Positions 1 through 64,000 of a stretch of 64,000 nucleotides of DNA are shown here, in pieces. The notes under the pieces are model-generated. The model searched no databases. It saw nothing but the letters and a program-made list of their open reading frames with translations, and was not told the DNA's origin. Position 1 is the first letter of the stretch, and the number at the start of each line of letters is the position of its first letter. The position numbers were made by a program, and so were the translations under genes. The stretch comes from Eledone cirrhosa (Eukaryota). Where the stretch lies: assembly GCA_964016885.1 (NCBI GenBank), contig CAXHJY010000739.1, positions 69,780 through 133,779 on the forward strand, in the 5' to 3' direction.

Positions 1-1997
1 CCCTCAACGTCTCCAGTTTGTGCAGTAATGGCTCAAGAGTCAATACGTACAAGAGGGACGAGAGAGGACATCCTTGGTGGACCGAGCGCATGATGTTGAA
101 CGGTTCCGAAAGGTGACCGTTCACTCTCACCACAGAGCAGATGTCGCTGTGCATGGCAGCTATCCAGCCTCTGAAGATGGGCCCAAAGCCAGCCGCCCTC
201 AGGACTGTCGCCAGATAACGGTGGTCGACCCTATCAAAAGCTTTCGACTGATCTAAATTGATCAAGGACCTACCCGTGCCAGGTTCCCTAGCTACCCTCT
301 CCACGATGTATTGCATGAGGTGGAGGTTGTCATGGATGGATCTGTCTGGAATGGCTCATGTCTGCACGTCTCCCATCAGACCACCAACAACAAGCACCAA
401 CCTTTTTGCTAGCACCTTGGCCAAAATCTTGAACTCTGTGTTTAGCAGAGTTATGGGCCTGAAATTATCTATGTTAACCCCCTTGTTCGGATCCTTTCTC
501 AGCAGAGCCACTGCTCCTCAGCTCACAGACCTGGAAATTCTCCTGTTCTGTTGCCAGTTGCAGTAGACGTCCGCCAAGAGGCCTCCGAACAAGTCTGGCA
601 TCTGTACGTAAAGTTCATAGGGCACACCATCCAAACCAGGTGATTTACCCCTTGTGCAGCCAGTCATTGCCTCCCTTACTTCAGCGGCTGTTATCGGCTT
701 TTCGCAACACTCCGCCTCAGTGGCCGAGAGCCGCGGCAGTCTGTTGAGGTAGGCACTAAAGTCCATCCCTCGATCTGGCCCGCCGCTGCTCCCCGAACAG
801 CTGAGCGAAGTGTCGCTGAAAAGCTTCACACATTTGCCCGGGATCGAGTAGCATGCGCCCGTCGTGGTCCACCAAAGACCGGATCGTGGCTTTGTTGCCA
901 CGACGCGCCTCCGCCACTTGGGCCCATTGAATGGCTTTCGTCCCCTCGTGTCTGAGAGCACGCACCCTAGCTCTGACAATGCAGCCTTCGTGCTTTGCAT
1001 TGAAGAATTGGTCAAGGGCCAATTTTGCTGCAAGTACGTTGGTCACGGTGCCTTTACTAACCGCCTCGTCTAATTTTCTAACTAGTTCTCCCTCTGCTCT
1101 ATTTTTCTCTATTGCTAAAGCCTTATTAAACCTAATGGACTCTATTCTAATCGCTCTTTTCAGAGCAAACCACCATTTGTTGTTGACGATGGACCCCGTC
1201 AACACCCGCTTAACTAATTCGCTAATCCGGTCTCTGTAGGCCTTGCACGCTGTTAATGACGTGTTTAGTCCCTGTCTATGAAGCCTATCTAATTCAACCT
1301 CACAGATCACGAATTTGTGGTCCGTGTAGTCGACTATTTTGAAATGTGGGCAGCCTATGCTAGACCTATCTATTTCCCTATAAAATACTCTATCTAGATA
1401 TGATTGGGATGACCCGATGCGGTTTATCCATGTCCCCATTGGCACATTCGGGAAATCCAGACGGTACCTGTCAGACAGTTGAAACCGTCTGAGCAGGTTT
1501 GCGAGGCTTTTACACCCTTCTCCCCTATCCGCTAATCCCACACAGTCCCAGCGTGCATCTAAGATCCTGTTCCAGTCGCCCACTAACACTAAAGAGTGGG
1601 ACGTTCCAAGAAAGGTCTCCAGACACCGGAAGAAATCAGGCCACCCTGCTCCTATCGGGGCATAGACGGCCACTAGCCTGAAAGCTTGCCTGTCTCCGCT
1701 AGTCACGTTCAGCACCACCAACTTACCTTCTGGGTCCAGGAAGATGGCCCGTATGGCGAGATCCAAACCTCTCCGAAAAAGTACAGCAACTCCTCCCCCC
1801 GATCCAGGACGGCTGGGAGATGTGTACACATCGTAGCCGCAGAAGATCAGCGCGAAGGTTCATGCTTCAGAGATTCTGGTCTCGCTGATGGCCACCACAT
1901 TTATGTTTAGTGACCTGAGGTCGTTGAGCAAGTGGCCCTGCTTCCGTGACAACCTCAGGCCACGCGCATTTATGCTACCTACTCTGAGTGAGGTCAT
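1..1997 (-). pseudogene. ORF2 (APE endonuclease + reverse transcriptase) of the L1/Tx1 element, with stops and frameshifts
   Basis: ATG at 1997 gives MTSLRVGSINARGL. Downstream motifs: SET, GGGVAVLF, VAVYAP, GDWN, SYLDRV, TDHK, KSPGLDG, DQSKAFDRVDH, QGCPLSSLLYVL. Confidence 0.92.
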
Positions 1998-2019
1998 GTT
2001 GAAAAGGAGTGGAAAAAGA

Positions 2020-4185
2020 TGGTAAAGACCATTTACCTCACTTCTCGTAGAGGAAGGATGGTTATTCCATCCTTCTCACTGCTTGTGGCCTCCTCCGGAA
2101 GGATGTCCTTATAAATCCTCCTGGAGAGTGTTTGTTGGAAGTCTCCGATGTCCTTGGGGAATTTTTGTTTTAGTGTCGTGAACGTTTTCTGTGAGATGCG
2201 AGTGATTTGTATGTGTGGAGGTGGTGTGAATTTTTGGGGTGTTGTGTAGTCTTTTTCTGTGATGCTGGTGTTGTGTTGGATGTAGTGTAATAATTGGTTG
2301 TTGTTCAAATTTAATTGTTTCTACTTTAGGTACAAGGCCAGCAATTACCCAGTGCATTATTGGTACTTTATTTTATCGACCCCGTAAGGATGAAAGGCAA
2401 AGTCAACCTCGGCGGGATTTGAACTCAGATCGTAAAGGGACGTAACTATGCTGGAAAGCATGGCGTCCGACCCTCTACCGATACTGCCAATCCACCGCGG
2501 TTGTTGTTCAAATTTAATGCTGTGTATTGTGTATCGTTTTGGTTGTTTTGTTTTGTTTGCGTTTGTTGTGGGTTTTATTTCTGTTTCGCATTTTGGTGAT
2601 TTTTGTGGTGTTGGTGATGGTGGTGTTGGCGTTAATGATGGTGATGGTGTTGGTGTTTGTGGTGATGGGGCTGGTGATGCTGGTGTGGGTGGTGGGATAG
2701 CTGTCTTAACTTTTTTGTTTGTTTGCTTATTTGTTCCCCCCAGCAATTTGTTTTTCGAGGGCGAAGGAAGAGGATTTTTTTCTTTTTTGGGTTCTTTTTT
2801 CCTGATACAGTTTCCCACTCCTCATCATCACAATCTGGCTCCAGTTGTGATAGGTCGGGGAGTGGAAAATCCTCCACAGGCGATGGTTTTGGTTGTGGCC
2901 TGGTGGATGGTGGAGGCGCTGGTGCTAATTCTGGCGCGATGGGTGGTGATGGTGTTGGTTTTGCTACTGTTGCTGCTACAGTTGCTTCTGTTGTTGCTGC
3001 TACAGTTGTTGCTGCCATTTCTGCTGCTGGTGGTTTTGATGGTTGAGTCACTGGGGTGGGTAGGAGAAGTGGCCTCAACTTTTTAGTCTGAGGGCAGAAA
3101 GCCTTTAGGTGGGTTCCTTCAGCATAAACGACACACCTAGGCCTTCTACCCTCAATGATTACGGTGAAGTGGCTGCCGTCATTGAGGTCTATCACCTCTG
3201 GAATTTCCTCAATGTTTTTTTGGTCCACTTGGATCAGGAGCTCCATCCCAGATCCGGACCAGTTCTCCTGCTTTTCTTTTGTTACCTTAATTATTTTCGT
3301 GTTGACCTCGATGCCGGCGAGGACGGCAGCCATTAGCCAGGGAATTTCGATGGCTGGCGGAACGTGGGTCACCCTGATCTTCACGAATCTCTGACCACAA
3401 TAGCTTGGGACGAGTCATCATTTCTTAATGGGGCCATGGAGTGCTCTCTGGCTTCCTTCCTGTGGTGTTCCAAAGAACATGTCCACGGTTCCATACTTCT
3501 GCCCACGTCTGATGTGGGTTTTTTTCGCCCACACATGTCCCAAAGCTTTTTGTATTTGGGACTCGGATGCCCGTTCCACTCGGCGTGATTTTGTGTTTAT
3601 CGTCCGATATGACACGGTGCAAAGGCGCCGATGCTCTATTTTATTAGATGGGGCGGGGTGTGAGGCTGACCCTGTACCCATCTTTTTTTACCATTCGCTT
3701 GGCTTCATTTAATTCATCCTGGTTTACCTCGATTGTTTCGCTTTTCTTGGCTGCTTTGGCAAACGACACATTTTGTTTTGCGCTGGTGTTGATGTTGTTG
3801 TCGTTATTCTCATTGTTGTTGTTGCTGTTGTTGTTATTATTATTTTTGTTATTGTTATTTTTAGTTTCAGTTGTGGTGGAGGTGGTCGTGGTGTCAGTGG
3901 TGTTCGGTGTGGAAGAGTCGATTCTGGGTGAATCCATTTCGATGTCACGAGATAATTTATTTTTTTTGTTTCTGTTGTCGCTGTGGTGGTGGTGGGGGTG
4001 GCGGCTTTAACACCTGCAGTTATTGGTAATGGCAGGAAATGAATGTCTGCATGTGATAAATTTAAATTATTGCCACTGCTTATATTTTTAGTGTTGGCAA
4101 GCGTAGTAATGTCTTGAATGGTGGTGGTGGGAGGTGCTGGTTTGTTAGGAAGGCTGTCAGCTTTGTGTGGCTGAGAGCCGTCCAT
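2020..4185 (-). pseudogene. ORF1 (gag-like) of the L1/Tx1 element, frameshifted and interrupted by a SINE
   Basis: ORF pieces 3724-4197, 3644-3937, 3418-3681 and 2632-3384. They contain Asn/Thr-rich and Pro-rich low-complexity tracts, KIRVTHVPPAI, and a degenerate zinc knuckle (IEGRRPRCVVYAEGTHLKAFCP). Confidence 0.75.
2316..2498 (-). mobile_element. Full-length tRNA-derived SINE with a 20-bp target-site duplication
   Basis: Minus strand reads A-box-like TGGCAGTATCGG, B-box-like GAGTTCAAATCC, body GACTTTGCCTTTCATCCTTACGGGGTCGATAAAATAAAGTACC. Flanked by GGTTGTTGTTCAAATTTAAT at 2296-2315 and 2499-2518. Confidence 0.9.
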
Positions 4186-4415
4186 GTTTTTTTTCAAAGA
4201 AAGTTTTTGTTTGATAATTATAAAAGTTAAAATTTGGGGCTCAAGGCCCCAAATTTTTTAGTGTCCTTTTCAGAAAGCAATATATGTGAACTTATAAACA
4301 CTTAACAACAAAAATTTTCCATAACTGGCAATTTGAAACAACTGAAAACAACAAACCTTTTCGGAGCTCACGATAATACGATTTCCTACGTAGGTCGCCA
4401 ATAATAATAATAATA

Positions 4416-4820
4416 AACAAAGAAAAAAGATCGTGTCTGATTGTGGATGTGGCCTGCCCATTCGGCACGAGAGTGCAAGAGAAGGAGAGGGAGAAAATTA
4501 ACCAATACCAGGACTTAAAGTGGGAGGTAAAAAGGATTTGGAACTGCCATGAAGTCAAAGTGATCCCGATTGTCATAGGCGCACTGGGGACTATCTCCAA
4601 AAGTTTCCAGGGATGGTTAAAGAAAATCGGCCTCTTCACGCTTTTTGGAACGCTTCAAAAGGCATGCTTGCTGGGAACAGCAAGAACCCTTCGATACGTC
4701 CTGAATATCTGAGGCTGCAGGTAGTGGCTTGATATTCATTCCAACGGACTTTCCAGTTAACTAACATCAATGACTGAGATTCAAGGAATAATAATGATAA
4801 TAATAATAATAATAATAATT
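4416..4820 (+). mobile_element. 5'-truncated R4/Dong-like (restriction-like endonuclease) non-LTR retrotransposon 3' end
   Basis: ORF 4443-4712: DVACP..EKEREKINQYQDL..VKVIPIVIGALG..LQKACLLGTARTLR. Short 3'UTR ending in (AAT)n, with another (AAT)n run upstream. Confidence 0.85.
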
Positions 4821-4898
4821 GTTTCTACTTTTGGCACAAGGCCATCAATTACCCAGTGCATTACTGGTACTTTATTTTATCGACCCCGTAAGGATGAA
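4820..4898 (-). mobile_element. 5'-truncated copy of the same SINE as 2316-2498
   Basis: Near-identical to 2316-2395 and embedded between (AAT)n runs. Confidence 0.85.
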
Positions 4899-6902
4899 AA
4901 ATAATAATAATAATAATAATTTGGTACTCTTTAAATATTGTGGGGCTCCTGACTGAAGCCTTATCAGCACCCCAAGTTTATCGAATATGTCTAGGTGTAC
5001 ATTGTCCAATATGTTCTTCCTATTTTAAAATGGTAGGGTATTATTTGGTGGCTACCTGAAAGCGACAAACACATTCACCATAATCCATGCCTGCATGTGG
5101 ATCCACCCTGCATAGTTTTGTCTCTCTAACATCCTTACTTTTCCATGGGAAAAAAATATAGTCAGATACTTTTTTTGACAAACCTCATATAGAAAAAGTG
5201 TACTTGAGTTTCAGCTGCAACCAATTGTGTGCAGTGGTCTAGATTCCTCAGATCATGTGAGGTATGTTTACTAAAATTATGCTGAATACATTTCCATAGG
5301 TGTGCCATATGGAAGTCAAATTGAAATTCTTTGAAAAGTTTGTCATGGTAATCTGGAATATTTTTTTCTGTCGCTCTCCTGGAGGGAAACTTTTTATTCA
5401 AATTCTTACTTTAAATCATATTTAAAACTATTTTTCAGATGTTGGAGTGGATGGTAAACATTTTAGTTTATTTCTAAGGATATACATTGCTAATGTGATT
5501 TAATTAATTTTGAGAATAAACAAGAATATTTAAAGATTTGTTCTAATAACTAGCGTGTTCATTAAGCTGGTGTTTGGAACATAAAAACATTCTTATATAA
5601 AATATTGGTGGAAGGTTTTAATTTACATAAGAATACATTAACACTGGCTGGCAGATTTATATATTATATAAATATAGAACAAAAGATAGTCTTAGGAAGG
5701 TTGGTGACAAAAAGATTTTTTAAATACCTCAACTTTCTCAGCTGTTGGGTGTATATATTTTAAGATCCTGCTAAATTTACATTTCAAAAAGCATTAAATA
5801 TATTTTAAATTTAAATATAGATTATATAAATTTCCTCTGTGATAATTAAAGATTTGACAGCACTGTAAACATTTGTTTTATATCTACAACACCTATCTAC
5901 AACAACCAAATAAGTATATTTAACCCTTCCATGACCATATCTCTTATCAAATACACTAAGTATTTCAATTAATTTTGAAAATAGTCAAGAATATGATCAC
6001 ATTTAGTAAAATAAATAGCTTTTAAGTTAATTTCTACACTTAAAATGTCTAAAAAAAAATACTCAGGGACAGCTGTTGCATGAAAAATGTGCAGTGCTAC
6101 TTGATGTAATGAGCCAAGAAATTTTAATTAAAGTTATGCCTGTGTTGAGTGAAAAAAACAACAACATTAATTAATGGTTAATTCTGGTTATGAAAGTGAT
6201 AATAGTAAATTGGTCGCTAATGTAGTGAACCAATAAATTTTAATTAATTCAAATTAAAATTATAATCTCACCAAATATAGTAGTATTTTGTGAGCTTATA
6301 GTTCAATCAGTTTAGTATTTCTCAAAGTAGAGATGAAACTCATGTTTGATTGTCTCTGTGAAGAAAAACACAAAAAAAGATACATTTATATGTCAGTATA
6401 TTTATTTACAAATTGACACTGTTTCAATTTAATCATGTACTATTTCCATAAAGATGTGTGTTTATCATTTATTACAGCTATTTAGAGCACAGTGTAACTC
6501 TTTGATACCAAATCACCTGAAACTGCTCTGGTTTTATCATACTTAACTTCCCGTTTTTAAATATTCATCTTTAAATTATAACCTTCCATCAACATTTTTT
6601 TAATAAATTTTTGTTAAGTAATATTCCTAACATCAAAGTTAAAAGGTGACATTTATAATTTTTCCCCACCCCTCATATATATATACTCATGTATAAATCA
6701 CACCTTCTTTCTCAAAAATACATATAAAACCAAAACATGACTTATCTACTGGATCTACAAGACCTCAATTCAAAATATATGGTACATTGTATGTAAAATG
6801 AGGGTGAAACTTATCATTTGGTGCAACTTAATACCAGTATGTATAATATTTTATAATTAATTTCTTTGGATTTTTAAAATTCTTATTATTAATTATGTTT
6901 AG

Positions 6903-7105
6903 GGAGCGTATGCTGGTAGAATCTTTAGAGTGGCAGGCAAAATCCTTTTCAGCCCTTTATGTTTTGCGTTCAAATTTCACCTGGGTCAACTTTGCCTTTT
7001 ATTTTTCTGGGTTTGATAAAATAAAGTACCAATAAAGTACTGGGATCAATATAATTGACCTTCCCTGCCCCCAAATTTCTGGCCATGCGCCAAAAGTAAA
7101 AATCC
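6903..7105 (+). mobile_element. Diverged tRNA-derived SINE (same family as 2316-2498)
   Basis: GTTCAAATT...GTCAACTTTGCCTTT...GATAAAATAAAGTACCA body. Confidence 0.75.
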
Positions 7106-8506
7106 TTATTACTTGTTTCAAATTTATGTATGCAGTTAAATTGATATTTCACAAGATTTCAAAATAAAACTGACTGAAGTTGTGTCAATGAGAATAACTA
7201 AATTTTATTTTATCAAATCAGTTTTAAAGAATTTTATTCAATTTGCAAAGAAATACTGAGAGAGTAATTTATTGTTTCCAGACAAATCTTTCATTTGTAA
7301 ATTATCTCTCAAATGTTTCATTATTTCAATAGGGGGCATTTTCTTAGAATAGAAGAAAGTTGAGTAAAATGATATCATAGCAGTGAAAGACATTCCTCAT
7401 TTTGCTTAAACTTCTTTATTTTTTTTCTTTCTTTCCTTTTTTTATAGGGTAAATTACTGTCCATTGTTACTGAATCTGTAGTTTTCCCACTGCTGGCTGT
7501 GAAAGTGGAATCTGCTTAAATTTCATTACACACACAAAATTTAGGTCATCAATAGTAGCACACAGTTTGAATGAATTCAAGTTTATCAACATGAATGGTC
7601 TACCAGGAGTGGAATTTGACCTTTAAAAAGATGGGGGCAATTGATATTTTAGTGCACAAAATTGCAGACATATAAAATTGAAGTGAACAAGTTAAAAATA
7701 GCAACTTTTTTTACTAAGATGCTGTAAAAATATTTAAGGACTGTCCAACACAATCTATAATTTTTCTGTAGTGTTATTTCAATAAATATATTTTATTCTT
7801 CACATATTGTAATTTTTAAAAAATTAAATCTATTGAAGATAAAGTAAATATTTCTTTCTCTGGTTGGGGTTGGCTAGCTGGTTGGTTGGTTCTCAGTATT
7901 TTAGAGAAGAAAGAACAACACCAATGTCAAAATAATGTTTGTTGCTATATAAAGATATCATGGAACACTGTGGTGTATAGGACTAATTTATTTGGTGCAA
8001 TAGTTGTGAGGTTAAAGTGTTGGATTACTGACTACATGGTCATAAATCTTAGAACAGTAATTGTGTTGTAGCATCCACCAAAGTACTTAACTCTGCTTAC
8101 TCTAGCATCACCGACTAAACAAAAAACACACACGCTTTATCCTACTTTACAAATGAGTGGTTATGATAAGCAGGATAGATCAGGGTTGAGAGGGTAGATG
8201 GACTAGTTAACATGGGCCTACTTGCCTCAAGTTGTAGTTCTTTTAATCTGTTGTTACTTGTATATACTTGTAACTTGTTACTATGTATATACTTGTAACT
8301 TGGTACATAATTCATATGTATTTAGCACTGATTACTAAACGAGGTAGTTTGAAATGTGGTTTATATTTCACAAGTAGTCAAAGCTTATTACTAGCTTTGC
8401 AAGGCCATAGTGATAAGAAAAGAAAGGTCAGCACCATGCCATCCATGTAATCCAGAAAATCAGATGTAAAAACAAATTAAACAAGAGAATCCAAATGATG
8501 ATATAT

Positions 8507-8705
8507 ATCTCTGACAAAGGATTCTCCCTGAAATATTAGATTTTCCACTATCTCATGGTAAATCAATTTATTCCACTATTGAACTGTAAACAACAAAAGA
8601 ATCATCCTACCTGTGCAAACTGTATAAAATTAATGTAAAACTGGATTTAAAAAGTTTCCTTAACTCTTGTTTTGTCGAACGGATTTTATCCTGAAATATT
8701 AAAGA
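8507..8705 (+). other. Two degenerate minimal hammerhead-like motifs (probable old Penelope pLTR relic)
   Basis: ATCT-CTGACAA-AGG-attctc-CCT-GAAA-TATT-AGAT at 8507-8541, and a more decayed relative (..GGATTTTATCCTGAAATATTA) at ~8672-8705. Confidence 0.4.
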
Positions 8706-9569
8706 ATAATTAAACACCTCCAAGGTAACATTCCATCAACTTTATTATCATTATTCTTAATATTCAAAGTAGAAACAATTATTCTTAATATTTAATGTTC
8801 TATTTTCATTGCTGTAGCTCTCTGTAAGACACACCATTTTCTACACTTACCACAATGCTTCAAGCAAACTACATCCTAATATACAAATAAAAATAGTTTT
8901 CAGCTTTGAAATATGTTGTTTTTTTTCTTTAAAGATATTGAAAATTTGAAAACATTTATTCAAATTTATATGTGGCTCCAGGTTTGATTGCACTGTACAG
9001 CAATTATGTGTGTTCTACTATATTCTCTGGTTGTTCAATATGAAATTTAGTAGGTGGAAACTGCATAGAGCCATTGAAAAGCATGCATTGTGGTATTTGA
9101 TCTTCGTTCAAATGCCCTTTGATTTTCATTCTTTCAGTCCAGAGAAGTGAATTAACAGAATTGTTAGAGTGTTGAACAAAATACTTTACAATTTTTGTCT
9201 CTTAACCTTTTCATTACTGTATCTCTAAGAACAAAACATTGCATATATGTTTCAATCAATTTTGAAAATAAACAAATTTTGAGGAATTTAATAAAATGAT
9301 CAAGTTTTTCAATTAGTATGTTTATATTTAGATCATTTGTTAACAACAATTTCTAAAATAAAATTATGATGGAAAATTTTACTATACGTATATATGTGTG
9401 TGTGTATATGTTTATATAGATGTGTATATATTTATATATGTATATATCATGTGTGTGTGTGTATATATATATACAGTATTTCCCGGCATCGAAGATGCTA
9501 TTTTTTTCATAAAATAAGTCTCGAAAATCTAACATGCATCCTGGAGGACAAAGGTTGTGTTTCTCAGAG

Positions 9570-10170
9570 TCATATTCTAACCCCAGAGGTTCTGCCCACC
9601 TTTCTCATTCAATGTTAGAACTAATGTAGGTAGGAAATGTTTAGCACTCCTAGATAAACACTTCCCCACAGAACATAAATATAGACCTATCTTCAATAGA
9701 CACAGGTTGAAACTCGGTTATTCCTGTGCTAAAAATATGAAAGTCCACATCACCACCAACCCCAACTGGATGCTCTTGCAGAAGGCCGGAAACATGCCCA
9801 CTTCAACAACAATGTAACATACCCGCAATAGTCTATGAGACTGAAGTGACATCTACTTGACCAAACCAACAACAGGAGGTCAAAACATATGTGGGTATAG
9901 CGGTGGGCCAGTTTAAAGAATGCTTCCTTAACCATCAGATGACCGTTAGATACCTGGATAAACGGTTGTCCACAAAGCTGGCAAGCCACATATGGTCACT
10001 CAAAGATGCAGATGTCAATTACTCCATTCAATGGAAAGTACTGACCAAATCTAGGCGATATGGAAGTTCTATTACATAATCTCTTGCAGAGATTATGTAA
10101 TAGAACTTGTCTCAATTCAAGATAGGGTTTTTTTAATCACTGAGAAATACTTTTTACATAACAAGTTCCC
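9570..10170 (+). mobile_element. Penelope-like element fragment (RT C-terminus/linker + GIY-YIG endonuclease), decayed
   Basis: Broken frames give LALLDKHFPTEHKYRPIFNRHRLKLGYSCAKNMK, TYVGIAVGQFKECFLNH and TKLASHIWSLKDADVNYSIQWKVL, typical of Penelope-like element C-termini. Confidence 0.8.
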
Positions 10171-10419
10171 AAAGACAATCAGTCATAAATTCTTGTGGCT
10201 TTGAGGTTAATAAACACGTGGACTGAAGACAGAACTATGATGGACACCTACTTGCACATTGAATTCTTCACTAAACTCATTGCCTACTCTTACTATGATG
10301 ACAACATCTCTATACATTGCTTGCACTGCTCTCACAAGCTACTCATTTATGCCTTGCTTTCTTAAGAACCACCAGATAACAGATTGTGGTACTCTGTCAA
10401 AGGCCTTTTCCAGATCTAC

Positions 10420-11320
10420 AAAAGCTAGCTGAAAGGAGCTGAAAGATTCACGATTCAACTATGAGGTGACAGCAGAGAGGAAAACCCATGATCGATGATC
10501 TGATGGTGTCAGATGCTGGAGTTTGTCACTGAAGTCCAGGAGATCATCAACAATTATCCCAGCAAGTCGATCGTGCCATTGCAAGAGAAAAGTGTGGATG
10601 AAAAGCTCATCAGGCTGGTGGTACATGAGGACATTTGCTATTTTTCATACAAAATGAGGAAGGGACAATTTCTGCCCAAGGCATTGCAGGAAAAGCAATT
10701 CAAACGCATCAAGAAGCTGATCAACAAGTTGAAACATCCACTGGAGTTAGACATGCTGTGGTTCTTCTCCGATGAGAAGAACTTCTGCCAAGACCAGAAG
10801 ATCAATTCCCAGAACAAGAGTTGGCTTGCTGTCTCACTGAAGGGCATGTACAGAGTCATGCAGACAAAGTTCCCAGCAACAATCATGGTCTTTGATATCG
10901 TCAGCAGTGAAGGTGATGTCATCCTCCAACACTTTTTCCATGAAGGCCTCAGGTTGAATACTGATGGCTATATCCATGTTCTGAGTGAGGTGGTGAAGCC
11001 CCGGATCAACTGGGTAACTGCAGGGTGGTTGTACGTGAGGCAGCAAGACTTGGTGCTCTTCCATATTAGCCAGAAGACCCAGGCCTGGCAGTTGGAGAAC
11101 TTCTTCGACCACCTGAAATTTGGCCTCCTAACTTGCCTAATTGCAACTCCCTTGACTTCTTTGTGTGGGGCACAGTGGAATGAGAGACCAACAGATTCAG
11201 TGGCAACACTAAGGATGAGCTGAATGCTAGGATCACCAGGGCCTAAGTCAAGAGACAGTGAAGAAGGCCTGTGGCTAGTTCCGAGGCAGCCTCAAAACTA
11301 AAGGTGAGTTCACCATATGA
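10420..11320 (+). mobile_element. Tc1/mariner (maT/DD37D-like) transposase relic
   Basis: ORF 10513-11223: WFFSDEKNFCQDQKINSQN, TKFPATIMVF.IVSSEG, RQQDL..H..QKTQAW. It frameshifts before the last catalytic Asp. No TIRs recognised. Confidence 0.85.
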
Positions 11321-12959
11321 GATCCACAGAACATGTTATGAAGACAAACAGACTCAAGTTTGGCGAATATATCTAAAAAAATAAAAACACTGTGCTATTT
11401 TTTCCCAGACAGTAATCTTACAAATGAATACAACCTGAAACTGTAAAAAAAAACAAAAAAAACACAGGCATAGTGTTTGGACTATCTGAAATGGTCTGTA
11501 CACTAATGGCCTGGTTTTTAATATAATATAACCATATCTTTGATTGACCACGGATCCAATAGGTTTCTGAAACTGTTCAAGTAGTTTTTATTGAAAACTT
11601 ACCAAATATATTCAAGGTTATGATGTCAATATTATCATTCTATAGTAAGGCTAAATATATTTTAACCCTTTCTAATGAAATACAGTGCATTTGAATTAGT
11701 TAATGAAGAATTTGGTGGGATTTACTAAAATTACAAATTATTTCATTAAGGTGGTATTTGCAACATAAACAATTTTTGTATAAAACTATGTTGGAAGATT
11801 TTAATTCAAATAGGTACCCTTTACAATGAATTGTTTCCTAAAAACAGAAGCAGTTTTTGGCTGGTTGATGACAGAATTTGACAAAATTTGATGTGGTATT
11901 TTATTGTCTACTTCTATATTCAGAACTCAAATCTTGCTATGATCAACATACTTTTAAAAAAAAAAGTCAAAAGGGTTTTCATATGACCTTGAGAGAGAAG
12001 TTTGAAGCCCTAACCAACATTTTCTCTATTGACTGAGAAATGACATATTGAAGTGTGTGTCTGGTTTTTAACCTTGCTACTATATTTTAAAGTGTTTATC
12101 ATTATCACCATCATTTTAAGTTCACTTTTCCATGTTTGCATGGGTTGGACGGGTTCCAGCACAGCATCCCTCCATTCGTTGTGTTCTTTGCTCATCTCCT
12201 CTGTGAATATTAACGATTTGAGATAAGCTTTCACCAACACTGTCCAAGACTTCCTCAACTGCAGCTACTTTATATAAAACTCTTTCATCATAATTCTATG
12301 TAAGAACCTTTGTTATATTCAAAACACCAACTTAATAATAACAAAGTGAGTTATTTGACTAACCCCACCACCAAAATAAAAAAAAATAAAAAAATTGACT
12401 ATTTTCAAAATTATTTGAAAATCATAGGCTGTATCTTTTCATTAGAAATATGGTAATGAAAGAGTTAAAATTAAGAGTCAGGTGAGAAGACAGGCCGAAC
12501 TGGTATATCACACACCTGCTTACAGTACCTCTTCCTTATGACAATCTTAGAAATCAATATGAAATATGACTTTATACCAAAAATAACAATTATTCAATAA
12601 TTTTAAATGAGGTGGTGTCATTAGAACATCAGATAGTATGCTCTACAGCATTTGTTCTGGATCACTGCACCCTAGTTCAACCTTGCCTTTCATTTTTCAA
12701 GGTTGATAAAGATAGTACTATTCCAGTACTGGAGTGGATTCTTCCTTTATATCTCTTTCACACCTCTCCTCATGAAGATAGTAGTTGTATTCAAACCTGG
12801 AGAGGCATGGGCTCCGCTAGGTTTAAAATGTCCCTATGGTGCCCCTACAACTCCAAAAGGAGTTACAGGTTCAGATATATGTAGATTAATTTCAAATCCT
12901 AGATTCCCCTTTTTTAAAATCTAGGATTCAGCCCTCCTCAATTTGTGCAACCAGAAGAT

Positions 12960-14185
12960 ATATCTGTTATACATTTGCGGTAATTCCAATTTAAACAATC
13001 AATCTGGTGTGGCACCAGAAAAGATTGCACAGGTGGGTGAGGAGATACTCCCAAACCCTCAGTTGTCGGAGTGTTATGAACTGGATCCCATTGGGAGGGA
13101 GGATTTGCCTGTTGAAGCTTAGGCTGAAAGAAAGATCTCCCTGGGTGACACAAGTTTTTGCACCAAACAGAAAGCCCGAATATAGATCTTTTCTTGATGA
13201 AGTAATGGCAGTGTTAGATGTAGTTAAGACTGAGTTATATATCCTAATGGGAGACTTCAATGCACATGTTGGCACTGACCACATGTCATGGATAGGAGTG
13301 AATGGAAGGAACAGCAATCACAATCTAAATACAAATGGCGAGGCCTTATTAGACTTATGTTCTAGTATCAGGCTCTCTATTAAGAACACCTTCCAGCACA
13401 AAGACATCCATAAATACACACGGTATAGAGATCAATAATTGATTTTATTGTCTCTGATCTCATTGTTTAAGATGGAAGTTCGTGTTAAGAGAGGCACTGG
13501 ATTGTCAACTGATCAGCACCTAGTTACCTGCAGCCTGAGACTATCAAAAGCCAAGAGAGCCCACAAAACTAGCAGGACCAGCTTGACCTACAGGATAAAG
13601 TGGAACGGTGATTACCAACATGCGTTTGATGAGTTCGCTGCAGAGTGATGTACGGCAGGATTGAAAATCATTGCTGTGAAGACCAAGACACTTGTCCTTT
13701 GATGGCAGCCCATGTAGTGCACTCTACATGCGAGTGAAGTTCCATTGAAGCAGTTAAAGTATCTAGGCGCAGTAATGCATTGGCATCCAGTTATCAGAAG
13801 GGAGGTAGGTGTAAAGGCCAAACTCACTATCTTCAATTCGGTATTACTAAAAGGATATGGTTGCAAATACAAACAGCCAGAATGGGGTTCCTTCGAAGAG
13901 TCTTTGGAGTAATGTTACTATATAGAGTGCGTAGCTCAGAGACTAGAGATGCTACTTCTCCAAATTGAGAGATCACAGCTGTTATTACAGACATATGGTA
14001 AGAATGTCTTAGGAAAGAATTGTTGGACAGATTTTACAGGCAAAACCAGCCAGCAAGAGACCTAGGGGTAAATCTCAAGCAATGAGCTTGCCTAGGGATC
14101 CAGCCAAATCAATTGGAGACAGTTGTTATTAACAAGGACCCGCTGGAAGGCAAGCTTGAAGACTCTGCCTCCATGACCTTTCTAA
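12960..14185 (+). mobile_element. RTE-like LINE relic (APE domain joined to the distal 3' part; RT core deleted)
   Basis: GGRICLLKL, QVFAP, GDFNAHVG, NGEALLDLC and STDQHLV, followed by KYLG and IQTARMGFLRRVFGV. Confidence 0.75.
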
Positions 14186-14621
14186 GAAGAACTATTATTA
14201 ATATTTGTTTTTGGGGGTGAATATGGCAACAAACCTTTTGTATGCGATAAGCTGACAAAGGCACAAGGCTTCAAATTTGGAAGTCAAATAAACAACCTCA
14301 GAATTTGTTATAAAAATATTGACAAATATTAAGAAGTGAAATCTGTTATATTTTATGAAGTATAACAGAATATAATATATTTTACAGTGTGTAACGTTTT
14401 TAGGACCATTGCTAAATACATTTATTCAAGAATGCCTTCAGGGGCCACATATCTTTTATCACAACTTTTAATCTTTGCATTGATAAGAAGCTTGGTAAAG
14501 TTTAGAAATATTTGTTATCTGTCTACATATGTAGGTTCATATGTTAAGAATATAAAACATCAGCTAATTTTTTATGCATACACACCTGTGTATATAAATC
14601 TACATATATGTTACGAGTGAA

Positions 14622-14905
14622 GGCGCATAGCTTAGTGGTTAGAGCAGTAGGCTTGCAATCAAAAGGTTGTGAGTTAAATTCTCGGACTGAGTGATGTGTT
14701 GTTTCCTTGAGCAAGACACTTTATTTCATGTTGCTCCAGTTTACTCAGCTGAAAATGAGTACCAGCAATAGCTGGAGGTTTAACCCTGCGATGGACTGGC
14801 GTCCTGTCCAGGGGGGGAGTTTTGTACTCTCAGTTGCTTCACGCCATGAAACCGGGATAACACTGGCCAAATGAGCCTTCTGGCTTAAGACAGACTTTAG
14901 ACTTA
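14622..14905 (+). mobile_element. tRNA-derived CORE-type SINE with a V-domain-like segment
   Basis: GGCGCATAGCTTAGTGGTTAGAGC head, TTGAGCAAGACACTTTATTTCA core, then AACCCTGCGATGGACTGGCGTCCTGTCCAGGG. Confidence 0.8.
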
Positions 14906-15237
14906 CGGCCTGCCCACCCAGCCAGTTGAATGGCATCATCATATGGATAAATATCATGTGCTAAATATCAACAGGTATTTAAAATAGCTGAACTATTAAC
15001 ATACATAGATGCAGGTGTGTGTACTTTATACATACATATATTAATCTAAATCATTTGCTGAACAATACACACATATATATATATATTTGACTCTACAAAT
15101 ACTATGAGCCTTTCATTCAAAGCATGTTTAATGAATTTATTACACAATTTTTATAAAACAAGCAAATATATATATATATATTTAAACAATGTATGAAACT
15201 GAATTTTCGGCTTGTGAAGCACTAAGAATATATGTAT

Positions 15238-15440
15238 GTGCATGGCTTAGTGGTTAGAGCATTGGCCTTGCAATTGACAGGTTGTGAGTTCGATTCTCGA
15301 ACAGGGTGATGCGTTGTGTCCTTGAGCAAGACACTTTATTTCACATTGCTCCAGTTTACTCAGCTGTAGAAATGAGTTGCAATGTCACTGGTGCCAAGCT
15401 GTATCGATCATTGCCTTTCCCTTGGACAATATCGGTGGAG
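15238..15440 (+). mobile_element. tRNA-derived CORE-type SINE (different tail)
   Basis: TGGCTTAGTGGTTAGAGC..GAGTTCGATTC..TGTGTCCTTGAGCAAGACACTTTATTTCAC. Confidence 0.8.
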
Positions 15441-18034
15441 AGTTTGGCATTAATATAATGAAATGAAGTTTACAGTTCACACATATGTAGGTTCAGCTGT
15501 TCTTCACAGAGGCTGTATCTCATAGGAGCCCCAGTCCTATCATGAAAAGCAACATTATGATTGTGAGTCCACAAACCTAACAACTAGGCCACATAATATA
15601 TATATCAAATTAAAAAATGGAGTTAAAGACTCACATTTACATATAGTGAAATGGTTGGCATAAAGCTATATGAAATATGCCAGAATGGAACATTTGAGTG
15701 ACATAATCTGACCTGCCTAGTGCTAAGAAAATGACAACCTGTTAAACTCATGCAAACATGGAAAATAGACGTAAAACTACGATAACACATGCACACATAA
15801 AGGTTTGTGAGCACATGCATGTACACGTACGTAGAAGAAATCTGATACATTTATGGAAAAGAGCATCGAATGAAGGTTTTATTGAACAAAGGAGGCTGTG
15901 AGATTGGGGTAGGGACAGGGCTGGGTGTGGTAGAGATTTTGATAAAATTCCAAGGGAGTTCACAAATCACAGTTGTTTTTTTTTTCTTTTTCCCTTCTTC
16001 TGTGGAGGGGGTCAATAGAGAGGGTGAAAAGGGAGAACAGGTAAGTACAGCTGATGCCCAATGAAACACATCATTGTTACTAGCATAGTTATATGTTGTC
16101 TACTGGTGTATTACAACAACAACAGTAATAATAAAAATAATTCATAATAATAATAATTAAAAATGATAATTAAAAATAAATAGTTTTAAAAAAATTATCA
16201 AACATGATATTAATTGAAAAGTTAACAAGTAACATCATACATACACACACGCACACACATATATACACACATTTATAGTTATACAGAAATATATATACAC
16301 ACACACACATAAATATTGTGTCATCTCATATATAATGCAGTTTTTTTCAACTGCATGCAATAAAAATAAGAGGGGGTGGGGGTAAACACCTGCATAAACT
16401 TTCGATAAAATCAGGTATTAACTTCACCTTGTCCACATTCTTTGAAAAGTGCAGTTTATCTTAATTTTTAAAAATAAAATAAATAAAAAAAAAAAAGCAT
16501 TATTTATGGGATGTCCCAATATATACATACACATACAATTGTGTGTGTAATTATATATATACAATAAAATTAAAATCTAAAAAAAACTAAAACAAAAAAA
16601 AACAGGATAAACACTAAAAAATAAAAACATACAAACAACAACAAATACACCAATTAAAGACAATCGCAGTGAATAGATAAAAAATAATTGGAAATAAGAC
16701 AAAAATAATATAAACTAATCAAGATGTACATTAAAAGATGAAGGAGTCTGTTTAAATATTAGAATGTAGGAAGTGAACCCACGAACTGGTTGTTAACAGG
16801 AGAATGCATTCAAATCAGCAATTATCGGTTCATTATTATTATATTTTTCATTGGTTTGTCTCTCCATATCTTTAAGTCTCAATATCATGTATGTATGTTT
16901 TTGTGTGTGTGTGTATATATATATATATATGTATAATATATATATATATATTATATATACATATAAAAAAGCCACATGTACACACACATACATGATACAC
17001 ACATAATGAACAAAAAACAAAAATAAAACAAAGTAGAATAAGATACTATATGTATACATATATATATTATATATGTATACATATATATAATATATATATA
17101 TATACACACACACATGAATCACTCAATTTGATATTGTATAACTTAATGTTTATCTTCTTCACAAACGTGTATGTGCATGATTTAAACATAAGGCCATATG
17201 ACAAGTGAAATTACACATACACACATATGAGTGTGTGTATATATATATATACAGTATCTGATATAAGTTTTCCTACAATAACAACAGTAAAATAATTAAT
17301 GATTTTAATAGTAATAACCAATCAAATTTACTGTATATTTTTCGTTACTCATGCAGTCCTCGACTACATTATCCAATGCAACCTTCCTCTCTTGAGGAAG
17401 CTTTAGCCGTTGTTTCTAGCAGGTCAAATGGCTACATAGTCTCCCTCATTGTTGACATCTCAGGTAAGCCATACCAAAGCTGTGGCTATACCATTATATT
17501 TTTGTCTGTACTTAACAAGTACAAGGCTTGATGGTGGTAAGAAGGAGCACATTTTGAACATTAGATTGGTATACAGCAAATTTGGATGCGTTTATTTAAT
17601 AAAAATTATACAGTATAATAATAATTTCCCAGGTCAGTTTTTGGTAGCATGTTATCATATGTTAACAACTTATAGTACACTGCATATATGTGTGTGAGTG
17701 TGTGTATATATATACACACACACACACACACTTATATATATACACACACACACACACACTCACATATATATATATTTACATGAAACTCTGAGGAAGGCCA
17801 AGGTGTTTGACAACGAGGAGAGCGCAAAGTGTTATTAGATTGGAGGGAAGACACATCCATAGATGTGTATACATATTAGATTGTGTAGTAAGCAATTTTG
17901 TTATTGAAGTCATCATCATCATCATCATCATTAATGTAACCCATACCAAGTGCACAATGCATCTTATTAGAACTCACATAAGCTTATTTATCTGGCTTTC
18001 ATTGTCTTCTACAGAACATCTCATCAGGGGGTGT

Positions 18035-18215
18035 TGCTGTTTACTCTATGTGATTGTGTATGTGTTGCTGTATATGTAATAGTGTGCACGTCTTGCAGTT
18101 TATTCTACATGTGATAGTGTGTACATCTTGCAGCTTACTCGATATGTACTAGCTGTGCATGTGTTGCAGTTTACTGTATATGTGATAGTGTGTGTTGTGG
18201 TTTACTCTATGTGTT
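18035..18215. repeat. Degenerate ~35-bp minisatellite, about 5 copies
   Basis: Recurring unit close to GTGTGCACGTCTTGCAGTTTATTCTACATGTGATA. Confidence 0.65.
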
Positions 18216-19805
18216 TGTTTGTATTGTAGTTGCATCACTCCAGGTTACTCAGATCCAGTCAACCATGTTTCCAACAGGCAGTGGTGAATTTTATGGAATG
18301 CAATATGACAGTTTCAAAATGTTGCATTCACTCCAATGTGCAGTGGATTTCTGTATGCTAGTTGATTCTGCCAGAGGTAGGCAAGATGGACTGAGACAGA
18401 GTACAACAGTTGCTGTTCCTCCTGCACCAAAAATTGGTGTTGTGCAACCCAATACAGTGAATGAAGGCTAATGGAGGTTATTGATGCTGTAATAACTATT
18501 TGTGTGGATTTATCTGACCTGTGTAGGAGAGACAGTGTCTTTAGGATGTTGTAGTAATGTTTTTGGGTGTTGAAGACGTGTCTAGGTGTTTGGAGGTGGG
18601 TTCCCATGTGATGTCCTAGACTAGTCTGGGTCCTCACATGTCCAGTTTATATGGTGTGCCTATGTGTGTGAATGGTGGAATGTGGGCGCTGGGAGGTGAA
18701 TGCAAAGAAGTTTACCAACAGTTCATGTGTATGTATGTTGGAGGGTGTGCATAGTGTAAAACAAATAGAGGAAGGTGGACAAGGTAGAACCTATATTGTG
18801 TGGGAGCAAAAGGAGGAAGGGCATTTAAGAGCAGAAAGAGGTCAGTGGGAGTGATGACAGAGCTTAGAAGAGGGCTAAACAGAAGCGTAGTGGGTCGGAT
18901 GGAGCAGATAATCGCCATAAAGAGTAGACTGAAAATATACAGGAAGATGGAAACACAAGAATGGAAGGAAGCTATAAAGGTCTTAGGTTCTAACCTTACA
19001 TGTTGCTGTAAATAGTTATTTCTCCAAAGTTACTCATACATTTAATCCTAATTGTCATTTGTACATATATGCTAAACATTAATGTAATTATATCCTAGAA
19101 ATAAAATATTGAAGTATAATTTTTATCTTTAATCATTTCCATGTGTCAGCAATCAACATACACTATAGAGTTTTTCTTATGTAAACTATAAATTTATCAA
19201 AATGAAAATTTCCAAGTTTGTATGATTGCTCATATAACTAGCAATCCTGGTATATATGGCAAACCTATACCAGGCTTATAAAAAGTGTGTTATCTGGACC
19301 CACAATGACATATCTGCAGAGAACAGTATGGATACTGCATCTGCTTTGCCATTTTACTTCTTTTTACATCCTGGTGAATGGTTGGGATGGTTAAGCCTGA
19401 TCAAAGCTTATAATAATTCCAAGTTAGATGCAAAATGCAGGGTTCCAAACTAGTTAGTAACAGGTTCCCAAAACTGGTAACAGGCCCAGGCCAGAGATGT
19501 AAAATGTAGGCGTCATTTCAAACTGCTCTATTTATGTATGAGTTTATAAACATATACTAGCCTACTTAGCCTCTTCCTACATTTTGGCATGGATATATTA
19601 AGAAAATTATTGAACAGGAGATGAGATAACAGCAGAGTTGCTACAGCTCTTTTAACTATTTTCAGACATAATAAAATAAACACTTTTATCTCATAGAACC
19701 AGGAGCTGTTTGGTATCAAAAGGTCAAAGATATCAAACACATTGCAATAATGGATACATATTACTATAGATTTTCACATCATTTTAAGATCAACACTATA
19801 ACGTT

Positions 19806-19965
19806 GATACATTTTGGCTTGTGTCCTCATATGGTTGTTATAGCCACAATGTTACAGCCATTATATCTGCTGGATATGACATGCACCTGAAGAAAGTTGG
19901 AAGATATAACAACAAAAACGTTGGGATTATAACAACCAAAGTGAGGACTCTAGATCAACTGTATC
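19806..19965. mobile_element. Decayed inverted repeat enclosing a degenerate hammerhead core (old Penelope-like pLTR inversion)
   Basis: GTCCTCATATGGTTGTTATAGCCACAATGTT is an imperfect reverse complement of AACGTTGGGATTATAACAACCAAAGTGAGGAC. CTGAAGA lies at 19887-19893 between the arms. Confidence 0.5.
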
Positions 19966-20029
19966 AGAAATCCAGGTAAAATTTCGAGATCGAGTCCTAT
20001 TTCTTTTTTGTATTATTTAGTGAAACAAT

Positions 20030-20300
20030 GGCAGTGGATGAAAGAATCAGCAGAGACAAATACAATTTGGTTAGGTCCTTTAACATCATGAGTTCAAACC
20101 CTTTAGGGTTCAACTCTTGCCTTTCATTCTTCTTGGGGTTGATAAAATGAAAATACTAGTTAAGTAGCATGCTGCCATGACCAACTATACAATTCTACTT
20201 CTCTATATATTAGAAATCATTATTTAGTTCAATGGTGCAATGGATGGGCAGAATCGGCCCCTCCCTCTCAATTACTGGGTTTAACCCTAAAGTAGAAATC
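20030..20300 (+). mobile_element. Diverged tRNA-derived SINE
   Basis: GAGTTCAAACC..TTGCCTTTCATTCTTCTTGGGGTTGATAAAATG body and CCTAAAGTAGAAA end. Confidence 0.65.
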
Positions 20301-21725
20301 CTTACTTTATTCAATGCAAAAAAAAAAAAAAAAAAAAAAGGGAATAGGTGAGTGAATGCATCATCTGATGGCCTCTGCGAACCCTCATAAAATGATGATG
20401 TTAATGCATTAATGTTTAGCTTGAATTCTAGTATATCAGTGTATAAAGGGAAAATACTGACCTAAGGGGTTCTTGGAAGAGAGAAAGGATTGGGTTGAGT
20501 GATCATAGTGGTCATTGTTGGGTCTGAAACTAGAAATAAGTTTTCTTTTAACTGCTTTGCAGAAGCTGGAAGGGTGGGGGGCAGTACCATGACTCTTTCT
20601 TTCTAGGGTCTCTAAGACTGGTTGGTGGGAGGGAGGAAAGTACTTCCAAACCAAAGACCTGGTCCAAATGCTTGCCATAGAGTGGACTTCACTAAAAACA
20701 CCTAAGGGCCAAGTGGTCATCTTAAACTGGGCAATTGATTACATCTAATGAGAAGAGGGGACAACAAACATTTATTGCAATTTCAGAATATTTTAATTGT
20801 GTAAACTTTATAAATTATTGAAGTACTGAGATTGCTGGAATTTTAAAAATGCGCGAGTCCCAAACACAGATAAAAACTGTAATAACAGTTGATCACTATA
20901 AATAGCTGAATGCTCACCTTTTGAAGGTATGTGAGTGTAAGTGGTCAATAAAAACTAACAGTAATACTTCTGGAACTATTACCAGAAGTAATATTACTAA
21001 TGATATTAAATTGAGCACTAAGCAGCTGAAATATACTATAAATATACATAGCTGTTTAGAAATAGTGCTAAATTTAACAGAAGCTGTGTAAATATATAAG
21101 TAAATGAGTGTCTATTTTACATATTTCTCTGTTAACCCCCCCACCCACCAAAAGCGAATGGTTTGACTCGAATTTGAAGTCTAGATGGATTCACTATCAG
21201 AGATTGTGTACATCCATCTGTCCACAGAGAAACACACAAATAAATAACCTTATAAGTCCACCAAATATGGTTGTATCCGCCAACAGGGATATACTTATGT
21301 CACACACATGGCCATCAAATCTTGTCTTGCAGAAACAGACCATCAGTTTTAGTGATCATACTTTTAGGGACAGTATATGATTTGTTAGCTACAGACACAG
21401 TTAATTTCTAACTGAAATATGAAGTCTTTGTAAGTAAAAAGTTTTAACTTTCTAAATCCAACCAATCCAAAGGGAGTAGTGTCAACTACACATAAATAAC
21501 ATGTGATAAAGAAAGGTGGAGAAGGTTACATATATCCTACAATCAGGTTTCAGTCAGTTAGGCTTTTTTGTGTGCTTCCTCAATAAACCTAGTGTATAAC
21601 ATTGTAAACAACACACAACTAGCACATGGCATTGTGCAAGGTTTTATTCTTAATTAGTCAAAGAGGAAGGGGTAACAAGCATAATTGCAGACACATTCAA
21701 ACAGATGAGGTCATGAACCTGTACA

Positions 21726-21841
21726 AGTTGGGTTTTTTTTTAGGGGCCCAGTAGATTGGAGTAGTGGGGAGAAAGTATTGGGCAGTTGGGGGTTTTTTAG
21801 GGGACCAGTAGATTGGAGTAGTGGGGAGAAAGTATTGGGCC
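21726..21841. repeat. ~58-bp tandem duplication
   Basis: AGTTGGG..TAGGGG.CCCAGTAGATTGGAGTAGTGGGGAGAAAGTATTGGGC occurs twice in tandem. Confidence 0.85.
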
Positions 21842-22374
21842 TAGATTTTAGTGCATGGTTTGGTAATAGAGGAAATGGGAATTTGTAGGATCAGAGAGAA
21901 TATAGTTGGGAGTGTGCACTAAACGTTTGGGAATTTGTAGTAGCATTATGGGGCACAAAGCAGAATTTAAAGCTTAAGCTTAAATTTTACTGATCTCAAT
22001 TCCTGAGAAGTCAGAGTTCAAATGTGAATGTTCAACCTCTATATCATATTTTGCATTTTCTGTTGGTAAAAAACTTCATAATACTGTAGTTGTTATGTAT
22101 GTATATGTGTGTGCGTATATTTATATATATATATGTGCCTATACCAATGAGTGAATATGAATGTGTGCCAGTGCGCATACATATAATTATATATTTTCAT
22201 ATACCCACACACACATATATATATATATATACACATACACATATGGTAAGCTGCAACTAAACGCGAGGCAAACATCTAATCTATCAACACAATTCAACAA
22301 TTCCGACTATAACTGCCAGAATTCTTCATGTCAGGATTGCTAGAACCTTCCACCAGTCTGTATCAGTGAACAGT

Positions 22375-24666
22375 TCAGATGGAAGGTTTGTGTTTATCAA
22401 CCCCACTAGAGCCAACACTGTTGCCACTTGCACCTCTCTTGCTCTGCTTCGGCACAACATTGCAGGAGAATGCACTCTGTGTGTTTGAGCTGTTGTTAGG
22501 CCCCCACCCTGGTGAACCCCACTGGGATGACATCGGGAAACCCCTTGGCCAGCTACCGTAGTTACCACCCCACGACTGCATCATCTGGTGGTGTGTGTAT
22601 GACGAAGGGATCGAGAGCGGTTGCAGTCGTAAGGCTGCAGCAGCTGCAGCAGATGTATGGTGCGGGGAGATGGAATGGGGAGGGTGTGGGGACTGAGTGG
22701 GAGGTTGAAAACTCCTGTTGTGTGAGTGCGACTCATCTGCTGAGGTATTGTGTTGGTGCTGAGATGAATGAGGGAGGGGTTGATGTGGGGAGTGTGGTGA
22801 TGGAGAAGACGACGGTGTATGCTGTTGTTGCTGGTGATGAGGTGAGGGTGAGTGATGAGAGTGGTGCAAGGGGGGAGAGGTGGCTGTCTGAGGTGGATGG
22901 ATGCTAACTCTGGCTGAAGATTTTCCCTTCCCTGAGAGAGGAGCTTGCTGACACAGTCCACTTGTGGAAGCAGACCCAGTGCTATCAGGAGTATTAGAAC
23001 CACTACCTCCATTAGTATTGTTATTATTATTGTTGTTGTTGTTGTCATTAGTGTTGTTGGGTGTATTAGTTGTGTTGTTAGGAATTTGTTTGTTTTGGCT
23101 CAATGCTTTAGCACTAGCGGCCTGAGCACAGGCATGGCTTTGTAGGTTGGCTCTTTGAGCAAACCCCTTTTTACAAATGTCACACGTATAAGGTTTTTGA
23201 ATGAGTGGCGGTGGCACTACAGGTATCCGAATACATTCATGATGATTTAAGTTAGACCTCTGACTAAATGACTTCTTGCACACACCACACGTATATGGCT
23301 TAATGCCAGTGTGTGTGCGCTCATGGATAGTAAGGTTAGCTTTTTGAGGAAATGTTTTTTCACAGTAAGAGCATTGATAGGGCTTCAGCCCTGTATGAGT
23401 GCGCTCATGTATATCCAAGTTAGCTCGCTGAGAGAATGACTTGTCACACACAGAACATCTATACGGCTTCAGGCCTGTGTGTACACGTTCGTGAATGTTT
23501 AAATTTGCACGCTGGCTGAAACCTTTCAGACATATTGCACATGTGAATGGCTTTTCTCCTGTATGAGTGCGCTCGTGTATGTCCAGATTTGCTCGCTGTG
23601 GAAATGCCTTACGGCAGTATGAACACTGAAACGGTTTCTCACCAGAGTGCGTGCGTTCATGTATGTCCAAGTTAGCACGTTGGCTGAATGACTTGGTACA
23701 TACTGAACATGCGAACGGTTTCTCCCCAGTATGTATACGTTCATGGATGTGGAGGTTTGCCCGGAGAGAAAACGCCTTGTCGCAGACAGAGCACTTATAA
23801 GGTTTAACACCTGTGTGGACACGTTCATGAATATTCAAATTAGCTCGTTGGCTAAAACTTTTTTTGCAAATACCACAGACGAACGGCTTTTCTCCAGTGT
23901 GTGTACGTTCGTGGATATTCAGATTGGCTCTCTGAGGAAATGATTTGGGACAGAATGAACACTGAAACGGCTTTATCCCCGTATGTGTGCGTTCGTGGAT
24001 ATCCAGATTTGCACGCTGGCTGAAGCTTTTTTGGCAAAAACTGCAGCTAAATGGTTTCTCTCCAGTGTGGGTTCTTTCGTGAATCTTCATGTTTGCCTTC
24101 AGAGAAAATGATTTTGGACAATAGCTACATTTGAATGGTTTCTCTCCGGTGTGAGACCTTTCATGTATGTGTAGATTAGCACGCTGCGCAAATGCTTTCC
24201 TACAGAATGTACAGTTGAAGGTCTTCTCCGTTGTGCTGGCTGAAATAGTCCCAGAACCTCGGCCACGACCCCTCCCTCCACCTCGACCCACCCCCTGGTT
24301 AGGGTGGGAGTTCATATGGGGTAAGAGGTGGGAGTGGCCGAGTGAGTGAGAATTGGAATGAATCGCATCTGCATTGGGTACATTGAGGCAGTTCTTGAAG
24401 TTGCTGCCATTTTTGCCAGATTCCGGAAACGGCTTCCAGCACATACTGCCGTTGTCGGGCAACACCTGCTTGTGGTCAGTTGAATGCTGAGAGTGTGGCG
24501 ACATTGGGCCCTGAGGTGTTGTTGAGGTAGGGGGATGTGTTGAAGGTGCTGATCCATTGTCATTGCAGCCATTCAAGTGATGATGGTCAATCTGAGAGAA
24601 TCCTCGGTTGCAGATATCATAGTCGAAAGGTCTATCCACTGGGTACATGGACTGTACCGGGTACAT
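22375..24666 (-). CDS. C2H2 zinc-finger protein, 763 aa: 11 tandem C2H2 fingers plus 2 C2HC-type fingers, RGG motif, Asn/His/Pro-rich C-terminus; single coding exon
   Basis: Uninterrupted ORF with CxxC..F.....L..H...H repeats and TGEKP-type linkers. GRGGGRGRGRG lies upstream of the fingers. Confidence 0.95.
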   Translation of the reverse strand: MYPVQSMYPVDRPFDYDICNRGFSQIDHHHLNGCNDNGSAPSTHPPTSTTPQGPMSPHSQHSTDHKQVLPDNGSMCWKPFPESGKNGSNFKNCLNVPNADAIHSNSHSLGHSHLLPHMNSHPNQGVGRGGGRGRGRGSGTISASTTEKTFNCTFCRKAFAQRANLHIHERSHTGEKPFKCSYCPKSFSLKANMKIHERTHTGEKPFSCSFCQKSFSQRANLDIHERTHTGIKPFQCSFCPKSFPQRANLNIHERTHTGEKPFVCGICKKSFSQRANLNIHERVHTGVKPYKCSVCDKAFSLRANLHIHERIHTGEKPFACSVCTKSFSQRANLDIHERTHSGEKPFQCSYCRKAFPQRANLDIHERTHTGEKPFTCAICLKGFSQRANLNIHERVHTGLKPYRCSVCDKSFSQRANLDIHERTHTGLKPYQCSYCEKTFPQKANLTIHERTHTGIKPYTCGVCKKSFSQRSNLNHHECIRIPVVPPPLIQKPYTCDICKKGFAQRANLQSHACAQAASAKALSQNKQIPNNTTNTPNNTNDNNNNNNNNNTNGGSGSNTPDSTGSASTSGLCQQAPLSGKGKSSARVSIHPPQTATSPPLHHSHHSPSPHHQQQQHTPSSSPSPHSPHQPLPHSSQHQHNTSADESHSHNRSFQPPTQSPHPPHSISPHHTSAAAAAALRLQPLSIPSSYTHHQMMQSWGGNYGSWPRGFPMSSQWGSPGWGPNNSSNTQSAFSCNVVPKQSKRGASGNSVGSSGVDKHKPSI

Positions 24667-24836
24667 TTTTGCCCTTCAAGTAACAGAAAAAGGAGAGAAC
24701 ATTTAGGCTACATCTAATCCATTTGGATCACAGATCTTCCATAGAGTGAAGGATTATCTTAAATCCCCTCCCTCAAACTCTATTCAGCAGTAACTCACAG
24801 ATTATTGTGTTCTTTGGTGTTCTTTCCTCACGTCTT

Positions 24837-24860
24837 CTGCAAAACAAAAAAGAATAAATA
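24837..24860 (-). promoter_or_regulatory. Putative splice acceptor for the zinc-finger coding exon (exon starts 24836)
   Basis: Minus strand reads a pyrimidine tract ending TTTTGTTTTGCAG|AAGACG, 170 nt upstream of the ATG. Confidence 0.65.
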
Positions 24861-24919
24861 AATAAATATATAAACCATGAATATGAGAAAACAGTTAGGA
24901 AATAAACAAATAATCCATT

Positions 24920-25090
24920 CCTTCTAACATTGGTACAAGGTCAGCAATTTGGCAAAAGAGGGAAGTTGACCCCAATACTTAACCAGTACTTTATTTTATT
25001 GACCCAAGAAGGATGAAAAACAAAGCTGTAATTAAGTACCACAAAGCATTTTGTCCAAATGCTCTACTGATACTGCTAATTCACCCCCTT
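24920..25090 (-). mobile_element. Diverged tRNA-derived SINE
   Basis: GTACTTTATTTTATTGACCCAAGAAGGATGAAA matches the 2316-2498 family. Confidence 0.65.
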
Positions 25091-25403
25091 CAAAGAAACA
25101 AATAATAATAATAATATGCCATACAGCACCACAACTTACATAACACATTCTACACAAGTGTTACTCAATAATATAATAAAATCCACAAACCAAAGAAATA
25201 GCCTCTATATATAGTCACTTGACCTGCTAGAAATAACAGACAAACACTCTCAAATCATACTAAAATCTTGAAAAATAATTGATACATTATATACTATAAG
25301 TCTTCATATACAGTAGTTAAATTGGAACACCTATGATTATAAGCTTGCCCAATCAGGGCTGAATGGGGCTTAGGCAAAAATAAACAACAACCCACACAGC
25401 ATA

Positions 25404-26168
25404 TCTATATATATAAAACTGAGGATGTCTGTGTGTGTGTGTGTTTGAATCCCTAAAACTCGAGAACCACCCAACCAACTGTTTTCAAACTTTACACATG
25501 TAATACTTATGTTTCAGGGAGTGTTCTGAGCAAAAACAATTCCAAATTGTCAATGCCCTAGGGACCGCATTAGGCGATTTAGCGACCTCTCTCTATAATT
25601 CTTAGTCTTTCTCTTTTTAGATAGATACATACATATAACGTCGCGCCCTTATAATATCTGTCTGTATGTCTGCATTACATCACTTCCCTGAGGATGTCTG
25701 TCTGTCTGTGTGTGTGTGTGTGAATCCCTAAAACTCGAAAAGTACCCAACCAATTTTTTTCAAACTTTACATGTGTATTACTTAATGTTTCAGTGATATG
25801 CACATAAAAAAAAAAAAAAAAAAAATCAACATTTTGATATCCTTGGGCCCGCATTAGGTGAAAAACTGCATTTTAAAAGCTCTTTAGGGCTTTTTGGCGA
25901 TTTTTTTCTAGCCGATTTTCCCGAAATTACAAAGCATATTATGCACATAAAAAAATTCATCTTCTTGATCCCCTAGGGCCCGCATTAGGTGAAAACCTGC
26001 ATTTTTCCTTCTTCATCGAGGAAAATCTTAAAGATTATCCAGCCATCAGAGTATTCGGTTTATTTTCTTTACATATTGTCCAAGCATGCAGTTTTTCCAC
26101 GATTAGGTCTGTTGGCGACCCGCGTTCCAAAATACCTTATCCCGTGCAACGCCAGGTACCACTGCTAG
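25404..26168 (+). mobile_element. Non-autonomous Helitron
   Basis: A|TCTATATATATAAAA 5' end and a subterminal GC-rich imperfect hairpin (CCCGTGCAACGCCAGG) before a CTAG|T 3' end. No clear TSD. Internal (GT)n and an internal duplication (25419-25520 vs 25688-25795). Confidence 0.8.
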
Positions 26169-26223
26169 TACTCTATACAATCACCACCCAACACTATAAC
26201 ATATACCACAGCATACTCTATAC

Positions 26224-26508
26224 CAGAGGTTCTCAAACTTTCTGGGCCACTGCCCCCATCATGGCCATGTAATACCCTTAACACCCCCAATCCTATTTCC
26301 AGAGAGACCTGCCTACACGCAAATTGTAAATAATATATAATAGATAAAATTGTTAACATATATATAAATAATATAATATATACTATGTATAAATAAATAT
26401 TATATATTTTTTATTTTACTATATTTATAAATAATATGTATCATTTGATGTTTAATATACCATTATATCATTTCTACCTAGCACCAGCGCCCACTTTGAG
26501 AACCTCTG
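26224..26508. mobile_element. hAT-type MITE
   Basis: 14-bp perfect TIRs CAGAGGTTCTCAAA / TTTGAGAACCTCTG and an 8-bp TSD CTCTATAC / CTCTATAA (7 of 8 match). Confidence 0.88.
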
Positions 26509-26509
26509 C

Positions 26510-26890
26510 TCTATAACATATACTACAACATACCCTATATAACCACCACCTAACACATACCACAACATACTTTATATAACCACCACCTAACACTGTAACA
26601 CATACCACAACATACTTTATATAACCACCACCTAACACATACTACAACATACTTTATATAACCAGCACCTAACACTGTAACACATACAACATACTTTATA
26701 TAACCACCACCTAACACTGTAACACATACCACAACATACTTTATATAACCTCCACCTAACACTGTAACACACACCACAACATACTTTAAATAACCACCAC
26801 CTAACACTGTAACACATACCACAACATACTTTATATAACCACCACATAACACTGTAACACATACCACAACATACTTTATATAATGACTAC
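26510..26890. repeat. 45-bp minisatellite, about 8-9 copies with deletion variants
   Basis: Unit ACATACCACAACATACTTTATATAACCACCACCTAACACTGTAAC. A related unit is also at 26169-26223. Confidence 0.9.
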
Positions 26891-26984
26891 CCAATGAAAT
26901 AACATAACTCACATTACAGATGAAACAGAAATAACTCTTGAAAAAATAAAATAAAACATGTATACAAACACAATCAAATGTAAA

Positions 26985-27185
26985 GGCATGTGCCTTAATG
27001 CTTAAGGTGTTCAGCTCACAATCATAAAGTCACAAGTTCGATTCCTGGCAGGGTATTGTGTCCTTGAGCAAGTTACTTTATTTCATATTGCCCCAGTTCA
27101 CTCATCTGGCAAAAAAAAAAAAATGAATTACACCTGTAATTCAAAGGGCTAGCTTTGTTACTTACTGTGTCATGCTCAGCCACAT
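26985..27185 (+). mobile_element. CORE-type SINE, diverged
   Basis: AAGTTCGATTCC..TTGTGTCCTTGAGCAAGTTACTTTATTTCA. Confidence 0.7.
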
Positions 27186-27479
27186 GTACAGTAATTTCAT
27201 GAGTAGACTGTTCTGTTGTCTGAATCAACAGAGGCACAACACATTCTCAAAAGACAATGTTGGATACAGGTTAGGAAAATGGAGGTGCAGAAGGGGACAG
27301 TAGAAGCTTGCAAGAAACTTGTTGAAAACATAACACTAATAATAATTTCTAATGTAGTAAGTAAAAGCATTGTCCTGATACATGGCATGCCTTGGGTATT
27401 TTAAACTTTGCAGCGCTCACTCTTTCTAGCAAAGAATACAGCTGGTTTGTGTGTGTGTATTTGAGACAAAGAGAGAGTC

Positions 27480-28220
27480 AATTCCAGTAATGGACTGGTA
27501 CTTTATTTAGCGACCTAGATACAATGAAAGACAAAGCTGACCTCAGCAAGATTTAAACTCAGAGTGCAGTGAGTTAGAGCAAATATCTAGGCATTCTTAA
27601 TCCAACACCTTAACAGCTCTGCTAACTGTTCTGGGAGCAGGGACATACGTAATATCAAGCCATTGGATGGATGAAAAGCCAAGCCGGTTTGAACTCAGCA
27701 CAGAATACTGGAACAAATACCACTAGATATTCTATACAACATAACAATAGGTTTCCTAAATTTCACACATATGATCACAGTTTGGGGTGGGAAATGGGTG
27801 GAGTCAATTCAACCAACAACTCTCATTATACTAAAGGTATTTTTAAAAAAAATCAACTCAAGAAAAATGGATAGCAGAGTCTGAACACAAACCAGAAATA
27901 AAAAGGATGTGGCTAGAATACTGTAAGGAATTTTCTTTAAGTCTGTCTCAAATCCTGAGACTTATTAGGCCAGTGCTTATCCAGGTTTCCTTGGTATTGA
28001 GGGACTGAGAGTACAAGATTCACCCCTGGATATAACACCAGTCCATCGCAGGGTTAAAACCCCAGCTTCAGCTGATACTCATTTTCAGTTGAGTATACTG
28101 GAGCAATATGAAATGAAGTGTCTTGTTCAAGAACACAACACACAACCCAGTCCAGGAATTGAACCAACAACGTTATAATTGCAAGTCCAACATTCTAACT
28201 ACTAGGTCACGAACCTTCAA
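27480..28220 (-). mobile_element. Cluster of SINE copies (2316-type fragments, and a CORE/V-type copy at ~27970-28220)
   Basis: ACTGGTACTTTATTTAGCGACC; CCAGTCCATCGCAGGGTT and GAAATGAAGTGTCTTGTTCAAGAACACAAC are reverse complements of the 14622 SINE. Confidence 0.7.
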
Positions 28221-29249
28221 CCATTTTCTTTGAGGCTTTACCAATTTGATCACCCATCACTTTCACAACAACAGTTTCTAACTTAGATACAAGACCCACT
28301 AATTTGAGCATATAGGTGATTTATGTGTCCTCTCTATTTATATATTATGTAATTTGTGAAGAAGCTGACCACTGGTTTACAACATGTCTAATGGCAACAG
28401 TGGCTTAGGGAAAATCTGAAACTATAGTGGAATATACTATAAAGGTAATTTTTGTTTGACACGCTGCTTTATGACTAATTTATACACACTCTCTCCTACC
28501 ATGGTACCACCTTATTGCACAACATCCTAACACCATGTCCCCCCTCCCTTCATACTTATGCTTTCTTCTACCATGATACAAATCTTTTGTGCTACATCCT
28601 AATAACATGTCCCTTCCCTATTTATCCTCTCCCACCATGATACAACCCAATTACGTAACATCCTAACAACAACCAACATGTCCTCAACTCACCTCTGCCC
28701 CCCCCCCCGCGTTCATATTTTCTATTATCATACAGTATTGCACAACATTCTAACAACAACCAGCATGTCCCCCTCCACTCACTTTATTATTGAACTTCTT
28801 CTTACTCATATTCATAGTGACTCCTCAATTAACATCTTGGCCATCACTTCCCCTCAAAATTAGATTCTCAGGTAGCTTTGCTTTATAAGAACATAGACAT
28901 TGTCATACAGGAACAAAGCAACTCCTCTTATGTCGGTGCCACAATAAAATGCACCAAGTTCACTCTGTAAAGTGGCTGACGATTGAATAGACAACATAGG
29001 GCAGGACGCTCTAATCATGTTGAAGATTCGACAACCTTTCTAGTGTTGGTGTCATGATAAAATGCACCTAGTATCCAGCTGTACAAACCATGCTACAAGT
29101 AGTCAATCACTATAAGTTATAGTTGAGAATCTATCAGGTAAAGTATCCATGGAGATGGAAAAAAAGTGGGCAGAGATGAGGAAGCTATGAGGAACCAGAT
29201 GCTGGGCGAGTGCGTTAAACAATATGCTAAAAAGGTGCTGGTCACCAAT

Positions 29250-29760
29250 TCCATCTTCTCAACTATTATCTATAGTGATCCGCTATTATTATGTTCAAAT
29301 GCATTGGGATGTACACATTTTGAATTTTTCCCAATGCTTCTTAAGACAACTTCGTTTATACTTCCAGCTACAAACTTAAAATCTTCTGAAAATATGAAAT
29401 TAGTGGCTGGTGGCTGTTTAGTGTAATGGTTAATGCACTTGCCTGGTATGAGAGATGATGGGTTAGATTTCTCATAGACACGCCTGTTCATTTTTTTCAA
29501 TCTCCAGGGGTACTTTACCCAATTTTCTCAACTATTATTATAATCATTTGTATTGGGATGCGCACATTTAAAATGTTTCTCATTGCTTCTTTTTGAACCG
29601 TTTTGTTTTCACTTCTAGCTACAGGTTTAAAACCTGAAAGGATGAAATTGGTGGCCAGCAGCTGTTTAGTGTAGTGGTTAATGCACTTGCCTGACATCTG
29701 ATCAAATTTTCCTTATTATTTATAGTGATCAACTATTGGAATGCACACATTTCAAATTTG
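29250..29760 (+). repeat. Diverged ~270-bp tandem duplication containing a tRNA-like head
   Basis: GCTGTTTAGTGTA(A/G)TGGTTAATGCACTTGCCTG at ~29412 and ~29661, with homologous upstream sequence and a third partial unit. Confidence 0.65.
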
Positions 29761-30039
29761 AACAATAATATTTTGTTTAATCAGTAAGTTTAGATATCAT
29801 CAAGAATGCACTTTTTTAAAATTTGGAACAAGTGGTCTTCATTTCTTTCAATATTTCAGTATTCTCGGCCCATAGACATAAGACAAGAAGAATAAAAGAT
29901 TGCACCTGATTAATTCATTTTTTATTCATACAACATTTCTAGCAATTTTCCTCAAAATCAAACCAAATTTATGCATGTGTATATTGGACATCCCTCAGCT
30001 TTGGTGAGTGTTGCAGTTGTTTAAAATAATGAAAGTATG

Positions 30040-30270
30040 CTTGTGAAATTAGTATGCAAGTGGCTGAACATTCCACAGACATGTATACTCTTAACATAAG
30101 CTCTCAGGGAGATTCAGCATGACAGAGTGAGTGATAAGGATGGCTCTTTGAATTACAACTCATTTTTGCTAGGTGATTGAACAGGAGCAATGTGAAATAA
30201 AGTGTCTAGTTCAAGGACACAACACGATTGAGAGTTGAGCACCCTAACCACAAGGCCACATGCTTTCACA
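30040..30270 (-). mobile_element. CORE-type SINE, diverged
   Basis: GAGCAATGTGAAATAAAGTGTCTAGTTCAAGGACACAAC ... CTAACCAC.AGGCCAC. Confidence 0.7.
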
Positions 30271-32084
30271 ACAAAACAGAATAACAGTTTTATTTAAATG
30301 AACGCAAAATCTTTATTTTTAAGGGTAGATAAAAATGGAATTTGAGACATTTATATTTTCTCCAAGAACCAACAAAGTAGTTTCTAACAGTAGCCTGTTC
30401 TGCTCGAAATAGCAGTCAAATTCACCTCAAACCAAATCTTACTTAAAAAACATTGGATAATGCAATCCTGAACACACGGTCTGAGAATATGATAGGTTAC
30501 TCATTGTTGGAACATTCTGTTCCTAGATCTGCTTGATTAGAGCTGACCTGGGTCTAAACAATGAAATTAGGAATGTGGAATGGTTCAAGTAGGAGCTGAA
30601 CTGAATCAGAATTTTCCATAATTTTTTTATGTTTACTTTCCAAGCTAGTATAAGTTGAATGAATTGTTATTGTCCTCCTAGACAGGTCAGGGGACCATGT
30701 CATGTTCGTATGTTCCAATTTTGGCATGATTTCTATGCTTGAATAAGGTGCTAAATGTGTTTCAGCACACTGTCAGTTTTTTTAAAGTTAAAAAAAAGCA
30801 AGCATTAAAAAGTTTTAAAATAATGACAGGTGCATGTAATGTATTTTTCCTCAAAAGAAGTACACATCATGATAAGATTGAGGGTTGGGGGTTATCATCA
30901 AAACACTTAAGATATTTCCATTTAGATACCTCATGGGTGACACCCTACATCATGAGTACAGAACTCAGTTCCTGGAACTTTTTCCATGTACATCTCATTC
31001 TAAATACTGTCCCAGAGTTTGATCCACCTTCTCTATTCAATATGTCATCTAGGTAACAAAACACATTCACATCTCCCATCATCTACATCTGTAGCTCTCT
31101 CCATACACACTTTGTACTTAACTTTAGTTGTCACATTGAAAATAATCCCTGGTGTGAGTTCACAACAGCAATACACATGCAATGAAGCTGTGTATTAAAA
31201 ATATTCTTAAATACTAGACCTTTTTACAACTTTGTGCCATAGAACAGCAGTTAGAAACATCTGATGAAGAGGGACAAAATTATATAGCACAAGGCATTAT
31301 AATTTCTATCTCCTGCCCACACAATAACAAGGATTTCTAACTTTCACACAAGAGCACAAATGAATTAAATTGATCCAGTAAATAACTGGTAATTATTTGA
31401 TCACTTTTGGAAAGACAAAACGTAAAGTTGAACATGTCTGTCGCTCCATTGCTTTAATAATAATTTCAAAATTAGATATAAGGCCACACATTTTTGGTAG
31501 GGAGAGGAGTTAGTAGTTTAAATCACCCCTGGTGCTTAACTGACACTATAATAAAAATAATAATCACTCATTTTTTTTTTTTACATATGGTGTGCGCGTG
31601 TGTGATTTCAATTGAGTTCCAGTACATGACTGATACTTAATTCATTGACTCTGCAAGACAGTAGTGATGTATTCCTAGCTGATATGACATTAAAGTACAG
31701 TTTACCTGGCTGTGTGTAATGTAGTCTACTTAACAGTAAGTACTACAGTGTTCTTAGCTGTATTTTCATCAGTCAACGTTTTTGTAACAAAATATTTTTT
31801 TTACAGAGTGAAGTTGTGCACCCACCACCCTGACACCTGTCCAGCTTTGTGCCAGGGTTAATACTCTTGCTGGTATAGCTTTCATGAGTTACAGACACAC
31901 ACACATGCCCTCTCCATCATGGAAAAGTATCACCAAGAACTGGCTACAATGGTGTAGTCCTTGAAATAAAACGTTTTAGATAGCTAGGGTATATATTAGG
32001 AATAGACAAAAACACTAGTAAGTTAAAGGCTCTTAAATCCTAATGGAGGTGTATGGGTGTCGTCCTGACACATGGCAGTATTGA

Positions 32085-32975
32085 ACTGGTACTTTATTTA
32101 TCGATCTAAAAAAATGAAAGGCAAAGATGACCTCAGTGGAATTTGAAGTCAGAGTGAGTTTGAAACAGATACCAAAGCATTTTTAATCCAGCACCAAGGG
32201 GTGGAGGTGCAGGACGAACCAAACTCATCGCCATGTAGTTATCACTGGAAAAGTATTTGTTATAATGCTTTGTTAACAAGGCTCAGTGCATGGAAAAATA
32301 TGTTGATGAACGATAATAATTTACACACATATATGCTATTCATTGCATATTTACTGACCATCAGACAGGAAGTGGCATAAAAATAAAGAATAGATCAAGA
32401 CAGGATACTAAAGGTAACGTAAGACAGACACCGCCTGCAAAATGAAAGCCTGGACAGTCAAAATACACCTGGTGTAAAACAGTTGAAGGCGAATTGAGAG
32501 AACTGCAAGGTTACAGGCGGCAAGACATAGAGAGTTGCTAAAGACTAGTCTGGATGGTGTTGAATCAGCAAAGATTCTCAATCAGAAAGAAGAGAATTAT
32601 TAAGTTCAACCCATCCAAGCACGGAGAGGCAAACGTAAAATGGTGATGGTAAATAATTTCTAATTTAGACACAAAACCATCAATTTGTGGGAAGCGGAAA
32701 ATTGACTATATCGACTCAGGTCGTTTACTGGCCCTTTGTTTTATCGACTCCGAAAAGACGAAAGTTGGCTTCGGCCGGATTTGAACTCAGAATGTAAAGA
32801 GCCGCAACTAAATACTGCATAGCATTTTGTCCATCGCTCTAACAGTTTTGCCATAAATTAATGATTGTTTCTACCTTAAGTACAAGGCAAGCAATTATCC
32901 CAGTGCATTACTGGTGCTTTATTTTATCGACCAAGTATGGATGAAAGGGAAAGCTAACATCTGAGGGAGTTGAAC
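32085..32975 (-). mobile_element. Three copies or fragments of the 2316-type SINE (32085-32190, 32655-32850, 32865-32975)
   Basis: Repeated ACTGGT.CTTTATTTTATCGAC..GAAAG..AAAG..GATTTGAAC motifs. Confidence 0.75.
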
Positions 32976-33256
32976 CGCGGTTCACGAGCAAATCGGTTCA
33001 TGAACAATTTTTCCGAACATAAAACGTCTCGAGTAATGAACTCGCAAACCAGCAACAACAGTTAGCGACAAGCTGGGAGTATCGACGGGAAAGCATCACT
33101 TGCTGTGTATTTAGTTACTATGGTGATATCTATCTGTCTTTCACAGACAGTCTCTCTCTCATTGTATTTCTCTTTCAACATTTCGTATAGGGAAAATAGT
33201 TTCGGCTTACGAATATTTCGGTCGATGAACGGCCTTCAGGAACAAATTAAGTTCCA
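32970..33256. mobile_element. Possible decayed pogo/Tigger-like MITE
   Basis: Repeated CGGTTCA(C/T)GA motifs at the left end and TTCGGCTTACGAA..GGAACAAATTAAGTTC at the right, in a CpG-rich patch. Confidence 0.4.
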
Positions 33257-36200
33257 ATGTAATTAACTGTAAAAAAGTACCATAGTGAGACAGTCCAAAG
33301 TATTACTGGTATGTTAATCTCGGTATATTACTGGTTGGAGCTATTCTCGGTGTATTACAAGTTTTTATCTTCAAAACTTGAGATATTGAACTTTAATTCT
33401 GACGCCACACAGTTATTTCTGGATTTGTGTTGGCCATGGGCAATGCCCAGTTTTCGGAAACTAATAAATAAAATAAAACTGCTAGAGCATGTCTAAATAC
33501 AATGCTAGTGCAGTATTATAAGATAGTAAACACTGGCTTAAGTCAGTGTCAATAAAAAGCATCAAATAGTAAACATACTTCTAAATATATTTTTTAAAAT
33601 GATAAAAATGACAGCTCTGCAAGATGTATCTTTTAAAAATACATTACAAGTGATAGAGAACCAAGAGAAAGAAAAAGAAAAAAAAGCACCAATTAAAATA
33701 AAAAGTCCACCGCCGAAAACAGGGAAGTGCCTTGTTCATCCACCCACAAGGGCACCCATAGGTAGCAGCTGCAGCACAGTTCATATCTGGCACGAATGCC
33801 ATTTAAGAAGGAAAGGAAAAAAAAGGAGGGGAGGATTGAACGAAGTGATTGGTGTTAAAAGTTTATTTTTTTGCTTGAACCTAGCATTACTGCACAAAAT
33901 AGGACGAACTCAGTTTTCGTGCCTGTCTCCGGTACTACTGCTGCTTTAAATATGTAACAGAGGAACTTAATGCATGATATAAAGGGTTGGTGTGGTGGAG
34001 GTGAATTTGTGGGTGGGAAATCATGCTGGATCTCACACTCACATTTATATAAATATGAATGTGTTGGAATTATATATATAGACAGGTGATAGTGAGTTAT
34101 TAGATGTATGTCTGTGTGTGTGTGTGTATATATATATATACACACACACACATCTAATAACTTATCACCACCTGTCTATGTAGTTCCAACTGTATATTTA
34201 ACACCCTAGATGACATTTTCTCTCATTCTTTCGCCACACACATACATCGACATATATGTGTGTGCATACACATCTCTCCATATCTAATTCACTATCTCTT
34301 TTTACATCTATTCGTCTACTTAGCACTCATACATACGGAACTTTGTATATGTTATGTATGAAAAAAACAAACAAAAAAGAAAAACAGCAATAATGTATAT
34401 GAAAGAAAGGCACCAGTAAATGTGCACTGACGTCAAATAAGATTAGACAACAGCTCAAGAGTTGAAATCTGAAGCTTTTACGACATGTGTATGTGCTGAA
34501 AGAATTCTTTTCACGAAATTGCCTGCTAAACTTGCCAGAAGAGAATAATTTAAAATACTTTAGGCACCATCTTGCTAACGTCTTGAAGTGTGTAAGAGAG
34601 GGGAAAAAAGAAGTTCTTTGGTTTCTTATAACTTAATTAAGGTGATTTAATTATAACTACAACGCACACTTTTGGAGTAATACTCTATATACTAACACCT
34701 TTAGATAAACTAAACTATACACGTACACACACATATATACATGTATGTATTGTATATTATTCAATATACAATACATACATATATGTGTTGCTACTCTGAG
34801 CTATTTACACACACATACACTACGGAAGAAAAAGATTCAGTAAGACTAGCAGACTGAGAAAAGTTCAGTGTCCTGGGCTAATATGTAATAGACATTGTAA
34901 ACAGCAGTACAGTCGACCGACCAGGAAGGAGAGACAGACACAGATTACAGGAGAAGAAATAGATTAAAAAAATTTTTTTTAAAGTCTAGTTAAATGGCTA
35001 GGGCAGTGTTGAGAGAAAACGAAGCAGTAAAAGCACTGGTTTTGAGGTCGATAACATTTTTCTCAACTGTCACTCAGTATTTTGTTGATCTATATTTTAC
35101 TGAAACTATTTTTTTCTCTCTTCTCCGCTCACTCTATCTGCGATTCTTATCGATAATTCCACCAAAGACAGTCAGCTCACGCCTCTCTTTCTAACAGTTC
35201 ACACACACACACACACTCTCTCTCTATATATATAATTATAACACATTTTACTTCCATTATACACGAAAACATTTTTTTTTTCAGAAAATGCACCAACGAA
35301 GAATGATAAAGTCATTCTCACCTATTAGGTAGCTTACACTTACCTATATGTAGGTGCGTGTGTGTATATATATATATAATGTATAGTGCCAAGACACCTG
35401 TACATATATATCCTGCGTATATGTAGGCATACGTCTCTATATAATGCGCCTGTATGATTATATATATATATATATATTTAATTAGAAAGTGAACAACACA
35501 AAATTAAATAGCTCTGTTCTATACATACAGTACTCTTTTTTTCCTTTGCTTTTCCTTCGGAATTACCTAACATGTATATATATACTGTAAGATCACACCT
35601 GTTTATATATTTATGCCTACAATCGTATACACATAAGGCATATTACACACACACATATATATATATTTGTTTGTAAGTCTATACATAGATTTGTAAACGG
35701 TACAGTGTATGTTTATCATGATTTTGTAATATCACGTCTTGATATAAATACATATGTAAAACCATACACAACACTCGCACATATACACTCACATATATAT
35801 ATATATATTACACACAACAAAAAAAACAAATCTATATAAATTACATAAAACCAACGTCTCGAGAGATTATATATATATATATACAGCCACGGCAACGGAG
35901 CAACTATCGTAGCACAAGAACAACAACAACAAAAATACTAAAAAAGTACACCATTTCCTTTTTACCACGGCTTCTCCCTCCTTCCCCCAACATCATCAAA
36001 ACAGTCACACCAATTCAGTATATTCGTTTTTTAAACGAATTTTTCAAATCTCGGTCGATCAAGCAATGAATTATCAGATTTTACTGAAATCACACATTTT
36101 TAGCCCCTCATTACCGAAAATTCTTTTTTCTTTTAAAAAATACTGCATTTTCTCTTGATCTCCCCATCGCCAACATACATTATTCCATATATATTTTAAA

Positions 36201-36963
36201 AGAGATGTAGTTTTTTGAGAAATCGATGCGAATATTTTTTGTGGATGGTGCGAGTTGTCGTTAAATAGTTGCAGTGCAAACGTGGTCAAAAAAATATATA
36301 TAAGAAGGAAATAAATAAGAAATATATAAAAGATCCATAGCCATTAATAGATATATTTTTTGCTATTTCTTCGATGACCAAAGTTAAGAGCGCTAAAGCT
36401 TCATTTTTACACGTTTAGATTATAAAGATAGAGAGAGCAGAACAGAAATGTGACGATGGATGTAAATAAACAGCGAGCAGAAATTATTAAATAAAGATAC
36501 ATGACTTTATAGTGTATATAAAGGAAGATACAGAAGAGAGAGAGAGAAGGAGAGATGTAGAAAGAGAGGGATACATGAGGTAGAAGAGATTAGGCATTAA
36601 TTGAAAGTGCGCGTATCGATGTATGTGTGAACGTGTGCAATTACGTGTGTGTGTGTGCGCTAATAGTACTTACATCCATAAATATATATATAGAGAGAGA
36701 TAGACTGTATATAAACAGAGTGACATATACATGAGATAAATACATAGATGTATACGCATGCACATTTATATAAATGTATACAGAGAGAGATAGAGGTAGA
36801 TACAGTGAATATATATATACGTGTGTGTGTGGATGTGTACGTGCGTATAAATATCTCAAAAGTGGTATGTCCAATTGTGAAAGAGCGAAATATATTCCAT
36901 CTATCTCTCCCTCTCGCTCTATCTTGCTTCCCTCCAGTCGGTTATTGTCTTTGTAACACTTAC

Positions 36964-37135
36964 CTTTGAGTGTAAGAAGGAGAGACAGAAACATAAGAAA
37001 TCGGTGAGTCTGTCTGCGAGAAGGTTGCCTGTCTTGTTTGGACATCGGGCCAAGGGGAGGTAATCTGGGGCCGAGAGAACTATGGATGGTAGCCGATGGT
37101 GTCGGCGAGAAGTAGAGGAGGAGGAAGTGCTATTA
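36964..37135 (-). other. Candidate non-coding 5'UTR exon of the zinc-finger gene (upstream boundary uncertain)
   Basis: Consensus donor AAG|GTAAGT on the minus strand at 36964/36963, beside a GC/CpG-richer unique segment. Confidence 0.45.
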
Positions 37136-38388
37136 GAGACAGAAAGAGAAGTGTGAAAAAAAGGGAGGAAGTAGAAAAATAATAGAGGAAAGAGAGGGAG
37201 GAAAGTATGGCAGATTATATCTTAACATATGCTAACACACACATATATATAATAGACAGAGAGAGTTAGAGAGAGAAAGATAAAGGTGCAAAAAGAATGA
37301 CACATACACAGTGAAAAGTACATGAACTAAATGTGATAAAGAGAGACTTTCTAAGACAAAAAGAATAAAGGGAAAGGCACAAGAAGCGGAAGAAAGAAAG
37401 ACAGATAGAAATAGTGAGGAGGTGTGGAAAAAGATAGATACAAGGCGGCAAAGGCAGAGAGAGAAGGAGGAAGGGTAAAGTGAATTAAAAGAGGAGAAGT
37501 AGTAATCGAGTAGGGGGAAGGTGACGAGAACTAAAAGAAGAGAACAGTAATCGAGAAGGAGAAATGGTGATGAGAATTAAAGAAAGAGAAGGAAAAATCG
37601 AAACGGGAGTGAAATCATCACAACCACCACCATCATTAACCAACAACGAACAAACACACTAAAGAAGACAAAGAAAGAATACAGCGACGTCACACACACA
37701 CACACATATATAGACATTACACAGCCGTAATGGATGCTGCTTCACAGCAAACATAGAATCGAGGTTTGTTCTTTTTATTCACTTATATATCTCACACCAT
37801 GGGACTTTCATGGCGTTCCAAATAAGGGGAGGAAGAAGACGGATGGAGGAAAGAAAAGAATTTTGGTTTCAACATATTGAATATGATTAGACCGAGTATT
37901 GTATATAAATACATACACACACACACACATATATATATATATGTATGTATATATATATATATAAATGAAGCTACACACACACACACACATATATATGTGT
38001 GTGTGTACGTGCGTGTATTTATATATATATATTATTTGTATCATGTGTGTCCTATTGGAAGCACCCCTCCCCTTTTACGATTTTATTTTTTGTAACTTAA
38101 TAATTGCACTGGTAATTATGGCCATTGGTAAAGGGAGATAATTAGTAAAGTAGACACTGGTTGTCTCTTGTGCTTGGTTTGTATAAGCATGACACTTCTT
38201 TTTATAACCAATACTGATTTTTAAAAATTGTTTCGTACTCCTATTTAATCTTAAATATTTGTTATATAATTGCCAATTATTAGTTGTAAAAATAACATTA
38301 CGTTACAGTATAAAATGTATTACATTATCGAAAATGTTCGAGCAATACTGATTGTGTGTAAATTCATCTGTAATTGTATGTTTGTGTG

Positions 38389-38420
<32 letters not shown>

Positions 38421-38945
38421 CTGACCCCCCCCCCCCCCCCCTCCCCCAAATGGATACACACTTCAACAGCATTCTAATAAATATTGCCTGTACAGGTAAT
38501 CAAAGTCTGTATACATTTTTTTTTAGGACACCCTGTATACATAAAGTGAATGTAAAATGCACGCGTGCACATTTATACATATATTTATTAGTCAACTTTA
38601 ACAATAATACACACACGCATATATAGTGGTAAAATTGGCAGATTTTGTTATGACTTTTTAATAAAATAAACTGAGAATGTTGAAGTATAAATTCATCTAT
38701 ATATATATATGAGATAGATAGGTGCAAATGTGAGTTTATGAATATATATATATATGTTCAGTTTAACTAAGATGTGTAAGCAACCACTGCTGTTATAAGA
38801 ACTGGTTATGTGTTCATCTAGATGAATGTGTGTGTTTATGGGAGTGTGTATATATATATATTATACATACACGTATTGATGGTTGAGGAATTTACTGTGG
38901 GTGTGAAACGCTACGTTAGCACTATTTCACACTAGTGTTACACAT

Positions 38946-38986
<41 letters not shown>

Positions 38987-39378
38987 AATGTTTACACCGA
39001 TTACCATCTTATATTCGCAAGAAACTGTTGCAGAACCCAGAGCTGATCAACTCAACTGTCCTGTCCTATCCAACACATGTATGTGTGTGTGTGTGCGTGT
39101 TTACAGAGCCTTTGAAATATTTTGCAAGGCAGAACAAGATTGGTTATCTGAGGCGGGAGTGTGGTGATCTCTGTAAATTCAAGGAAATTGTGATTCCTTT
39201 TTAGGCTGGTTGTGAGGTATTCACGCGCCTCTTCCTTGATTCTCCGACCCTGGACAGATGTACTTGCTGAACTCCACTTTTATAGGCCCAAAATATACAC
39301 TTCAACACGAAGTGTCACAAGCTCTTTATTTTCGCGCCGTGCCATTACACGAGTTTCTCCAAATCGCAGAACCCATAC

Positions 39379-39500
39379 CTTTATTTTACCTACTATCGCC
39401 ACCACCCTGATTTTAATAAGTCATTAAATTAAACAAAAATTGGGTATTATCACACCCTTTCTCAGACAGGTGTTATGGCGTTCTCTGGCGGAGGAGCCAC
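39379..39500 (-). promoter_or_regulatory. Candidate first exon/promoter of the zinc-finger gene
   Basis: Donor-like AAG|GTATGG at 39379/39378. CpG-enriched unique DNA with a YY1-like ATGGCG at ~39475. Confidence 0.35.
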
Positions 39501-41044
39501 AAAAAACGAATAATTTACAACGGCTTTAAAGCCATATTCGTTCAAAACAAAGATTTCATTCGAAAAACAAATTTCACCTTCAAAATTCTAACCAAAACTA
39601 CCAACTAACTACCCTTAAAATTAAAAAGAAATGTTTCAGATTTAATTCATTGATATATATGCGGAAGCCCAGAATTTCACGAAAGCCTCTTTGAGAAATA
39701 CTGTCTGTTAATTTAATCTCATCAATGTTGTGATTTTGTATAAACAGTAGTTAAAACTTGACCGTTTTAAATATCCCAACTTTTGCTATCAAACACTAAA
39801 ACGATCTCAATAACTAGACGATGATTACAGTAATGATGATGCTAGTTCGAGAAGTTAATCTTTGTGACTAAGACATTAAAAACAAATCCCACTAAACATC
39901 TGTCAAGAGAAAGCATGCACGTGTGTGTGTGTGTGAAAACTTTAAGAGTACTGCAATCGCTTGTCATATTATAGAGTTTGATGCACTTTTAGGCTACGTC
40001 CAGCCACACAAACCTGTAACATATAATGAATAATGAGTGTGCTTTGAAGGTTTCTTTAAGTAGGGAAAGGCCTTGCACTCGACTAATCCCACTCTCTGAG
40101 CATCGAAAAGACTACCCGAAAAGGAGAACTTGTCAACATCATGTGTGTATATATATATGTGTGTGTGTGTGTATATATATATATGCATGTATGTATATTT
40201 ATGCGCGCGCATATGTATATATATATATATTATGTGCTACTGGTAACATGTAACCCAGTACAACCTGTGCATCAAGCTTGCTTGGTGAGGAGTGTGATTT
40301 TGGATACCTGTAAGATGAACAAGAGCTGTCAAAGGGCAGAGGAACTCGGGAGCGACAACGGCCATCCAATAAAGTTTTTTTTTGTTTTTTTTTTGTGGAG
40401 TGAGTGACTCCTAGTCTTCATTAATAATCTCTCTAGGAGAAGTTTACTCTGATATAAAACTGCGACTTCATTTGCATCCAATGATGGAGACCAGTTCTTC
40501 TTTTTGGGCAAATGCATTTGTTCAAAGAGTGGGATAGGCTCCATGCAAAGCCTTTCCTCACATAAAAAAAGCTTCAAACCCAAGCATTGTTTGATATGAC
40601 ATTTTTTGCAATGCATAGTATTGCTGGCCATAGGCAAGTCCCTAGCAGGACTAAAAAACCTCGTATCAAGCGATGGCATTACTCGAAATCTAGTTGCATC
40701 CATCATATATGTATATATAATGTATATATGTATGTATACATATGTATGTATACATATGTATGTGTATATATATATGTATGTATATATGTATGTATGTATA
40801 TATATATATGTATGTATGTATATATGTATGTATGTATGTATATATATATATGTATGTATATATATATGTATGTATGTATAATATATAAGAACAAAAGATG
40901 GTTAAAAGAGTTCCATGTATTTTATTATGCGCATTTCAAAAACAAATATCATCATGCAATAATATTTGTGTTTTCATCAGAAAAAGCAGGAAGACATGAT
41001 ATGAAGATTAAAAAACACTTGTGGATAGTTCAGTTTTAAATGAA

Positions 41045-48391
<7,347 letters not shown>

Positions 48392-48600
48392 ATATAAGTA
48401 TGTACACGTACATACATATATGTATACCGACGTACAGTAGTATGTATATATATATATATACATACATGCACACATATATACATGCACGTATGGATTCACC
48501 GAACATTTATTATAATGCTCGGTGTGTTTGTAAACAAACATCCCGTATTAAGCCGTAGTGTCTAGCAACCACCGTTGCTCGTTTGTTCAACACTGACAAA

Positions 48601-48656
48601 GGAACGCTGTACTAGTTTCAAGCTTGTTCAGCTATCGTCAGCAACGTATACCTTCC
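48601..48656 (-). ncRNA. Type I hammerhead ribozyme (representative of 4 minus-strand copies at ~48600, 49025, 49450, 49875)
   Basis: Reverse complement of the motif above: GGAACGCTGTACTAGTTTCAAGCTTGTT(C)AGCTATCGTCAGCAACGTATACCTTCC. Confidence 0.8.
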
Positions 48657-50313
48657 TGCCAGATTGTTGAACGTATATACTTACCTTATGCATATTAACG
48701 GCTGAGTAGCCCAATATGCATATCGAGTGGGTTAATCGGCCGGGTGCACCGAAAACGATAAACGGAAAAAATGAAACGATATTTCATTTCCCACTCTTAG
48801 TACGGTCGTTACTTAAATATAAGTATGTACACGTACATACATATATGTATACCGACGTACAGTAGTATGTATATATATATATATACATACATGCACACAT
48901 ATATACATGCACGTATGGATTCACCGAACATTTATTATAATGCTCGGTGTGTTTGTAAACAAACATCCCGTATTAAGCCGTAGTGTCTAGCAACCACCGT
49001 TGCTCGTTTGTTCAACACTGACAAAGGAACGCTGTACTAGTTTCAAGCTTGTTAGCTATCGTCAGCAACGTATACCTTCCTGCCAGATTGTTGAACGTAT
49101 ATACTTACCTTATGCATATTAACGGCTGAGTAGCCCAATATGCATATCGAGTGGGTTAATCGGCCGGGTGCACCGAAAACGATAAACGGAAAAAATGAAA
49201 CGATATTTCATTTCCCACTCTTAGTACGGCTGTTACTTAAATATAAGTATGTACACGTACATACATATATGTATACCGACGTACAGTAGTATGTATATAT
49301 ATATATATACATACATGCACACATATATACATGCACGTATGGATTCACCGAACATTTATTATAATGCTCGGTTGTGTTTGTAAACAAACATCCGTATTAA
49401 GCCGTAGTGTCTAGCAACCACCGTTGCTCGTTTGTTCAACACTGACCAAAGGAACGCTGTACTAGTTTCAAGCTTGTTAGCTATCGTCAGCACGTATACC
49501 TTCCTGCCAGATTGTTGAACGTATATACTTACCTTATGCATATTAACGGCTGAGTAGCCCAATATGCATATCGAGTGGGTTAATCGGCCGGGTGCACCGA
49601 AAACGATTAAACGGAAAAAATGAAACGATATTTCATTTCCCACTCTTAGTACGGCTGTTACTTAAATATAAGTATGTACACGTACATACATATATGTATA
49701 CCGACGTACAGTAGTATGTATATATATATATATACATACATGCACACATATATACATGCACGTATGGATTCACCGAACATTTATTATAATGCTCGGTGTG
49801 TTTGTAAACAAACATCCCGTATTAAGCCGTAGTGTCTAGCAACCACCGTTGCTCGTTTGTTCAACACTGACAAAGGAACGCTGTACTAGTTTCAAGCTTG
49901 TTAGCTATCGTCAGCAACGTATACCTTCCTGCCAGATTGTTGAACGTATATACTTACCTTATGCATATTAACGGCTGGTTGCTAGACACTACGGCTTAAT
50001 ACGGGATGTTTGTTTACAAACACACCGAGCATTATAATAAATGTTCGGTGAATCCATACGTGCATGTATATATGTGTGCATGTATGTATATATATATATA
50101 TACATACTACTGTACGTCGGTATACATATATGTATGTACGTGTACATACTTATATTTAAGTAACAGCCGTACTAAGAGTGGGAAATGAAATATCGTTTCA
50201 TTTTTTCGTTTATCGTTTTCGGTGCACCCGGCCGATTACCCACTCGATATGCATATTGGGCTACTCAGCCGTTAATATGCATAAGGTAAGTATATACGTT
50301 CAACAATCTGGCA

Positions 50314-50368
50314 GGAAGGTATACGTTGCTGACGATAGCTAACAAGCTTGAAACTAGTACAGCGTTCC
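50314..50368 (+). ncRNA. Type I hammerhead ribozyme (representative; 12 plus-strand copies every ~424 bp up to ~55035)
   Basis: Stem I CGUUG (50324-28)/CAGCG (50360-64) extended by GGAA/UUCC across a bulge; core CUGACGA (50329-35); stem II AGCU-aaca-AGCU; GAAA (50350-53); stem III AC-ua-GU; predicted cleavage after GUA at 50359. Confidence 0.85.
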
Positions 50369-53300
50369 TTTGTCAGTGTTGAACAAACGAGCAACGTGGT
50401 TGCTAGACACTACGGCTTAATACGGGATGTTTGTTTACAAACACACCGAGCATTATAATAAATGTTCGGTGAATCCATACGTGCATGTATATATGTGTGC
50501 ATGTATGTATATATATATATATACATACTACTGTACGTCGGTATACATATATGTATGTACGTGTACATACTTATATTTAAGTAACAGCCGTACTAAGAGT
50601 GGGAAATGAAATATCGTTTCATTTTTTCCGTTTATCGTTTTCGGTGCACCCGGCCGATTAACCCACTCGATATGCATATTGGGCTACTCAGCCGTTAATA
50701 TGCATAAGGTAAGTATATACGTTCAACAATCTGGCAGGAAGGTATACGTTGCTGACGATAGCTAACAAGCTTGAAACTAGTACAGCGTTCCTTTGTCAGT
50801 GTTGAACAAACGAGCAACGGTGGTTGCTAGACACTACGGCTTAATACGGGATGTTTGTTTACAAACACACCGAGCATTATAATAAATGTTCGGTGAATCC
50901 ATACGTGCATGTATATATGTGTGCATGTATGTATATATATATATATACATACTACTGTACGTCGGTATACATATATGTATGTACGTGTACATACTTATAT
51001 TTAAGTAACAGCCGTACTAAGAGTGGGAAATGAAATATCGTTTCATTTTTTCCGTTTATCGTTTTCGGTGCACCCGGCCGATTAACCCACTCGATATGCA
51101 TATTGGGCTACTCAGCCGTTAATATGCATAAGGTAAGTATATACGTTCAACAATCTGGCAGGAAGGTATACGTTGCTGACGATAGCTAACAAGCTTGAAA
51201 CTAGTACAGCGTTCCTTTGTCAGTGTTGAACAAACGAGCAACGGTGGTTGCTAGACACTACGGCTTAATACGGGATGTTTGTTTACAAACACACCGAGCA
51301 TTATAATAAATGTTCGGTGAATCCATACGTGCATGTATATATGTGTGCATGTATGTATATATATATATATACATACTACTGTACGTCGGTATACATATAT
51401 GTATGTACGTGTACATACTTATATTTAAGTAACAGCCGTACTAAGAGTGGGAAATGAAATATCGTTTCATTTTTTCCGTTTATCGTTTTCGGTGCACCCG
51501 GCCGATTAACCCACTCGATATGCATATTGGGCTACTCAGCCGTTAATATGCATAAGGTAAGTATATACGTTCAACAATCTGGCAGGAAGGTATACGTTGC
51601 TGACGATAGCTAACAAGCTTGAAACTAGTACAGCGTTCCTTTGTCAGTGGTTGAACAAACGAGCAACGGGTGGTTGCTAGACACTACGGCTTAATACGGG
51701 ATGTTTGTTTACAAACACACCGAGCATTATAATAAATGTTCGGTGAATCCATACGTGCATGTATATATGTGTGCATGTATGTATATATATATATATACAT
51801 ACTACTGTACGTCGGTATACATATATGTATGTACGTGTACATACTTATATTTAAGTAACAGCCGTACTAAGAGTGGGAAATGAAATATCGTTTCATTTTT
51901 TCCGTTTATCGTTTTCGGTGCACCCGGCCGATTAACCCACTCGATATGCATATTGGGCTACTCAGCCGTTAATATCGCATAAGGTAAGTATATACGTTCA
52001 ACAATCTGGCAGGAAGGTATACGTTGCTGACGATAGCTAACAAGCTTGAAACTAGTACAGCGTTCCTTTGTCAGTGTTGAACAAACGAGCAACGGTGGTT
52101 GCTAGACACTACGGCTTAATACGGGATGTTTGTTTACAAACACACCGAGCATTATAATAAATGTTCGGTGAATCCATACGTGCATGTATATATGTGTGCA
52201 TGTATGTATATATATATATATACATACTACTGTACGTCGGTATACATATATGTAGTACGTGTACATACTTATATTTAAGTAACAGCCGTACTAAGAGTGG
52301 GAAATGAAATATCGTTTCATTTTTTCCGTTTATCGTTTTCCGGTGCACCGGCCGATTAACCCACTCGATATGCATATTGGGCTACTCAGCCGTTAATATG
52401 CATAAGGTAAGTATATACGTTCAACAATCTGGCAGGAAGGTATACGTTGCTGACGATAGCTAACAAGCTTGAAACTAGTACAGCGTTCCTTTGTCAGTGT
52501 TGAACAAACGAGCAACGGTGGTTGCTAGACACTACGGCTTAATACGGGATGTTTGTTTACAAACACACCGAGCATTATAATAAATGTTCGGTGAATCCAT
52601 ACGTGCATGTATATATGTGTGCATGTATGTATATATATATATATACATACTACTGTACGTCGGTATACATATATGTATGTACGTGTACATACTTATATTT
52701 AAGTAACAGCCGTACTAAGAGTGGGAAATGAAATATCGTTTCATTTTTTCCGTTTATCGTTTTCGGTGCACCCCGGCCGATTAACCCACTCGATATGCAT
52801 ATTGGGCTACTCAGCCGTTAATATGCATAAGGTAAGTATATACGTTCAACAATCTGGCAGGAAGGTATACGTTGCTGACGATAGCTAACAAGCTTGAAAC
52901 TAGTACAGCGTTCCTTTGTCAGTGTTGAACAAACGAGCAACGGTGGTTGCTAGACACTACGGCTTAATACGGGATGTTTGTTTACAAACACACCGAGCAT
53001 TATAATAAATGTTCGGTGAATCCATACGTGCATGTATATATGTGTGCATGTATGTATATATATATATATACATACTACTGTACGTCGGTATACATATATG
53101 TATGTACGTGTACATACTTATATTTAAGTAACAGCCGTACTAAGAGTGGGAAATGAATATCGTTTCATTTTTTTCCGTTTATCGTTTTCGGTGCACCCGG
53201 CCGATTAACCCACTCGATATGCATATTGGGCTACTCAGCCGTTAATATGCATAAGGTAAGTATATACGTTCAACAATCTGGCAGGAAGGTATACGTTGCT

Positions 53301-55299
53301 GACGATAGCTAACAAGCTTGAAACTAGTACAGCGTTCCTTTGTCAGTGTTGAACAAACGAGCAACGGTGGTTGCTAGACACTACGGCTTAATACGGGATG
53401 TTTGTTTACAAACACACCGAGCATTATAATAAATGTTCGGTGAATCCATACGTGCATGTATATATGTGTGCATGTATGTATATATATATATATACATACT
53501 ACTGTACGTCGGTATACATATATGTATGTACGTGTACATACTTATATTTAAGTAACAGCCGTACTAAGAGTGGGAAATGAAATATCGTTTCATTTTTTCC
53601 GTTTATCGTTTTCGGGTGCACCCGGCCGATTAACCCACTCGATATGCATATTGGGCTACTCAGCCGTTAATATGCATAAGGTAAGTATATACGTTCAACA
53701 ATCTGGCAGGAAGGTATACGTTGCTGACGATAGCTAACAAGCTTGAAACTAGTACAGCGTTCCTTTGTCAGTGTTGAACAAACGAGCAAACGGTGGTTGC
53801 TAGACACTACGGCTTAATACGGGATGTTTGTTTACAAACACACCGAGCATTATAATAAATGTTCGGTGAATCCATACGGGCATGTATATATGTGTGCATG
53901 TATGTATATATATATATATACATACTACTGTACGTCGGTATACATATATGTATGTACGTGTACATACTTATATTTAAGTAACAGCCGTACTAAGAGTGGG
54001 AAACTGAAATATCGTTTCATTTTTTCCGTTTATCGTTTTCGGTGCACCCGGCCGATTAACCCCACTCGATATGCATATTGGGCTACTCAGCCGTTAATAT
54101 GCATAAGGTAAGTATATCGTTCAACAATCTGGCAGGAAGGTATACGTTGCTGACGATAGCTTAACAAGCTTGAAACTAGTACAGCGTTCCTTTGTCAGTG
54201 TTGAACAAACGAGCAACGGTGGTTGCTAGGACACTACGGCTTAATACGGGATGTTTGTTTACAAACACACCGAGCATTATAATAAATGTTCGGTGATACG
54301 TGCATGTATATATGTGTGCATGTATGTATATATATATATATACATACTACTGTACGTCGGTATACATATATGTATGTACGTGTACATACTTATATTTAAG
54401 TAACAGCCGTACTAAGAGTGGGAAATGAAATATCGTTTCATTTTTTCCGTTTATCGTTTTCGGTGCACCCGGCCGATTAACCCACTCGATATGCATATTG
54501 GGCTACTCAGCCGTTAATATGCATAAGGTAAGTATATACGTTCAACAATCTGGCAGGAAGGTATACGTTGCTGACGATAGCTAACAAGCTTGAAACTAGT
54601 ACAGCGTTCCTTTGTCAGTGTTGAACAAACGAGCAACGGTGGTTGCTAGACACTACGGCTTAATACGGGATGTTTGTTTACAAACACACCGAGCATTATA
54701 ATAAATGTTCGGTGAATCCATACGTGCATGTATATATGTGTGCATGTATGTATATATATATATATACATACTACTGTACGTCGGTATACATATATGTATG
54801 TACGTGTACATACTTATATTTAAGTAACAGCCGTACTAAGAGTGGGAAATGAAATATCGTTTCATTTTTTCCGTTTATCGTTTTCGGTGCACCCGGCCGA
54901 TTAACCCACTCGATATGCATATTGGGCTACTCAGCCGTTAATATGCATAAGGTAAGTATATACGTTCAACAATCTGGCAGGAAGGTATACGTTGCTGACG
55001 ATAGCTAACAAGCTTGAAACTAGTACAGCGTTCCTTTGTCAGTGTTGAACAAACGAGCAACGGTGGTTGCTAGACACTACGGCTTAATACGGGATGTTTG
55101 TTTACAAACACACCGAGCATTATAATAAATGTTCGGTGAATCCATACGTGCATGTATATATGTGTGCATGTATGTATATATATATATATACATACTACTG
55201 TACGTCGGTATACATATATGTATGTACGTGTACATACTTATATTTAAGTAACAGCCGTACTAAGAGTGGGAAATGAAATATCGTTTCATTTTTTCCGTT

Positions 55300-55330
<31 letters not shown>

Positions 55331-55359
55331 ATATATATATATATATATGTATATGTATA

Positions 55360-57776
55360 TTTACTCTTTTACTCTTTTACCTGTTTCAGCCATCCGGCTG
55401 AGGCCATGCTGGGGCACCGCCCTTGTTGCTACACATTTTATCTCCAGCCTGTATAGGTTGGCCACTGGTGTAGGAGGGAGTTTGTTGCTGCTGCCCTTAG
55501 GTTTCCCTCGTGTCTTGCTGTGGGCTCATCCGGGATCCTGGATAACAAGGTGTCGAGATGTTTCTTAAAGACATCCACCTCCACGTCATGCAAGTCTCGC
55601 AGATGCCTCGGCAGCCTGTTGAAGAGTTGAGGGCCCTTGAATCCCAGGCTATTGCAATACCTGCTCCTTATTCTAGATGTGGAAGACGGGACCTTTGGCA
55701 CCACACAGTGACGTCCTGTTCGACGGTTGGTCCAGCTCCCAATGCCAAAGTTTGGTGCTAGTCCCTCCAGGATTTTCCACATGTAGATCACTGCGTATCT
55801 CTCCCGTCTTCGCTCCAAGGAGTAGAGGTTCAGTTCCTTCAGCCTCTCCCAGTAGCTTGTCTCCCTCATCTTGGCAATCCTCTTGGTGTAGCTTCGCTGG
55901 ATTGCCTCAAGCTCTGTGGTTAGTTTGACACTATGGGGTGACCACAGCTGGGAGCAGTAGTCCAGGCGGCTTAGGACAAAAGTCCTCCACAGTGTCAACA
56001 TGGTGTCTCGATCTCTTGTAAGGAAAGTCCTCAAGATCCAGCCAGCGAATCGTCTACATGCTGTCGCCACCTTCATGATGTGTGAAGAAAAAGATGCATC
56101 ATCGCTCATGTCTATGCCCAGGTCTCGTATCGATTTTGACACGGGGATATCGGTCCCTCCTGGTCCTGTGTAGCTGTGTTCCGCTATATTTGTGTTTGTG
56201 TTTGCAGGTTTGTATTGTAGGGCTTGGAATTTGCCAGCATTAAACTGCATGTTGTTTTCTTCCGCCCATCTGTATATGGCATCCAGATCCTGCTGTAAGA
56301 GGGCAGCGTCAGCCGGGTTATTGATTGCCTGTGCTACCTTAGTGTCATCAGCATAGCTAGTGAGGGATGTTGTTGCATGCACCACAGAGGGCATGTCCGA
56401 GAGAGCCACCAAAAACAGTAGTGGTCCCAGGACTGTCCCCTGAGGCACCCCACTTGTTATCGGTGTTTCCCTCGAGAGGGCCCCATTTGCTGCGACTGCC
56501 TGGCTTCTGTCCCTCAGGAAGCCATGCAGCCACTCACCTACTTTTCCAGTTATGCCGAGTCCGTGTAGTTTGTGACATATCATTCCGTGGTCGACCTTGT
56601 CAAAGGCCTTCGCAAAGTCAAGATATATCACGTCTACATGTGAGCTGTCTAGTAGCTGTCTCAGTACCCAGTCGTAGTGATGTAGCAGCTGTGTAAGGCA
56701 GCTTCTTCCTGGGCGGAAGCCATGTTGCGTGCTAGTCAGGCGGTCATTTTCTTCGAGGAAAGTGATTAGTTTCTTTCTGACGACTCGCTCCATGACCTTA
56801 CTGATATGCGACGTCAGGGAGACTGGCCTATAGTTCTTGGCCTCCGCTCTACTACCTCCTTTATGGATAGGGCATATTGTGCCTTCTTTCAGCTCCCTGG
56901 GTAGTACACCGCTAGCCAAGGAGCTTCTGAAGAGCATCTTCAGTGGAGTTGCTAAGGCCCGCTTACATATTTTTAGGAGAACTGCTGGGAATCCATCAGG
57001 TCCAGCAGCCGAGTCTGTTCTAATTTCATCAATGGCGTACACCACATCCTCCTCCGTTATGTCTATGTGGTTGATGGTTGCCATTTCTTGATGTAGTGTT
57101 GTGGCATCAAAGAACTCCTCTGGCTTCGTTATTTGCATGTGCCTCAGTGGACATGTGAAGACACTTTTGTACTGTTCGTTCAGTATTTCACATATCTCTT
57201 GGGGATTTTCGGTTAATGAACCGTCCGTGTGGAAGAGTGGTCCAATCTTGCAGTGTACTGAGGCAGTTTCTTTTGCAAATTTAAAGAAGGCCTTAGGGTT
57301 TGTTTTAATGTTTTCTATGGCCCTGTTCTCTTTCCTTGCCCTCTCATTCTCATGTGAAAGCTTGAGTGCAATCTCGGTGTCAAGTAGTGCACGTTTCAAA
57401 TAGGATTCCTTCTTGTTTTGGTTTTGTTGACTATTCAACTGGTTTGAGAGTTTAGTTCTACGTCTCATAAGGATTTTCCTATCTCTGGGAATAAGATTTT
57501 TGTGTCTGTTTGCCTCTTTCTCCGGGACACACTTTTTGCATATGGTGTGTATCGTTGTCATGAAGTGTTGAAATTGTGTGTTAGTGTCTTGTGTGGCGAT
57601 GTTTGCACTCCATGTTTGCTTCCGGATTTCACTCTTAATCTTCTTCCAGTCAGCCCCGTAGAAGTTAAGGCTGGATAGCGTCCCGGAGCTTCTTGGTGGT
57701 TTTGTCTCTGTTGGTTCTCTTGGACCACATATCATTAGCTCTACCAAGTTATGATCCGAGAGAATTGTTGTATTGT
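55360..57776 (-). mobile_element. CR1-clade LINE, 5'-truncated, RT reading frame intact
   Basis: Open frame from SDHNLV (end of APE) through [48 protein letters not shown] and YADDTK to the stop at 55438. Ends in a (GAGTAAAA)n tail, with (TA)n on both sides. Confidence 0.95.
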
Positions 57777-57799
57777 ATACATATATATATATATATATG

Positions 57800-57844
<45 letters not shown>

Positions 57845-57867
57845 ATATATATATATATATGTATATG

Positions 57868-57899
<32 letters not shown>

Positions 57900-57907
57900 T
57901 GTATATG

Positions 57908-57939
<32 letters not shown>

Positions 57940-57947
57940 TGTATATG

Positions 57948-57994
<47 letters not shown>

Positions 57995-57995
57995 G

Positions 57996-58030
<35 letters not shown>

Positions 58031-58043
58031 GTATATATATATG

Positions 58044-58074
<31 letters not shown>

Positions 58075-58075
58075 G

Positions 58076-58110
<35 letters not shown>

Positions 58111-58123
58111 GTATATATATATG

Positions 58124-58154
<31 letters not shown>

Positions 58155-58167
58155 GTATATATATATG

Positions 58168-58198
<31 letters not shown>

Positions 58199-58199
58199 G

Positions 58200-58230
<31 letters not shown>

Positions 58231-58274
58231 GTATATATGTATGTATATATATATGTATATATATATGTATATAC

Positions 58275-58305
<31 letters not shown>

Positions 58306-58375
58306 TATATATATGTATATATATATGTATATACATATATATATATATATGTATATATATATGTATATATATATG

Positions 58376-58428
<53 letters not shown>
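57777..58428. repeat. (TA)n/(TATG) microsatellite
   Basis: Direct reading. Confidence 0.95.
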
Positions 58429-59308
58429 GTCGTTTCTGAATTTGTTTAGCAAGATTCTTTATCTGAAATCGTGTGTTGAAACCGATATTGTTATACTTTG
58501 GGAGGGTCATGTTGCCAATAAGAAACACACGCACCAGTTGCTTTCACTTCAATTTAATTTAATATATATTTATAAATTTACAAATTTATAAATTTCTGGT
58601 TGGTTGGTTGGTTCCACAACCAGATAGTTGTTTATATATATATATAGTCATAGTTCTTTCGTCACACACTCATAGAAATAAAAATAGAATCCACACACAA
58701 GAAAGACGCAATGTTTAGGCAAATTACAGAGGCAGTAAGCATAAAAGAATTAAAACCAAAATTAAATAGAAAATATGAGTGGAACAGCAACATCACAACT
58801 TACAATTAAGGACAAAATGAAAACACACACACACATAGAACAAACAACTTACAATTGAAAACACACACAAAATGAAAACACACACAAGACAAAATGAAAA
58901 CACACACACACATAGAACAAACAACCAACCAACAATAAATAAATAAATAAACAAACAAATATAAATAGAAAAATAGAAAAATGAACACAAACACACACAG
59001 ACACCCGGATGTGGCGCATGCGCAAACTGAGCACGCAACCCACACACAAACAAAATGGCGTAGGATAGAAGAAAGGAAAGGCACAGAAACGAAGAAAGAA
59101 ATCCCCAGTCACTGAAGAGGTCACAGAGTGTGTGACGAAAGAACTATGACTATATATATATATAAACAACTATCTGGTTGTGGAACCAACCAACCAGAAA
59201 TTTATAAATTTGTAAATTTATAAATATATATTAAATTAAATTGAAGTGAAAGCAACTGGTGCGTGTGTTTCTTATTGGCAACATGACCCTCCCAAAGTAT
59301 AACAATAT
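58429..59308 (+). mobile_element. Penelope-like pseudo-LTR remnant with an inverted partial copy at its 5' side
   Basis: 58485-58671 is an almost perfect inverted copy of 59126-59308. It contains a minimal hammerhead followed by a putative ORF start ([20 protein letters not shown] in the longer left arm). Flanked by (TA)n. Confidence 0.75.
59107..59151 (+). ncRNA. Minimal type I hammerhead ribozyme (Penelope-type)
   Basis: AGUCA-CUGAAGA-g-GUCAC-agagugu-GUGAC-GAAA-G-aa-CUA^UGACU: stem I AGUCA/UGACU, 5-6 bp stem II, 2-bp stem III, predicted cut after 59146. Confidence 0.8.
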
Positions 59309-62136
<2,828 letters not shown>

Positions 62137-64000
62137 AAAAACTTTGAAATGTTTTGGCCAGTATTGGCCCAGGCCATGTCTAACTTAATAGCACCACCTG
62201 GCGAAGTCTTTCAATTCAGGATTTGGGCACCATGGCCCATTCGAGAAGAGAATTACTGTTTGCGGAGACATATCCGGGTGTGGGTGGTTTGTCCGGGATT
62301 ACTTGGAGGAATTTGTCCAAAGACTTCTTGAATCTTGTGTGGTCAGTTTCTGTTTTGACGTGTCCTGGTGTGATGTTGAAGAGAGCAGGGCCGATTGAGG
62401 TGAAATAATTGTGCCGTATTGTTGTTATGAGTTGCGATTTAGATTTTTGAATGGGACGGATAGCACGGGGCCCAAGCCTTGGGTGTATCTTGAAGGCGAT
62501 GCCAACATCATTTGGGCAGTGATGATGGAACATTTTCCACATCATGCAGATAATATAACGCTCACGGCGACGTTGGAGTGAGTAAAGTTTCAGGTTTTCC
62601 AATCGACCCCAGTAGTCAAGGTCTGACATGCCATCTATCTTTTTCGTGATTGCCCTTTGAGGAGCTTCAAGTTTCATGATACTTTGTTTCGTGTGGGGAG
62701 ACCACAGTGGACAACAGTATTCAAGGTGTGGTCGGGCGAAAGTAGAGAAGAGAAGGATAATGGTGCGGGAATCTCTCGACTGGAAGGTTCTGAGGATCCA
62801 GGAACACATTCTGCGGGCCATGTCAACTTTGCTGCTTATATGCGTGGTCCAGCTTATGTTGCTGTCCACGGTTACTCCCAAGTCTCTGATGTTGTTAGAT
62901 GCCACGAGAGTTTCCCCGGAGGGAGGGAGTACGGGAGTTTCAGAGCATCCTCTTTTCCAAAGTGGATCAGTTCGAATTTGTCTTCGTTCAGTAACATGTT
63001 GTTCTTTTCTGCCCATTGGGTAACAGCCAGTAGGTCTGACTGAAGGCTTATCCGGTCATCCACGCCATTGATGACCTTTTGGAGCTTGGAATCATCAGCG
63101 AAAATTTTAATGTTGCTGTGTTTGATGATGTCAGTGATGTCATTAATATAGATGATGAAGAGAAGTGGGCCCAACACAGTGCCTTGTGGGACTCCACTAC
63201 TGACTTTGGCTGGGCTTGATTTGACTCCCTCAACTACAACATGTTGGGTTCTGTTTGACAGGAAGCTCTTGATCCACTGCAGCAGCTTTCCAGTGACACC
63301 AATATTGGACAGCTTTCTCAGTAGAATGTTATGATCAACCTGTCAAAGGCCTTGCTGAAATCAAGGTAGATAACATCAGTGTTGGAACCCTCTCCCAAGG
63401 CTCTCAAAATGTCATCAAAGTGATGCAGTAGTTGCGTCAGGCAATCCCTTCCATTACGGAATCCATGCTGGTTGGAGTTCAGCATATTGTTACTCTCAAG
63501 GAAGTGGGTCATTCGCGATCTCACCACTCGCTCAAATACCTTAATGATATGAGAGGTGAGTGAGATTGGACGGTAATTCACGGCAAGGGATTTGTTTCCC
63601 TTTTTGAAAACTGGACAACAGACTGGGATAGAAGGTTTTCTGGCACATATCCAGCATCCAGTGAGTTCCGCCACAGATTGGCAAGAGGAGAAGCAAGTTG
63701 GTGTTGACACGCCTTCAAGACACAAGCAGGGAACCTATCGGGACCTACTGCTGAATTATGTTTGATTTCCTTTATTGCCGCCAAGACATCAGGGGCGCCA
63801 AACGTTATGTCCGATAAGGTGTAATGGGGAGTAACATCGCCGATACAGCCCAGATCGGCCATATCAGGATTGCTGAAAACAGAGCAGTATTGTTTCTGCA
63901 GTATCTCACCCATGGTTTTAGCATTGTCTTGAAGAGTGCCATTTTCATCAATTAGAGGGCCAACAGTAGAGCCAGTGATTTTGTGTTTTTTTTGCAAATG
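62137..64000 (-). mobile_element. Second CR1-clade LINE (different family), 3' part, frameshifted, runs off the right edge
   Basis: AVGPDRFP, NYRPISLTSH, QHGFRNGRDCL, YLDFSKAFD, LGPLLF, FADDSK, RPHLEYCCPLWSP and LYSLQRRRERY across several frames. The 3' end abuts (TA)n. Confidence 0.93.

Follow-up and report, generated by a model that had tools for sequence, protein, structure and literature searches.

The 6.9-kb array of mirror-image arms at 48392..55302 of the window, the 64,000-nucleotide stretch of Eledone cirrhosa DNA analysed here (contig CAXHJY010000739.1, positions 69,780 to 133,779), is likely to be one young insertion of a non-LTR retrozyme, made by two-sided priming by a Penelope-like element (PLE) enzyme and probably copied from a circular RNA. 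The left arm (48392..49977, minus strand) holds 3.7 units of a 424-bp repeat and the right arm (~49976..55302, plus strand) 12.6 units, and the two meet head-to-head (5'-5') at 49976..49977. When the modal unit (50783..51206, plus strand, 424 nt) is numbered from its predicted hammerhead cleavage site, the left arm extends from an inner 5' end at position 331 to an outer 3' end at position 218 (site A), and the right arm from an inner 5' end at position 39 to an outer 3' end at position 277 (site B). Sites A and B are 59 bases apart, and unit positions 219-277 form a 59-nt 'tail' that just one of the two arms has at its outer end (55244..55302, plus strand). The repeat period is 424-425 and the GC content of the array ~0.38. 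Both outer ends run straight into (TA)n, through TATAT at 48392 and TAT at 55302. The left side of the target is a 7.3-kb TA-rich microsatellite (41046..48391) with G on the plus strand, the right side a short TA-rich tract (55303..55360) of the same G polarity, and the flanks are not mirror images of each other. An earlier note on this DNA had reported the strand switch with a 2-nt TG overlap and the merging of the ends into (TA)n, both of which are seen in the sequence; the end coordinate it gave, 51560, cuts the right arm. The array contains no ORF of at least 150 aa and none that encodes a reverse transcriptase with a GIY-YIG endonuclease; the element is non-autonomous. Neither a second copy nor an empty allele of the locus is present in assembly G000, and no target-site duplication is legible, as the (TA)n microsatellite hides any.

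The best reading of the 424-bp family, judged from its sequence, is a common non-coding hammerhead-bearing repeat, a putative non-LTR retrozyme. Each unit carries one type I hammerhead motif (51157..51221, plus strand, in the modal unit) composed of a CUGACGA core, helix II, GAAA and a 2-bp helix III with a palindromic ACUAGU, and 12 copies are found in the right arm and 4 in the left; cleavage is predicted after GUA at 51206. Over 16 variants, which are related to one another and were compared on a structure drawn by hand, covariation is 0.34 as opposed to at most 0.094 in slid controls, 90.8% of cells pair and 9 pairs are altered on both sides. The isolated motif folds no better than shuffled sequences (z = -0.58), the unit RNA is predicted to be highly self-paired (z = -6.59 for the permuted unit 50725-51148), and the 59-nt tail holds a hairpin that is common to sister families. 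An Rfam scan of 48300-51600 gave no hammerhead match at E up to 1, and the 103 matches it did return (miRNA models on the TA-rich hairpin and one snoRNA model), all below the gathering score, are regarded as chance. The family is dispersed over many loci without LTR framing, its arms adjoining (TA)n directly, and assembly G000 contains 1,809 exact hammerhead 37-mers compared with 0 for a control. Near-identical copies continue across the hammerhead site with no scar. A search of sequencing runs for the repeat yielded no RNA data set among the matches listed. The hammerhead motif is absent from the account of the array in the earlier note.

In these features the array resembles the metazoan non-LTR retrozymes, for which PLE-driven copying of circular RNA has been proposed (Cervera and de la Pena 2020, PMC7229834; Li, Clavereau and Pollet, preprint 10.64898/2026.07.22.740005). 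As far as the available text of these papers goes, such retrozymes consist of non-coding units a few hundred bases long, arranged in tandem, with low GC and one type I hammerhead with a short helix III per unit, and they are found at many dispersed loci and co-occur with PLEs; the array also falls within the retrozyme range of ~150-450 bp units with GC under 50%. Cleavage and circular RNA have been demonstrated for retrozymes of other species. The available text of the two papers describes no arms of several units that are joined head-to-head and whose two ends are fixed and paired, as they are in this family. A literature search, which covered mainly the main text of open-access papers, likewise listed no description of two-armed retrozyme insertions with paired ends.

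The outer ends are site-specific, because in 60 stretches 86 of 107 arm 3' ends fall exactly at unit position 218 (36) or 277 (50), although TAT/ATA homology is available at 54 of the 424 unit positions. The earlier idea of arbitrary, permuted ends chosen by microhomology is not supported on this count. Arms are paired head-to-head at 24 of 40 consecutively sampled C1 loci, and the 60 stretches contain 50 head-to-head and 0 adjacent tail-to-tail pairs. The 48 distinct pairs comprise 36 A/B, 0 A/A and 1 B/B, together with 9 that have one end elsewhere and 2 that are cut. Further analysis resolved one cut pair as B/A and added three A/B pairs and one more cut pair, so that in the final tally 40 of the 41 pairs with both ends at the main sites are A/B (P about 2e-11 under independent ends). 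Nearly all A and B ends have TA flanks, with a median tract of 52 nt on either side. Fixed unit boundaries at loci that lack TA flanks, a combination that the earlier note had set against its own reading, are thus found in their first half only: the boundaries are fixed and the TA flanks are present. The fixed ends strengthen the Penelope reading. It was also considered whether the reverse transcriptase itself made the TA flanks, which predicts mirror polarity, and this was rejected, as 9 loci have the same and 4 the mirror polarity; polarity is the same in all five loci that have long skewed tracts on both sides or are the window itself.

Two priming events of opposite orientation are familiar from LINE-1 twin priming, in which two primers on opposite strands produce an inversion with junction microhomology. 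There, one primer uses the poly(A) end, the other anneals internally by the inversion point at a site that varies, and the arms do not overlap. In the array family, by contrast, neither start site varies, and each arm repeats the same sequence many times over. The L1-style version of the twin-priming proposal is not sustained, since the outer end of the inverted arm is fixed and unrelated to the inner end of the other arm.

A closer likeness is offered by endonuclease-positive PLEs, in which an inverted 5'-truncated copy is joined head-to-head and the tail is confined to one end, where it belongs to just one of the inverted pLTRs (PMC8557442, PMC3846280); they insert into (TA)n targets (Naiad, Hydra) and have a hammerhead upstream of the tail. 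According to the parts available of PMC11167929, a PLE reverse transcriptase starts at two adjacent RNA sites, which bound the tail, and extends on both strands. The array differs from these elements in that it has no ORF, its tail is 59 nt instead of 30-40 nt, and both arms in its family form concatemers that reach about 20 units, compared with partial tandems in PLEs. Non-autonomous Chlamys PLEs (such as MRC1) are a further parallel, as they are PLE passengers and often form multicopy head-to-tail insertions (PMC8557442, PMC9940879, as far as available).

A control for this comparison lies 3 kb from the array, within (TA)n, where a separate element at 58426..59312, truncated at the 5' end and arranged head-to-head, belongs to a PLE-like family that codes for protein with YVDD and GIY-YIG-like motifs. 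The endonuclease of this family matches a Pfam-confirmed PLE (E = 4e-5), 6 of its 6 head-to-head pairs are A/B, and its tail measures about 56-65 nt. The copy in the window has a hammerhead at ~59112 (plus strand) and a tail of ~58 nt on one arm only, which is similar in length to the 59-nt tail and looks unrelated to it in sequence. The partner PLE of the array family was sought by low-stringency blast and by hammerhead scans of PLE-bearing loci, and no PLE or pLTR similar in sequence to the 424-bp unit was found in 15 endonuclease loci and 12 long-ORF loci (27 of about 10,596 GIY-YIG candidates in assembly G000). The unit has just a 13-mer in common with the 15 endonuclease loci, and the hammerheads beside the ORFs of the other 12 differ from its own.

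In contrast to the fixed outer ends, the inner junctions vary in position from locus to locus and are spread round the unit. At 49976-49977 the TG overlap that joins position 331 to position 39 is exact and sits within an imperfect 7-of-8 match (AACGGCTG versus AACGG-TG). Exact microhomology of at least 2 nt is present at 12 of 15 insert-free junctions compared with 0.18 expected (p = 4e-7), while inserts occur in 12 of 27 junctions. The clustering of inner ends just 3' of the cleavage site is weak, as 11 of 104 lie in positions 1-20 (p = 0.01) and the scan test is not significant (p = 0.31). More than one unit is present in both arms of 18 of 35 A/B pairs, the longest young arm has 20.6 units, and arm lengths show no correlation (rho 0.22, p = 0.20).

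These junctions bear on the possibility that one cDNA folded back or self-primed (an idea from PMC3846280), so that the inverted arm copied the first arm, and that the tail arose by endonuclease resolution (an idea from PMC8557442; both sources in part). Such a route predicts concordant arms, and it is consistent with inner ends that are at most 20 nt apart in 9 of 48 junctions, compared with 4.6 expected (p = 0.04), and with junctions that fall in natural hairpins in L032, L051 and L076. At most junctions, including 331/39, the inner ends are far apart, and either arm can be the longer one (B in 23 of 35 pairs). As a general route it is improbable and largely refuted, because neither arm is contained within the other in L073 and L079 and because the arms of J043 differ, although it may account for a minority of junctions.

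A fold-back read or assembly chimera, the alternative named in the earlier note, might be suspected from the small contig, the many unshared indels in the arms and a junction 30-mer that occurs once in assembly G000; furthermore, no piece bridging 49976-49977 was among those listed in four runs of the best-matching organism, whose samples may be other individuals. It is nevertheless very improbable at this locus, where the unit positions that meet (331 and 39) are not those of a fold-back point, the flanks are unmirrored with a single G polarity, and the ends follow the A/B rule of the family, which an artefact is unlikely to produce. The same anatomy recurs genome-wide, and equivalent structures are found on chromosome-scale contigs with indel-free copies (J111); an assembly artefact across the whole family is excluded.

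The differences among copies also speak to how the arms grew. Over both arms of the array there are 28 differences from the modal unit, of which 25 are single-base indels, as the earlier note had largely anticipated, and the other three are a single substitution, a swap of 2 nt and a deletion of 5 nt; no difference is common to two copies. Across loci, the two arms of an insertion are concordant: discordance at 21 diagnostic sites is 19/686 (2.8%) compared with a shuffle mean of 0.276 (27.6%), and none of 2000 shuffles was as low. The same non-modal variant is present across copies in both arms of L058, L048, L050, J111, L109 and L110, and the TA-run length is mostly equal between arms in L033 and L047. 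In the preprint 10.64898/2026.07.22.740005, as far as its available text goes, arrays are ascribed to local amplification, and by this scenario short two-armed insertions would later be expanded by unequal crossing-over. In the old arrays J059 and J061, blocks of shared variants do recur in the manner typical of local duplication, and the C398T block of J043 could have expanded in this way. Young multi-unit arms, however, carry few or no substitutions, all of them singletons, and share variants with oppositely oriented arms, and multi-unit pairs occur at dozens of dispersed loci of the youngest subfamily. Local expansion is thus an unlikely origin for them, and the genome-wide recurrence of the anatomy agrees with the earlier proposal of a single insertion that was primed from TA DNA on both sides and inverted in Penelope style, and not of unequal crossing-over.

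The form of the template is a separate question. In J043 one arm is made of 422-nt units with C398 and the other of 424-nt units, which have T398 in the outer 13 copies and C398 in the inner 3, and one arm alone of L051 carries G286C. Therefore, a single circle cannot account for every insertion, and two RNAs from one source locus could likewise give concordant arms. The same two-sided priming may have used linear multimeric transcripts of existing arrays, as one or two molecules, a reading that differs in template form only and is a serious but lesser possibility. It is in line with J043 and L051, which need at least two templates or later conversion, with the mild enrichment of inner ends 3' of the cleavage site, with the existence of very long arrays (42.6 and 35 units), and with uncleaved RNA being the main in vitro substrate (PMC11167929, in its available parts). 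These very long arrays are, however, old and heterogeneous (92-97%) and cannot have been the templates of young arms that are homogeneous. A transcript behind an arm of as many as 20 identical units would have to retain about 20 hammerheads uncleaved, and arrays should become shorter with every generation through 5' truncation. A circular template is plausible from the sequences at hand, and a circular monomer is slightly favoured over uncleaved multimeric transcripts.

In the two-sided priming model, a Penelope-like reverse transcriptase-endonuclease would cleave a (TA)n tract on both strands, and reverse transcription would be primed at site A on one strand and at site B on the other, where a 3-5 nt TA match at each end likely aids priming without choosing the site. 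Each enzyme would copy many units, probably by circling a monomer made by hammerhead cleavage and ligation, and the two cDNA 3' ends would then likely be joined by microhomology-mediated end joining and filled in. A bolder version, to which we give slightly less than an even chance, is that a PLE reverse transcriptase-endonuclease binds as an asymmetric pair to the small RNA circle made by the ribozyme. It would invariably start two rolling-circle reverse transcriptions ~60 nt apart, one per strand of the cut TA repeat, and could change template in mid-arm; the thousands of two-armed arrays would then be a record of the life cycle long proposed for retrozymes, and would account for the PLE tail.

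The available text of the cited papers leaves open both the way in which animal retrozymes move and the origin of the inverted ends and the tail of PLEs. There, the link of retrozymes to PLEs consists of co-occurrence, shared hammerheads and pLTR phylogeny, whereas here insertion anatomy ties retrozyme movement to PLE ends, and this anatomy indicates that the two in vitro start sites are used as a pair, one per strand. The components were already known; what is added are the statistics of end pairing, a control from a coding PLE-like family at a distance of 3 kb, and two loci with more than one template. In addition, a direct assay can now draw on a 59-nt cis-element and on a family that is both abundant and very young. 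A search for the family in data sets X13 and X19 found nothing, while in data from another organism (X8) 2 contigs have loose TA ends at site B, which hints weakly at conservation of this end.

The element at 48392-55302 is a head-to-head array of a 424-425-bp tandem unit, with a left arm of 3.7 copies on the minus strand (48392-49977) and a right arm of 12.6 copies on the plus strand (about 49976-55302). With the unit numbered from window base 50783, left-arm position 331 is fused to right-arm position 39 with an exact TG overlap, and the outer ends pass into TA repeats at TATAT (48392) and TAT (55302), which bears out the single strand switch with a 2-nt overlap and the TA-merging ends described in an earlier note. 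The junction is present once in the genome assembly searched (G000), where no empty allele of the locus was found. Against an assembly artefact or chimera speak the non-mirror position of the junction (331 versus 39), the lack of any match between the left flank and the right flank, which is a LINE-type reverse transcriptase (RT), and the same polarity of both flanking TA tracts, which carry G on the plus strand; judged from its sequence, the two-armed array appears to be a real feature. The RT reading frame (RVT_1, E = 5e-30; 55438-57735, minus strand) lies between two TA tracts, and the one to its right starts at about 57776. Relative to the modal unit the array shows 28 differences, 25 of them single-base indels and none common to more than one copy. 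Since an array on a large contig may lack indels altogether, as at locus J111, these differences look like errors of the consensus, and the insertion itself very young, in keeping with the earlier proposal.

The inversion is a trait of the repeat family. Loci were drawn from two sets: 20 of 25 loci listed by similarity search (one more entered the set from contig C1 and four were added later), and 39 of the first 41 loci on C1 in an exact-match list. The latter together with L047 form an unbiased set of 40 loci, picked regardless of orientation. A head-to-head pair is present at 24 of these 40, and the inversions that the earlier note had proposed to look for elsewhere do recur; two further loci have a tiny opposite arm. 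Counted across 60 stretches, head-to-head pairs number 50 and adjacent tail-to-tail pairs zero; removal of two duplicated L054 pairs left 48 distinct pairs. At L054, each of the two-armed insertions is present twice with identical junctions, i.e. within a local segmental duplication. An apparent tail-to-tail pair at L046 (G000:C1:253.18 Mb), where two opposite arms are joined across a 200-N scaffold gap, was rejected as a scaffolding join.

The outer ends are fixed and paired. TA homology is on offer at 54 of the 424 unit positions; 86 of 107 arm 3' ends fall exactly at position 218 (site A) or 277 (site B), and the much longer internal TA run is seldom used. The 48 pairs comprise 36 A/B, no A/A and one B/B (L090, rearranged), nine with one end elsewhere and two cut by the stretch edge. 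When extra pairs are added (L043, resolved as B/A; J111, L109 and L113, mixed; L110, cut), 40 of the 41 pairs with both ends at the main sites are mixed; in the unbiased set only, 20 of 26 pairs are mixed, one is B/B and five have one end elsewhere. Sister families end at equivalent sites, and these results together contradict the earlier description of the ends as arbitrary. The sisters, with units of about 467 and 510 nt, occur in L077 (6900-8400), L113, L124 (7500-9950) and L126-L155, and their tail hairpin is homologous to that of the window family.

Such an anatomy is known from Penelope-like elements (PLEs). Published PLE insertions include a copy that is inverted and truncated at its 5' end, and one end bears a tail of 30-40 nt; (TA)n targets are described for the Naiad and Hydra clades (PMC8557442; PMC3846280). 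A purified PLE protein, predicted to dimerize, initiates at two adjacent RNA sites bounding the tail and cuts and extends both strands (PMC11167929). The assembly is abundant in PLEs, RT and GIY-YIG occurring together in L114 and L124. The window array looks like a PLE insertion but is not an autonomous PLE. Positions 58426-59312 hold another hammerhead element, also head-to-head and set in (TA)n. It belongs to a coding PLE-like family, is truncated at the 5' end and has a tail, about 58 nt long, in the left arm only; longer copies of the family have RT and endonuclease motifs upstream, the endonuclease match being weak. All six head-to-head pairs of this family are A/B, with a tail length similar to that of the window unit. 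Because its tail does not resemble the window unit, and no terminal repeat (pLTR) homologous to that unit was found among the PLE-bearing loci examined in G000, this family is a control for anatomy and not a demonstrated partner. In another PLE family (L067 and L124), the two copies run out into (TA)n at points separated by about 37 nt, a spacing close to the published tail length.

Inner junctions are scattered round the unit. Twelve of 27 young junctions have inserted bases, and exact microhomology of at least 2 nt is found in 12 of the 15 without inserts, versus 0.18 expected; such junctions fit end joining of two 5'-truncated cDNAs. Near-palindromic junctions are slightly over-represented (9 of 48, p = 0.04), as fold-back copying of the inverted arm would produce, but at L073 and L079 each arm holds sequence missing from the other, so fold-back is not general.

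Type I hammerhead motifs, one per unit, read outward in both arms. Their parts are CUGACGA, helix II, GAAA and a helix III of two base pairs whose loop is palindromic, and cleavage is predicted after GUA. An Rfam scan gave no hit for the motif, and in isolation its predicted fold does not surpass that of shuffled sequences; the whole unit has a strong predicted fold (z = -6.59). Across 16 variants from the window and sister families, pairing is kept at 90.8%, two-sided changes occur at 9 of 21 pairs and the core is invariant. As these variants are related rows and the structure was drawn by hand, a slid control is the fairer comparison, and covariation is 0.34 versus at most 0.094 in that control. 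The hammerhead 37-mer has 1,809 exact copies in G000, and a wider pattern, which also takes in sister families, has 36,020 matches. By sequence, the unit would belong with the metazoan non-LTR retrozymes, as these are defined in PMC7229834.

The arms of a pair disagree at 19 of 686 comparisons over 21 diagnostic sites, versus 27.6% in shuffled pairs (unbiased set: 17 of 356 versus 27.2%). A non-modal marker is common to both arms in eight young multi-unit pairs (L048, L050, L058, J111, L109, L110, L033 and L047) and differs in two (J043 and L051); in J043 the variant also switches mid-arm. Given this low disagreement and the eight concordant pairs, the two arms usually, though not always, derive from one RNA or one source. 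Full copies cross the predicted cleavage site without scars and the longest young arms reach 20.6 units, which favours a circular template over template jumps from one cut monomer to the next; uncleaved multimers might also serve. At L043/L106 (G000:C1:392.886-392.895 Mb), the A arm has T398 in its outer 13 copies and C398 in the inner three, and unit length is unequal between arms (424 versus 422), reflecting either a template switch or later conversion. Every copy of both L058 arms has two A-to-G changes, at positions 97 and 346, which could stem from editing of the template RNA. The old arrays L059+L108 and L061+L062 (42.6 and 35 units, 92-97% identity) contain blocks of variants that recur, which suggests that they expanded locally at a later time, in the manner of a satellite.

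A 2026 preprint (10.64898/2026.07.22.740005) links retrozymes with PLEs by co-occurrence and phylogeny and ascribes arrays to local amplification; no account of two-armed, paired retrozyme insertions turned up in the literature searched. Public runs (X4-X18) of 14 other coded organisms are recorded as containing parts of the unit, with shares of 0.15-0.61, and two (X4 and X8) of the three other-organism runs compared with the unit have matching contigs.

What the first reader, a model, noticed from the sequence alone, without database searches (positions are those of the whole stretch)
50324..50364. Atypical hammerhead geometry: palindromic ACUAGU stem III and a U.U pair at the base of stem II
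Seen: stem III is only 2 bp with a 2-nt loop, but the hexamer ACUAGU is a perfect palindrome. Stem II is closed by U.U rather than the usual G-C, and the cleavage triplet is GUA. These features are fixed across the copies I read. Known: hammerheads with unstable palindromic stem III can cleave as double-hammerhead dimers. Inference: cleavage should need two adjacent units, so multimeric transcripts would be processed while a monomer circle stays stable. The U.U pair may tune down or abolish activity.
Basis: partly seen in the sequence, partly recalled or inferred. Interest (0 to 1): 0.72.

Follow-up and report, generated by a model that had tools for sequence, protein, structure and literature searches.

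The report
Dimer-type hammerhead in a retrozyme repeat
This is a hammerhead self-cutting RNA motif inside a 424-base repeat family with about 28,000 such motifs in this animal genome; its self-complementary third stem and U·U mismatch are real but already described in salamander repeats, where such motifs cut better in pairs, as this one likely does.

Summary
In detail: type I hammerhead, U·U at 10.1/11.1, ACUAGU helix III, GUA triplet, in 16 of 16 window copies. It is the ribozyme of a 424-bp non-LTR retrozyme; 28,138 related motifs occur genome-wide.

The geometry is not atypical. Axolotl HHR_Amex2 has the same U·U, cuts 22% as monomer and much better as dimer (PMC7229834). GUA occurs in active natural hammerheads.

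Added here: the palindrome covaries across families (CUAG, CGCG, CAUG), and no helix III change is shared by all units of an array (0 of 37 sites). The double hammerhead is predicted 16–17 kcal/mol more stable than two closed monomers. U·U is not fixed: C·A, A-U and G-C versions also spread, so it likely tunes rather than abolishes cutting.

Arrays are two-armed with Penelope-type fixed ends. The scan noted that layout and a similar U·U before on other DNA of this genome. Cleavage and expression are untested. Verdict: new member of a known kind, low interest.

The parts
50323..50366 (+). Type I hammerhead (first copy of the + arm): helix I 6 bp, core CUGACGA/GAAA, helix II with U·U at its base, loop UAACAA, unpaired U1.7
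50336..50349 (+). Helix II; U10.1 (50336) opposite U11.1 (50349)
   Evidence: variants
50353..50358 (+). Palindromic helix III ACUAGU (A15.1-U16.1 closing CUAG); predicted 6-bp duplex between two copies, -4.8 kcal/mol
50359..50360 (+). Predicted cleavage site after GUA (between 50359 and 50360)
   Evidence: hammerhead consensus; cleavage not measured
50300..50382 (+). Predicted long, internally looped extension of helix I
   Evidence: fold of 50300-50385
50783..51206 (+). One 424-nt unit from cleavage site to cleavage site, 38% GC, about 70% paired
   Evidence: fold z-score -7.2 for a permuted unit
49970..55302 (+). Right arm of the array: 12.6 units, 12 hammerheads; outer end at unit position about 277
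48392..49977 (-). Left, inverted arm: 3.7 units, 4 hammerheads; outer end at unit position about 217-221
41046..48396 (.). (TA)-rich microsatellite flanking the left arm
55300..55360 (.). (TA)n microsatellite flanking the right arm

Best explanation
This is the type I hammerhead motif of a 424-bp tandem non-coding repeat (a non-LTR retrozyme) that likely cuts poorly as a single motif and better when two like copies in one transcript swap helix I strands and pair their ACUAGU hexamers into a 6-bp helix III. Shown: motif, array, copy number, covariation, two-armed layout with two fixed ends in (TA)n. Predicted by folding: the double hammerhead lies within 2 kcal/mol of the best fold of a dimer, and in the monomer circle the UAG of the palindrome pairs with core C3-U4-G5 and holds it off. 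Inferred: multimeric transcripts are cut to unit length, ligated by a host ligase into circles, and copied by a Penelope-like reverse transcriptase from both ends of a break in (TA)n. The U·U pair is inferred to be a tolerated, probably rate-lowering variant, not an off switch.
For: Published tests on the closest described motifs: axolotl Amex1 (1 bp + palindromic tetraloop) 6% and Amex2 (U·U at base of helix II) 22% monomer cleavage, much more efficient as dimers. Folding of the natural window dimer: double hammerhead -181.0, two closed monomers -164.0, both helices III open -174.8, unconstrained -182.9 kcal/mol; double form within 2 kcal/mol of the best fold in 5 of 6 natural dimers tried. 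Circle: P(C3-G16.2) 0.88-0.92 in the window's family and two G-C/CUAG families, P(A15.1-U16.1) about 0. Palindrome kept through double changes between families: CUAG, CGCG, CAUG; only 196 motifs of this geometry (control 19) lack both C15.2 and G16.2, against 28,138 + 19,263 matches. At 133 sites with two or more units, variants shared by all units occur at N7 (33 of 58 sites with such a variant), loop 2 position 4 (79 of 88), N17 (9 of 15), 10.1/11.1 (11 of 30), but helix III 0 of 37, helix II 0 of 29, core 2 of 53. Head-to-head arm pairs with both ends seen: 40 of 50 have one end at each of two fixed sites, none has the same site twice, as for Penelope-like 'tails'.
Against: No cleavage or ligation was measured. 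Without tertiary energy the dimer ensemble gives the two-copy helix III only about 1%, and the local 25-bp helix I would have to exchange strands. Within the family, double changes of the inner palindrome are not enriched for new palindromes (2 of 18 sites). The shared variants mostly mark a few subfamilies, so independent events are few, and the sites were partly picked for mutants. Rare single variants behaved alike in the listed matches whether neutral (N7), core-breaking (G12) or at 11.1. One two-armed locus has a broken G12 in both arms (L390). In an anole Penelope element ribozyme mutants did not affect insertion in vitro; 8 of 9 Xenopus retrozyme dimers showed no cleavage. The circle lock is weak in CGCG families (0.02-0.15) and the C·A copy (0.21).
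Confidence: 0.65

Rival explanations
1. The motif is competent as a monomer: loop 1-loop 2 contacts and the long looped helix I hold the core, and the palindrome only adds a little.
For: Newt and salamander motifs can cut as monomers when helix I has an internally looped extension (review passage), which is present here; loop 2 UAAnAA is invariant in 13-14 of 14 rows and U1.7 in at least 90%; coral and mussel retrozymes cut as monomers.
Against: Helix III here is the weakest published type plus a U·U; closing it costs about 5.4 kcal/mol per motif; self-complementarity is kept across three different tetramers.
Confidence: 0.15
2. Cutting is marginal or protein-assisted, and the template for new arrays is mostly uncut multimeric transcript rather than a self-cut circle.
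For: Arms run through the cleavage site up to 16 times; no arm begins at positions 1-4 after the site among 112 mapped 5' ends; dead-core and period-2/3 arrays exist; anole element uses unprocessed RNA in vitro.
Against: Core and helix III changes are not shared across arrays of three or more units (0 of 32 and 0 of 26 sites); young arrays are homogeneous with variants shared by all units, as a single circle would give, though a homogeneous source array would too; weak excess of 5' ends 5-17 nt past the site (15 observed, 7.6 expected, one of 14 bins).
Confidence: 0.15
3. U·U abolishes activity and the family is a dead ribozyme carried along.
For: G10.1-C11.1 is described as highly conserved in canonical hammerheads; Rfam finds no hammerhead here even at E 10.
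Against: Axolotl U·U motif cleaves; U·U and A-U versions of the 310-bp family both form young perfect arrays; core conserved between units that differ by about 17%.
Confidence: 0.05

Closest known systems
Axolotl retrozyme hammerheads HHR_Amex1 and HHR_Amex2 (Cervera and de la Pena 2020, PMC7229834; main text parts 1-4 of 6 read, figures and supplement not seen)
   Same: Type I motif in a short low-GC tandem unit; Amex1 has one pair capped by a palindromic tetraloop, Amex2 a U·U at the base of helix II; both cut better as dimers.
   Different: Here both weakening features sit in one motif, in an animal whose unit is 424 bp (above the 170-400 nt reported); GUA triplet; activity and circles untested.
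Canonical metazoan type I hammerheads with short palindromic helix III (Cervera and de la Pena 2014, PMC4209133; passages read)
   Same: Helix I 6 bp, helix II 4 positions, helix III 1-2 bp with a 2-4-nt palindromic loop; dimer cuts, monomer circle spared.
   Different: 10.1-11.1 is U·U instead of the conserved G-C.
Non-LTR retrozymes as non-autonomous Penelope-like elements (Li, Clavereau, Pollet, bioRxiv 10.64898/2026.07.22.740005, parts 1-3 of 5 read; Craig et al. PMC8557442 and Frangieh et al. PMC11167929, passages read)
   Same: Tandem units with hammerhead; inverted 5'-truncated arm, one-sided tail, (TA)n targets, two internal start sites.
   Different: End offset here is about 56-59 nt rather than 30-40; no autonomous partner was identified here.

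Membership tests
Type I hammerhead ribozyme | Core CUGANGA / GAAA / UH with helices II and III closed and helix I open | tested here: met
Type I hammerhead ribozyme | Helices supported by compensatory changes | tested here: met
   11 of 13 pairs change on both sides in 14 hand-picked representatives
Type I hammerhead ribozyme | G10.1-C11.1 pair | tested here: not met
   U·U; a known natural exception (HHR_Amex2)
Type I hammerhead ribozyme | Match to an Rfam hammerhead model | tested here: not met
   no hit at gathering score or at E up to 10
Type I hammerhead ribozyme | Loop 1-loop 2 tertiary contact | tested here: inconclusive
   conserved loop 2 and U1.7; assignment of the contact is recalled, no structure computed
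Type I hammerhead ribozyme | Self-cleavage at the NUH site | not testable with these tools
   needs in vitro assay
Dimer-type (double) hammerhead | Helix III of 1-2 bp with self-complementary loop | tested here: met
Dimer-type (double) hammerhead | Dimer cleaves faster than monomer | not testable with these tools
   only folding energies
Metazoan non-LTR retrozyme | Tandem units of 150-450 bp, each with a type I hammerhead, GC under 45-50% | tested here: met
   424 bp, 38% GC, 16 motifs
Metazoan non-LTR retrozyme | Dispersed, multi-copy, non-coding | tested here: met
   arrays on many contigs at 99-100%; no ORF of 150 aa or more within the array apart from microsatellite frames at its left edge
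Metazoan non-LTR retrozyme | Highly self-paired unit | tested here: met
   z -7.2
Metazoan non-LTR retrozyme | Expressed as linear and circular unit-length RNA | not testable with these tools
   needs reads or northern blot
Non-autonomous Penelope-like element | Inverted 5'-truncated arm, two fixed 3' ends, (TA)n target | tested here: met
Non-autonomous Penelope-like element | Sequence shared with the terminal repeat of an autonomous element | not tested
   no search for the partner was made

The most novel reading that the evidence does not exclude
Helix III works as a like-with-like pairing check and the 10.1/11.1 mismatch as a repeatedly chosen brake: only neighbours with the same palindrome cut each other, so a mixed array yields multi-unit circles (L268 alternates CAUG and CUAG units, in phase in both arms), and families switch between U·U, C·A, A-U and G-C to set how much multimer survives for Penelope-type copying. 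The genome would then be a natural mutational scan of double-hammerhead catalysis.
Probability: 0.15. Interest if true: 0.55.

Novelty: new member of a known kind. Interest (0 to 1): 0.24.

Why it matters
The features themselves are ordinary for animal retrozyme hammerheads. The modest value is comparative: one genome holds tens of thousands of same-geometry motifs with four different 10.1/11.1 states and three palindromes, ready-made natural pairs (U·U versus A-U in otherwise identical 310-bp units) for measuring how this pair and dimer formation set the cutting rate, and for testing whether circles or multimers are the copied template.

Tried and rejected
Rfam: no match at gathering score in the whole window; at E up to 10 only AT-repeat look-alikes of miRNA models, rejected. 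Expression: no RNA holder listed; the two guessed RNA runs laid only on the TA-rich part at under 90%; no evidence either way. Cleavage footprint in 5' ends: 7 vs 2.4 expected in young arrays, 8 vs 5.2 in the body-picked set, ends at 5-17 not at 1, 14 bins compared; weak. Compensatory palindromes within the family: 5 of 23 matches, 2 of 18 sites; no enrichment. Clustering of rare variants: N7 purine 162, G12 changed 340, U11.1 changed 153 matches; first 100 of each mostly single, no class stood out. Period-2/3 arrays as proof of multi-unit circles: rejected as proof, since loci were picked for repeated mutants and DNA-level duplication explains them. A non-palindromic TACC motif lacks a good helix I in the 3 copies read and looks like a decayed motif inside another repeat. 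Palindrome as family code: CUAG is shared by the 424-bp and 467-470-bp families. (overlapping loci not merged) was replaced, which dropped 38 loci lying inside larger fetched arrays and merged 366 loci into 291 sites. Literature: searches found no paper on a U·U rate measurement or a cephalopod retrozyme; subscription papers are not covered, and the supplement of PMC7229834 could not be read and may list further invertebrate retrozymes. PMC544870 and PMC2837043 (passages) added little.

Full report
Observation. The 41 bases at 50324-50364 form a type I hammerhead: helix I arms ACGUUG/CAGCGU, core CUGACGA, U10.1, helix AGCU-AACA-AGCU, U11.1, GAA, ACUAGU, A17. All 16 copies in the window keep U·U, ACUAGU and GUA. 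Rfam does not detect the motif.

Setting. The motif recurs every 424 bp in two opposed arms, 3.7 units on the - strand (48392-49977) and 12.6 on the + strand (49970-55302), between (TA)-rich tracts. The unit is 38% GC and folds far better than shuffles (z -7.2). The 3.0-Gb genome holds many dispersed arrays at 99-100% identity and 28,138 motifs with this helix II (control 0). In 76 loci examined, 50 head-to-head arm pairs had both outer ends visible: 40 had one end at unit position 214-226 and the other at 262-278, none had the same site twice, 10 had some other end. An inverted truncated arm, a one-sided tail, (TA)n targets and two internal start sites are described for Penelope-like elements (passages of PMC8557442, and PMC11167929), and a 2026 preprint argues that animal retrozymes derive from them (parts 1-3 of 5). 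Earlier notes of this scan report the same layout on other DNA of this genome; I tested it independently.

Are the features atypical? Their 2020 paper (parts 1-4 of 6) describes axolotl Amex1 (one pair plus palindromic tetraloop, 6% monomer cleavage in an hour) and Amex2 (two pairs plus tetraloop, U·U at the base of helix II, 22%), both much more efficient as dimers. GUA precedes the site in other natural hammerheads and is active in tests (passages of PMC1636495). The combination of Amex1's helix III with Amex2's U·U in one motif is not in the text I read; the supplement was unreadable.

Is the palindrome selected? Same-geometry motifs of other families number 19,263 (control 16): a 310/311-bp family with ACGCGU and a 467-470-bp family with ACUAGU; older copies have ACAUGU. 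Among 14 representatives that I picked, the inner pair is U-A in 6, A-U in 4, G-C in 4, always self-complementary. Only 196 motifs (control 19) lack both C15.2 and G16.2. At 133 merged sites with at least two units of the window's family (612 motifs), no helix III variant was shared by all units (0 of 37 sites that had one), nor any helix II variant (0 of 29); core variants were shared at 2 of 53, both two-unit sites picked for that mutation; N7 (33 of 58), loop 2 position 4 (79 of 88), N17 (9 of 15) and 10.1/11.1 (11 of 30) were often shared. These shared variants trace to few subfamilies, some arrays were seen only in part, and the sample was enriched for mutants. Against: inner double changes in the family make a new palindrome at only 2 of 18 sites, and rare neutral, core-breaking and 11.1 variants looked alike in the first 100 matches of each search.

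Is U·U fixed, and does it kill the ribozyme? It is present in 88% of the family with CUAG and GUA (24,749 of 28,138), but 1,344 motifs have another base at 10.1, mostly a C·A subfamily with GUU; sister families use G-C, A-U or U·U, and U·U and A-U versions of the 310-bp unit both form young perfect arrays. Single changes of U11.1 number 153 and did not found a subfamily. With the axolotl data this fits a tolerated, probably slower variant; whether the slowing is selected is not shown.

Folding. For the natural window dimer the strand-swapped double hammerhead scores -181.0 kcal/mol, two closed single motifs -164.0, open ones -174.8, the unconstrained fold -182.9; the ensemble probability of the two-copy helix III is about 1% without tertiary energy. 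The double form is within 2 kcal/mol of the best fold in 5 of 6 natural dimers; the exception is an old C·A copy. In the circular monomer the UAG of the palindrome pairs with C3-U4-G5 at 0.88-0.92 in three CUAG units, 0.21 in the C·A copy and 0.02-0.15 in CGCG units.

Mechanism. Shown: anatomy, copy number, covariation, array ends. Predicted: dimer-favoured fold and a locked circle. Inferred from the published class: transcription through the array, cutting mainly as double hammerheads, ligation to circles by a host ligase, copying by a Penelope-like enzyme from both ends of a break in (TA)n. Young arrays are homogeneous, with variants shared by all units, as a circle or a uniform multimer would give. 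A cleavage footprint is weak: 15 of 112 arm 5' ends lie 5-17 nt past the site against 7.6 expected, none at 1-4. Uncut templates are not excluded: L390 has a broken G12 in both arms, and 8 of 9 Xenopus dimers did not cleave in the preprint.

Verdict. New member of a known kind; interest 0.24. The boldest open reading, like-with-like pairing with a selected brake at 10.1/11.1, rests mainly on one alternating CAUG/CUAG array and gets 0.15.

Noticed in passing
L268 (G000:C1:319,893,994-319,896,433): Two-armed array of the same family alternating CAUG and CUAG helix III; 4 of 7 periodic variants are shared in phase with the other arm. The two hexamers are predicted not to pair with each other (+0.9 kcal/mol).
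   Followed up: partly
L117, L276, L277, L095: 310/311-bp retrozyme family with ACGCGU helix III; young perfect arrays exist with U·U and with A-U at 10.1/11.1.
   Followed up: partly
L275, L270, L093: 467-470-bp family, distantly related to the window's unit (68% over about 170-190 nt), with canonical G-C, the same ACUAGU and GUU or GUC.
   Followed up: partly
L240, L243, L250, L251: Old dispersed hammerheads with ACAUGU helix III.
   Followed up: partly
window 50600-51100, runs X4, X6, X7, X12: Low-depth contigs under other organism codes hold 100-300-nt pieces of the unit with 0-2 differences; relative, transfer or carry-over cannot be told.
   Followed up: no
L390, L392: Two-unit loci with the core G12 changed in both units, in L390 in both arms.
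   Followed up: partly
L034 about 2050-2300: Broken reverse-transcriptase-like frame with GLYRDD next to a retrozyme copy; its reading as Penelope-like is recalled, not tested.
   Followed up: no
window 55361-57775 (-) and 62216-63342 (-): LINE-like reverse transcriptase frames; the first is open for about 780 codons beside a (TA)n tract.
   Followed up: no
window about 58470-58640 and 59150-59305: Inverted repeat pair between (TA)n tracts.
   Followed up: no
window 22375-24675 (-): 766-codon open frame with tandem C2H2 zinc fingers.
   Followed up: no
window 518-3414 (-): Fragments of another LINE-like element (endonuclease- and RT-like frames).
   Followed up: no

What the first reader, a model, noticed from the sequence alone, without database searches (positions are those of the whole stretch)
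58429..59308. Penelope-type pLTR remnant with its own hammerhead mirrors the retrozyme architecture: candidate mobilising partner
Seen: a ~185-bp near-perfect inverted repeat around a 455-bp spacer, a well-formed minimal hammerhead at 59107-59151, an inverted arm that begins inside stem II of that hammerhead, and TA tracts on both sides with ATAT overlap at 59308. Known: Penelope-like elements carry minimal type I hammerheads in their pseudo-LTRs, often have an inverted truncated pLTR at the 5' side, and have been proposed as the autonomous partners of non-LTR retrozymes. Inference: the shared divergent-inversion layout and TA target suggest the same RT/GIY-YIG machinery inserted both.
Basis: partly seen in the sequence, partly recalled or inferred. 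Interest (0 to 1): 0.7.

Follow-up and report, generated by a model that had tools for sequence, protein, structure and literature searches.

The report
Two-armed Penelope insertion beside a retrozyme
This is a short, mirror-shaped fragment of a very abundant Penelope-type jumping gene that still has intact copies in the genome; a neighbouring ribozyme repeat lands with the same pair of fixed ends, so it is likely moved by this class of enzymes, though not necessarily by this family.

Summary
Observation confirmed. The 880-bp piece is a 5'-truncated, two-armed insertion of a high-copy Penelope-like element (26,134 exact hits of a 27-mer). Its spacer encodes the last 45 residues of the endonuclease. 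[16 protein letters not shown] starts an intact 1,265-aa RT + GIY-YIG ORF elsewhere in the genome, with Neptune/Nematis-type motifs. The arms are not TIRs. Copies end at two fixed sites 60 nt apart, and 42 of 44 inverted pairs use one site per arm. Rare A-to-G hypermutated copies carry the same changes on both arms, suggesting one RNA template. The 424-bp retrozyme shows the same rule: two sites 59-60 nt apart, and 34 of 35 typed partners of a long end are short ends. This supports Penelope-type mobilisation, a link already proposed in print. It does not single out this family. Fourteen other TA-inserting families share the layout (offsets 34-100 nt, one also 60), Hydra-type Penelope ORFs coexist, I found no convincing homology, and no hybrid appeared in 66 junctions. 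The scan had already noted the two-ended retrozyme pattern (including this array) and the edited copies on other DNA.

The parts
57776..58429 (.). left (TA)n/(TATG) microsatellite target tract
58430..58671 (-). inverted arm: element positions about -164 to the long end (about +82 to +86 from the ORF ATG, which lies at 58510 on the minus strand)
58430..58484 (-). one-sided tail between the short (+26) and long (+86) end sites; encodes ORF residues about 10-27
58672..58809 (+). last 45 codons and stop of the RT/GIY-YIG ORF (IEIKIEST...NITTYN*), identical to the C terminus of the intact ORF in L148
58810..59282 (+). non-coding pLTR (3' UTR of one unit and leader of the next)
59107..59151 (+). minimal type I hammerhead motif, predicted cleavage after 59146; cleavage untested
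59283..59308 (+). ORF start (MTLPKYNN) ending at the fixed short end, +26, with ATAT overlap to the target
59309..62138 (.). right (TA)n/(TATG) microsatellite tract
48392..49977 (-). comparator: 424-bp retrozyme array, inverted arm ending at unit position 179 (short end)
49976..55302 (+). comparator: 424-bp retrozyme array, direct arm ending at unit position 238 (long end)

Best explanation
The 880-bp piece is a truncated, two-armed copy of an abundant Penelope-like retrotransposon with Neptune/Nematis-type protein motifs, likely made when both cut strands of a TA microsatellite primed reverse transcription of one RNA at two fixed internal sites, and the neighbouring 424-bp retrozyme is likely inserted by the same class of enzyme. 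Shown: family identity, intact ORFs, two fixed 3' ends 60 nt apart with one used per arm, TA targets, and the same rule in the retrozyme. Inferred: the GIY-YIG domain nicks both strands; each 3' end pairs with a short AUAU-like stretch of the RNA at +26 or +86; two cDNAs are made, stop at random points and are joined head to head; the second cDNA must displace the first, because both arms cover the same RNA stretch. The hammerhead does not define the ends (they lie about 162 and 222 nt downstream of its predicted cut). Whether this family, rather than one of the co-resident Hydra-type families, is the retrozyme's helper is open; I put it at about 0.35-0.4.
For: 26,134 exact hits, 0 for the reversed control. 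Intact 1,265-aa ORF from MTLPK in L148 and a 1,329-codon open frame in the tandem L131, among 20 read-through loci. Pfam GIY-YIG and RVT_1 matches in RT-then-EN order. In 69 loci plus the window: 124 of 128 ends are short (63 at exactly +26) or long (52 at exactly +86); 42 of 44 divergent pairs are short+long; 115 of 124 ends run into TA. Retrozyme: 14 of 16 fully typed pairs short+long; of 60 loci picked by a long end, 34 of 35 typed partners are short ends. Both arms share A-to-G changes in three insertions: 38 of 40, 25 of 29, 70 of 70 sites. In L091 neither arm contains the other, which rules out simple fold-back copying there. A purified Poseidon PLE initiates at two internal sites that bracket the tail (PMC11167929).
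Against: RVT_1 scores are below Pfam's cut-off, GIY-YIG passes only in L032 (22.7 vs 22.6 bits; 21.8 in L148), and the full-length protein gave no Pfam hit. No tree with named PLE references was built. About half of the insertions are single-armed (40 unpaired ends; 23 of 60). Shared edits could come from an already edited source locus or from conversion between arms; the fully edited motif occurs only at the four arms of L040 and L091, which argues against a spreading edited master but does not exclude conversion. In L159/L160 both arms start at the same position, as fold-back would also give. Near L157 a separate fragment carried 14 T-to-C changes and shared none of the edits. PMC11167929 reports initiation at sites not homologous to the cut DNA, whereas ends here overlap the target by 2-5 nt. 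The tail is 60 nt, not the 30-40 nt described (PMC8557442). Loci were chosen by a pattern just inside the short end, so earlier ends could be seen only as partners.
Confidence: 0.8

Rival explanations
1. One reading: this very family is the autonomous partner of the 424-bp retrozyme.
For: End spacing is 60 nt here and 59 nt (young) or 60 nt (older subfamily) in the retrozyme, while only 1 of 14 other families has 60. Both families have very young copies. Intact ORFs exist. A 15-nt stretch matches at 14 positions in both tails (2 of 1,000 shuffles). In both, the ends lie far from the hammerhead (162 and 218 nt), against about 25-45 nt in three hammerhead-bearing families read by eye.
Against: The 15-nt match sits at the long end in the PLE but 21 nt before it in the retrozyme, which ends there 8 times against 409 at its own long end. 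It falls to 13 of 15 in older retrozyme copies. In a like-for-like test it is no better than matches to other PLE families (9 of 300 shuffles, versus 2 and 9 of 300 for two others; older retrozyme 122 of 300). No hybrid in 30 PLE and 36 retrozyme single-arm junctions. Predicted folds around the ends differ. Sense-strand A-T skew is +0.45 versus -0.03.
Confidence: 0.37
2. The retrozyme is moved by another TA-targeting PLE, most plausibly a Hydra-type family, and the 59/60 match is chance.
For: ORFs with RWR, DKT and CxCX5C motifs occur in many loci (motifs from PMC8557442 section 11). Two are linked to hammerhead-bearing pLTRs with their own two ends (L069, L038). One unrelated family also has a 60-nt offset (L128). 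Hydra 3' UTRs are T-rich, closer to the retrozyme's composition than the A-rich pLTR here.
Against: No Hydra pLTR examined is homologous to the retrozyme (4 fragments only). The two ORF-linked Hydra families have offsets of 90 and 91-94 nt.
Confidence: 0.4
3. One arm is a fold-back or post-insertion copy of the other (hairpin second strand, or conversion), not a second priming event.
For: Arms share private variants; L159/L160 has a symmetric junction.
Against: In the window and in L034, L038, L067, L089 and L091 the arm that reaches further 5' has the short end and the other arm extends 60 nt beyond it, so neither can be templated wholly on the other. Fixed short+long pairing (42 of 44) is not expected from conversion.
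Confidence: 0.1
4. A DNA transposon or MITE with terminal inverted repeats, or an assembly artefact.
For: Near-perfect inverted arms in a TA target; long-read-type indel errors nearby.
Against: Arm lengths vary from under 30 nt to over 3 kb, the arms differ by a fixed tail, the interior is RT/GIY-YIG coding sequence, and the pattern recurs at dozens of independent loci.
Confidence: 0.01

Closest known systems
Canonical C-terminal EN+ Penelope-like elements, Neptune/Nematis type (PMC8557442; passages and section 11 read)
   Same: Single ORF with RT then GIY-YIG; CX2-5CxxC linker (CIDKKCITC); two Cys inside the GIY-YIG core plus His pair; partial tandems forming pLTRs; inverted 5'-truncated copy; one-sided tail; hammerhead in pLTR; microsatellite target.
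   Different: Tail 60 nt rather than 30-40; DKS for DKG; long Asn-rich insert, ORF 1,265 aa; strict one-short/one-long pairing is quantified here. Neptune versus Nematis not separated.
Poseidon element PAc of Anolis (PMC11167929; main text read)
   Same: Two internal initiation sites just inside the ORF start bracket the tail; hammerhead does not set the ends; AT-rich target.
   Different: PAc is Penelope/Poseidon clade; its initiation was reported without homology to the target, while ends here overlap TA by 2-5 nt; no two-arm pairing rule or retrozyme test in the parts I read.
Animal non-LTR retrozymes (PMC7229834, passages; bioRxiv 10.64898/2026.07.22.740005, main text)
   Same: Non-coding tandem units with a type I hammerhead; PLEs proposed as mobilisers.
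   Different: Those papers argue from co-occurrence, hammerhead type and pLTR homology (24 of 57 Xenopus families). Here the evidence is the insertion scar, and the 424-bp unit shows no convincing homology to this pLTR.
L1 twin priming (recalled, no paper read)
   Same: Second nicked strand primes a second cDNA on the same RNA, giving an inversion.
   Different: As recalled, the L1 inverted part does not overlap the direct part and primes at chance sites; here both arms cover the same stretch and start at two fixed sites.

Membership tests
EN+ Penelope-like element | single ORF with RT and GIY-YIG endonuclease | tested here: met
   Intact 1,265-aa ORF; GIY-YIG 22.7 bits in L032 (cut-off 22.6) and 21.8 in L148; RVT_1 E 9e-5, below cut-off
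EN+ Penelope-like element | RT groups with PLE/telomerase RTs in a tree | not tested
   No named reference PLE sequences were available; 95 relatives were mostly unnamed
EN+ Penelope-like element | partial tandems forming pLTRs | tested here: met
   L148 unit 4,272 bp with upstream partial copy; L131 tandem with 4,423-bp spacing
EN+ Penelope-like element | inverted 5'-truncated copy and one-sided tail | tested here: met
   44 divergent pairs, 42 short+long; tail 60 nt, longer than the 30-40 described
EN+ Penelope-like element | minimal type I hammerhead in the pLTR | tested here: met
   Motif present and conserved; Rfam no hit
EN+ Penelope-like element | hammerhead self-cleavage | not testable with these tools
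   Needs a cleavage assay; minimal PLE hammerheads are weak in vitro (PMC4209133)
Neptune/Nematis clades | CX2-5CxxC linker before a C-terminal GIY-YIG with CCHH | tested here: met
   CIDKKCITC, then VVYSIRCTEGQC...IYIG and HAKIEH, read in P0002 against motifs
Neptune versus Nematis | RT phylogeny; reduced linker in Nematis | tested here: inconclusive
   Motifs alone do not separate them; 'Neptune-type' is a working label
Hydra clade | RWK, DKT, CxCX5C linker, no CCHH, under 3 kb | tested here: not met
   P0002 has DKS, CX4CXXC, CCHH and a 4.3-kb unit
Naiad/Chlamys | N-terminal GIY-YIG | tested here: not met
   EN is C-terminal
Penelope/Poseidon clade | no CX2-5CxxC linker | tested here: not met
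   Linker present
DNA transposon/MITE | fixed-length terminal inverted repeats, no RT | tested here: not met
Non-LTR retrozyme (424-bp unit) | non-coding tandem units each with a type I hammerhead | tested here: met
Non-LTR retrozyme (424-bp unit) | expressed as self-cleaved circular RNA | not testable with these tools
   No RNA data laid
Helper/non-autonomous pair (this PLE and the 424-bp unit) | shared insertion signature | tested here: met
   but shared with 14 other families
Helper/non-autonomous pair (this PLE and the 424-bp unit) | pLTR homology or shared recognition sequence | tested here: not met
Helper/non-autonomous pair (this PLE and the 424-bp unit) | hybrid insertions | tested here: inconclusive
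   0 of 66 single-arm junctions; too few to exclude rare hybrids

The most novel reading that the evidence does not exclude
This intact Neptune-type protein is the retrozyme's helper and integrates by obligate double initiation: two RTs copy one RNA, linear or circular, from two sites set about 60 nt apart. The retrozyme would have kept that spacing through 20% sequence divergence without sharing sequence with the helper, and RNA-edited copies act as natural single-molecule barcodes of the reaction.
Probability: 0.3. Interest if true: 0.72.

Novelty: new member of a known kind. Interest (0 to 1): 0.48.

Why it matters
How Penelope-like elements make their tandem/inverted insertions, and what moves animal retrozymes, are stated open questions (PMC8557442, PMC7229834, bioRxiv 2026.07.22.740005). 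This locus leads to an intact candidate enzyme and base-level predictions: initiation at +26 and +86 on its own RNA, and at unit positions 179 and 238 on the retrozyme RNA. These can be tested in the published in vitro assay (PMC11167929). The element itself is an ordinary fragment of a known class.

Tried and rejected
Rfam found no hammerhead: the whole-window list showed only microsatellite-driven miRNA hits in the 150 rows printed of 478, and the 251-nt scan none. PDB sequence search gave only E 0.82. RNA evidence: no RNA holder listed; no reads laid. The shared 15-nt motif as a common initiation signal was rejected. 'Inversion starts inside stem II' as meaningful was rejected. A genome-wide search for PLE/retrozyme hybrids was not achieved; only junction samples were read. 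No A-to-G hypermutation was seen in 176 retrozyme alignments from 46 loci. The first TA-flank clustering was swamped by simple repeats and redone with masking. In one search, nine retrozyme pairs had an end the script did not type, mostly because it stopped at an internal TA run near position 152; they are left out of the 14 of 16. L112 was dropped as the continuation of L111. No structure prediction, complex prediction or tree was run.

Full report
Observation. The arms are 58485-58671 and 59126-59308, identical but for a 4-nt indel, around a 454-nt spacer. The left arm continues to about 58430. A minimal type I hammerhead motif lies at 59107-59151. It has the short helix I, unpaired base before helix II and reduced helix III described for PLE hammerheads (PMC4209133, parts 1-2 of 4 read). 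Rfam does not detect it and its fold is not more stable than shuffles (z -1.3). TA/TATG tracts flank the piece.

What it is. A 27-mer at the putative ORF start has 13,088 + 13,046 exact hits in the 3.0-Gb own genome and none for the reversed control. Of the first 100 listed places, 31 adjacent pairs lie within 6.5 kb: 28 divergent, 2 tandem, 1 convergent. Longer relatives encode an RT followed by a GIY-YIG domain. A read-through pattern has 452 hits. Of 20 stretches fetched, L148 holds an intact 1,265-aa ORF starting [16 protein letters not shown], and L131 a 1,329-codon open frame in a tandem with 4,423-bp spacing; most others are broken or cut by the locus edge. The window's spacer begins with the last 45 codons of this ORF, identical to L148. 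Pfam support is modest: GIY-YIG at about the cut-off, RVT_1 below it, nothing for the whole protein. The motifs (linker CX4CXXC, CCHH, C-terminal EN) fit Neptune or Nematis and not Penelope/Poseidon, Hydra or Naiad (PMC8557442, passages and section 11); I built no tree. The closest named relative is an Octopus vulgaris hypothetical RT protein at 69%, so the host is probably an octopod; this is inference.

Ends. In one locus for each of the 69 clusters plus the window, 128 ends were typed: 64 short (63 at +26), 60 long (52 at +86), 3 read-through, 1 other. Of 44 divergent pairs, 42 are short+long, 1 long+long and 1 long+read-through; 40 ends are unpaired; 115 of 124 ends run into TA. The loci were picked with a pattern just inside the short end, which biases against earlier ends. 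Inversion points are scattered, so the start inside helix II is chance. The ends lie about 162 and 222 nt past the hammerhead's predicted cut. This agrees with the Anolis Poseidon protein, which initiates at two internal sites that bracket the tail and does not need hammerhead cleavage (PMC11167929, parts 1-2 of 4 read). That paper reports no homology to the target; here both sites overlap TA by a few bases.

One RNA or two. Four of 268 alignments to the intact copy were dominated by sense-strand A-to-G changes, none by T-to-C, G-to-A or C-to-T; they are the two arms of L040 and of L091. The arms share 38 of 40 and 25 of 29 changed sites. The two loci differ at 20 non-A/G positions of 395, so they are likely separate events. 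The fully edited motif occurs only at these four arms; a looser motif at 11 places, against 0 for the T-to-C control. One further insertion shares 70 of 70 sites, but has a symmetric junction that fold-back would also give. A separate fragment near L157 carried 14 T-to-C changes and shared none. I read the changes as ADAR editing of the template (inference; the neighbour bias is weak). In L091 neither arm contains the other, so both were likely copied from the same RNA. The window's own copy is not edited.

The retrozyme. Its hammerhead core has 2,826 exact hits. Ends fall at unit positions 179 and 238; the spacing is 59 nt in young and 60 nt in older copies that are about 80% identical. In 38 loci picked by the hammerhead, 25 divergent pairs were found: 14 short+long, 1 long+long, 1 short+short, 9 with an untyped end. 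In 60 further loci picked by a long end, 30 had an inverted arm ending at 172-182, 4 a tiny inverted short end, 1 an arm ending at 243, 2 ran off the locus and 23 were single. The signature is therefore the same, and so is the inversion rate, roughly half.

Why this does not name the helper. Among 1,019 TA flanks from L031-L130 and the window, 14 other families showed divergent pairs with unequal ends, offsets 34-100 nt, one of them 60 (a single pair). Several loci hold Hydra-type PLE ORFs; two are linked to hammerhead-bearing pLTRs with offsets of 90 and 91-94. A second retrozyme-like array, L060, has the same layout with a 37-nt offset. A 14-of-15 match between the two tails looked promising, but the retrozyme ends at that site 8 times against 409, older copies match 13 of 15, and other PLE families score as well. 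No hybrid was found in 30 PLE and 36 retrozyme single-arm junctions. The spacing match raises this family above the others; I put it at about 0.37.

Literature. PLEs were proposed as retrozyme mobilisers from co-occurrence and hammerhead type (PMC7229834, passages) and argued from distribution and pLTR homology (bioRxiv 10.64898/2026.07.22.740005, parts 1-3 of 5 read; supplements not seen). Inverted copies, tails and TA targeting are standard PLE features (PMC8557442). In six searches of the held library I saw no listing that reports the short+long pairing in retrozymes or editing-barcoded PLE arms; most listed papers were seen only as titles and abstract starts, and subscription papers are not covered. 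Earlier notes of this scan describe both patterns on other DNA of this genome and on this array. They are not independent support; I had reached both readings before looking.

Verdict. An ordinary fragment of a new Neptune/Nematis-type PLE family. Its value is that it leads to an intact enzyme and exact predictions for a retrozyme-mobilisation test. Class-level partnership is likely (about 0.85); the specific partnership is unproven.

Noticed in passing
L040 (G000:C1:2085000-2093000), L091 (C1:18411700-18415400), L159/L160 (C22:15.91 Mb), L157, L158: Sense-strand A-to-G hypermutated copies of this PLE; both arms share the changes in three insertions.
   Followed up: yes
L060:100-1300: Second retrozyme-like family: 312-bp unit with a hammerhead motif, tandem plus inverted arm, ends 37 nt apart; tail sequence shared with another TA-inserting cluster.
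   Followed up: partly
L036:6711-8178, L039:5106-6695, L059, L069, L070, L038, L101: Several Hydra-type PLE ORFs (RWR, DKT, CxCX5C). L069's pLTR has a hammerhead-like motif with a changed core base.
   Followed up: partly
TA flanks of L031-L130: At least 14 further TA-inserting families with two ends 34-100 nt apart; many have a CTC...GAG hairpin just after the short end.
   Followed up: partly
L122:1690-2317: Retrozyme inserted into another family's copy outside a TA tract, with an apparent 7-12 nt target duplication.
   Followed up: no
L058:4743-6351: A Poseidon-like RT fragment abuts the Neptune-type arm on the same strand; template switch or nested insertion.
   Followed up: no
L042/L043 (C1:13.32-13.34 Mb): Two 3.9-kb inverted arms 99.8% identical, about 4 kb apart, with another inverted duplication beside them; real or misassembled.
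   Followed up: no
G000:C1:132947043-132947576: Twelve copies of the ORF-start read-through motif at 46-bp spacing: a minisatellite born from the tail region.
   Followed up: no
window 55438-57775 (-) and 62216-63342 (-): Open RT frames of 5'-truncated LINE-like elements on both sides of the TA tracts; class named from recall only.
   Followed up: no
window 48392-55302: Fifteen near-full units on both arms share 3 non-majority variants and differ at only 2 of 312 columns, as expected from repeated copying of one monomer or from a homogeneous source array.
   Followed up: partly
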